Of a DNA stretch of 34,541 nt, positions 1-34,541 are shown piece by piece. The stretch spans positions 1 to 34,541 of the IMG/VR virus record IMGVR_UViG_3300020044_003104; one strand, given 5' to 3'. The translations under genes were made by a program, and so were the position numbers. The stretch comes from a virus. Lineage: Duplodnaviria; Caudoviricetes. The notes under the pieces were generated by a model. It saw only the letters and a list, made by a program, of their open reading frames with translations, had not been told where the DNA came from and made no database searches. How positions within the stretch are numbered: position 1 is the first letter of the stretch; each line of letters begins with the position of its first letter.

Positions 1-121
1 ACATCATCAGCGGTAGTTGGAACGGACGCGCCACCAGCACCGCCAGAGGTAGTTGCCCACTTAGTCCCTGCCGTGCCGTCCCAAGATGCCGTGCCACCTA
101 CCCAATAACGATCAGCCATCT
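1..121. repeat. 121-bp direct terminal repeat (left copy); assembly circularisation overlap
   Basis: Identical to 34421-34541. It contains the start of the 1021-aa gene, so the ends join into a circle. Confidence 0.95.
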
Positions 122-288
122 TCGCTCACCGCTTCTGGCGGGTTTTCTACAAAGAACAGCCAGTTGTCCAGCCGCTCCTGCTTCATAGCCGCAATTTCTT
201 CTTCTGTGAACGTGTGGTCATCATCTAGGTGCAGCGCATCACGAAACACGCCGTAAGGTGAGTCAAACTCAAATACAATTTTGACCAT
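112..288 (-). CDS. 58-aa acidic hypothetical protein (MVKIVFEFDSPYGVFRDALHL...), possible fibre chaperone/assembly factor
   Basis: Read by hand (below the ORF-track cutoff). ATG at 288, TGA at 112-114, overlapping the ATG (117-119) of the 1021-aa gene. Confidence 0.75.
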   Translation of the reverse strand: MVKIVFEFDSPYGVFRDALHLDDDHTFTEEEIAAMKQERLDNWLFFVENPPEAVSEDG

Positions 289-297
289 TGTTATGCC

Positions 298-702
298 TTA
301 AAGCGCAAAGATACCAGAAGCATTCCAAGTAATATCAATGTTGCCGCCGTTTGGTGTTACAGGTAAGCCAGTGACGCTTGTGTCAATGTATGCAACCAGT
401 GGTGATGTAGCAGCCGAGCCTGTATCGATGTAAAGGATTAGCGCCTCAACTGTGCTGCCAGTAACAGACGTAAACGTAACGTCAGCGCCATCAAACACGC
501 CATTAGTAAACGTCTTGGAGCCAATCGTCTGTGGTGTTCCCACCGCCGCAGCAGATGCCGAAGAATAGAACTGATCCGCTGCGTTGTATGTGTATACGCC
601 AGTGTCGATCAGAGCCACCTTAACAGTGCCAGCCGAAAGGTTGTTGTTTGCTGTGAACTGGAGCAGTTGCTCTTTCCACTTTTGATATAATGCGTTTGCC
701 AT
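298..702 (-). CDS. Putative virion structural protein (134 aa, beta-rich, Thr/Ala/Gly-rich)
   Basis: Directly downstream of portal with GGGA SD. Composition and C-terminal 'PNGGNIDITWNASGIFAL' resemble phage fibre-base proteins. Confidence 0.65.
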   Translation of the reverse strand: MANALYQKWKEQLLQFTANNNLSAGTVKVALIDTGVYTYNAADQFYSSASAAAVGTPQTIGSKTFTNGVFDGADVTFTSVTGSTVEALILYIDTGSAATSPLVAYIDTSVTGLPVTPNGGNIDITWNASGIFAL

Positions 703-712
703 AAATATTTCC

Positions 713-3049
713 CTATTCTATTCCAACAATCTTGCCTTTTTCACGGATTAATTTCTTTGGTCGATTAACCGCTTTAAGTGCCGCCTCAGTAGCTTCCCGC
801 TGAGTCTTGCTCATTGCATCAACTGCATCCTTGAAGCCAGCAACGCCACTATCAATTCCAGACACAGCGTTCGTTATACTTTGGCTAGCCTGGGACATAG
901 TTTGTGCTGCCGTGATTTGAGCCTTCACAGTATCGACCTTGGATTCTATTTCTTCAAGCTGGCGCATCTTGATTGCTAGGTCGAACCGCTTGCTCTCAAT
1001 ATCCAAGAGTTCACGCTCTTGTTTAATCGGGTCAACAGTCTCAACCTTAGCTTGCGAAGCACCGTTGTTAGGGTTTTCAATCTCTGACAGGATCGAAAGC
1101 GTATCAGCCTTGGCCTTCTCAGCGTTAGCCATTGTAAGTTGCGTGTCAGCGTCAGCCTTACGAGCTAGTGCCTCCGACTTCTGCGCTTCAGCCATCAGAT
1201 ACATTGTCTGTGCGTCAGGCTGCACGTTTGCTTGTGCTTCCTGCATCTGGGCCTGTTCTTCTTCGCTTGGCTGCATGACGCCCATCTGGACTAGCTGCTT
1301 GCGGAAGTATTCCTTGATGTCGCCAATGCCCTCGCCTTCCATGTTCATGATAGCCATCGACTGTAGAACCTGTTGGGTTGTTGGGTCGGTGGTAACTTGC
1401 ATCATGCCTGTAAGCGCACGCACTGTAGCATCACGACGGCTCGATGACGATGGGCCAACGTCTACGGCAACGTCAAACAAAGCATCTGCCAAGTTGTTCT
1501 CATAAATGAGTTCGCCTGTCTCTGGGTCGATAGATGGCTTCATCAGTTCGATTGAACCAACTTCTTCCATTGCGCCGACAGTCTTCATCTTGCGCTTTTC
1601 TTCAACGTAGATGTCTTTCGACATTGACAGCCATATCTCACCACAGCGCCGCACAGCCTTTGCCATGTTGCTCATGTAGATAAACGTCTGCATATCCAAG
1701 CGGGTCTGGATAAGCTCTACAGCCTTGCCGCTGATGCCGCTGACCATCTTGTCGGCTTGCTGGCTGCTTCCCAGTATCTCAGCCATGTCGGATTCGGTGA
1801 TCTGCAACAGAGCTGCCATCGCTGGTGGAATCTGTGCGGACTTAGTGTAGGCAACTGGGCCAGACGCTTGAGTCTCGCCATTTGGCCCTGTGATTGGATT
1901 GACTAACAGATAAGGATAGTTGCGAAGGTTATCCTCTGCCCACATAACCTGATGGCCTGAGACTTGCTCTGGAACCAAGATAGGCTTTTCAATCGACGAA
2001 AGCGCACTGATCTCACCCAGCTTGGATAGCTGCATATTCTTCAGACGCTGTGGGTCTTTGGCTAGGCGAACATGGCCCATGCAACGCTCGACGTTATCAA
2101 CGAACCAACGCTTGCCGTAGACAGGAACGATTGGAATGTTCTTGCCAGCAATGTAGCCCATATCGTCAAGGATGCCGCCGCCGCTCATGATATACTTGCG
2201 GACGCGCTTACGCTTAGTGCGCTTCTGGCGAACCTCTACAGTGCCAACAGCAGCCAGTGTTTCTTCTAGCGTTTCGTCTGCATCAAAGTCGGCTTGCGTA
2301 TAGCGTTCTTCTTCACCTTGAATAGTCAGGAAGATGCGGACAGTCTCGCGGGTTTCCTCAACGCGATAGTATTCAGCGACGAACACAATGTCAGGCGTAT
2401 CCCAGTCAAACTCATACTGGTGGATTTCTTTAGGCCATGTCGATGGGTCATCGTTCCACTCAGCCTTGTAAGCCTCTTGCGTCATGGAATACAGAACGAA
2501 GCAATACTTAGCGTCGGCTTTGTCCTGGCGCTTTGCATCTAGATCGAAGAACACTGAGCTATCAGCGTCATAGATTGGTTCTATGCGGATGCGCTGGCGT
2601 TCGTCCTCATCGTTTTCTTCATCTTCATACGTTGTGCGTAAACGCCATGCGCCATAGCCACCGCCGACTGCTTCCTCAAAAGCGTTGTCGTATGCTTCTT
2701 CAGCGCCGCTGTCCCGTTCGTCTGCACGATAGAGACCATTGCATGTTTCGGTTAGCCTGTCGTTTGCTTCACCATCTTTGCTTACAAAGTCTACAGCGAT
2801 GCGGTTGTTGCGATATTCGTTGATGATACGAATGACGCTAAGGTGAATCTTGTTTACCTCGAAGCGTGGTTTGTTTTCGTATTGCTCACCTAGTGGGCCT
2901 TCCCACTGCGCTCCAGCAATGGAGTAGAAGCGTCGATCCTGAAGGCACTGCAATCGCTCATCACGAACTGAGGATTGAACACGATCAAACTCAATCAACG
3001 CCTGCTGATGTATGTTTGAGAATCTTTGTTCTTTATTCAGTCGAGCCAT
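713..3049 (-). CDS. Portal protein, P22 gp1-like, with C-terminal coiled-coil extension
   Basis: 778 aa, immediately after terL. 'DRRFYSIAGAQW', 'AFEEAVGGGYGAWRL', 'YIAGKNIPIVPVYG', 'KDPQRLKN' and 'DVGPSSSSRRDATV' are typical of P22-type portals. Confidence 0.93.
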   Translation of the reverse strand: MARLNKEQRFSNIHQQALIEFDRVQSSVRDERLQCLQDRRFYSIAGAQWEGPLGEQYENKPRFEVNKIHLSVIRIINEYRNNRIAVDFVSKDGEANDRLTETCNGLYRADERDSGAEEAYDNAFEEAVGGGYGAWRLRTTYEDEENDEDERQRIRIEPIYDADSSVFFDLDAKRQDKADAKYCFVLYSMTQEAYKAEWNDDPSTWPKEIHQYEFDWDTPDIVFVAEYYRVEETRETVRIFLTIQGEEERYTQADFDADETLEETLAAVGTVEVRQKRTKRKRVRKYIMSGGGILDDMGYIAGKNIPIVPVYGKRWFVDNVERCMGHVRLAKDPQRLKNMQLSKLGEISALSSIEKPILVPEQVSGHQVMWAEDNLRNYPYLLVNPITGPNGETQASGPVAYTKSAQIPPAMAALLQITESDMAEILGSSQQADKMVSGISGKAVELIQTRLDMQTFIYMSNMAKAVRRCGEIWLSMSKDIYVEEKRKMKTVGAMEEVGSIELMKPSIDPETGELIYENNLADALFDVAVDVGPSSSSRRDATVRALTGMMQVTTDPTTQQVLQSMAIMNMEGEGIGDIKEYFRKQLVQMGVMQPSEEEQAQMQEAQANVQPDAQTMYLMAEAQKSEALARKADADTQLTMANAEKAKADTLSILSEIENPNNGASQAKVETVDPIKQERELLDIESKRFDLAIKMRQLEEIESKVDTVKAQITAAQTMSQASQSITNAVSGIDSGVAGFKDAVDAMSKTQREATEAALKAVNRPKKLIREKGKIVGIE

Positions 3050-4276
3050 TTACCACCTACTCACAGTTGCCAAAGGTTGCACATCGAAAGTCTTTGGAGG
3101 GACTGCTCGACGTATGGCCTCGCACGCATAACGAAGTGCATCTATAAGGTGATTATCACGATCCGCAAGGATTGGCAAGATTTGTCCTGTCAATGGGTCA
3201 GTTTTGTAACTGTAGCACGTTAATTCGTCGATCGTGTGCTGGCAGCGAGGGTGAACAACGATGTCGTATGACTTCAACCATTCGACGCCTTCCTCTACAG
3301 ACTTAGGCCCTTTGACTGCTGCCATGATTTTCGGGAAGCCATGTTTACGCATATGACTAATCGTTTCAGGTCTGGCGCTATCAGCGACAATGGGCCACTT
3401 CTCTGACTCAGGCACAGTGAAGAACAGGTCAGGCGTGTCCATAATCTCACAGCCAACGCGATACGCCTCATGATCGACGTATATTGTTCTGCCTACAACA
3501 TGGCAGCGGATCAGGACAGTTGGGTCAGATGCAAAGCCCCAGTCAGCGCCGAAGCGATGCGTTGCGTCCTCTGGTGTATCGAAGTCCTCAATCTTCCAGT
3601 TACGGAATACACGCGCTTCGCTGTTCGATGCGTAGCTGCCCAGCCAAACGTGCTTGTATTTGTCAGGGTCTCTATCCCTGTCGTATTCCATTTCGTGTTT
3701 AAGCACATCAGGGAACCAAGGGTTATCTCGATAGTTTACCTGTGCAACCACAGCGTCAGGCGGTGGGCTTTCACCGCGCAGCAGCATATCAATCGGGTCA
3801 CTGCTGTTGAGCGGGTTCCATGTGAACCATAGCTCACTGTCTGGCTTACGGATTGTCGGACGCAATAGATCGAGCGAGCGTTGCGATAGCGTCTGCGATT
3901 CCTCCACCCAAGCGCAGTCGTAACCTTCCAGAGACTTAATAGAATCCGCCGTGTGATTCTGCATCCCCTGGAAGATGATTAGGCCATCGCCATGCCGTGA
4001 CTTGATTTGGCTTTCCTGAACCTCAAAGTAATCCTGAACGCCAAGCTGTTCGATTTTCAGCTCCAGCAAACGCTTGACCGACTGCGATAGCGACTTCTGT
4101 ATTTCACGGACGCAAACTGTTCTGCGCCGCTGATCCATAACGTGCGCTTCGATAACCATTTCCGCAAAGGCATGGCTCTTGCCCGATCCACGACCACCAT
4201 GAGCGCCTTTATAGCGGCTAGGCTTTAGGAATGGCTTGAACCATCGCGGTGTTTTAATCTTCAGCGTTGTCATCAA
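3050..4276 (-). CDS. terL: Terminase large subunit (PBSX/Terminase_3 type)
   Basis: Walker A GGRGSGKS, Walker B CAWVEE, TWNP motif, nuclease GADWG and DNHLIDALRYA. Confidence 0.96.
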   Translation of the reverse strand: MMTTLKIKTPRWFKPFLKPSRYKGAHGGRGSGKSHAFAEMVIEAHVMDQRRRTVCVREIQKSLSQSVKRLLELKIEQLGVQDYFEVQESQIKSRHGDGLIIFQGMQNHTADSIKSLEGYDCAWVEESQTLSQRSLDLLRPTIRKPDSELWFTWNPLNSSDPIDMLLRGESPPPDAVVAQVNYRDNPWFPDVLKHEMEYDRDRDPDKYKHVWLGSYASNSEARVFRNWKIEDFDTPEDATHRFGADWGFASDPTVLIRCHVVGRTIYVDHEAYRVGCEIMDTPDLFFTVPESEKWPIVADSARPETISHMRKHGFPKIMAAVKGPKSVEEGVEWLKSYDIVVHPRCQHTIDELTCYSYKTDPLTGQILPILADRDNHLIDALRYACEAIRRAVPPKTFDVQPLATVSRW

Positions 4277-4658
4277 TCACTTCGCGCTGGATGTGTGTCA
4301 CCAAATTGCCTGTGACGTTAAGCTTCGATGGAGCATCAAGGCCAATCATTGCGTTGATAGCTTTTACAGCGTTCACTTTGTCGCTTGGCTTTGCGTCAGA
4401 GTCCAAGCCTTTGGCTATCGTTGATAGAACATCAAGGCTGTCTGCCATCGTCCAAACTACACGTTCAGCAACGGCTGCTCGTAATTCAGCAACCCTTGTT
4501 GAAACGTCAGTATTGCTCATTAGCTTTGATGCGTTAGCTTGGCACGTTTCAGGCTTAGTTGTCGGCTTAACGTCAAAGGCGGCTCTGTAAGCGTCTGCCT
4601 GTGTTTTACCTGATGCTACTTCGTGAGCGAATCGCTCTTGTTTAGGTGTTAATGCCAT
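4254..4658 (-). CDS. terS: Terminase small subunit
   Basis: MALTPKQERFAHEV...QADAYRAAF...ANASKLM HTH pattern. Overlaps the terL start; start moved to ATG 4658. Confidence 0.85.
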   Translation of the reverse strand: MALTPKQERFAHEVASGKTQADAYRAAFDVKPTTKPETCQANASKLMSNTDVSTRVAELRAAVAERVVWTMADSLDVLSTIAKGLDSDAKPSDKVNAVKAINAMIGLDAPSKLNVTGNLVTHIQREVIDDNAED

Positions 4659-4707
4659 TTGTCTCAGCTTCCATAAAAGGTCTGGTATTTGTTCAATACA
4701 CCAGCAA

Positions 4708-5352
4708 TCATGAAATGAAAAGGTCTCCCTGCTTTTGTGCATCTTCAATGCGCTTGCAGGCTATGTCGAAATACTTGGACTCTCGTTCAATGCCGATAAA
4801 TTGCTTTCCCATCTGCACGGCTGCAACGCCTGTTGTTCCGCTTCCCATGAAAGGGTCAAACACTGTTTCAGCGTCATCTGGTAATTGTCGAACGCACCAC
4901 TTCATAACTTCAACGGGCTTTTGCGATGGGTGACAAAACGTTCGGTTTTCATGCACTCCCGCTCTCATTCCGCCATCCCAAACGTGGCATATAAATTTAG
5001 GCTTGCCCCAATCTCGCCAAGCAAGTTCAGTCGTGGAATAAGTGCGATTGTCGTTTGAAAAATCCATATCTACAGGGCGCTTAACCCAAGTAAGCCAACC
5101 CTCTTTTACTGGCAAAACGTCTGCAAAATACTGACCACCCCAGACTAAGTTGTAACGACCAATTAAAAGCGATTTTATGTCGAAGTCGATAACATCAATC
5201 CAAGGCTGATCCTGATGTGTAACGCGAGGCTTCCAGCCAATCCCATAAGGCGGATCAGTCACAACAGCGTCAACATTACCAAGCGTAGGCAGAATGTCGC
5301 GGCAGTCGCCTAGATACAGCGTTGCGTTGCCAATGATGACAGGCTCAACCAT
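4708..5352 (-). CDS. DNA N6-adenine/N4-cytosine methyltransferase (beta class), orphan
   Basis: TDPPY catalytic motif is N-terminal; HPSQKP and DPFMGSGTTG SAM-binding motif are C-terminal. Confidence 0.92.
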   Translation of the reverse strand: MVEPVIIGNATLYLGDCRDILPTLGNVDAVVTDPPYGIGWKPRVTHQDQPWIDVIDFDIKSLLIGRYNLVWGGQYFADVLPVKEGWLTWVKRPVDMDFSNDNRTYSTTELAWRDWGKPKFICHVWDGGMRAGVHENRTFCHPSQKPVEVMKWCVRQLPDDAETVFDPFMGSGTTGVAAVQMGKQFIGIERESKYFDIACKRIEDAQKQGDLFIS

Positions 5353-5566
5353 TCTCTAACTCAATAAGCTTGGACAGATAGTGCTGGCATTTCTGTAAGT
5401 CCTGCACTCCGTTCTTATCACGATAGCGGGATAAATACTTTATGCAATTACCCTGCAAATAACCTGAGAAGGCTTCTGCCGACATCCAGGACTCCATTGC
5501 TTGCCAAGGCTGAACGGTTTTAGATGCGTAATGGTCACCGCCTACTTGATGTGTATCAATACTCAT
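5345..5566 (-). CDS. DUF3310-like protein
   Basis: QVGGDHY...GNCIKYLSRYRDKNGVQDLQKCQHYL pattern. Strong GAGGAGG SD before ATG 5566. Confidence 0.85.
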   Translation of the reverse strand: MSIDTHQVGGDHYASKTVQPWQAMESWMSAEAFSGYLQGNCIKYLSRYRDKNGVQDLQKCQHYLSKLIELENG

Positions 5567-5774
5567 CTTCGTCCTCCTCGTAATCAAATGGATCGTATCC
5601 TTTTAGCATTGCATCGACTGCAACCATTATAGGCCCAGTGATACGCACCTTGCCAGCTTCCATCTTGCGGATGGTTGTGCCGCCATTGTCAGGCGATAGG
5701 CGGAGAGCGTCTGCCATCTCGTTGATGCTGTAGCCCATGCGGTGACGGGCAAGCTTTAGCTTTTCAGGTGTCAT
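5556..5774 (-). CDS. XRE-family HTH DNA-binding protein
   Basis: MTPEKLKLARHRMGYSINEMADAL...TIRKMEAG is an XRE HTH pattern. Confidence 0.85.
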   Translation of the reverse strand: MTPEKLKLARHRMGYSINEMADALRLSPDNGGTTIRKMEAGKVRITGPIMVAVDAMLKGYDPFDYEEDEDEY

Positions 5775-6012
5775 TTGCCGACTCCATCGCTGCCATCTTC
5801 TGCAATGAATGCACTATGGTGCTGTGATCGCGCTGCATAATCCGTCCAATCTCCGTGGTTGAATAGCCCTTTTTTCTTAGCCTTACAACGCATTTGCGTC
5901 TTACTTCAACGAGTGGCTTCACCTTGCTTTTGCCTAAGATGTCTTCAACTGTGTAGCCGTATAGCTCTGCTATGGCATCAATCTCTGCTAGGTTGCGTTC
6001 TCTTGGTGTCAT
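5764..6012 (-). CDS. DnaA C-terminal-like (TrpR-like) HTH protein
   Basis: IAELYGYTVEDILGKSK...VRR...YSTTEIGRIMQRDHSTIVHS matches the DnaA domain IV 'RDHSTV' signature. Confidence 0.85.
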   Translation of the reverse strand: MTPRERNLAEIDAIAELYGYTVEDILGKSKVKPLVEVRRKCVVRLRKKGYSTTEIGRIMQRDHSTIVHSLQKMAAMESANDT

Positions 6013-6314
6013 GAGTTAGCCAACAATTCATTGCTACGCATTTCTTCGTAGCGATAATCCGCTTCGTTTGCGCCAGCGTCATCTTCAAACTGAAATGCTA
6101 GTTCCTGCAATGTGCCAGCAGGGTCTTCGTCATAATCAACGATGGCTGTCAGCAATTCAATCTCTTGAGCGTCGCTAATGCCGAAAGCGTTGCCATTGAA
6201 AGTCATAGCGTAACGCGATTGACGCCACTCTGATTTCTGGCGCTTATGTTCTTCGGTGTAGGCGTTTAATGCGTCGATAGCGTCTTGCGCTAGTTGTGTA
6301 AGGTTCTTTCTCAT
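6009..6314 (-). CDS. Hypothetical acidic protein (101 aa)
   Basis: ATGA-type coupling with both neighbours; GAGGA SD. Confidence 0.7.
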   Translation of the reverse strand: MRKNLTQLAQDAIDALNAYTEEHKRQKSEWRQSRYAMTFNGNAFGISDAQEIELLTAIVDYDEDPAGTLQELAFQFEDDAGANEADYRYEEMRSNELLANS

Positions 6315-6556
6315 GCGTCCTCTCCTACAAAGTCAGGGTATAGCAATGCCTCTGTGACAATCGCGGCAGCGCAATGTTCTGCGCTTGAAAACTGATCCAT
6401 GTAAACAAAGCCCATTGCGTCGATGCAAGCATCAAACAAGCGATTGCTGTTGCGGATGTATTCGCGAGGATCGGCGCACGTTTCAAATGGGCCAGCGCGA
6501 AGCTGCTTAGATAGCAGTCCGTCGATGCGTTCAAATTGAGATAGGGTAATTGTCAT
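6311..6556 (-). CDS. Hypothetical protein (81 aa, MTITLSQFERIDG...)
   Basis: Start moved to ATG 6556; coupled to the downstream gene. Confidence 0.65.
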   Translation of the reverse strand: MTITLSQFERIDGLLSKQLRAGPFETCADPREYIRNSNRLFDACIDAMGFVYMDQFSSAEHCAAAIVTEALLYPDFVGEDA

Positions 6557-6594
6557 TTTACTTTTCCGTATTGGCGAGGCTGAGCCTCTGGTGG

Positions 6595-6620
6595 ATGGGG
6601 GCCGAAGCCCCCATTTTGTT
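6595..6620. terminator. 8-bp GC hairpin (cUUCGg loop on minus strand; U-tail only on plus strand)
   Basis: ATGGGGGC-CGAA-GCCCCCAT followed by TTTGTT on +. Sits just after the stop of the 50-aa minus-strand gene. Confidence 0.6.
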
Positions 6621-6771
6621 AAAGTGCGCTGAAGCCGACAGGCCATGCGTTTGCAGGCTTATCCGTCTTGGTGATTTGATAGTCCTTGCCAGAGTAACGT
6701 CGTGCTGCCGCCTCAGTTGCGTAGATGCCTACGGACTTTTTGGTTTTTGTGTTGGTTACTTCGTATTGCAT
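6619..6771 (-). CDS. 50-aa hypothetical early protein (MQYEVTNTKTKKSVGIYATEAAARRY...)
   Basis: Read by hand. AAGGAG SD 7 nt before ATG; first gene after the promoter at 6816-6844. Confidence 0.75.
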   Translation of the reverse strand: MQYEVTNTKTKKSVGIYATEAAARRYSGKDYQITKTDKPANAWPVGFSAL

Positions 6772-6806
6772 TATCAGGCTCCTTGTTGGTGGGACTATTC
6801 CCTTGC

Positions 6807-6857
6807 TGATGCCCCCTTATAAAAAGAGCTGTTTATTCTGTAAAGCGTTTTTTTCAT
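6807..6857 (-). promoter_or_regulatory. Sigma70-type early promoter, copy B (TTTACA-17-TATAAG)
   Basis: -35 at 6839-6844, -10 at 6816-6821. 43/51 nt identical to copy A at 12749-12799. Confidence 0.8.
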
Positions 6858-6861
6858 TTTA

Positions 6862-7029
6862 TTACGCTTTTTGTCGTTTTGCGTGTTCAATCGCAGCAAT
6901 CGCCCAGGCTTCGGGTGCGCCTTTGTATCGCCCCTTGGCCCAGTTCTGACGTATATCATTCAGTGATAGCTTTCCTGCCTGATACTTAGCCAGGTCACAC
7001 ATCAAGCTGGTGGCTGCGCTTTGGGTCAC
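6862..7029 (-). CDS. 55-aa hypothetical protein (MTQSAATSLMCDLAKYQAGK...)
   Basis: Read by hand. GTG start overlaps the upstream TGA (GTGA). Confidence 0.6.
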   Translation of the reverse strand: MTQSAATSLMCDLAKYQAGKLSLNDIRQNWAKGRYKGAPEAWAIAAIEHAKRQKA

Positions 7030-7607
7030 CTGACTGTAAATTCCCCATCAACCAATCGAAGGTGACCAAGCTCTTCAGCAATACGCAACCAACGCTCTGG
7101 TTTATCTGTAAGCTCAACAGGCTCGCCAACGCGCAGCGACATAATAAATTCATCGAACCTTGCTTGCGTGTGATTTGAACAGATCAGAAGTGCCTTGTCC
7201 TTTCGGGTCGTGCGCGGCGTGTAGCTATCCAATATCTGCAAGCACTGGCGAGGCGTCGGGAACCAATCAAGTTCTTTGCAGACGCGCTCTGTCATGTAGC
7301 TAAGGGCTTCCTTTGTGTAGCCACCTAGAATCCGTGCATAGACTGCTGTCCGCATCTGTCCGCTTTGCTCGTCGGTGTTCTTGCTTGGCAAGGTCGCTTC
7401 GATGAATTGCAGTTGCTTGGCAAGTTCGCGTGTTTCAACTGGGATGTTCTCAACAGGCATCGCTAAGGCAATCGACCGTAGTTCATCGCACTCTGCTACT
7501 GTAAGCTCAGAACGGCTCATCAGTTCGTCCATCCGCGACATATCGAAGTGCTGCGGCAAAGCCGTTTTCGTTTCTAGTGTTACCAGTTGTCCGATTTGCT
7601 GCGCCAT
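7026..7607 (-). CDS. Putative helicase loader / replication protein P-like
   Basis: Follows the initiator. 'YARILGGYTKEAL...CKELDWFPTPRQC' resembles the FPT motif of phage loader/G39P-like proteins. Confidence 0.55.
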   Translation of the reverse strand: MAQQIGQLVTLETKTALPQHFDMSRMDELMSRSELTVAECDELRSIALAMPVENIPVETRELAKQLQFIEATLPSKNTDEQSGQMRTAVYARILGGYTKEALSYMTERVCKELDWFPTPRQCLQILDSYTPRTTRKDKALLICSNHTQARFDEFIMSLRVGEPVELTDKPERWLRIAEELGHLRLVDGEFTVR

Positions 7608-8217
7608 TTTTTTGCTCCTTAATTTCGTAAAGGTCTGTCCAGCTGTTCATTGTGCTGCGATCTAGAACTTCTGTTATGTTTTGGCCCTTGGCTCTCAATT
7701 TATCCAGTTTGCTGATAGCCTGATTGTAAGCCCTGTCCGTTAATGGTTTCTTGCGAAGCATACGCATCTCAACCCATCCATTCCAAGCGTCAACAGGAAT
7801 CCAATCTGGAAGCTCCGCTCTTATATACTTAATTGGTTTATGATTTGTGTTTATATCTGGTATAGGTTCGCCCTTCTGGTCATTTTCATTTGTCTTTTTG
7901 GGCAAATGGATTTCTTCCTTTAGGCAAGTCGGTGAATACCATTTCGTCCGATCATATGCAGACTTGTTAAAGCATCCACTTGCAATCAAACCATCGCTTT
8001 CAAGCTTGTCTAATGCAGTCCGTATTTGCTTGCCAGTTAGGTAAGGAAACAGCTCTGAAAACGCAGACACACTGTTATATGTCCACCAACGCCCTTCATA
8101 AAAATGGCGTCCATTGGCAGCATTCTTTTCAGCCCAGTAAAAAAGGTTCTGATAAATCACGGCAGCGTTGAGACCAACACGAGCCGCGATCGCTGGATCA
8201 AATTGATGTGCGCTCAT
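7507..8217 (-). CDS. Phage replication initiator (lambda O-like organisation, N-terminal wHTH)
   Basis: N-terminal 'GLNAAVIYQNL..W...WTYNS...QIRTALDKL' wHTH, an iteron-bearing linker, and C-terminal 'LPDWIPVDAWNGWVEMR...RSTMNSW'. Confidence 0.8.
   Translation of the reverse strand: MSAHQFDPAIAARVGLNAAVIYQNLFYWAEKNAANGRHFYEGRWWTYNSVSAFSELFPYLTGKQIRTALDKLESDGLIASGCFNKSAYDRTKWYSPTCLKEEIHLPKKTNENDQKGEPIPDINTNHKPIKYIRAELPDWIPVDAWNGWVEMRMLRKKPLTDRAYNQAISKLDKLRAKGQNITEVLDRSTMNSWTDLYEIKEQKNGAANRTTGNTRNENGFAAALRYVADGRTDEPF
7820..7930. promoter_or_regulatory. Candidate replication origin inside the initiator gene
   Basis: Three degenerate ~21-bp repeats (minus strand TTGCCTAAAGGAAGAAAT / TTGCCCAAAAAGACAAAT / ATGACCAGAAGGGCGAAC) next to an AT-rich tract at 7820-7860. 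Confidence 0.55.
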
Positions 8218-8633
8218 TTCACGCCCTTTCTAGAATTGCATGAACGACACATTGTTTGCAGATTATCGAACGATGTCGTGCCACCCTTAATTTCTGGAAT
8301 TATATGGTCGCAGCACAAATCTAAATGAGTCTCGCAAGAAACGCACCTGTATAAATCCCTCTCCATTACGGACTTGGATAATTTACGGCCTATTTTTGCT
8401 TTTTGATATAGTTTAGATTTTGACGTATTGTCATGTGGCCAACTGTAACCATTGCTCTTTATCATATCAGCAAATTGCTCAAAAACCCAGCCGCCTTGAC
8501 CGTCTCCCCAGTGCCAATACCATCCTAAATCACTTTTTATGATTTCTAGGGAATTAAAAAAACGGTCAACGGCTTGAGATTCTAAACTCTCATCAAGCTC
8601 TTGCGCGATGGTTCTGTGGCGTGTATTACTCAT
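8214..8633 (-). CDS. HNH endonuclease
   Basis: CVSC...DHIIPEIKGG...NLQTMCRSCNSRKG; GAAGGAGG SD. Confidence 0.9.
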   Translation of the reverse strand: MSNTRHRTIAQELDESLESQAVDRFFNSLEIIKSDLGWYWHWGDGQGGWVFEQFADMIKSNGYSWPHDNTSKSKLYQKAKIGRKLSKSVMERDLYRCVSCETHLDLCCDHIIPEIKGGTTSFDNLQTMCRSCNSRKGVK

Positions 8634-8666
8634 TACAGCGATGCCTCCTTCTGCTAGGCGTTGTTA

Positions 8667-8708
8667 GAGCGGGTTGAGTGCCTTTCCTCTCTTGGGCACT
8701 CCCCGCTC
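8667..8708 (-). promoter_or_regulatory. Long stem-loop in the 5' leader of the HNH/replication operon
   Basis: GAGCGGG/CCCGCTC and GAGTGCC/GGCACTC pair to form a ~14-bp interrupted stem, about 35 nt upstream of the HNH start. Confidence 0.55.
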
Positions 8709-8760
8709 GCTCTTACATAACTCAAAACGCGCATTAGTAAAACATAATTTTTGCGACTGA

Positions 8761-8790
8761 TTGACCAGCAATACGCTATCAGCGTATCTT
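8761..8790 (+). promoter_or_regulatory. Candidate promoter TTGACC-18-TATCTT with a palindromic operator in the spacer
   Basis: ATACGCT-ATC-AGCGTAT perfect inverted repeat at 8771-8787. Confidence 0.5.
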
Positions 8791-8795
8791 GCGTG

Positions 8796-8847
8796 GATTG
8801 GTATCTCCTTACCGAACGAACTGGGTGGCTTCGGTCACCCTTTTTTT
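8796..8847 (+). ncRNA. Candidate small regulatory RNA with an anti-Shine-Dalgarno loop
   Basis: Upstream promoter-like element, hairpin UUGGUA-UCUCCU-UACCGA, then an intrinsic terminator. No + strand ORF in the interval. Confidence 0.55.
8823..8847 (+). terminator. Rho-independent terminator
   Basis: GGGTGGC-TTCG-GTCACCC followed by T7. Confidence 0.85.
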
Positions 8848-9190
8848 ATTTGGTCTCACGCAGCTGATGGTGCGGGAATAGCGCAATAAACACAGCGCGA
8901 CGCAGGGGCCAATCCCTAACGACGACTCCCTTAACGTCTTCCGTAATTTGGATTCCGTTTTCGATGTATTCGAAGTCAGATTTGTAACCAACGCGTCGGC
9001 CATTACCGTGCTTTAGCTGGCGACCGTTGATTACGAACCAGTATTGCGGGTGAATGATTAGGTCACTGATAGCGCCAGCCGCTTGCAGATCATGTAGCTC
9101 GTTGCACCTAATAGCCTCTCGCTTGCTGTCATGAGTATGCCCAGCCCTGCATTGAGACTTGACAGCACGGTATTTGCCGAAACGCCTCAT
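8846..9190 (-). CDS. DUF1064-like PD-(D/E)XK nuclease
   Basis: KYRAVK...HDSKREA...IHPQY...YKSDFEY...EDVKG pattern. Confidence 0.85.
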   Translation of the reverse strand: MRRFGKYRAVKSQCRAGHTHDSKREAIRCNELHDLQAAGAISDLIIHPQYWFVINGRQLKHGNGRRVGYKSDFEYIENGIQITEDVKGVVVRDWPLRRAVFIALFPHHQLRETK

Positions 9191-9393
9191 GCCTTTAGTT
9201 TTTGCTCAACCAAGCGGTCAAGCGCATCATTGGCCAGCAGCCATGCGCCAAGGGTCGGTTCGTTGCGTTTGCTTTTCCAGTTGGACAGCGTGACGCGAGT
9301 AAGGCCAGCTTCGTTTGCTATCTGATACGCCCTGATTTTATGCGCCCTGGCAAGGTCGTAAAAATCTGCAATAGCTTGGTCTACGTTTGTCAT
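9187..9393 (-). CDS. Cro-like XRE HTH regulator
   Basis: YQIANEAGLTRVTLSNWKSKRNEPTL; first gene of the leftward operon at the divergent control region. Confidence 0.85.
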   Translation of the reverse strand: MTNVDQAIADFYDLARAHKIRAYQIANEAGLTRVTLSNWKSKRNEPTLGAWLLANDALDRLVEQKLKA

Positions 9394-9484
9394 TTTAAAC
9401 TTTCTTTTGCCTGATAATAAAAAACGCTTTTAATCTTTGTTGAATTGCTTACAAGGGGTTTGGCAAATAAAAGGAGACACCAAA

Positions 9485-10045
9485 ATGCCAGTTCATAAAA
9501 AGATTAACGAAGCGCGGATTGCCTTCCACGCATTGCCGCTGAAAAAGTCCGGCCATAACACGTTTGCTGGATACAAATATTTCGAGCTTGCCGACTTTGT
9601 GATTCCAGCCCTTCGCATCTTTAACGATGTTGGGCTTTGCGCGATTATAAGCTTTTCGGAAACCACAGCATCGATGCACATCGTTGATGTCGAAGATGGT
9701 TCGCAGGTTATCATTCACAGCCCAATGGGTTCAGCCAATCTTAAAGGCTGCCACGAGATACAGAACATTGGCGCGTGTGAGACTTACTCAACCCGCTATC
9801 TTTGGACAGCAGCCCTTTGCATCGTCGAGCATGACGCACTGGATGCAACCACAGGCAAGAGCGAACCAGCGCCTCGCATTAAGTTTATCAGCGATAAGCA
9901 GTTTGCTGAATTGCAAGCATTGGTAGACAAAACCAAGACTGACATGGCTTTGCTCTGCAAGCATTACAAAATCAGCGCACTCAAGGAATTGCAGGAAACC
10001 CGCTTTGATGCGGTTAAGGCTGCATTAGAAAAGAAGCTGGCATGA
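9485..10045 (+). CDS. erf: ERF-family single-strand annealing protein
   Basis: LKKSGHNTFAGYKYFELADF...IQNIGACETYSTRYLW...D.D pattern; AAGGAG SD before ATG 9485. Confidence 0.85.
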   Translation: MPVHKKINEARIAFHALPLKKSGHNTFAGYKYFELADFVIPALRIFNDVGLCAIISFSETTASMHIVDVEDGSQVIIHSPMGSANLKGCHEIQNIGACETYSTRYLWTAALCIVEHDALDATTGKSEPAPRIKFISDKQFAELQALVDKTKTDMALLCKHYKISALKELQETRFDAVKAALEKKLA

Positions 10046-10299
10046 CACAGCATGAGATCAACGAGTTTGTTAACAAGCTACAGGACCATATCGGCTTAAA
10101 CGATTACGTCATCGTATCGGTCGGTGTCCACGGCCCTAACATCGACATGCCAGATGGTAACGTATTAGCAACTGTCCGCATGGGACATGATGAAGCAACC
10201 GCAGAAGCGAAATATCTGAACGATGCTGTGACAATGGCACGGGGCATTATTCTTCGCAAGCGTGACGCTAAAGCAAAAAAGAAGGAAAAAACAACATGA
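10042..10299 (+). CDS. Hypothetical protein (85 aa) between erf and exonuclease
   Basis: ATGA overlaps at both ends. Confidence 0.7.
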   Translation: MTQHEINEFVNKLQDHIGLNDYVIVSVGVHGPNIDMPDGNVLATVRMGHDEATAEAKYLNDAVTMARGIILRKRDAKAKKKEKTT

Positions 10300-10925
10300 C
10301 AGACGCAGCAATTATCCAACGCAGCCCAGAATGGTTTGCAGCACGTTGTGGGAGCCTTGGCGCTTCCCAACTGGCGGACGCCCTAGCCAAGACCAAATCA
10401 GGCTGGGGAGCGTCACGCGCCAACCTTCGCGCCAAGCTTGTGGTCGAAAGGCTCACAGGCCAGCAAGAGGACGGATTCTCCAGTGCAGCTATGCTCTGGG
10501 GAGTTGAGAAAGAGGATGAGGCTAGAATCGCCTACAGCTTCATGACAGGCCATGATGTGACTGAGGTGGGTCTATATAAGCATCCTACCATTATCGGCAC
10601 TCACGCCAGCCCTGACGGGCTTGTGGGCGACGATGGCTGCATAGAGATTAAATGCCCAAACTCTGCCACACACATAGAAGTGCTCAAAACTAATCAAATC
10701 GCGCACAAATATATACTCCAGATGCAATGGCAGATGGCTTGCGCCGATCGTCAATGGTGCGATTTCGTAAGCTTCGATCCACGAATGCCAGACCATCTAA
10801 TGCTTTACATTGCACGGGTGCAGCGCGACAATGATATGCTGGCGACTTTGGAATCAGAGGTTGCCGCATTTCTAGTAGAAGTCGATGAAGACGTAAAAGC
10901 GTTATCAAAACTAGGAGACCAATAA
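10296..10925 (+). CDS. YqaJ/lambda-exonuclease family protein
   Basis: QRSPEWFAARCG.LGAS, ASPDGLV, IEIKCP, QMQWQM, WCDFVSFDPR. Confidence 0.93.
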   Translation: MTDAAIIQRSPEWFAARCGSLGASQLADALAKTKSGWGASRANLRAKLVVERLTGQQEDGFSSAAMLWGVEKEDEARIAYSFMTGHDVTEVGLYKHPTIIGTHASPDGLVGDDGCIEIKCPNSATHIEVLKTNQIAHKYILQMQWQMACADRQWCDFVSFDPRMPDHLMLYIARVQRDNDMLATLESEVAAFLVEVDEDVKALSKLGDQ

Positions 10926-11146
10926 TGAATCAGAACGAAAGAGTTTTCGATCACTTGCGTAGCGTTGGGCCAATACGCCCAATGACTGCATTGAATGATC
11001 TTGGCATCTATCGCCTTGCATCGCGCATTAATGATCTGCGAAAGGCTGGGCATAATATTAAAACCAAAAAGGTCGAGGTGGTAAACCGCTGGGGCGAATC
11101 ATCTTACATCGCTGAGTATAGCCTGGAACTTGAAGATGCTGCCTAA
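10925..11146 (+). CDS. Winged-HTH DNA-binding protein
   Basis: QNERVFDHL...A.NDLGIYRLASRINDLRKAGHNI pattern. Confidence 0.75.
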   Translation: MNQNERVFDHLRSVGPIRPMTALNDLGIYRLASRINDLRKAGHNIKTKKVEVVNRWGESSYIAEYSLELEDAA

Positions 11147-11468
11147 TCGCATAGCCAAGAAGCCTAAGCGAACTGCACGGTGGCGGTCACAAGCTCATCT
11201 AAGTTTCATTCGTTCGTTTCATTGTTCTATCAATGGATGTGAGCAGATGCCTATTGAGTGCGCTCATGTCCGTTATGGCAGCGGCGCAGGGATGGGGCAA
11301 AAGCCAGATGATTGGCGAGTTGTTCCATTGTGCCGTGAACATCACAGCCAGCAGCACACAGTTGGTGAGCAGACGTTTTGGAAAGGTGTTGACATTGAGG
11401 CTTTGATTGAAGCCTTTTGCAAAGCCAGCCCAAAGGCGCGTGAGATTAAAGAGGCTCAAGACAAGTGA
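11136..11468 (+). CDS. DUF968-like putative HNH nuclease
   Basis: HLSFIRSFHC...ECAHVR...GMGQKPDD...PLCREHH.EQH-like motif. Confidence 0.8.
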   Translation: MLPNRIAKKPKRTARWRSQAHLSFIRSFHCSINGCEQMPIECAHVRYGSGAGMGQKPDDWRVVPLCREHHSQQHTVGEQTFWKGVDIEALIEAFCKASPKAREIKEAQDK

Positions 11469-11845
11469 CGCAAACTGTCTGGCTTCGTGGTGAATATCAA
11501 AGGCGATTGGCTCACCAGTTAATCGACAAGGCTCCACAAGATGCAGTCGTAAAGGTCAGTGCAGCCAAGCGCAGTGATGACCAGAACGCAAAGATGTGGG
11601 CCATGCTGTCAGACATCAGTCGAGCAGCACCAGAAGATAGGCATCACATACCAGAAGTTTGGAAGTGTATATTTATGGCAGCATTGGGGCATGAAGTGAT
11701 GTTCACAATGGGCCTAAACGATCAGCCTTTCCCAGTAGGCTTTAAAACATCGAAGCTAACCAAGGCCCAGATGTCAGATTTAATCGAGTTTGTGTATGCG
11801 TATGGGGCGCAACACAACGTAAAATGGAGTGAAGAATATGAGTGA
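11465..11845 (+). CDS. ninB: NinB/Orf family recombination protein
   Basis: [18 protein letters not shown]...WK..F...[28 protein letters not shown]. Confidence 0.9.
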
Positions 11846-12071
11846 TAATACAGACGATATGCTGCGCTTGCTGATCGAGCGCATTGAACGCCAGGAAGAA
11901 GAAAAGAAGGTTGTGGCGGATAGCATTAAGGAAATTTACGGCGAGGCCAAATCACATGGCTATGACGTTAAAATCTTGCGTGCCGTTATACGCCTTCGTA
12001 AGATGGAAAAGCACGAACGGGCAGAATATGAAGTCCTGCTTGAAACATACATGAACGCACTAGGCGGTTAA
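11838..12071 (+). CDS. GapR/DUF2312-like nucleoid-associated DNA-binding protein
   Basis: [45 protein letters not shown]...[10 protein letters not shown]. Confidence 0.9.
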
Positions 12072-12081
12072 GGAAAAGACT

Positions 12082-12459
12082 ATGCAGAATATTACTATAT
12101 CAGGGAACGTAGGCAAAGATGCTGAGTTGCGCGACACTCGTGACAGCAAGGTTTTGAGCTTCAACGTAGGCGTCAAGAACGGATTCGGAAAAGATGCTGG
12201 CAGCGTTTGGTATCGGTGCAGCTTGTGGGGCAAGGCAGCAGAAGTCTTTGCTGGCAGTCTGAAGAAGGGAACTAAGGTCTTTATCTCTGGCGAACTGACG
12301 CATGACGAATACGAAGGCAAGCCACAGTTTAACGTGCGCGTCGGTAGCATCGACACTGCGCCACGATCTGAAGCTGGTGGGAGCCAAGTAAGTAATTCAC
12401 CTAGTCAGAATCAGCATACTACGTTTGATGATGATTTGGACTCGGATGTTCCTTTTTAG
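12082..12459 (+). CDS. ssb: Single-stranded DNA-binding protein
   Basis: OB-fold GNVGKDAELR...LKKGTKVFISGEL; acidic tail DDDLDSDVPF. Confidence 0.95.
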   Translation: MQNITISGNVGKDAELRDTRDSKVLSFNVGVKNGFGKDAGSVWYRCSLWGKAAEVFAGSLKKGTKVFISGELTHDEYEGKPQFNVRVGSIDTAPRSEAGGSQVSNSPSQNQHTTFDDDLDSDVPF

Positions 12460-12469
12460 GATGATGTTC

Positions 12470-12700
12470 ATGTCAACCAAAACGCGCCCAGAATTGCCCA
12501 CCCGCTCTAAAAACATTCCGCCACCATCTGAATATCTGGAGCATCGCTATAGGCAGAGCAACCAGGCAATCGCAGACGGATCGGCAGCATTGTTAAAAGC
12601 GCAGCTAAAGGCTGGAAACCACACGCTAACGCCAGAAAGCTACAAGGCAATCGTCAGGAAGTATGACTGGCAGTTCTGCTTACATCCTACATTATTCTAA
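12470..12700 (+). CDS. Hypothetical protein
   Basis: ORF after ssb; start uncertain (12461, 12464 or 12470). Confidence 0.55.
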   Translation: MSTKTRPELPTRSKNIPPPSEYLEHRYRQSNQAIADGSAALLKAQLKAGNHTLTPESYKAIVRKYDWQFCLHPTLF

Positions 12701-12705
12701 GCCAG

Positions 12706-12741
12706 ATGGCGGGTGGCAATGCGCTTCCCGCCATTATTTTT
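12706..12741 (+). terminator. Probable intrinsic terminator of the recombination operon
   Basis: ATGGCGGG...CCCGCCAT stem followed by TATTTTT. Confidence 0.65.
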
Positions 12742-12748
12742 GTCTGTT

Positions 12749-12799
12749 ATGAAAAAAGTGCTTTACACATTAAAAGGCTCTTTTTATAAGAAGGCATCA
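12749..12799 (+). promoter_or_regulatory. Sigma70-type early promoter, copy A (TTTACA-17-TATAAG)
   Basis: -35 at 12762-12767, -10 at 12785-12790; twin of 6807-6857. Confidence 0.8.
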
Positions 12800-12835
12800 A
12801 CCAAGGGGCCATGCCCCGCCATACAAGGATGTAAA

Positions 12836-12925
12836 ATGACCAAGATAACAAAGACTCAATTCTGGCTGACCGTAATATGGTTTGCTGCAATGATAACAAT
12901 GTTTGCAACAGAGAGGACATTTTAA
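12836..12925 (+). CDS. 29-aa single-pass membrane peptide (MTKITKTQFWLTVIWFAAMITMFATERTF)
   Basis: AAGGA SD; first ORF after promoter A; basic N-terminus plus hydrophobic helix. Confidence 0.6.
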   Translation: MTKITKTQFWLTVIWFAAMITMFATERTF

Positions 12926-12926
12926 G

Positions 12927-13115
12927 ATGACATTGATAGAACTTAGAGGCGTGGTCGCGGATCATGTCGAGATGACACATGGCAACGTAGAATTTATCCG
13001 CCAGCTTAGAGATGGCGATCAAGACGATGGCCCATTTATGATAGGCGCTTTAGCAGTCTGGGCCAAGTTCATGGAAGGCTTGCAACCAGCGCCGGAGGTA
13101 TTGTCAGATGATTAA
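12927..13115 (+). CDS. Hypothetical protein (62 aa)
   Basis: ATG 1 nt after the upstream stop; part of the ORF-track entry 12903..13115. Confidence 0.65.
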   Translation: MTLIELRGVVADHVEMTHGNVEFIRQLRDGDQDDGPFMIGALAVWAKFMEGLQPAPEVLSDD

Positions 13116-13245
13116 GCCAGCACAAGCAGCCCCACTGGGTAGGACATATCGTGTTTCATCAGATTCCGCATTTCCGTTGCGCAACTCAGAGGGTTTGACA
13201 TTTGCAGAAGCCAAGCGCCGCAGGGAGCAGGAGAAAAGCAAATGA
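13108..13245 (+). CDS. 45-aa hypothetical protein (MIKPAQAAPLGRTYRVSS...)
   Basis: Read by hand; GGAGG SD. Confidence 0.6.
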   Translation: MIKPAQAAPLGRTYRVSSDSAFPLRNSEGLTFAEAKRRREQEKSK

Positions 13246-13325
13246 AGCGTTACATAATCAGCAAGGGAAAGCCGTTTAAGCGCCGCACTGTGGAGGGCGT
13301 TACGTTTATAACTAGATTAGTCTAA
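13242..13325 (+). CDS. 27-aa basic peptide (MKRYIISKGKPFKRRTVEGVTFITRLV)
   Basis: ATGA overlap and AGGAG SD; stop overlaps the convergent gene's stop. Confidence 0.4.
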   Translation: MKRYIISKGKPFKRRTVEGVTFITRLV

Positions 13326-14500
13326 TCTGCCTCAAGCATTTCGGTAGTAATCATCACCCTGCCGACAGCGCCATATTTTTTATGATATGTAATAGCCCAT
13401 GCCGCCCTGTCCGCTATCCAGCCACCACGGGCGGCATAAGCGTCCCTAGCGGCAAGAGTTGGATGTTGCACCACCGTGACGCCATTGTATTCCTTTTCGT
13501 CCCTGTGGTGGCGATGTCCGCAATGTATTTCGCGGCGGGTAGTGCGGCCCCATTGTTGCGGGAATTGCGCTGCAAACAGTAGCGGTAGGCTCTCATTTTT
13601 AACCTTGTGGCCGTGATGGATGCCAAGCATAGTGGCTCCCCATTCAAAAACATAAAATGGCAAGACGCTATCGTTGACAGTGACGCGAGGTTCTTCCTCA
13701 TAATGCACCGAAAACAGGTCAGCTAACCAGCCGCTTGCTTCTTCGTCGTGATTGCCTTCAGCTATAACCAAATGCACTTCTTGATGGCGCAGCAAAGACA
13801 TTACGACCAGCGATCGAATGACGCGGATTGCAGACTTGCGTATCTTAGGGAAACGGCTGTCAGCATCGAGAACGTGCTTTGAAGCTGGCGTTACTGGTGT
13901 CTTGCCATCCGTATGTAGAAAGTCGCCCTGGATGTTAATAACTGCCGTGTGAGCCTTTGGGCTTTGTTCTATCATTTGTTGCAGTGCAGCGATGATGGTG
14001 CGCTCTGCGATAGATATGTTCCAATCGCTTCCGCCCTCTTGATGCCATGCCAGCATTCCAAGATGGTAATCAGTGAACGTATAAAGGTTGCACAGATGCT
14101 CCTCAGAAGCCACTGGAGCAGCAATTGATACCACAGGCGGTATCTCGTCCTTAAAGCCCTCAACTGCCTCTCTCATGGCGTCCACAAGAGCCTCATGGCT
14201 TAGTGATGCCTTTACCCATTGCCCCGCTGGTTTGCCTTCAGCGTTGTAATAGGTACTGACGCCCTTGGCTACATAGCCATCAGGAACAGGTCGAGTGAAG
14301 TCATGATCAGGCGAATAGCCGAACTTTGCAGCCTTGCGCTTTACCGCAAGATAAGTCTCGCTTGCGCCGCCAATGTTCATGCCCAATTCGGTAGCCGCTG
14401 CTCTAGCACTGCCAAGGCGCTCTATGGCCTCAAGAATTTGCTTTTGACGAGGCGTGCAATACCTGTACAGATTTTCGTCTATCGTTATGGTCGATGGCAT
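13322..14500 (-). CDS. HTH + calcineurin-like metallophosphoesterase
   Basis: DYH, GDFLH, GNHD, HHGH and GHRH motifs; N-terminal HTH 'RQKQILEAIERLGSARAAATELGM'. Confidence 0.85.
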   Translation of the reverse strand: MPSTITIDENLYRYCTPRQKQILEAIERLGSARAAATELGMNIGGASETYLAVKRKAAKFGYSPDHDFTRPVPDGYVAKGVSTYYNAEGKPAGQWVKASLSHEALVDAMREAVEGFKDEIPPVVSIAAPVASEEHLCNLYTFTDYHLGMLAWHQEGGSDWNISIAERTIIAALQQMIEQSPKAHTAVINIQGDFLHTDGKTPVTPASKHVLDADSRFPKIRKSAIRVIRSLVVMSLLRHQEVHLVIAEGNHDEEASGWLADLFSVHYEEEPRVTVNDSVLPFYVFEWGATMLGIHHGHKVKNESLPLLFAAQFPQQWGRTTRREIHCGHRHHRDEKEYNGVTVVQHPTLAARDAYAARGGWIADRAAWAITYHKKYGAVGRVMITTEMLEAD

Positions 14501-14734
14501 TTACTTGCCTTTCGGGCAATCCGCTTCGCAGATACAAATAAAGGCGCTGTTATGCGCCTCTATTTCTGTGACAGTTTCTGATGAATCTTTTGTTGCATCG
14601 TAACTGATGGGTTTCGCAATAGCACAATAGCTATTTACGGGAACGGTCGAAACGGTCGCGCAGCCGTTCAGTGCGCTCAGGATCAGGAATGGCAATGGCA
14701 GCTTCGCCAAGTGCGATTTGCTCATTGATGGCAT
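14501..14734 (-). CDS. o-spanin (Rz1-like lipoprotein)
   Basis: Signal peptide plus lipobox LNGC; overlaps the i-spanin in another frame; start reassigned to ATG 14734 (AAGGA SD). Confidence 0.75.
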   Translation of the reverse strand: MPSMSKSHLAKLPLPFLILSALNGCATVSTVPVNSYCAIAKPISYDATKDSSETVTEIEAHNSAFICICEADCPKGK

Positions 14735-14843
14735 CGTTTGTTTCCTTGATAGTTTCCTGACGCCCTTGCCGCTTCCAACGATGTTCCGACCAAGCTCCCA
14801 ACAGCTTGTCCAAAACACCCAGCAAGAGCGTCAGAAACTTCAT
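14631..14843 (-). CDS. i-spanin (Rz-like)
   Basis: N-terminal hydrophobic segment then a charged helix; lies between holin and lipoprotein. Confidence 0.65.
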   Translation of the reverse strand: MKFLTLLLGVLDKLLGAWSEHRWKRQGRQETIKETNDAINEQIALGEAAIAIPDPERTERLRDRFDRSRK

Positions 14844-15025
14844 TACTCTGCGGACTCAGCTACAGGTTGCTTGCTGATAACAGACCATACAGCAACGCCA
14901 ATGGTTGCTATTGCGCCGGCCAATGCTTCAGCCGTTGCACCATCGATAAGACCTTTTCCTGCCAGATAGCCAAAGCCAGCCGCAGCAAGTGTACGAACGA
15001 TTCCAAATATTTGATCCTTATTCAT
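14843..15025 (-). CDS. Putative holin (2 TM, 60 aa)
   Basis: MNKDQIFGIVRTLAAAGFGYL...AIATIGVAVWSVISK; AAGGAG SD; follows the endolysin. Confidence 0.75.
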   Translation of the reverse strand: MNKDQIFGIVRTLAAAGFGYLAGKGLIDGATAEALAGAIATIGVAVWSVISKQPVAESAE

Positions 15026-15026
15026 A

Positions 15027-15419
15027 TTACTTCTCCTTTGGATAAAACTTCCAAGGCAGTTCCCAATGTGGGCCATCCTTGAACGCACGCCAATCACCGC
15101 CCCATTGAAGCGGGACTTTCTCGTCAGCCGAAGCAGACTTAACTATTTTAGCTAAACGATGGTAAAGAGGCCAATCCCAGGACACCTTACTATTAATCAA
15201 CGGAGCCAGATCGACAGCGTGCCCAGTCAGGTGGCGCGAGTTCAACGTCTTTGATGCACCCTCTGCACGCAGCTTTCTTTGCCGTTCCAGAGTTCGTAAT
15301 CCTTCCAGCACAGTGAAATCTAAATCAGATATTGCCGCAGCTCTTTTGACAACGCGCACAAGATCAGGGTGGACACCCTCAAGCCGTGATAAACTGCGTT
15401 GACCTAGAACAATGCTCAT
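15027..15419 (-). CDS. Endolysin, peptidase M15 (L-Ala-D-Glu peptidase-like)
   Basis: LEGVHPDL, EGLRT.ERQ, SRHLTGHAVD, WGGDW, DGPHWEL; start ATG 15419. Confidence 0.92.
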   Translation of the reverse strand: MSIVLGQRSLSRLEGVHPDLVRVVKRAAAISDLDFTVLEGLRTLERQRKLRAEGASKTLNSRHLTGHAVDLAPLINSKVSWDWPLYHRLAKIVKSASADEKVPLQWGGDWRAFKDGPHWELPWKFYPKEK

Positions 15420-15598
15420 TAAACACCTGTTTTTAGCACACTTAGTAATATGCCAATTAGCAGCATTATAATCGTTCCACAAGCAGTGATGCCAAGGCTC
15501 TCGATCCGCTTCATTCTGGCGCAAATACTTTCATATCTAAACGCGCAGACTTGCTCGTGTGTGTTGAGCTGGGCCTGTGTTTGATCAATAGTGTTCAT
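15419..15598 (-). CDS. 59-aa protein with C-terminal TM helix (XhlA-like/holin-associated)
   Basis: Read by hand: MNTIDQTQAQLNTHEQVCAFRYESICARMKRIE...GTIIMLLIGILLSVL; TAATG coupling to the endolysin. Confidence 0.75.
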   Translation of the reverse strand: MNTIDQTQAQLNTHEQVCAFRYESICARMKRIESLGITACGTIIMLLIGILLSVLKTGV

Positions 15599-15631
15599 TT
15601 TGCATCACTCATTTAATGTAATATGGTAATA

Positions 15632-17263
15632 TTAGTTAGTTACGCGAAGCATTCTAAAGCCAGTACCGCCACTATCAACCGCACCCACAGTAATACGCTT
15701 TAATGCGCCATTAACATAAATTTCAATAGCATCAGTTTGATTTGAGGCTTGAAAACGAGCCGTGCCATTGACGTTCATATACCGTACATTTGTCGACCGA
15801 ATATAGCCGTCAGTATCAGTTGAATCCCAGTTAACAATCGGGTTACCAGCATTAAGTCCAAAAAACCCAGTTCCGTCAACTTCAATACGGGGTGATTTAA
15901 CGTAAATTTCATCTTCGTTATAGAAATTAGCTGTTCCGTTATTAAATATAACTAGGTTTACTGCCATTACGCGAACGTAATTTTCAATACCATATGTATC
16001 ATGGCTTGTAATTTTACCGCCAGAAATAATTACGCGATCATCTGGAACAGCTGCCCCAACATAAACGCCTGATGCTGTACTGCTTCCGTGGCAATAAAAT
16101 AATGGAGAAAAGTAAAAGTCTTCGCCAGCGTCTATTTTAACGCCGTAACTTGAAGGAAAATCAATTTCTAAATCATCAAACAACCCAAAAGCAGGAACAC
16201 TCCCGCCTGAAGTGTTGCGAATGTGAACGCCTATGCTTGGCTTAACAATAGTAACCGATTGCGCTTGAAGCGTATTACAATCACCGTCCCACATAATGCC
16301 AACGGCAACATTGTCAGATGATAAGTTTACACCAATAAGGCGCAAAATATCACTGCGATTTGATGGGTCACCAAACCAATGAATACCATACGCGCCGCGA
16401 ATATTGTTTACCCATGCGTTTGTTACGTCACAAACATTGGCTTTTTGCACGTATAAAAAATTGTATGGGTTATAGACGCGCACATTGCTAATGGTTGAGC
16501 GGTCGGCGTTTATAATTGATATGACATAGCCTCCGGTCATATTTTGACCTTCAATTTCGCCATCGCAAATTGTCACGTTTTGAAGGCCACCCGTAATAGT
16601 GAATCCATTGGACGCACCATTAAAGTCAATTTTAGCCCCGTTTAGGTTTATGATTTGGTTGTCTGCCGTAGCTGAAAGAGTTCCGGTTACTTTATAAGTT
16701 TTTCCAGAGTCAAAGAAAATGCTTTTGCCAGTGTTAAGCGCAAGTTGAATAGCTGCCGCGTCATTTGCAACGCCGTTGCCGACTGCACCAAAATCTTGAA
16801 CGCTGACGCTATCGCGCATTTTGTCTTGGGCAGATCGAGCTACAGCGCCAGTTCCAGAAGGTGTGTATCCTATCCAATCAGAGCCATCAGCATCTGCAAG
16901 ATCAGCAACCGTTCCAACCTGACTTTTGAAGCCAGTGAAGGAAATGGCAGAAGCACCTACCCCAACTCCTGTTGCTTCAGGAAAATTATAGATTAGGAGA
17001 CCATTGCTTTCCAAAACCGAAATTGAAAAATCATTAGCATTCACATAGACCTGGGCAGGGGTTCCATTGCGATAGATGTATCCACTGCTGGTCTTCAGCG
17101 GCTGAGATGCCGTGATCGTCAAAGCCTTGTCGTAATAGACTTGGATTTGATTTGTAACAGCATCAGTGTTCGCCGTTCCTATGTAGATGTCGCCATTATC
17201 CAATGGCAATCCATCACGGTCATAGAATACAGGAAACGGAACTTGTACAGAGATAGCGGCCAT
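15632..17263 (-). CDS. Tailspike / receptor-binding depolymerase (head-binding domain + pectate-lyase-like beta-helix)
   Basis: N-terminal 'FYDRDGLPLDNGDIYIG...QVYYD...QPL' anchor; 'VARSAQDKMRDSVSVQDFGAVGNGVANDAAAIQ' beta-helix start. Confidence 0.88.
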   Translation of the reverse strand: MAAISVQVPFPVFYDRDGLPLDNGDIYIGTANTDAVTNQIQVYYDKALTITASQPLKTSSGYIYRNGTPAQVYVNANDFSISVLESNGLLIYNFPEATGVGVGASAISFTGFKSQVGTVADLADADGSDWIGYTPSGTGAVARSAQDKMRDSVSVQDFGAVGNGVANDAAAIQLALNTGKSIFFDSGKTYKVTGTLSATADNQIINLNGAKIDFNGASNGFTITGGLQNVTICDGEIEGQNMTGGYVISIINADRSTISNVRVYNPYNFLYVQKANVCDVTNAWVNNIRGAYGIHWFGDPSNRSDILRLIGVNLSSDNVAVGIMWDGDCNTLQAQSVTIVKPSIGVHIRNTSGGSVPAFGLFDDLEIDFPSSYGVKIDAGEDFYFSPLFYCHGSSTASGVYVGAAVPDDRVIISGGKITSHDTYGIENYVRVMAVNLVIFNNGTANFYNEDEIYVKSPRIEVDGTGFFGLNAGNPIVNWDSTDTDGYIRSTNVRYMNVNGTARFQASNQTDAIEIYVNGALKRITVGAVDSGGTGFRMLRVTN

Positions 17264-17288
17264 TACTTAACCCCTTGCGTATTTGAGT

Positions 17289-17317
17289 TTATAGCTGAAA
17301 TTATGTTGTGTGGAAAG
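17289..17317 (-). promoter_or_regulatory. Candidate promoter for tailspike/lysis genes (TTTCCA-17-TATAAA)
   Basis: In the AT-rich intergenic gap upstream of the tailspike SD. Confidence 0.4.
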
Positions 17318-17321
17318 GCCA

Positions 17322-20156
17322 TTACTGAATTCGCACAACAGGTGCGCCGCTAGTTCCTGGCATTGAATCTTGCTGACCTTGCGTTACCGCTGCTTGAGTT
17401 CCAGCCGCCTGTATCAATGCTGGCTTTGAACCTTCAAGTCGATCAGATAGCTTGGTAAGAATGTTAGCTTCTTCCTTGCTTCCAGACTTTGTTTTTGCAA
17501 GCATCGCCATCAGGTTGCGGACAGGCTTACTTTCATAAGCGCGAACCGCTCCAGTGAAAGCCGCAGCCAATGCCGTGCCAACTCCGCCTGTTTGCAGAAA
17601 ATCTCCAAGCCCCAGAGCGCCAAGCAATAACGGAAAGTTTTCTTGTCCCGTTTGGGTCTTGACGCCAGCACCAGAAGCGCGGCGAGTGGCATTCAGGACG
17701 CGAACCAGGCCTTTGATTTCCTCCTGCTGTGACTTGCCGAAAAATACGCCAAGCTGATCCGCACGCTTGTTAATTTGCGTGATGAATTTTTCTGCACTGA
17801 CAGCGCCGCCCTCAACGCCCATATCTTTCGCAATACGATTGACGATTGCCATACGAGCTAGAGATTGGCCTTCAGGAGTTAGCGACTTATAGAGCGCAGA
17901 AACATCGCTCTTTTTGCCGCTGAACAGCATATTGTTAATGACTTCAGGCGTTGCTTCACCGTTGCGTATTATGCTCTTAAGAGCATTACGATTGGCTTCC
18001 TGAATGCCATCACTCAAACGTGCATCAGAAATGCGCCATTTATTATAGTTGGTACGCCCACCACGATCTAAAATGAAGCTACCCATGTCATCTTTGAATG
18101 GGCCATAAAGGTTTTTAACAGCAGCCTTTACGCGATCAGATGCGCCAACCGACAAGGCTTCGTCCTGCCACGCTTTGCCCAAAACATCGCGTCGGAAAGC
18201 ATCCATTGCTTCAATGTCTCGCCCAGCAGCTTGCCCACGAATCTCTTGCAACTTAGCAATGGCTTCGTCTGCGGCGGGTGTGCGAGCCTTCGATAAATCT
18301 GCGATTTGATCGTCAATGGCTTTGATAGTCTTATCAACAGCGACCTCTCCAGCACCCGCCAGCCCAGAGAAAACATCGCGCTTCAAGGTGGTGTATTTTT
18401 CAACAACGTCGCCGCGCTTACGAAGAACATCAGAAACAATGCGATCTTCTACGTCAGCCGGAATAGCGCCTGCATTTTCAATAATGAAGTCTTTTACCGC
18501 TACTTCACGGGCTTCCTGTTGAGTTGCGCGTGCGCCACCAGTTCCAACAATAGGAATACGCTCACCGATTGTTTGAGCAGCCTTACCCATAAACGTTTGA
18601 GGTGGGCGAATGTCGGATGTCATAACTGGGACGCCGGTGCGCTCACCAGCTTCAATGATTTCCCTTGGCGCAGCAGGTGCGATAAGTTCTTCTGTCACGC
18701 GAGATACAGGAGTAGCGGGCGCGGCGGGGGCAGTTGGTGGTGTTATAGGCACTTCAGGGCCACCACGAACGCCACGAACCGACGAAACAATTGCAGGCAA
18801 AGCTTGCTCAAGCAATTTACCCGCACCACCAGCGCCACCAGCAATAGCTATTTCTCTAGGGTTGAAAGTTCCACCCGCTCCAGCTTGCGTTGCTTCAATT
18901 CCAGTTTGAGTAAGCGCGGCACCGCCAGCAGCACCAGTAACACTAGCGGCACGACCAGCAGGAGTAAACGCAAGGATACCACCAAGCGCACGTGGAACAT
19001 CGCTCCAGCGAAAACCTGGCTTAATGCCATATTCTTGGCCATCTTGAGAGCGAAGGATATAGTTTCCATTAGCATCTTGACGCACTTGAACGCCTGGATA
19101 GTTTGACTTAATGATTTGCACCGATTCTTCGGGGCTTGTGAACATTGTACCGATACCTGTACGCGCACCAGCAATGGATAACTCGTTCAATTCAGGCATC
19201 GTTGTCCAGTCAGCGACAGCTTCAATCTCTGGAGTGCTGCGATCTGCGCCAGTTACAGTTTCAACAATGCCTTCAAAGAATCCGGTTTCTTCAGGTGCAG
19301 AGCCAGCTTCAGGTGGAAGAATCCGTGCGCCAAAATTACCGGCATTGCGGAATTCAATAGCTTTCTGAAGGTCTTCTTGATTAGGCGTAATGCCTAGAGT
19401 GCCAGCAAGAGCATTTAATTCCTCAATTGTAGCGCCCTTATTGAAGGCCTCTTGAAGCTGAGTTGCTTTGTCTGGCGTAGTCGACATTTCATACGGAGTG
19501 GCAAGAGTGATACCTTGCTTTTCAGGGTCTGCGCCTTGGTCAGTCATCAACCCACGATAGGTTTCCGCCAAAGAGTTATAGCCCTGAAGCCTCTGGTTGT
19601 AGATAGAGCGTGCAACGTCAGCCATGTCTTTACGCTGCGCTTCAGATAATCCTTCACCAGAAATCAACTGGTTGTAAGCGTTGCGAAAACGATCTGGTAC
19701 GCCAGCCGCATTTTGCACAGAAGCTGCTTCGCCTTCACGAACAGTAGAGCCTGGGTCTAGAATCTTCATCAAAGAAAAGACTGAGCCAATGTTTCCGATT
19801 GGAGTTCCTTTGCTTGTCAAATCTATAATTTGACGGGTAGCATTTTGAACCTGACGGAATTCTTTAACTTCTGGAATGCCTAAGAATTCAGTTCTCAATG
19901 AACCAATTTGCGAAAACTCTTTTGATGCAATATCACGGCTTTCACCACGGGCTGCACGAGCCTCCGAGCTTTCTCCAATCTCAGCTTGACGAGCTTTACG
20001 CGCTTCTTCAGCAACCTTCTGAGGAGAAGCTTGACGTTGCAATACTGGCCCTAAATTGGGTGGAGTAATTTCCTCGCGTGGAACACCGCCTTGGACAATA
20101 TAAGTCTTTCCGTCGCTGCCTTGCAGCCGTTGACCTTCTTGATATTGCTCAGCCAT
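17322..20156 (-). CDS. Large DNA ejection / internal virion protein (944 aa; P22 gp16 position)
   Basis: Last of the ejection cluster; Ala/Gly-rich hydrophobic stretches and a Pro-rich linker. Assigned by synteny. Confidence 0.7.
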   Translation of the reverse strand: MAEQYQEGQRLQGSDGKTYIVQGGVPREEITPPNLGPVLQRQASPQKVAEEARKARQAEIGESSEARAARGESRDIASKEFSQIGSLRTEFLGIPEVKEFRQVQNATRQIIDLTSKGTPIGNIGSVFSLMKILDPGSTVREGEAASVQNAAGVPDRFRNAYNQLISGEGLSEAQRKDMADVARSIYNQRLQGYNSLAETYRGLMTDQGADPEKQGITLATPYEMSTTPDKATQLQEAFNKGATIEELNALAGTLGITPNQEDLQKAIEFRNAGNFGARILPPEAGSAPEETGFFEGIVETVTGADRSTPEIEAVADWTTMPELNELSIAGARTGIGTMFTSPEESVQIIKSNYPGVQVRQDANGNYILRSQDGQEYGIKPGFRWSDVPRALGGILAFTPAGRAASVTGAAGGAALTQTGIEATQAGAGGTFNPREIAIAGGAGGAGKLLEQALPAIVSSVRGVRGGPEVPITPPTAPAAPATPVSRVTEELIAPAAPREIIEAGERTGVPVMTSDIRPPQTFMGKAAQTIGERIPIVGTGGARATQQEAREVAVKDFIIENAGAIPADVEDRIVSDVLRKRGDVVEKYTTLKRDVFSGLAGAGEVAVDKTIKAIDDQIADLSKARTPAADEAIAKLQEIRGQAAGRDIEAMDAFRRDVLGKAWQDEALSVGASDRVKAAVKNLYGPFKDDMGSFILDRGGRTNYNKWRISDARLSDGIQEANRNALKSIIRNGEATPEVINNMLFSGKKSDVSALYKSLTPEGQSLARMAIVNRIAKDMGVEGGAVSAEKFITQINKRADQLGVFFGKSQQEEIKGLVRVLNATRRASGAGVKTQTGQENFPLLLGALGLGDFLQTGGVGTALAAAFTGAVRAYESKPVRNLMAMLAKTKSGSKEEANILTKLSDRLEGSKPALIQAAGTQAAVTQGQQDSMPGTSGAPVVRIQ

Positions 20157-20157
20157 T

Positions 20158-20457
20158 CTATTTCCCTATCACAACGTGCCAATGTGGGCCTGTAGCATAT
20201 TTAGACGGGTTCTTCACCTCATCACGCGCTTCAATAATTTTATAACCAGCCTTACGAATGCCAGAAATGTATTCCTTAAATGTCACACCAGGTATTGGAG
20301 CAATATCAACTGCGCCTTTGGTTCTGGCGTGATAAGACCTTGGATTCTTTTTAGAAAGCGAATCATTTGGCCCACGATAACCAGATGTGATTCGCGCATT
20401 AGGGAACAGTTCACTAATTACTTTTCGCCCATCAGCGAAAGTTACCAGACGGCTTAT
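20158..20457 (-). CDS. Peptidase M15-like domain with no canonical start; candidate +1 frameshift extension of 20432..21208
   Basis: ITSGYR...SYH...GAVDI...HWHV Zn-ligand pattern. No in-frame ATG/GTG/TTG near the domain start. Confidence 0.75.
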   Translation of the reverse strand: MSRLVTFADGRKVISELFPNARITSGYRGPNDSLSKKNPRSYHARTKGAVDIAPIPGVTFKEYISGIRKAGYKIIEARDEVKNPSKYATGPHWHVVIGK

Positions 20458-21208
20458 CCGTCTGACCTCCTGTCGCTGGTAATGGCTTAAATGTAATTCC
20501 TGAAGGAGCCGTTCTCCCAGTAATAGGGCCAGTACCAAGAATATCAGAACCTCTATAAATAGCCCCACCTTCTTCAACTGCAAGAAGCTTTTCGCCCTGC
20601 AACTCAAGCCATGCGTCTGCTTTTTCCTTGCCCTGAATGCGGACTCGATCCTGATACTCTTTTCCAGTTGCAGAAAGGTTCTCATCTCCGCCATAAAGAT
20701 TCTTGTAAAGCTTCTCATCGCTTTGAGCCAACTGAATGGTCATTGGAAGAATTACAGAGTCAGGATCAATGTCGAAAGTCTTTAGTAGTGCCTCAGATGC
20801 AGCCGCCTGCTTTTCCTTTCCAGGCGTGTTTCTGTATCCATCTACTTGTGCTTTAAGCCTTGCACGGGCAGCATCTATATTCCCACCCCTAAACAGACCA
20901 ATAACTTCAGCGCGAAGTTGGTTCGCATTTGTGCGCTCCGCTTCATTTAATATGGATTCGCTTGCAGTAATTTGCTCTTTTAATTCAGGAAACAGAAGGA
21001 CATTTCTGGCGATATTTTCTGGTGATCTGTTATCAGCAATAGATTGCAACGCCGCTTGTCGTTGCTGTGCCATTTGCTGATCTTTTAATTGCTTTTCACG
21101 CGCCGCTTGTTCAGCAAGTCGCTGTTGATCGATAGCATTGCCAAAAGCATACGCATTTTGGAAAGCGGTCGTGGGTGATGCAATGTTATAGTTATATGGT
21201 TCAGCCAT
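20432..21208 (-). CDS. DNA ejection protein (P22 gp20 position)
   Basis: Gln/Ala-rich helical protein between the gp7-like and large ejection genes. Confidence 0.7.
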   Translation of the reverse strand: MAEPYNYNIASPTTAFQNAYAFGNAIDQQRLAEQAAREKQLKDQQMAQQRQAALQSIADNRSPENIARNVLLFPELKEQITASESILNEAERTNANQLRAEVIGLFRGGNIDAARARLKAQVDGYRNTPGKEKQAAASEALLKTFDIDPDSVILPMTIQLAQSDEKLYKNLYGGDENLSATGKEYQDRVRIQGKEKADAWLELQGEKLLAVEEGGAIYRGSDILGTGPITGRTAPSGITFKPLPATGGQTDKPSGNFR

Positions 21209-21843
21209 TAGAAAATCTTCCCTATTGCTGCCTGTCCAGCCGCGCTGGTTCCGAATCCAGTTATTGTTCCAAGCGCCTGATTAAAAGCATTGGCTTGTCC
21301 TAATGCAGAACCCGCTCTTGCCTGTCCTGCTTGAGTATATGCCTGTCCAATATTGGTCGCACTAGTCATGCCAGCCGTTCCAACGCCAGCAGCAGACTGC
21401 TGACCAAGACTCGTAAGGCCGGACAAGCGGCCATATTGCTGCTCTAGGAACTGATTTAACAATGCTGGGCGGAATTGAGCTAAAGCACCTTGAATATTGC
21501 CGCCACGAAGTCCGCCAGTTGCTGAGGCGTTCTGTAAAAGAGCTTCCTCTTGCTGCCGAGCTAAAGCTTGAAACATAGGGCTTTGCTCTTGCCCTCTCAC
21601 ATATTCTAGCTGCGCTTCTGGGCCATCAAAACCTAAAGCAGCCATCTGTGCTTGCAGGGCTGGCGTTCCAGCGGATACATAAGGGTTAAGCAGCGTCCGC
21701 ATTTCTTCACGCGCTGCACGCTGTTCTTCCGCAGCAGCGTCAGCCGCTTGCACTTGGGCCCTACCAGCCTTACTCGCCGCCTTGCTTGAAACAACGCCGC
21801 CGATAACTGCGCTTCCAATAACTGCTGCTGCTACTGCACTCAT
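21208..21843 (-). CDS. DNA ejection protein, P22 gp7-like
   Basis: Hydrophobic N-terminus; 'PYVSAGTPAL', 'NASATGGLRGGN..GALAQF', 'LGQQSAAG' motifs. Confidence 0.85.
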   Translation of the reverse strand: MSAVAAAVIGSAVIGGVVSSKAASKAGRAQVQAADAAAEEQRAAREEMRTLLNPYVSAGTPALQAQMAALGFDGPEAQLEYVRGQEQSPMFQALARQQEEALLQNASATGGLRGGNIQGALAQFRPALLNQFLEQQYGRLSGLTSLGQQSAAGVGTAGMTSATNIGQAYTQAGQARAGSALGQANAFNQALGTITGFGTSAAGQAAIGKIF

Positions 21844-21844
21844 A

Positions 21845-22732
21845 TCAATAACCCCCTATCGTCACGATTAAAGCCTGACGATAATCTACTGTAATTTCTT
21901 CGCCGTTGCTTCCGCCCTTGCATCCTGAGATGTCTCGTATTGCAACAAGGTATATATCACCATTTTCCATGCGAAACATCATTGCATTCGGATTCTTTGA
22001 ATGGTTGGTATAACGTCCTGCTGGTGTGCGGTATCCGCCCATCAATGCTGGTGCAATTACCTCAAACTGAGGGATGTTACCAGATGCAAACAATCCTTTG
22101 CCTTCGATTTGGCTATCACCAAGCGCGACCTTATACTCACCATGTGGAAACGGAATCTGGTCATATTCTAATTCAGATATTTCCCGCACTGTTTCAGGAT
22201 CAAAGCCGAACTCCTCAATCGCTGCATAAAAATCAGCAATATCTTCAGAGTGGTCAAAGCTTAACAGCATCTGGTTAAACTTCTTTGATTCCTGCCATGA
22301 CTCGCTTTTGTCTAAGAACATCTCATCAAGAGTATCAACGTCGCGCTCGTCGGTAGCAAAGACATTCTGCCAAATCACATCTTCATGGATGTAAGCTATC
22401 TTGCGACCAGGTGGTGCAATGAACGACTGTGGAGCAACTAGCTCTGTCTTTGTGCCATCGTCGTTTAAGATAGTCAGACGGCCAGATAGCATATTGTTAA
22501 AGTGAGTAGTCTTGTGATGATGACCTACCACATATGAATCCGCTGGCATAACAACTTCACGGATGTAAATGCCTGGAGCAAAGCGATGCGTAATAGGGCA
22601 ATCAGCTTGTGGCAGATCGAGAAGTGCTGACTCTAAACGTTGAACATCAGCTTCATTAAAAGCTTTCGTAAAAGGCTCAATAAGTGTGCCCTCGACTGTA
22701 TCAATGTCTTTTGTGCGGCATATTGCAGTCAC
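21845..22732 (-). CDS. Cupin + SET-domain fusion protein (putative protein-lysine methyltransferase)
   Basis: Cupin-like HRFAPGIYIRE...VGHHHKTTHFN; SET motifs SQIEGKGLFA, RYTNHSKNPN and GEEITVDY. Confidence 0.85.
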   Translation of the reverse strand: MTAICRTKDIDTVEGTLIEPFTKAFNEADVQRLESALLDLPQADCPITHRFAPGIYIREVVMPADSYVVGHHHKTTHFNNMLSGRLTILNDDGTKTELVAPQSFIAPPGRKIAYIHEDVIWQNVFATDERDVDTLDEMFLDKSESWQESKKFNQMLLSFDHSEDIADFYAAIEEFGFDPETVREISELEYDQIPFPHGEYKVALGDSQIEGKGLFASGNIPQFEVIAPALMGGYRTPAGRYTNHSKNPNAMMFRMENGDIYLVAIRDISGCKGGSNGEEITVDYRQALIVTIGGY

Positions 22733-22798
22733 GGCATCACCTTTACGAAATGAGCCACAGGCTGCTCTTAAAAGCTCTGTGGCAAAACCTTATCACAA

Positions 22799-23200
22799 TC
22801 AATCGTCAAATTCAAACTCTCGTTCTTCCCATGCTTGGCACGAACGAAGATCATGGCAGATAAACTCGAACTTATGGCAGTATCCACGGAATCCAGCATC
22901 AACATCCCATTGGTTCCAAGGTATCTTGTCCATCTTTGCTTGGGTCATTGTGCTGTTGTCGTAATACTCGCAGTTAGAACATCTGCGCCGACGCGCTTCA
23001 GTCTCATCCACTTGCATAGCTTTACCAAGCGCAATCCAGTATTCAGGATTAGCGCCGCGCTCATTGCTGGGGTTCTCAGGGCCAAGCATCCAATCGTCGA
23101 TCACGACCTTGGTGTTCTTCTTGTTCTCAGCAGTGGTGATGAATGGTTCGCTTTCACGCAGACCAGCAAAGCCTTCAATAATCATCATGGGCTTTTTCAT
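22799..23200 (-). CDS. Hypothetical Cys-rich metal-binding protein
   Basis: CSNC...GYC...FIC...RSCQAW. Confidence 0.75.
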   Translation of the reverse strand: MKKPMMIIEGFAGLRESEPFITTAENKKNTKVVIDDWMLGPENPSNERGANPEYWIALGKAMQVDETEARRRRCSNCEYYDNSTMTQAKMDKIPWNQWDVDAGFRGYCHKFEFICHDLRSCQAWEEREFEFDD

Positions 23201-23535
23201 TGCGACACTAACCTTCCAGATGCGCGAATATTGATTGCAGAGGCTGTTCCAGCAATTGTGGAAATAAAACCGCCGATAGGAAGTACATGGCCGACCAGTT
23301 CAGGAAACGTATATGTTTCGGCTGGCTGGAGCGTTTTGGTCTTGACGATCAAGTTGTCGTTACCAGAAACGCCAGCAAGAGTAATCAAGTTAACGCTTAT
23401 GGTTGCAGCAGTTGCGCTGTAGTTAGTTGCGGTAAACTTGTCGATAATCGTTTGTACGTTAGTTGATGTATACTGCGTTGTTTGCGCGGCTTCTGCTGTT
23501 TTTGCGGGGATGATGTTACTGATAGAAACGGCCAT
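23197..23535 (-). CDS. Putative small virion (tail tip/knob) protein
   Basis: MAVSISNIIPAK...; AAGGA SD; beta-rich; follows the needle-like gene. Confidence 0.65.
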   Translation of the reverse strand: MAVSISNIIPAKTAEAAQTTQYTSTNVQTIIDKFTATNYSATAATISVNLITLAGVSGNDNLIVKTKTLQPAETYTFPELVGHVLPIGGFISTIAGTASAINIRASGRLVSQ

Positions 23536-23545
23536 ATCAAGTTCC

Positions 23546-24589
23546 TTATATAGATGTAATGGTTTGCCAAGCTGTGCCGCTATAAACACAGGCTTTGGAT
23601 AACGTAGTATCAAATACCATAAGGCCAGCGGCAGGGCTAGATATAGCGTTCTTTTGCGTTGTAGTCATGTTAGGTAGGCGAAAACCTTTAGTAGTCGATT
23701 GTACATCAAGAATTGCCGAAGCATTTGGTGAAGCCGTACCAATCCCAACATTGCCGCTACTGTCGATACGCATACGCTCTACAGCGTTAGTATGTGAAAC
23801 AAGAGATTTTGCGCCATTAGCGTAAAGCAATAAATCGCTTGATGACTGAAGAGAACCGTTAATACCGTCATGATTGAGATCTAGCGTTGCAGCGCCCGTG
23901 CGAGACCGTATAAGCCCCGCTACATCTAGCTTTGCACCAGAGGGTATAGTACCAACCCCCAAATCATTGGTTGTATTATCCCAAAACAGATTGGCATTGT
24001 CCTGCGTATATACACCTGAAGCGCCAGCAAAGACAACCGAGCCTACGGTAAACTGGGTAGACGTACCTGTGCCGCCCTCGCTTGGTGGAGCAACACCACT
24101 GCGCGGGGCGGGACTCAGCGCCAACTCCTGCAACTCGCTCTGCACAAAAGCCAAGTCAGACGCTGACGCGCTAGGCGGCGCAGATTCTAACGCCTGAATG
24201 TCGCTCTGTACAACAGCAAAGTCAGATACGGACGCTCCAAGTGGCGTTGACTCTAACGCCTGAATGTCTGATTGCACAGCGGCCAAGTCAGACACGGACG
24301 CGCCGTGTGGTGTTGACTCCAAATCCTGCAAATTGCTTTGCACAGCAGCAAGTTCACTTACGCTTGCTGGGATTGGCTCTTTATTAAGCGTATCAGATAA
24401 AGCAATAATCTGAGCCAGAGCATCGTTTGCACTTTGCCCAGCGTTACCAGCTTCAATGTTTACATCATCAATCGAAATTACATTGGCATTAGTAAGGGCA
24501 AACAGCCGTTCAAATTGCTTAATCTGTTCAAAGTCCTGCAAGAATGCAGCAAATTGATCTCGTGTTAAAGATAGCTTTTGATATGCCAT
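23546..24589 (-). CDS. Tail needle/fibre protein (P22 gp26 position) with coiled-coil repeats
   Basis: Follows the gp10-like gene; four 22-aa repeats; C-terminal 'ERMRIDSSGNVGIGT.SP..SAILDVQSTTKGF..P.MTTTQKNAI' fibre motif. Confidence 0.75.
   Translation of the reverse strand: MAYQKLSLTRDQFAAFLQDFEQIKQFERLFALTNANVISIDDVNIEAGNAGQSANDALAQIIALSDTLNKEPIPASVSELAAVQSNLQDLESTPHGASVSDLAAVQSDIQALESTPLGASVSDFAVVQSDIQALESAPPSASASDLAFVQSELQELALSPAPRSGVAPPSEGGTGTSTQFTVGSVVFAGASGVYTQDNANLFWDNTTNDLGVGTIPSGAKLDVAGLIRSRTGAATLDLNHDGINGSLQSSSDLLLYANGAKSLVSHTNAVERMRIDSSGNVGIGTASPNASAILDVQSTTKGFRLPNMTTTQKNAISSPAAGLMVFDTTLSKACVYSGTAWQTITSI
24110..24367 (-). repeat. 4 x 66-bp coding tandem repeat (ASVSDLAAVQSDIQALESTPxG)
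   Basis: Visible in both protein and DNA. Confidence 0.85.
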
Positions 24590-25995
24590 CAGAACGCTAA
24601 CGGCTCAATTGCCGCCTCTAGCCTTGCAAATGACATATGCGCGTCTGAAGTGCCTTGGAATCTCTGTATGCGCCAGTTACGCATCCATCCCTGCTGGAAC
24701 CAGACAAGACGCTTTGCACGCTCTCCTGTCTTTCCAGCTCTGATAAACTTCTGCTGACTCCATGTTTCGCCATCAGTTGAATAACTGGTATTGATTGTTG
24801 GATCAGTCCCAAAGGCCACCGCACCTGTTAGCCCAACAAGTTCAAGCTGCTGAATGATAGCTCCGCGCCCTTCGTTATAGACAATAGTCGTTCCAAACTC
24901 CCAGCGTACTTCATCGCCATACTGAGTAGAGATGTCTTTAACCAGATAACCTACGTTGTTGCTGGTTGGGTCACCGCATAGCCATTTGTCATAGCACCAA
25001 ACAAAGTTTTGAGCACGATACTTTGCAAAGTCAACAATGCTGCTGGTTAGAATAAACCAAACTGGTTGCCCCAATTCATTTGAAGCAGCCCCATCATATA
25101 CCAGTGAGCGATCTGGTAAATGAACATATAAATGCTCATGCGCTCGATCATTACGCGCTTCCATGTTTACCAGCGCAAGTTCTGCCTCGGTGTAATTCAA
25201 AAGAATCGTGTCAATCTCTTGTGTGCTGATCTTGTTAGCATTGGCATTTACGCCAAGGTAAACACCAGGGGCTTCATTTGCGCCGCTGCCAAGGAACGCG
25301 CACGTTTCTAGATAGATACAGCAAGCGTGTGTGCCCGTAGCGCCCTTTTGAAGCTGAGCGCCCTCAATACGTTGAAATGGGAATAAATCCCCGCCCACGT
25401 TGTTAAAGACTTCAACGGTGTTTCTGTTCAGCGCATAGACTTCATTGCGGAGCTTGAGCAATCCTGTGATTGGATCAGGGTCGGCTTCTGCTGAACCATA
25501 TTTTAACGGATTAACTTTGAACGGATCATTCAATTCCGTCACAACAATAAACTCGCCATCAGTGGTCATGAAATAACCATCAACCCACACCACATCTAGG
25601 ACAACGCCTAAATCTGGATCAGTGACTTGTCTGACCGTTGATCCATCATAATAAAATAATCTGGTATCAGAAGCAATTGCCAGAAGGTCAAAGGAATAAT
25701 CCATTGATACGTTTATGCCATTGTCGCCAACGTCATCGATAACCGTTACTGTTCCATCCGCAGCAACGCTACAGAAAGATGAACCCATCACACGATAACA
25801 AACGCCATTCCAGTTTATCCCGCCGCGATCTACGCCAGGGCCAGTACCATTAGAGACAATGCCATCAGAGGGGCGCAAGAAACCTTGGCTGATTCCATTC
25901 GACTTTGGTACGGGCACAAAATTGACGGGATAAGACGTACGAAAGTCCGGCCCATTGTCCGTGTAGATGCCATTAAGGATTGGAACCTGAACCAT
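24589..25995 (-). CDS. Packaged-DNA stabilization / tail hub protein, P22 gp10-like
   Basis: 468 aa; 'RGGINWNGVCYRVMG', 'DGYF', 'YGSAEADPD', 'SYSTDGETWS' motifs. Confidence 0.9.
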   Translation of the reverse strand: MVQVPILNGIYTDNGPDFRTSYPVNFVPVPKSNGISQGFLRPSDGIVSNGTGPGVDRGGINWNGVCYRVMGSSFCSVAADGTVTVIDDVGDNGINVSMDYSFDLLAIASDTRLFYYDGSTVRQVTDPDLGVVLDVVWVDGYFMTTDGEFIVVTELNDPFKVNPLKYGSAEADPDPITGLLKLRNEVYALNRNTVEVFNNVGGDLFPFQRIEGAQLQKGATGTHACCIYLETCAFLGSGANEAPGVYLGVNANANKISTQEIDTILLNYTEAELALVNMEARNDRAHEHLYVHLPDRSLVYDGAASNELGQPVWFILTSSIVDFAKYRAQNFVWCYDKWLCGDPTSNNVGYLVKDISTQYGDEVRWEFGTTIVYNEGRGAIIQQLELVGLTGAVAFGTDPTINTSYSTDGETWSQQKFIRAGKTGERAKRLVWFQQGWMRNWRIQRFQGTSDAHMSFARLEAAIEPLAF

Positions 25996-26277
25996 TTACC
26001 ATTTAACCTTATCAGCCCAAAACGCCGCGCTCATTTTGCCCTTAGCTATATTCTTTGCGTGTCTAGCCTTGAATGATGCGCGGCGCTTCTTGTTGGATTC
26101 GCTTTCACCCTTGCTGGCAGGAGAACCCATAACGCCCTGCTGCCCGAAACGGATTGTTCTGATTTTATCGCCTTCTTTGGCGACCACAACGTGCGACTTC
26201 TTCGGATGCGATGGTGTGCGCTTAGGCTTGTTATAGCCAGCGACACCTGCACGAGTAAGACGCGAATCCTTTTTCAC
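25996..26277 (-). CDS. Highly basic hypothetical protein (93 aa)
   Basis: KKSHVVVAKEGDKIRTIRFGQQG...RRASFKARH...SAAFWADKVKW. Confidence 0.8.
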   Translation of the reverse strand: MKKDSRLTRAGVAGYNKPKRTPSHPKKSHVVVAKEGDKIRTIRFGQQGVMGSPASKGESESNKKRRASFKARHAKNIAKGKMSAAFWADKVKW

Positions 26278-26286
26278 TTAGGCGTC

Positions 26287-26409
26287 TTACTTCTTTTTCT
26301 TTTTGGCTTTGGTCATTGTCATTGCCTTGCCAGCTTTAGCGGCAGCTTTCTTAGCCATCGCCATACCTTTTGCATCGTAGCTGAACTTTTTTCCACCAAC
26401 CATTGGCAT
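26287..26409 (-). CDS. 40-aa Lys/Ala/Met-rich peptide (MPMVGGKKFSYDAKGMAMAKKAAAKAGKAMTMTKAKKKKK)
   Basis: Read by hand; AAGGA SD; fills the gap between neighbours. Confidence 0.75.
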   Translation of the reverse strand: MPMVGGKKFSYDAKGMAMAKKAAAKAGKAMTMTKAKKKKK

Positions 26410-26422
26410 ATCAATTTCCTTA

Positions 26423-27376
26423 TTAGAAAGTTACATGAAGCTTGAATGATTCAAGCCGCATGAGGTTATTCGCAGTTGCTGGCTTTACAGTGATTGCAAA
26501 TGTCTGATCCTGTGTAGCATCGACGTTCAGGAACACGTTTGCACCAGTCGATAGGCCATGACCTACCGCAGTTGCTGAGTTGCTGACAACTTGCGATCCA
26601 CCACGATTGCACATTAGCTTCTGAACGCACGCGCTGGTGTTGTTTGCCGCAGCAGCAGCCAAGAGAACGCCGCCGCCATATGTCATGCCCAAGGTTTTAA
26701 CTGTAGCGTTATTGGTCAACGTGAACAGAGCATCGATCTCCATACCGCCACCAACGCCCATTGACCAGCCAGGGACTGTAACAGATGCCAGAGTTACTTC
26801 GGTGTTAGCTACAGCAACAGTCGGGGTTCCAAGGCCCAATACATATGGAAGATCAATTGTAATAGCTACGCCAGTTGTATCAGCATCCAGCGCAGTAACT
26901 TCATACAAGCCATTAACGCCTGTGCCTGTTGCCCACGTTACATAAACGCTTGCGCCTACAGCAATTGCATCCGTTAAGCCGTGAGCGCCAGCACTGACTA
27001 ACTGAACGCTTCCGCCGTCATCCGCATAAGTAAGCGTCACAAAGGTACCGGCTGGCTCAACAAGGCCAACAGGCTCAAGGTTGCCAATTACCAGAGGTGG
27101 GAAGTCACGCAGAGTTGGTTGAGCGCCTACGTCATATTGCGCCGTTGACTCAGTGCCGCTGACAATACGCACAGTGCGATCAACAGGATAAGGGCCAAAT
27201 GTTTCTGCGCTGTTAGTAAGAGACGCAATCTCTGTGTAGTAGTCATAGCTTACTGGGCCAATTGGCTCAAGCAAAACGGTGGTGGCATCGTTACCCACGT
27301 TTCCAACGCTGATATATTCACCAGCAGGAACAAGAACGTCGGTAATAGTCTGAGTAAGGCCTGGTTGAATAATCAT
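26423..27376 (-). CDS. Putative virion structural/decoration protein (317 aa)
   Basis: Beta-rich, Val/Thr/Gly-rich; located in the head-tail cluster. Confidence 0.65.
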   Translation of the reverse strand: MIIQPGLTQTITDVLVPAGEYISVGNVGNDATTVLLEPIGPVSYDYYTEIASLTNSAETFGPYPVDRTVRIVSGTESTAQYDVGAQPTLRDFPPLVIGNLEPVGLVEPAGTFVTLTYADDGGSVQLVSAGAHGLTDAIAVGASVYVTWATGTGVNGLYEVTALDADTTGVAITIDLPYVLGLGTPTVAVANTEVTLASVTVPGWSMGVGGGMEIDALFTLTNNATVKTLGMTYGGGVLLAAAAANNTSACVQKLMCNRGGSQVVSNSATAVGHGLSTGANVFLNVDATQDQTFAITVKPATANNLMRLESFKLHVTF

Positions 27377-27397
27377 ATCTCAATCCTTTGATTAAAA

Positions 27398-27697
27398 TTA
27401 AACGCCGCCGTTGCCTGTCTGAATATTGAGCGTTGTGCCAGAAGCCGAAATGTGTGCCAGCTTTGTAAAGCCATTTGCTTTGCGGATAATAACTTCGCTG
27501 CCAGCACGAACCGCTAAGTCAGCCGTTGTTGCAGTCGCCGCAGTCTCACCGATGCGAACGTAACAGACGTTTGCGCCAGTGTTTACCAAACGGACGGAAT
27601 TATCATCTCCAGAAATATCCACCGATGCAGATGCAGCCGCAGGAGTTGCAACAATGTTCGATCCATAATTAGGAGCAAAAGGGTTTATATAAGACAT
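27398..27697 (-). CDS. Putative small virion protein (99 aa)
   Basis: Coupled (TAATG) to the upstream gene; beta-rich. Confidence 0.65.
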   Translation of the reverse strand: MSYINPFAPNYGSNIVATPAAASASVDISGDDNSVRLVNTGANVCYVRIGETAATATTADLAVRAGSEVIIRKANGFTKLAHISASGTTLNIQTGNGGV

Positions 27698-28023
27698 TAT
27701 CCGACCTTCCAGTTTGTGCCATCGCTATAGACGGGAACCTTGTTAGCGCCACCACCAGCAACAGTAGCTGCAAATGTTGTACTGCTTCCATCAGTAATAA
27801 ATGCGCGGGCTCCAGCATTGCCTACAGCAGCGGGAAGCTGGGCATAGGTAACAGGCGTTGTCTGCACTGATGAACAAGTGACAGCGCCGAAGTTTACCTG
27901 AACATATTCAATCAGAGTTGTAACAGAGCAACGACGAGCGTCACCTTGGTTCGTTACATACAACGGTAACTGATCTCCGCCATGAACCTGTGTTACGGTT
28001 GGTAGCTGGTTAATTGTAGGCAT
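27697..28023 (-). CDS. Putative virion protein (108 aa)
   Basis: C-terminal 'LPAA..NAGARAFITD...VPVYSDGTNWKVG' motif seen in phage fibre/spike proteins. Confidence 0.7.
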   Translation of the reverse strand: MPTINQLPTVTQVHGGDQLPLYVTNQGDARRCSVTTLIEYVQVNFGAVTCSSVQTTPVTYAQLPAAVGNAGARAFITDGSSTTFAATVAGGGANKVPVYSDGTNWKVG

Positions 28024-28026
28024 GGT

Positions 28027-28512
28027 TTAACTCCACTCAAAAGGGCCATCAGGCCCAGCATCTAAAGGATCATAAGGACGATTGACGAAAGGATTATCCC
28101 AACGCCAAGGCTTGTTGCCCTGACCGATTGGCATTGTTGATGGAAGCTGTTGTTCAAGCGGGAATGCAGCGCGTTGCATCAATACGTTATAAGCGCCCTT
28201 AGCCGATACCTTAGTGTCAGGCGATACAGACTTGCCGTAGCCAGGAGCGATCCGAATGGCTAGGTTTGTGATGATAGCTTCCCATGCGCTGTCAGGCACA
28301 TTGGTTTCTGTATCAAGGTCGCTGTCTTGTGGGCTACTTGGCATTGCGTATCCAAGACGGATGCCAGCAGCATTCCATTCAGCAATCATGGAATCTAAAC
28401 GACGCAAAGCGGCCTCTAGCTGTTCAGGCTGAAGGTCAAAGACGTAATCCGCCAAGCCAATTTCTTCAAAGGCTGACGTTACGAACTGGCGCTTTGTATA
28501 GCCCACAATCAA
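28027..28512 (-). CDS. Head-to-tail adaptor, P22 gp4-like
   Basis: TKRQFV..AFEEIGLA...LRRLDSMIAEW...GIRLGY...NLAIRIAPGYG...MPIGQGN. Confidence 0.85.
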   Translation of the reverse strand: MIVGYTKRQFVTSAFEEIGLADYVFDLQPEQLEAALRRLDSMIAEWNAAGIRLGYAMPSSPQDSDLDTETNVPDSAWEAIITNLAIRIAPGYGKSVSPDTKVSAKGAYNVLMQRAAFPLEQQLPSTMPIGQGNKPWRWDNPFVNRPYDPLDAGPDGPFEWS

Positions 28513-28841
28513 TCCTCCAGTTTTTCCGCAATGCGTTCAGCTAGCTTCTTATCAGAAGTTCGCGCATTAAACGATACATTTAATTCTTTGGCCTTAGCCT
28601 CAAGCTCATCGCGGGTTGCGTCTGATACTTCGTCAATGGCATCTTCAAAGGCTTCCGCAGATGCAATAATCTCTTTGGCGTCCTTGCCGCCCTTGGCTTG
28701 CTCATAAGACGCAGACCAGCCCTTGGCGATCAATGCGTCGAATGCCTCTTTGTCCGCAGCGGGACGAATAGAGTATGTGCCACCGCGAGGCTTTTTAAAT
28801 GGGCCAGGTATGCGGTAAACTATAGTTGGGAAGTCAGTCAC
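28509..28841 (-). CDS. Hypothetical protein with C-terminal HeH/LEM-like motif
   Basis: TRDELEAKAKELNVSFNARTSDKKLAERI. Confidence 0.7.
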   Translation of the reverse strand: MTDFPTIVYRIPGPFKKPRGGTYSIRPAADKEAFDALIAKGWSASYEQAKGGKDAKEIIASAEAFEDAIDEVSDATRDELEAKAKELNVSFNARTSDKKLAERIAEKLED

Positions 28842-29014
28842 TTCTTTTTGCCTTTCATTGGCTTTGCAGTCTTTGCTGATGCGATGAAGTCAGCCTTTGT
28901 TGGCGCACCTTTGCTGCCGACCTTCTTCATGCGCTCTGGTGTTTTGCCAGCAGCCTTCTGAGCCTTGATGCGCTTACGCTTCGCATTGATATTAGCATAC
29001 AAGCCCATCTTCAT
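28838..29014 (-). CDS. 58-aa Lys-rich protein (MKMGLYANINAKRKRIKAQKAAGK...KPMKGKKK)
   Basis: Read by hand; ATGA and GTGA overlaps with neighbours. Confidence 0.8.
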   Translation of the reverse strand: MKMGLYANINAKRKRIKAQKAAGKTPERMKKVGSKGAPTKADFIASAKTAKPMKGKKK

Positions 29015-29184
29015 TTCTTTGCCTTCCGCTTAGGAGCCTTTGATGGCTTCCCTGCTTTCATGGCAGCATCGCGTGCTACATTCAGTGCAATGGCGATGGC
29101 TTGTTTTTTAGGGCGACCAGCCTTTTCTTCCATCTTGATATTCTTGCCGATGCTTGCGCGGCTGAAACCTTTTTTCAATGGCAT
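29011..29184 (-). CDS. 57-aa Lys-rich protein (MPLKKGFSRASIGKNIK...KQAIAIAL...KRKAKK)
   Basis: Read by hand; AAGGAG SD; first gene after the coat terminator. Confidence 0.8.
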   Translation of the reverse strand: MPLKKGFSRASIGKNIKMEEKAGRPKKQAIAIALNVARDAAMKAGKPSKAPKRKAKK

Positions 29185-29201
29185 TGGTTCGCTCCTTAAA
29201 G

Positions 29202-29230
29202 AAAAGAGGGGGAAGCCGAAGCCCCCCCCA
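29202..29230 (-). terminator. Intrinsic terminator after the major capsid gene
   Basis: Minus strand GGGGGGGGC-TTCG-GCTTCCCCC followed by TCTTTT. Confidence 0.8.
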
Positions 29231-29236
29231 TCTCTA

Positions 29237-30511
29237 TTACGCTTGGTTGAAAAGCAGGATGCCTGCCATTTCTGGGTTCGTCATTACCACACCATACAGT
29301 GTGTCCAGCGTGTAAAGCGTCTGGAAGGTCAGTGGATCGAACTTCTTGGTCATGACCAATTCGATGCCCTGATCTGTAGCAGCACGAAGAACGTCAACGC
29401 CAGCGCCATCTGGAACAGCATAACGACCTGGGAGGAGTTCAATCGAATCCTTGCGCCAGAACGGGTTGATGTTCGATGCAGTGGTGTTGAGGAAGTTGAC
29501 ATCAGCAGTTGCCGAAGTCGCAGTTACTTCAACGTTCTGATACTGAAGTTCAGCATCAGTTGGCGACGAGTTTGCACCGATGATTGGAGGGCTGATAACC
29601 ATCGAAGTGCCGTTGACAACTTCAATGACGCGGAACGTCTTGAGTTCGCCAGTCGAACGCTTCGTGATGTGGTGAACAGCTTCAATGCCATCGATCGTGA
29701 ACGCATCGCCAGCAACAACGCCAGTTGTCGAGGAGACAGTGACGGTCTGATAGCGGTTGTCAACGTTGAGAATGCCGCCAGTGCTGCTGGTGGTTGCCTT
29801 TGGAACGTAACGAACCTGAGCGCCATTGGTAGCAATGGTGACAGTTGCAGCGTTAGCAGCACAACGGTTAGCGTAATCAAGCTTGTAGGTTTCAAAGCCA
29901 GCTACTGGGCCAACATACGAACGCTCATAAGCGTTTGCAGACTTGTTGCCAGTGAACGAACGAGTTGCGATTGCCAAGTTACCAGCCATGCCGTTGTAAT
30001 CGCGGCTCGACAAAGCGAGGTAGCGATCTTCAGCCATGACACCCTGTTCGTTCATGATGCTGTCGCAAAGCGCGATGTCATCATAATCGCCAGCAGCGGT
30101 TGATACGTCAACAACAAGCGTACCTTGAGCAGCAGCCAAATCCATAACGGAAAGGTTGATGTCCGAAGCAAGCTTCTGCTTTGCAGCAGCGCCCAAACGA
30201 TCTTCTTGCAATGCGTCACGAAGTTCCAAAGCATTCATTTCCCATGCCGAGCAAGGGCTGAAGCCCAAGGTCGAAGGAACAGAAAGCTGGGTCATCGTCG
30301 AAACACTAGAAGCAATCGAGCTGCCAATGGTACGTGTGAACGACTGAGCGATGTATGGTTGCGGACGCCACATGGTGTCACGAGCGCGTTCCATCGTTAC
30401 GCCGTTGGTGTTGTAGATGTTGATGTTCTTTGACAGGATCAAAGCATCGTTGAAGCCTTCGAGAATGTTCTCAAATGCAACAATTTCTTCTTTTGAAAAA
30501 GCGTTAGCCAT
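29237..30511 (-). CDS. Major capsid protein, P22 gp5-like
   Basis: 424 aa; follows the scaffold; 'MERARDTMWRP', 'AAKQKLASDIN', 'GDAFTIDG..AVH.ITK', 'DTLYGV...PEMAG'. Confidence 0.93.
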   Translation of the reverse strand: MANAFSKEEIVAFENILEGFNDALILSKNINIYNTNGVTMERARDTMWRPQPYIAQSFTRTIGSSIASSVSTMTQLSVPSTLGFSPCSAWEMNALELRDALQEDRLGAAAKQKLASDINLSVMDLAAAQGTLVVDVSTAAGDYDDIALCDSIMNEQGVMAEDRYLALSSRDYNGMAGNLAIATRSFTGNKSANAYERSYVGPVAGFETYKLDYANRCAANAATVTIATNGAQVRYVPKATTSSTGGILNVDNRYQTVTVSSTTGVVAGDAFTIDGIEAVHHITKRSTGELKTFRVIEVVNGTSMVISPPIIGANSSPTDAELQYQNVEVTATSATADVNFLNTTASNINPFWRKDSIELLPGRYAVPDGAGVDVLRAATDQGIELVMTKKFDPLTFQTLYTLDTLYGVVMTNPEMAGILLFNQA

Positions 30512-30528
30512 TATATTAACTCCAAAAT

Positions 30529-31386
30529 TTAGGTTTTCTTATTACGACGCTTGTATTCCATGACCTTTGACAAGTCTCCGGTCTTCAGGGCTTCGGCGCG
30601 TAAGCGTTCAAGTTGCGAATCAATGGAGCCAGACACACGCCCACCGCTTGTGGTGATTGTACGTTCTGGCGCGGTTGCCGCCTTTCGGTTAGTTACTTTC
30701 AACTGAGTCTCCAGTTTTGCTACCGCAAAGGCGAACTTCACGGGGTCGGTGATTGCTGCAAGTTCCTTAGCTCGCTTGGTGCTTTTGCCAATTGCGTAAA
30801 TAAGCAAAGCAGGGTTGTCAGAGCCTTGTAGAACAATCCCTTGTTGCGTTACGTCAAACGTATCTAAAGCCGTAGCTTCAGCTTCGTCATAGTCTCGCAC
30901 CTTTAACGAAGATTTGGCCTTCGCATAGGAATCAAGCTTGTCCTGCCATGCCTTAGCTTCAGCATCTTGCTGGGCCTTAACATTGGCTTCGGCTGCATCG
31001 TATTCGCGCTTGTGCTCATACCAATTAGCAAGCTTCTGTTCGTACTCGTCGGAGTCATAGTCACAACTTTCGAGCGTGGGCTTTGTTACTGCTGCAATTG
31101 GCTTAGTCTCAGTTGCTGCCGTATTTAGCTTGGCTTCCAGTTCGCGTATCTTCCGCTCTTTTTCCCGATTTGATTTACGCAATTCACGCACCCAAGCAGG
31201 CGCACGAACTTCTTCATCTTGAGGTGGCGATTCCTCACCGATAGAAATAACAACTTCGTCCTCGTCATCTTCTTCATCTTCAACCATTTCGATGGCATTG
31301 GTCTCATCGTCTGATTGGTCGTTGATTTCCGTTTCAATGTCGATCGCGTCAATATTGTCGTTATTATCCAGTTCTGCCGTTTTCAT
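30529..31386 (-). CDS. Scaffolding protein
   Basis: Acidic N-terminus, coiled coils, 'KPTLESCDYD', C-terminal coat-binding-like helix 'LRAEALKTGDLSKVMEYKR'. Start 31386 or 31398. Confidence 0.85.
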   Translation of the reverse strand: MKTAELDNNDNIDAIDIETEINDQSDDETNAIEMVEDEEDDEDEVVISIGEESPPQDEEVRAPAWVRELRKSNREKERKIRELEAKLNTAATETKPIAAVTKPTLESCDYDSDEYEQKLANWYEHKREYDAAEANVKAQQDAEAKAWQDKLDSYAKAKSSLKVRDYDEAEATALDTFDVTQQGIVLQGSDNPALLIYAIGKSTKRAKELAAITDPVKFAFAVAKLETQLKVTNRKAATAPERTITTSGGRVSGSIDSQLERLRAEALKTGDLSKVMEYKRRNKKT

Positions 31387-31473
31387 GTTTAACCCCATTA
31401 ACTCACCCAAATTTGTGGAGGGTGGAACCACATAGTTATACCATTACATTTTTTTATAAATAATGCAATGATG

Positions 31474-34400
31474 TCAAAAACCCATTGCCATTAAAAGCAA
31501 TGCGTTGTCGTTTTCTTGATCTAGCAGAAGGATTTCAATTGCCTCCTGCTCATCATCTAAGAATTGTTGAATCTCGTTTGCGGCAACTTTTAGGTCTTCA
31601 TTGAGACTGTTGTCATTCTGATCGTTTGAACCCTGGACGCTTAATTGTATTAGCAGTTTATCAAGCTGCCGTTGCAATGCGTCGGATGTGCCTTTTTCAT
31701 TTAGATAGGCATCTAATGTTCTGGCTGTTTTCTTTGCTACAGCCAGACTGCTTGTATTTAGAACATCGACATTCTTTGCAACCTGCTTGGCTGACAAAGC
31801 TGCTTCCAACATAGCGCGTTCGTTGGCGAAGCCTGTTTTCTTACGCTTAGTTCTTTTAGCTTTAGTGCTTGATGAATCCTCACCGCCGCCGCCACCAACT
31901 AATTGGACACCTGGCTGACTGACTGTAGCGGAATAGAAAATGTTCGTGTTGATGTAGAGCTGGGGTAGGAGTGTCTGCGCTCCACCAGCGATCGTAACGA
32001 TTGGGCTATAGAACACATTAGTGTTGTCATAGCGTGCAGGCGCAAGCGTGTTTGATGCTGCCACTGTGGGCGCATAGAATACATTTATATTATCGTAACG
32101 CGCAGGAGCAATCGTATTGCTTGTTGAAACCGTTGCTGCGTAAAACGTGTTTGGGTTAGTGTATAGAGCAGGAACAAGCGTCTGTGTGCCACTAGCTTGC
32201 GTAACCGTTGGCGTGTAAAATACGTTCGTATTATTATAGCGATTAGGCGCAAGCGTGTTACTTGTTGAGACCGTTGCGTTGTAGAAGACATTTGTATTGT
32301 CGTAACGCGCTGGAGTAAGCGTATTGCTTGCTACAACTGTAGCTGCGTAAAATACGTTCGTATTGTCGTAACGTGCAGGATTAACCGTATTGCTTGCCGT
32401 AACTGTAGCCGCGTAGAACGTGTTTACGTTTGAATACAGGCTCGGCAAAAGAGACTGCGGTGGGCCTGTCTGCGTTATTGTTGTCAGGTAAAAAGTGTTA
32501 GTGTTGGTGAACAGCGATGGGATCAGCGTTTGCGTACCCGATGGAGCAGCCGTGAATATCACGTTTAGGTTGTTGCCGCCGTCAGTTGAGTTTACACCGA
32601 CATAGAAGCGGTTGGCTTGGTTTACGCCAATGTCCTTGACGCTCAGATAGTCAATGCCGCTGGTTACGTTGGTCAGGTTAAACGTGCGGCGGGTTCCTGC
32701 GGTGTTGCTGTCTACCGTAACGACATTGCCTACTGTGCCTGTGATGCTCCAAGTGTCGATAGTGCCTTGGTTGGCATTAAGGCGAATAGTATGAGCTACG
32801 GTCTTTGTAGACGCTAGTTCAGTAAATGAGTTTGTGCCTGATAGCGATGTTGTTGATGTGCCTGTAGCGCCGCCGATGGTAAGTTTGTTGTATGATAGGG
32901 AGCCACCAGCAAAAATCCTAGTACCAGTCGTGGTGTTAGACAGCAGAATGTTGGCAGTATCTTTGTTAAATGTGAGGCTAGTTGTGGTTGCTAAATTCCA
33001 CACAGTTCCCGTATCACTTATTGTCCATAGACCAGAACCCATAGTTATGGTTCTGGTATTGCTATTACTGGAAGAAAAAGCTCTGCAAATCAGATTATAA
33101 TTGAACGCGTCAAACGTGCCGCTAGTGTGCGTAATCTGGTTGCTTGCGGTGTAAGCATCCCCAAGTCGAAACGTGCCGCTTGGAGCATTAACCGTAATCT
33201 GGAACGTGATGATTTTACCAGCACTAGTGAACACCATCGTGCTGCGGCCAGAGAAGGTTTGAGTAGAAGTGCCAGATACAGTTATACCAGAGCCAAGCGT
33301 GTAGGAGCCGTAACGGTTTACTCCCACGTTGTGGTTGAGCGTGATGCCTGTGGTTCTTGTAGAACAATCAAGACTACCAATGTTAAAAGCAGTGCCTAAT
33401 GCAAGCGTTCCTGTTAGCGTGGTGGCGTTGTCAATTACAGCCGTGTCTTGAGCCAGTGGGAAGTAAATTGTATTTGCGCTTCCGCCAGAAGTATCTGACC
33501 ACGCATTGCTGTTCCAGTTTGTAAGCGTGCCAACGCGATATACCGTCTTTGCCGCAGGGAACGTGATCCCACTGTTGCCACCGCAGTCGCCACCACGAGT
33601 GGGCGAGATAGGCGCTGCCGCCCCAGCAATGGTGATGTCACGGAAGTCACAGTCATTAGCAGATACAGCCGCACAGGTGAGGGTGCGTGTTGTGCCAATG
33701 ATATTGGACTGGACAAAGCCCCGCGCAACAGCAGACGAGCCAGCGCAAGTGAAAGTGCCGCTGACGGTTTGGTCGGCAGCGATAAACAGTTGGGTTAGGC
33801 CACTTCCGTTGGCGGTAAGCGTCAGGTTGTTAAATGTGTTTGCGCCCGTGATTTGGCGGGCTCCAGCGGATGTGTTGGTAAAAGAGACGTTGTAGAAAGT
33901 TTGACCGCCGCCGCTAAGAGTAGCACTTGAACTAGATAAATTAAGCTGAGAGGTTCCTGCGTTAAACGTGAGGTTTGTAGATGTAGTAAAGTCTATACCA
34001 GTGCTACCCGAAGATAAAGTTAAGGTGCTTGACCCCAGAGAAATAGTTCTGACGTTGGAGTTAGATGATGAAACCGAAACTCCCGTAACGCTGAAATTTG
34101 CAGTGTTAAATGTTCCTTGCGTAACAGTCAGTGTTCTTCCGCTTATGTTCAGCGCATCGCCAAGCGTTAGTGTAATACCTGAGCCGTCAACCACCACGTT
34201 AGTGAACGACTTGCCCGCAGTCGTTAGCGTCCCCGTTCCAGTGATTGTCATTGTTCCGGTGTGGGTGTAAGTCATGCCCGCAACAAGCGTCACGCTGCCT
34301 GCTACGGTAATAGCCCCTGTGCCAGCAATCGTCCCAGCAAAGCCCGTACAGTTAATTGACTTCGCGCCAGTGTTGCCCGTGGCAATCGTGCAAGTGCCAG

Positions 34401-34539
34401 TGGATAAGGCGCTAAAAAACACATCATCAGCGGTAGTTGGAACGGACGCGCCACCAGCACCGCCAGAGGTAGTTGCCCACTTAGTCCCTGCCGTGCCGTC
34501 CCAAGATGCCGTGCCACCTACCCAATAACGATCAGCCAT
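31474..34539 (-). CDS. 1021-aa Thr/Gly/Asn-rich fibre/adhesin-like virion protein
   Basis: Two tandem ~330-aa beta-rich modules, nine 22-25-aa repeats, a basic linker and a helical C-terminus. Confidence 0.75.
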   Translation of the reverse strand: MADRYWVGGTASWDGTAGTKWATTSGGAGGASVPTTADDVFFSALSTGTCTIATGNTGAKSINCTGFAGTIAGTGAITVAGSVTLVAGMTYTHTGTMTITGTGTLTTAGKSFTNVVVDGSGITLTLGDALNISGRTLTVTQGTFNTANFSVTGVSVSSSNSNVRTISLGSSTLTLSSGSTGIDFTTSTNLTFNAGTSQLNLSSSSATLSGGGQTFYNVSFTNTSAGARQITGANTFNNLTLTANGSGLTQLFIAADQTVSGTFTCAGSSAVARGFVQSNIIGTTRTLTCAAVSANDCDFRDITIAGAAAPISPTRGGDCGGNSGITFPAAKTVYRVGTLTNWNSNAWSDTSGGSANTIYFPLAQDTAVIDNATTLTGTLALGTAFNIGSLDCSTRTTGITLNHNVGVNRYGSYTLGSGITVSGTSTQTFSGRSTMVFTSAGKIITFQITVNAPSGTFRLGDAYTASNQITHTSGTFDAFNYNLICRAFSSSNSNTRTITMGSGLWTISDTGTVWNLATTTSLTFNKDTANILLSNTTTGTRIFAGGSLSYNKLTIGGATGTSTTSLSGTNSFTELASTKTVAHTIRLNANQGTIDTWSITGTVGNVVTVDSNTAGTRRTFNLTNVTSGIDYLSVKDIGVNQANRFYVGVNSTDGGNNLNVIFTAAPSGTQTLIPSLFTNTNTFYLTTITQTGPPQSLLPSLYSNVNTFYAATVTASNTVNPARYDNTNVFYAATVVASNTLTPARYDNTNVFYNATVSTSNTLAPNRYNNTNVFYTPTVTQASGTQTLVPALYTNPNTFYAATVSTSNTIAPARYDNINVFYAPTVAASNTLAPARYDNTNVFYSPIVTIAGGAQTLLPQLYINTNIFYSATVSQPGVQLVGGGGGEDSSSTKAKRTKRKKTGFANERAMLEAALSAKQVAKNVDVLNTSSLAVAKKTARTLDAYLNEKGTSDALQRQLDKLLIQLSVQGSNDQNDNSLNEDLKVAANEIQQFLDDEQEAIEILLLDQENDNALLLMAMGF
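31911..32535 (-). repeat. 9 x 66-75-bp coding tandem repeat (PARYDNTNVFYAATV...)
   Basis: Visible in both protein and DNA. Confidence 0.9.
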
Positions 34540-34541
34540 CT
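34421..34541. repeat. 121-bp direct terminal repeat (right copy)
   Basis: Identical to 1-121. Confidence 0.95.

Follow-up and report, generated by a model that had tools for sequence, protein, structure and literature searches.

Genome setting and anatomy of the RNA-B unit

The stretch of DNA that we analyzed (the window) is a complete virus record of 34,541 bases with direct terminal repeats. From its 215 listed open reading frames (ORFs), 54 proteins were scanned against PHROG and 19 against Pfam. By these scans, the genome is that of a P22-like podophage. The minus strand carries portal, terminase, coat, and DNA-ejection genes, and the plus strand carries a recombination operon (i.e., erf, a YqaJ exonuclease gene, a wHTH gene, NinB, and SSB), whose first gene, erf, was assigned to the ERF family (PF04404). 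A divergent minus-strand run comprises genes for a small HTH protein (9187 to 9393), a Holliday junction resolvase-like protein (8846 to 9190; PHROG 190, DUF1064), an HNH endonuclease (8214 to 8633), and an O-like replication initiator (rep; 7507 to 8217; PHROG 11233 and 678). The window encodes two small HTH proteins, and neither an integrase nor a long CI-like protein was recognized among the scanned proteins (54 of 215 ORFs). A 1021-aa ORF (31474 to 34539, minus strand) that adjoins the scaffold gene and reaches the window end matched nothing in PHROG or Pfam. In the GenBank phage collection, blastn searches with the unit described below gave short terminator matches only, and tblastn searches gave only distant relatives of rep and Erf; thus, no cultured relative or host could be assigned. 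A genome scan with rep returned three weak loci, the best of which was a Sphingobium metagenome-assembled genome (43% over half the protein).

A pattern search revealed a promoter-like motif (AAAAACGCTTTTA-N-TACAAG) before the recombination operon (9420 to 9455, plus strand), where it may serve as the promoter, and a second copy at 6816-6852 on the minus strand. The pattern, which was derived from these loci, has two matches in the window and none in 100 shuffles, and the copy before the recombination operon is kept in relatives. In the form AAAAACGCTTT(T)A-N-TAYAAG, the motif is repeated before the recombination operon and before the gene block that follows rep, with a related form at 8714 to 8750 (minus strand); in relatives, a motif of this type also precedes the rep leader. 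It is possibly the binding site of a Cro-like protein.

Among the minus-strand genes, a first-pass annotation had noticed a plus-strand unit, here called RNA-B, and all of its elements were found where they had been placed. The promoter-like site (8761 to 8790), whose activity is predicted, consists of a -35 box (TTGACC, 8761 to 8766), an 18-nt spacer, and a -10 box (TATCTT, 8785 to 8790), followed by a GC-rich stretch. Next come a 5' hairpin (8797 to 8816; stem UUGGUA/UACCGA), whose UCUCCU loop presents the anti-SD core CUCCU(U) within the presumed seed (8798 to 8810), and an intrinsic-terminator-like hairpin (8823 to 8847), in which the stem GGGUGGC-UUCG-GUCACCC (8823 to 8840) precedes a U7 tract (8841 to 8847). 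The last two U's of this tract overlap the stop codon of the resolvase-like gene (8846 to 8848). The terminator was the top-listed one in a scan of the window, and the 52-nt RNA folds better on the plus strand (z = -3.6) than on the minus strand (z = -1.5). The 5' stem is weak (5.7 kcal/mol to open 13 nt). A consensus promoter scan of the window found 21 sites versus 22.5 expected, so that the RNA-B promoter match alone is at chance level, although the promoter is kept in relatives. The annotation's claim that there is no ORF holds for the unit itself, which is noncoding, but a 64-codon minus-strand ORF (8809 to 9003; no PHROG match) ends inside it. At the sequence level, RNA-B has the features of a trans-encoded base-pairing sRNA, i.e., its own promoter, a short seed, an intrinsic terminator with a U tail, and no ORF. 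An Rfam scan of the whole window (E ≤ 5) returned only two chance snoRNA matches elsewhere.

Conservation of RNA-B and the neighboring module A

Relatives were collected from IMG/VR by searches with Erf, resolvase, and rep (80, 80, 70, and 80 loci, on largely overlapping contigs). The unit is present in 50 and absent in 6 of the 56 distinct combinations of unit and cro/first-gene intergenic region. A covariance model (R2) found one strong copy in 20 of 27 records, which we had chosen ourselves, and none in five complete records. Among 59 promoter-plus-RNA variants, the -35 box is TTGAC in 57 and the -10 box starts with TAT in 58, while the 17- to 18-nt spacers between these boxes occur in 45 different sequences. 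All 41 distinct RNA-B variants fold better on the plus strand, as does the first hairpin alone in 21 of 26 cases. In an alignment of 33 RNA-B sequences, 97.7% of the cells pair (5' helix, 94%; terminator, 100%). Covariation is no proof of this structure, since the changes in the 5' stem are mostly one-sided and of the G-U type, with a single two-sided change, and shuffles were not exceeded. When units were located by promoter and terminator only (243 of 283 redundant loci), i.e., without using the loop, CTCCT was found in 43 of the 43 distinct 5' segments, while the 1 to 3 nt between GGU and CUCCU occurred in ten forms. A start codon stands behind the opposite-strand AGGAG in just 4 of 38 variants, and on this ground a small protein encoded on the unit's minus strand was rejected.

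The RNA-B unit is therefore probably a real sRNA gene. Given the boxes kept against 45 different spacers, the strand-biased folding, the invariant CTCCT, and the rarity of an opposite-strand start codon, it is highly probable from sequence comparison that a plus-strand RNA is transcribed and is under selection for its anti-SD loop. In some relatives, the UUCG loop of the terminator is replaced by a nested hairpin of about 20 nt with a pyrimidine-rich loop, with the terminator stem and U tract kept (L013:3283-3363, L018:3258-3363, L031:3259-3364, L022, L032, and L066); the nested hairpin is duplicated in L018 and L031, and the RNA lengths range from 71 to 97 nt.

RNA-B was not found outside its phage group in the GenBank phages, pattern scans, bacterial genomes, and part of the metagenomes. 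Across 151 genomes of the order of G028, R2 gave a match at E ≤ 0.01 in 59, and the eight best matches were rejected as terminators at gene ends; the two with a UCCCCU hairpin have no TTGAC box upstream. In these two bacterial loci (L565:1501-1555, minus strand, and L566:1501-1555, plus strand; about 40 bits), the UCCCCU-loop hairpin, which is similar to RNA-B, precedes the terminator at the gene end and lies near an HTH gene and terminase-like genes. A pattern scan of 5 of 64 metagenome parts yielded 118 matches, of which 4 passed the promoter and terminator filter; 3 belong to the RNA-B family, and 1 is spurious. Pattern matches where T4-like gp32 and coat-like genes end were judged by eye to be due to chance. 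No description of the element was found in the literature searched, and six motifs were not found in the three supplementary files of PMC10690425 that were searched; the motif may be among the 10,006 candidate RNAs of that study.

Adjoining RNA-B, between the unit and rep, lies a second, probable antisense module (module A; 8601 to 8741). The first-pass annotation had missed this module at the rep leader, as well as the relatives in which the RNA-B hairpin itself is cis-complementary to the leader RBS. The rep leader frame (8214 to 8633, minus strand) contains an HNH endonuclease (PF01844) fused in frame after codon 11, and the ATGA overlap with rep is kept. In 48 of 54 module A variants, the leader is 15 codons long with a stop codon overlapping the rep ATG (ATGA); coupling of this leader to rep translation is inferred from the arrangement. 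HNH genes are likewise fused in frame into the leader in L059, L065/L317, and L293, and, as in the window, the SD and start of the leader are used. On the sense strand, module A comprises a hairpin and an SD, followed by the leader ORF, with a putative promoter for leader and rep (TTTACT-16-TATGTA, 8714 to 8741, minus strand) that resembles a motif in relatives. On the antisense (plus) strand, a promoter-like site (TTGCGC-17-TATTAC, 8601 to 8629) lies inside the leader frame; its -35 box is TTGCGT/C in 55 of 68 variants, and its -10 box is TATTAC in 54 of 68. The predicted antisense RNA has two hairpins (8637 to 8709; z = -6.1), followed by no U tract. The first, which covers the complement of the leader SD (8644 to 8650), has its better fold on the antisense strand in all 68 variants. 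Within it, the sequence complementary to the SD is not fixed (CTCCT in 41 of 68, CTTTC in 15 of 68), as would be expected of a cis-acting RNA. Module A is thus a candidate for CopA/tap-like replication control. Several relatives have module A only, without the RNA-B unit. In L051, L070, and L259, the two hairpins of module A are replaced by an RNA-B hairpin and terminator, and the RNA-B "seed" is the exact complement of the rep-leader SD and ATG. This replacement indicates that RNA-B can occupy the leader slot and is built like a rep-leader antisense cassette.

Predicted target sites and seed-target covariation

The proposed pairing of RNA-B with two early-gene RBSs was recovered. The reverse complement of the seed matches 12 of 13 nt at the erf RBS (9471 to 9483), and the seed pairs with the wHTH RBS (10913 to 10923) via a 2-nt bulge. 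Outside the unit, only the erf RBS has fewer than three mismatches to the seed complement anywhere in the window. The predicted main trans target is thus the erf RBS and start (9471 to 9487, plus strand), which ranks first of 41 candidate starts with a net cofold gain of -6.1 kcal/mol, and the predicted second target is the RBS of the 73-aa wHTH gene (PF14090; 10913 to 10927, plus strand; -7.7 kcal/mol). Elsewhere, the net gain is -5.9 kcal/mol for a 57-aa late gene and -1.3 kcal/mol for the unit's own rep leader, whose RBS was rejected as a weak candidate (own-seed test, p = 0.30). Given a perfect CUCCUU core, random 7-nt extensions bound erf as well (in energy) in 1.4% of cases and any of 13 SD-bearing starts as well in 17%, and a gap-free match to any of six AAGGAG starts with no more than one mismatch has a chance of 132/16384 (0.8%). 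At these chance levels, the erf match on one genome is suggestive but short of decisive. With a longer (21-nt) piece of RNA-B, erf was second of 54 starts.

Relatives broadened the proposed target from erf to its position. The first gene of the recombination operon is usually the best phage match, together with the wHTH gene. When each genome's own seed is used, this first gene stands at ranks 1 to 3 among 23 to 61 candidate starts in 16 of 20 genomes (six being fragments) and ranks poorly in two (10 and 13). In relatives with a 68-aa Cys-rich gene ahead of erf, it is this inserted gene that has the strong site; the candidate target is therefore the operon's first gene, whichever it is. The 68-aa protein is encoded by the first gene before erf in about one-quarter of the relatives (L070:3783-3986 and class-2 relatives). 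In 13 of 20 genomes, the 5' extension of the seed does better than random extensions (p < 0.05), but the CUCCU core alone already places the first gene at ranks 1 to 4 in 15 of 20.

The seeds and starts occur in natural variants among the phages (e.g., seeds GGUAUCUCCUU and GGUGCUCCUU; starts GGAGAUACC and GGAGCA). Three genomes combine seed GGUGCUCCUU with a different first gene, and in these the extension moves the first gene from ranks 16 to 28 to ranks 2 to 5. This seed goes with GGAGCA-type first-gene starts in 5 of 5 combinations, while three others have such starts without it, and it forms a 10-bp match at a wHTH gene with a GGAGCA-type start in 6 of 12 loci. The presence of GGAG also follows that of the unit: the first gene has it in 47 of 50 combinations with the unit versus 0 of 6 without, and the wHTH gene has it in 14 of 15 genomes with the unit versus 0 of 3 without. 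Most other genes have no GGAG in either group. erf itself has GGAG in 3 of 3 unit-less genomes, the wHTH gene has none in 9 of 59 unit-bearing loci, and GGAG occurs there in 2 distant unit-less loci. Two small late genes (29011 to 29184 and 27697 to 28023, minus strand) retain GGAG..ACC starts in the majority of genomes with the unit (11 of 14; 11 of 11 for GGAG), which possibly marks them as further targets or reflects an RBS habit.

Covariation of the seed with the erf RBS, a prediction of the earlier proposal, was not found (own-seed permutation, p = 0.61). Permutation of seeds over targets gave p = 0.09 for 25 types, p = 0.40 among GGAGA-type first-gene starts, and p = 0.77 among other starts; a value of 0.002 was obtained only if near-copies were counted. 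The wHTH gene gave p = 0.014 to 0.017 (uncorrected, one of 7 genes tested), and five further genes gave p = 0.09 to 0.94. The unit-less rows require 2 changes when placed on a tree of the resolvase-cro segment. Each of the presence/absence and seed/target associations corresponds to 1 to 2 supported independent pairs, too few for significance, and the GGUU/AACC association, with four independent pairs, shows no trend. Seed-target coevolution is therefore backed by 1 to 2 independent contrasts only, and, since seed and target lie about 670 nt apart, shared inheritance could be explained by linkage. The window seed mismatches its own erf RBS at the place where the RBSs of other phages would match. 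Judged from these variants, the 12/13 match at erf is one variant of a seed that tolerates 1 to 3 varying nucleotides between GGU and CUCCU.

Possible modes of action and known antisense RNAs

We predict, with a probability of about 50%, that RNA-B acts in trans on early-gene RBSs via its anti-SD loop. In this mechanism, the host housekeeping polymerase would transcribe an RNA of about 51 nt from about 8796 to 8798, and the exposed CUCCU loop would nucleate on the GGAG ribosome-binding sites of early genes. The weak 5' stem would then open, and GGU would pair with the ACC following the SD. The main docking sites would lie at erf, or whichever gene opens the recombination operon, and at the wHTH gene, and translation of these genes would be damped; as RNA-B accumulates over time, a delayed turn-down of recombination functions would result. 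The seed would be semigeneric, with selectivity arising from the rarity of GGAG among phage gene starts and not from a long erf-specific match. Several observations favor trans action, i.e., the promoter boxes kept against 45 spacers, the better plus-strand folding of all 41 RNAs, and a CUCCU that is retained in 43 of 43 segments despite ten flanking inserts and opposite-strand start codons in only 4 of 38 variants. The matching loop varies in the neighboring cis module A and not in RNA-B, own seeds place the first gene at ranks 1 to 3 in 16 of 20 genomes, and GGAG at the first gene and the wHTH gene tracks the presence of the unit. Against trans action stand the weak seed/RBS permutation results, with associations that amount to 1 to 2 independent contrasts, the sufficiency of the core alone for ranks 1 to 4 in 15 of 20 genomes, and the modest net binding (-6 to -8 kcal/mol).

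The annotation had likened RNA-B to OOP RNA of phage lambda. OOP (pO-oop-tO) shares 52 nt with cII and works via RNase III (PMC5869508; PMC12197685). Like OOP, RNA-B is short and antisense, has a promoter and an intrinsic terminator of its own, and ends at the 3' end of the preceding gene, just upstream of an O-like initiator; unlike OOP, it overlaps only 2 nt of the stop codon, its upstream gene is resolvase-like (DUF1064), and its anti-SD loop is invariant. The likeness thus extends to the arrangement and not to the 52-nt overlap. RNA-B might accordingly pair full-length in cis with a read-through cro-resolvase-rep message, and RNase III cleavage between the resolvase gene and the rep leader would tune replication; the erf match would then be a by-product that arises because the unit mirrors a typical phage RBS. 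Such pairing agrees with the position of RNA-B between an upstream gene and the O-like initiator and with the contact between its terminator and the upstream stop codon, which recalls how pO-oop-tO lies relative to cII (PMC5869508). It also agrees with the exact complementarity of the RNA-B hairpins to the rep-leader SD and ATG in L051, L070, and L259 and with the weak covariation of the seed with erf. Full complementarity requires no fixed sequence, yet CUCCU is invariant while the module A loop varies; with the 2-nt overlap versus 52 for OOP and an opposite-strand SD that has no start codon in 34 of 38 variants, this makes a purely OOP-type role unlikely. The two actions, cis and trans, are not exclusive.

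The invariant core with its freely varying extension would also fit many or generic targets, and RNA-B might be aimed mainly at host GGAG mRNAs (take-over) or at the rep leader of coinfecting relatives (exclusion). Seeds of the L038 group (GGUAUUCUCCUU) exactly complement the leader RBS of L051/L070, and the review PMC12197685 describes phage sRNAs that act on host mRNAs or serve exclusion. In the unit-less group, however, two early phage genes have lost GGAG, which speaks for targets in the phage, and L051-type phages are rare (3 records seen). We regard action mainly on outside targets as quite unlikely. It is improbable that the unit is nonfunctional as an sRNA, with a terminator that ends the module A antisense transcript or insulates the resolvase gene and a promoter and hairpin that are the remnant of a displaced rep-leader module. 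In favor of this reading, the second hairpin of module A has no U tract, RNA-B hairpins can stand in the leader module, and 6 of 56 combinations do without the unit. Against it, a remnant would not retain -35 and -10 boxes that stay constant beside 45 different spacers, nor a stem with G-U bias, nor a loop without variation, and the unit-less phages have module A without the RNA-B terminator.

Other small RNAs share single traits with RNA-B. The annotation had also pointed to alphaproteobacterial sRNAs with anti-SD loops. The cuckoo RNAs of Alphaproteobacteria (e.g., RSs0680 and C14) have 2 to 4 adjacent hairpins, each with the loop CCUCCUCCC (PMC4615179). RNA-B likewise displays an anti-SD motif in a hairpin loop, so that this part of the comparison stands, but it differs from the cuckoo family in having one hairpin with CUCCU(U), in being phage borne, and in having no Rfam match. 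The C4 RNA of phages P1 and P7 is an antisense RNA that blocks a translation start. C4 corresponds to Rfam family RF01695 (listed in PMC2864571); RNA-B differs from it in structure, and there was no match to the RF01695 covariance model in the whole window at E ≤ 5. The sar RNA of P22 and other phage antisense RNAs block translation initiation, sar acting in cis to ant (PMC12197685). Like sar and C4, RNA-B is a small phage RNA predicted to occlude an early-gene translation start; unlike in the case of sar, the predicted targets are recombination genes of a divergent operon and not in cis. Judged by sequence and structure, RNA-B appears to miss the defining features of OOP, the cuckoo RNAs, and C4, and it is predicted to work like a phage antisense or anti-SD sRNA of the kind reviewed in PMC12197685.

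In plasmid R1, CopA controls a leader ORF (tap) that is linked to repA (PMC4393325). Module A, and RNA-B in L051, L070, and L259, resemble this system in being predicted antisense over the leader RBS region and in the short leader ORF with its ATGA overlap with rep (48 of 54 module A variants plus L051, L070, and L259), coupling being inferred. They differ in the phage setting, in an antisense promoter inside the leader ORF, and in a predicted RNA that covers the leader SD directly; RNA-B in the window, in addition, has no leader or start codon behind it. The arrangement of module A hints that a phage replication initiator may be under antisense control of the plasmid type. A broader reading, which we offer as doubtful, is that these integrase-less podophages run their early program by tandem, interchangeable antisense cassettes instead of CI. 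RNA-A would act in cis to hold replication in check, as copy-control RNAs of plasmids do, and RNA-B would be a leaderless copy redirected in trans to a few GGAG early genes, with coevolving RBSs. If true, this arrangement would show a cis antisense RNA in the course of being turned into a trans sRNA, or vice versa, through the exchange of modules. Trans-acting sRNAs known from phages are few, and the origin of trans sRNAs is an open question. This phage group shows all three natural states, i.e., module A only, A and B together, and B hairpins inside the leader module, and its ten seed variants with matching RBS variants make cis versus trans action and coevolution testable by small reporters. 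Among the seed variants, that of G014 (L021), GGUGCCUCCUU, matches its own rep-leader RBS best (-19.3 kcal/mol), unlike the seeds of the other genomes.

Follow-up and report, generated by a model that had tools for sequence, protein, structure and literature searches.

In a tailed phage genome, the gene for an ejection protein that occupies the position of P22 gene 20 ends in a 34-nt cassette that very probably programs a +1 ribosomal frameshift, which would yield a 258-residue ejection protein along with a 349-residue form bearing a predicted peptidase. The cassette is composed of an internal Shine-Dalgarno (SD)-like sequence, a hairpin, a spacer and a predicted shift site (Table 1). As judged from its recurrence and covariation across loci, it is a real and conserved element that is likely functional. 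The window, namely the whole stretch of 34,541 nucleotides analysed here, is a complete 34.5-kb virus record (IMGVR_UViG_3300020044_003104) with direct terminal repeats. It encodes a P22-like structural module comprising the portal, coat, gp4, gp10, a head-binding tailspike, a gp7 homologue and a DNA-transfer protein.

Table 1. Features of the putative frameshift cassette and its gene neighbourhood in the window
Feature	Coordinates	Strand	Basis
Internal Shine-Dalgarno-like AGGAGGU, read as Gly-Gly in frame 0	20465..20471	-	GGAGG conservation
Hairpin, 7 bp with 5-nt loop (8 bp with closing U-G)	20446..20464	-	MFE and centroid folds; covariation
Spacer, 5 nt, fixed in length, variable in sequence	20441..20445	-	Comparison of elements
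Predicted shift site UUU_C at Phe257, with tRNA-Phe re-pairing from UUU to UUC	20437..20440	-	Pattern without TTT; conservation
Frame-0 stop UGA, one sense codon (CGC) past the shift codon	20432..20434	-	Sequence
+1 ORF, 93 codons, likely M15/LAS-fold Zn peptidase	20158..20439	-	Invariant residues; AlphaFold; fold matches
Ejection-protein gene, P22 gene 20 position, short product of 258 aa	20432..21208	-	Position between gp7 homologue and DNA-transfer protein
gp7-like ejection gene, upstream neighbour	21208..21843	-	Pfam P22_gp7, E 1.3e-7; PHROG 598
gp16-like DNA-transfer gene, downstream neighbour	17322..20156	-	PHROG 770, E 1.9e-67; starts 1 nt past the +1 ORF stop

The SD, hairpin, UUU_CGC and stop lie on the minus strand exactly where the first-pass annotation, made from the letters alone, had placed them. 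The two arms of the stem span 20464-20458 and 20452-20446. Downstream, the +1 frame is open from UUC (20439) to a TAG at 20160-20158, and the next ATG lies at 20156, 1 nt on, which agrees with the earlier reading that the encoded domain ends 1 nt before the next gene. A covariance model detected one cassette site in the whole genome. A four-letter read-through of the whole ejection gene found UUU_C in frame already at codon 73; the tetramer alone is thus common and the read-through uninformative. In the -1 frame, positions 20418-20432 hold a 4-codon ORF that begins at a TGATG overlap, and this overlap start is not conserved. The -1 frame is closed six codons past the shift site in 48/124 elements, which is probably a by-product of the Val-Ile codons of the domain.

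The gene order gp7 - gp20 - gp16 is present in the window, and among the element loci with enough flanking sequence a gp7-like gene lies upstream in 68/95 and a gp16-like gene downstream in 69/92. Residues 23-236 of the 258-residue product align with gp41 of Sphingopyxis phage VSN-002, which is annotated as an injectosome translocase, with a sequence identity of 23% and an E-value of 1e-7. This pairwise alignment is the sole link, as the product matches no Pfam or PHROG profile, gp20 included. N-terminal similarity was not found in pairwise comparisons with Pam1 gp14 and the fusion alignment. Directly upstream of the ejection genes, a 295-residue protein (21845-22732, minus strand) resembles tail-fibre adhesin PHROGs in its N-terminal half and matches a SET domain at its C-terminus (Pfam E 1.4e-7). 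A 1021-residue ORF (31474-34539, minus strand), which matches no Pfam or PHROG profile, sits between the portal and scaffold genes and runs across the genome end. A 347-codon ORF antisense to the coat gene (29060-30103, plus strand), which has no Pfam match, is probably a shadow frame.

The +1 domain in the window is likely an M15/LAS peptidase, as predicted from its residues and modelled fold. The M15/LAS zinc motif consists of an Arg and H-x6/7-D ... H-x-H, and the residues R22, H37, D45, H86 and H88 of the domain are invariant in 19 close homologues. The AlphaFold model has a pLDDT of 94.9, and its best fold matches (VIA) are the M15/LAS enzymes 9flh and 1lbu, at a modest Z of 5.9 with RMSDs of 3.8/3.3 over 82/83 aligned residues. 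Searches of Pfam, PHROG and PDB sequences returned no match to the domain, Foldseek gave no clear match, and a profile comparison against one M15 sister domain was not significant. Among other M15-like +1 domains at the same place, 5/9 pass the Pfam profile Peptidase_M15_3 (PF08291). The length of about 93 residues given earlier for the domain is right, and its M15 type stands as likely. The window also encodes a separate M15_4 endolysin (15027-15524, minus strand), a lysis peptidase besides the frameshift-linked one.

The hydrolase behind the cassette is interchangeable. Among 124 elements of the extension type, in which the domain follows in the +1 frame, the +1 cargo is M15-like in 114, belongs to two groups of SLT lytic transglycosylases in 3 + 3, and is of the NNPGN type in 4. 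These unrelated domains (M15, PF08291; SLT, PF01464; NNPGN type) begin at the shifted codon, and the C-termini of the ejection proteins upstream of the shift site are widely different. The same M15-like domain forms the C-terminus of 39 proteins longer than 600 residues, lies in the middle of 20 more (proteins P0011-P0122), and opens a long ORF in locus L047. These varied positions indicate that it moves among neighbouring ejection genes, and hydrolase domains have been described to shift between ejection proteins (PMC8954989).

Homologues of the window locus retain the GGAGG, a covarying hairpin, the TTTC and a +1 hydrolase ORF, so the alignment proposed in the first-pass annotation came out in favour of the element. 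A search with the peptidase only retrieved 47 viral loci, 46 of which carry the same cassette and the same +1 relation; in the remaining one the domain stands at the start of a long ORF. A search with the ejection protein retrieved 16 loci, the six closest with the cassette and ten distant ones (26-31%) without; at four of the six closest, the cassette precedes a different M15-like subfamily. An alignment of fused homologues contributed 160 further loci, many of them repeating earlier contigs: 95 have the cassette with the domain in the +1 frame, 5 have it with the domain in frame, and 60 were negative by that detector, a few of these being SD variants or having a longer linker. Altogether, 479 sequences collapse into 133 distinct elements (124 extension-type, 7 with the domain in frame and 2 other), which are distinct sequences rather than independent lineages; many loci are close kin, and the counts overstate independence. 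Rfam held no match to the cassette at E up to 5, and blastn of the cassette against cultured phages returned chance 17-mers only. A pattern scan of genomes gave 14 matches, 2 real and 12 by chance. Among 401 genomes of the Sphingopyxis family, the domain was matched in 6; the one examined carries the cassette, and the other five matches are weak. Two candidate loci (L126 and L131) were rejected as cassettes, since they are the ordinary ribosome-binding site of a tail-tube gene, with an ATG in the hairpin loop 8 nt from GGAGG.

The cultured phage Pam1 carries the cassette, with an A-U to G-C change in the stem and UUU_U at the shift site. Its gene Pam1_15 is annotated as a 49-residue protein that starts at an internal ATG; the whole 103-codon domain lies in the open +1 frame behind the cassette (L184:3435-3779; ON014753 11171-11515). 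The cassette is also found in a prophage of the isolate genome Sphingopyxis bauzanensis DSM 22271, and another genome of the Sphingopyxis family provides a second prophage carrier. A 42-kb contig in a Cellvibrionaceae metagenome-assembled genome (L314, CAZIWB010000059.1) holds a cassette locus that closely resembles the Sphingopyxis prophage; the contig may be a mis-binned phage. The first-pass annotation had counted plain in-frame fusions lacking the SD and hairpin as evidence against recoding. Such fusions do exist: VSN-002 encodes the same two halves in one frame (gp41) and lacks the cassette, and 40 gp20-like fusion proteins occur among the best 120 longer homologues. Yet the cassette is present in 46 of the 47 peptidase loci, and the occurrence of the same two halves as plain fusions in turn counts in favour of the frameshift reading.

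The shift site and the SD were each assessed with a detector blind to them. For the shift site, a pattern of SD and stem without TTT retrieved 120 loci, of which 119 were parsed. TTT is located exactly 5 nt behind the stem in 104/119, always in the frame of the GGA codon, and the following base is C in 102 and T in 2. Of the other 15, 14 appear to be chance matches, and in one a GTT takes the place of the TTT of its sister locus (L276); this single GUU_C may be an error. Ordinary upstream UUU codons are followed by C or U in 94/429. C and U are the two bases that let tRNA-Phe re-pair, and UUU-pyrimidine is thus a re-pairing signature. For the SD, a detector that used the hairpin and TTT was run on 209 protein-selected sequences; GGAGG occurs in 53 of the 55 distinct elements that it found and GGAG variants in the other 2. 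GGA opens 13/284 upstream Gly-Gly pairs. The distance from GGAGG to UUU is 25 nt in the window and 22-31 nt in variants.

Further comparison of the stems revealed both-sided changes in 6/7 pairs over 34 elements; such cells number 44, compared to 12 in shuffles. Another 9 elements form a register-shifted class with an 8-bp stem whose 5' side is moved by one base, and 6/8 of its pairs have both-sided changes; the 3' end of the stem stays 5 nt from UUU even when the 5' register shifts. The complete pairing in these stem sets (100%) derives partly from selection by the hairpin detector, and the compensatory changes do not. The hairpin loops lengthen in steps of three, and the amino acids encoded by the stem vary freely.

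A frame-0 stop follows 1-5 codons from UUU in 120/124 extension-type elements. The codon after UUU is CGC in 59, CAA in 34, CCN in 20 and another in 11, with CGN codons totalling 62/124. No Arg codon is used more often in these genes than CGC, and the E-site codon varies. The A site thus holds a common sense codon in 122/124 elements, and in 2/124 a stop stands directly after UUU. Since the A-site codons are common, the 5' signals rather than a hungry codon likely drive the slip. The likeness to the influenza PA-X site UUU_CG that had been drawn for the window holds for UUU plus a pyrimidine; by the codon counts in the 124 elements, the CG after UUU is dispensable. A -2 slip was rejected, as the -2 codon does not encode Phe and changes together with the E-site codon. 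Shift-site variants include UUU_UCG in Pam1 (L184), the single GUU_C (L269), and two UUU_U sites with a prfB-like A-site stop, TTT TAA in L257 and TTT TGA in L267.

We propose that the cassette would act as follows. The ribosome would unwind the hairpin while decoding that stretch. When UUU occupies the P site, the last three bases of the spacer would fill the E site and the stem would begin two bases beyond; only at this step, its 3' arm having cleared the E-site side of the mRNA channel, could the stem re-close. Refolding would loop out 19 nt and leave GGAGG and the P-site codon ~6 nt apart, and GGAGG could then dock onto the anti-SD of the 16S rRNA. The anchored and crowded ribosome would then be pushed one base forward by the slip of the P-site tRNA-Phe from UUU to UUC, for which a rare A-site codon would be unnecessary, and a fraction of the products would be the 349-residue fusion. 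The spacing of the SD known to stimulate +1 shifts is 3 nt (PMC5009743); given the linear gap of 25 nt in the cassette, or ~6 nt with the stem formed, we infer its role here. In P22, gp20 assembles into a dodecameric tube that traverses the peptidoglycan, and its C-terminus is located close to the inner membrane (bioRxiv 10.64898/2026.09.03.749273). In a similar periplasmic tube, the cassette might set the share of hydrolase-bearing subunits, a few of which would open the wall while leaving the end of the tube and its exit channel uncrowded.

Alternatively, the hairpin could bring the SD near a non-canonical start, such as the AUA in the loop, as in a split ribosome-binding site, and the hydrolase would be a separate small protein. 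Formation of the stem places the SD at 6-7 nt from UUU/UUC, similar to the effective spacing of 5 nt in T4 gene 38 (PMC3014915), and a +1-frame CUG occurs in the 3' arm of the stem in 96/124 elements. This CUG is missing in the other 28 and base-paired, and ATG, GTG or TTG is found at any one place in at most 32/124, so that no start is shared. As had been pointed out when it was suggested as a start, the loop AUA (20457-20455) belongs to the +1 frame and is spaced 7 nt from the SD, but only 2 of the 124 distinct elements have AUA there, and we discard it. The domain had also been described as lacking a start of its own; in the window, however, the +1 frame stays open well upstream of the site, and an ATG at 20718, which would open a 186-residue ORF, had been missed. 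It is not a conserved start, as the two closest relatives have stops in that stretch of the +1 frame, 12 and 18 codons upstream. Initiation at the site would moreover leave unexplained a frame-0 UUU followed only by C or U, the re-pairing signature of tRNA-Phe. In-frame fusions exist, and in loci where a shift would truncate the protein a start at the site opens only 2-10 codons. Altogether, initiation is an improbable account of the cassette.

It is distinctly improbable that the cassette is a pause or mRNA-stability element or encodes a Gly-rich linker, with the +1 ORF translated only through reinitiation or a leak that is not programmed. Ribosome pausing at internal SDs can occur (PMC6321510), and the GG-x8-F peptide is kept in 20/40 in-frame fusions, where the hydrolase needs no shift. 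However, the synonymous choice of GGA, the invariant UUU-pyrimidine and the covarying stems are constraints at the nucleotide level, and 124 distinct elements have an intact +1 ORF that starts precisely at the site. Transcriptional slippage, in which the hairpin would make RNA polymerase skip one base as at the T5C5 tract of Roseiflexus IS630, is very improbable: a nascent stem-loop 5' of a slip site can give transcripts one base short that also enter the +1 frame (PMC5009743), but with just 3-4 T and a mixed, variable spacer a hybrid of 9-10 bp could not realign, and the SD and the constant frame-0 UUU would be left unexplained. That an in-frame fusion was misassembled or has recently become a pseudogene has a close to negligible probability, for although in-frame fusions of the same halves exist, the same frame break recurs in 46/47 loci, in Pam1 and in S. 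bauzanensis DSM 22271, and a contig more than 99% alike (possibly from the window's own sample) crosses the junction without a gap, contrary to the indel that the first-pass annotation had allowed for.

Nine loci (L082, L148, L165, L319, L320, L321, L396, L400 and L424), spread over several lineages, have an intact or near-intact cassette followed by an M15 domain in frame, with a stop in the +1 frame 2-10 codons on; a slip there would remove the hydrolase. In 3/7 stems of this in-frame type, the arms differ by 4-5 bases from any extension-type stem and are still fully paired. A set of 111 M15 domains was thinned to 44 for a tree, with 10 non-M15 rows left out and close kin standing for the window; on this tree the in-frame label requires 8 changes, at least 5 of them forced by well-supported branches. 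The peptide GG-x8-F encoded by the cassette occurs in 20/40 gp20-like fusions, compared to 0/39 gp16-size proteins that end in the same domain. The early +1 stop is weakly beyond chance, with a combined p of 0.016 over 7 non-independent loci, and may derive from the domain's own first codons. The in-frame-type cassettes may also be left over from fusions that became fixed or, in single cases, result from errors of assembly. Functional truncation by the cassette at these loci stands, on these comparisons, at about even odds. Tentatively, and with slightly less than even confidence, we consider that the cassette might represent a new recoding class, namely an elongation-phase split ribosome-binding site that serves as a portable 34-nt ratio switch in both polarities and was flipped by single-base indels several times.

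A +1 slip from UUU to UUC likewise takes place in msi172-msi171 (FseA) of Mesorhizobium ICEMlSym, at 4-13% (PMC4755241). There, a G-rich stretch (Trp-Gly) lies 3-4 codons upstream, the product is a regulator, and the available text mentions no hairpin (PMC5009743); in the phage, a covarying hairpin separates the shift site from GGAGG, which lies 10 codons upstream in a virion gene. The release factor 2 gene prfB likewise places an internal SD upstream of a single-tRNA +1 slip; its SD precedes the shift codon by 3 nt and its A site holds a stop, compared to 25 nt and a common sense codon in the cassette. Hairpins upstream of the shift site stimulate +1 shifting in yeast and 70S reporters (PMC3639245, PMC6321510). 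In the SARS-CoV attenuator and the engineered +1 reporters they lie a few bases 5' and depend on strength and spacing (PMC3639245, PMC6321510), and in the 70S reporters the effect required an empty A site with no RF2 (PMC6321510). Those +1 effects were seen on reporter constructs, with the hairpin substituting for an SD, whereas the hairpin of the cassette is natural, conserved and combined with an SD. The split ribosome-binding sites of T4 gene 38 and gene 25 similarly possess an SD, a hairpin and a P-site codon at working distance (PMC3014915), but they direct initiation on AUG, whereas the cassette has an internal UUU and no conserved start codon. Influenza PA-X (UCC_UUU_CGU) also slips from UUU to UUC in the P site (PMC3498833); it is eukaryotic, uses a rare CGU and an E-site UCC, and shifts at about 1.3%, whereas the cassette needs neither CG nor UCC. 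In SPP1 gp17.1/17.1* and the Listeria PSA and A118 Cps and Tsh proteins, a +1 shift near the stop likewise adds a domain to a fixed share of subunits, at a subunit ratio of 3:1 in SPP1 (PMC6316719, PMC5009743). These systems slip on CCC proline codons, and capsid or tail-tube proteins gain Ig/FN3-like domains; here, an ejection protein would gain a hydrolase, and the polarity appears to flip between lineages.

A literature search, with subscription papers mostly outside its scope, found no description of the cassette or of a frameshifted ejection protein, and the available parts of PMC5009743, PMC10885494, PMC3711429, PMC10732093, PMC9382816 and PMC8954989 describe no such cassette. Taken as a whole, the comparative evidence makes it likely that the cassette programs a +1 frameshift, with SD and hairpin together forming a composite stimulator of an unusual kind on the 5' side. 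If so, it would provide a natural, conserved 5' hairpin that stimulates +1 shifting, an effect found in this literature only on reporter constructs, and an SD that acts across a hairpin during elongation. How 5' duplexes push the ribosome forward would be testable on a 34-nt cassette with natural compensatory variants, and cultured material is at hand in Pam1, the prophage of S. bauzanensis DSM 22271 and, as a fused control, VSN-002. The annotation of the Pam1 domain as a 49-residue fragment exposes a systematic annotation gap. Moreover, the cassette points to a way in which P22-like phages that infect bacteria of freshwater and soil may pass the tube through the cell wall while most of its subunits remain without the extra domain.
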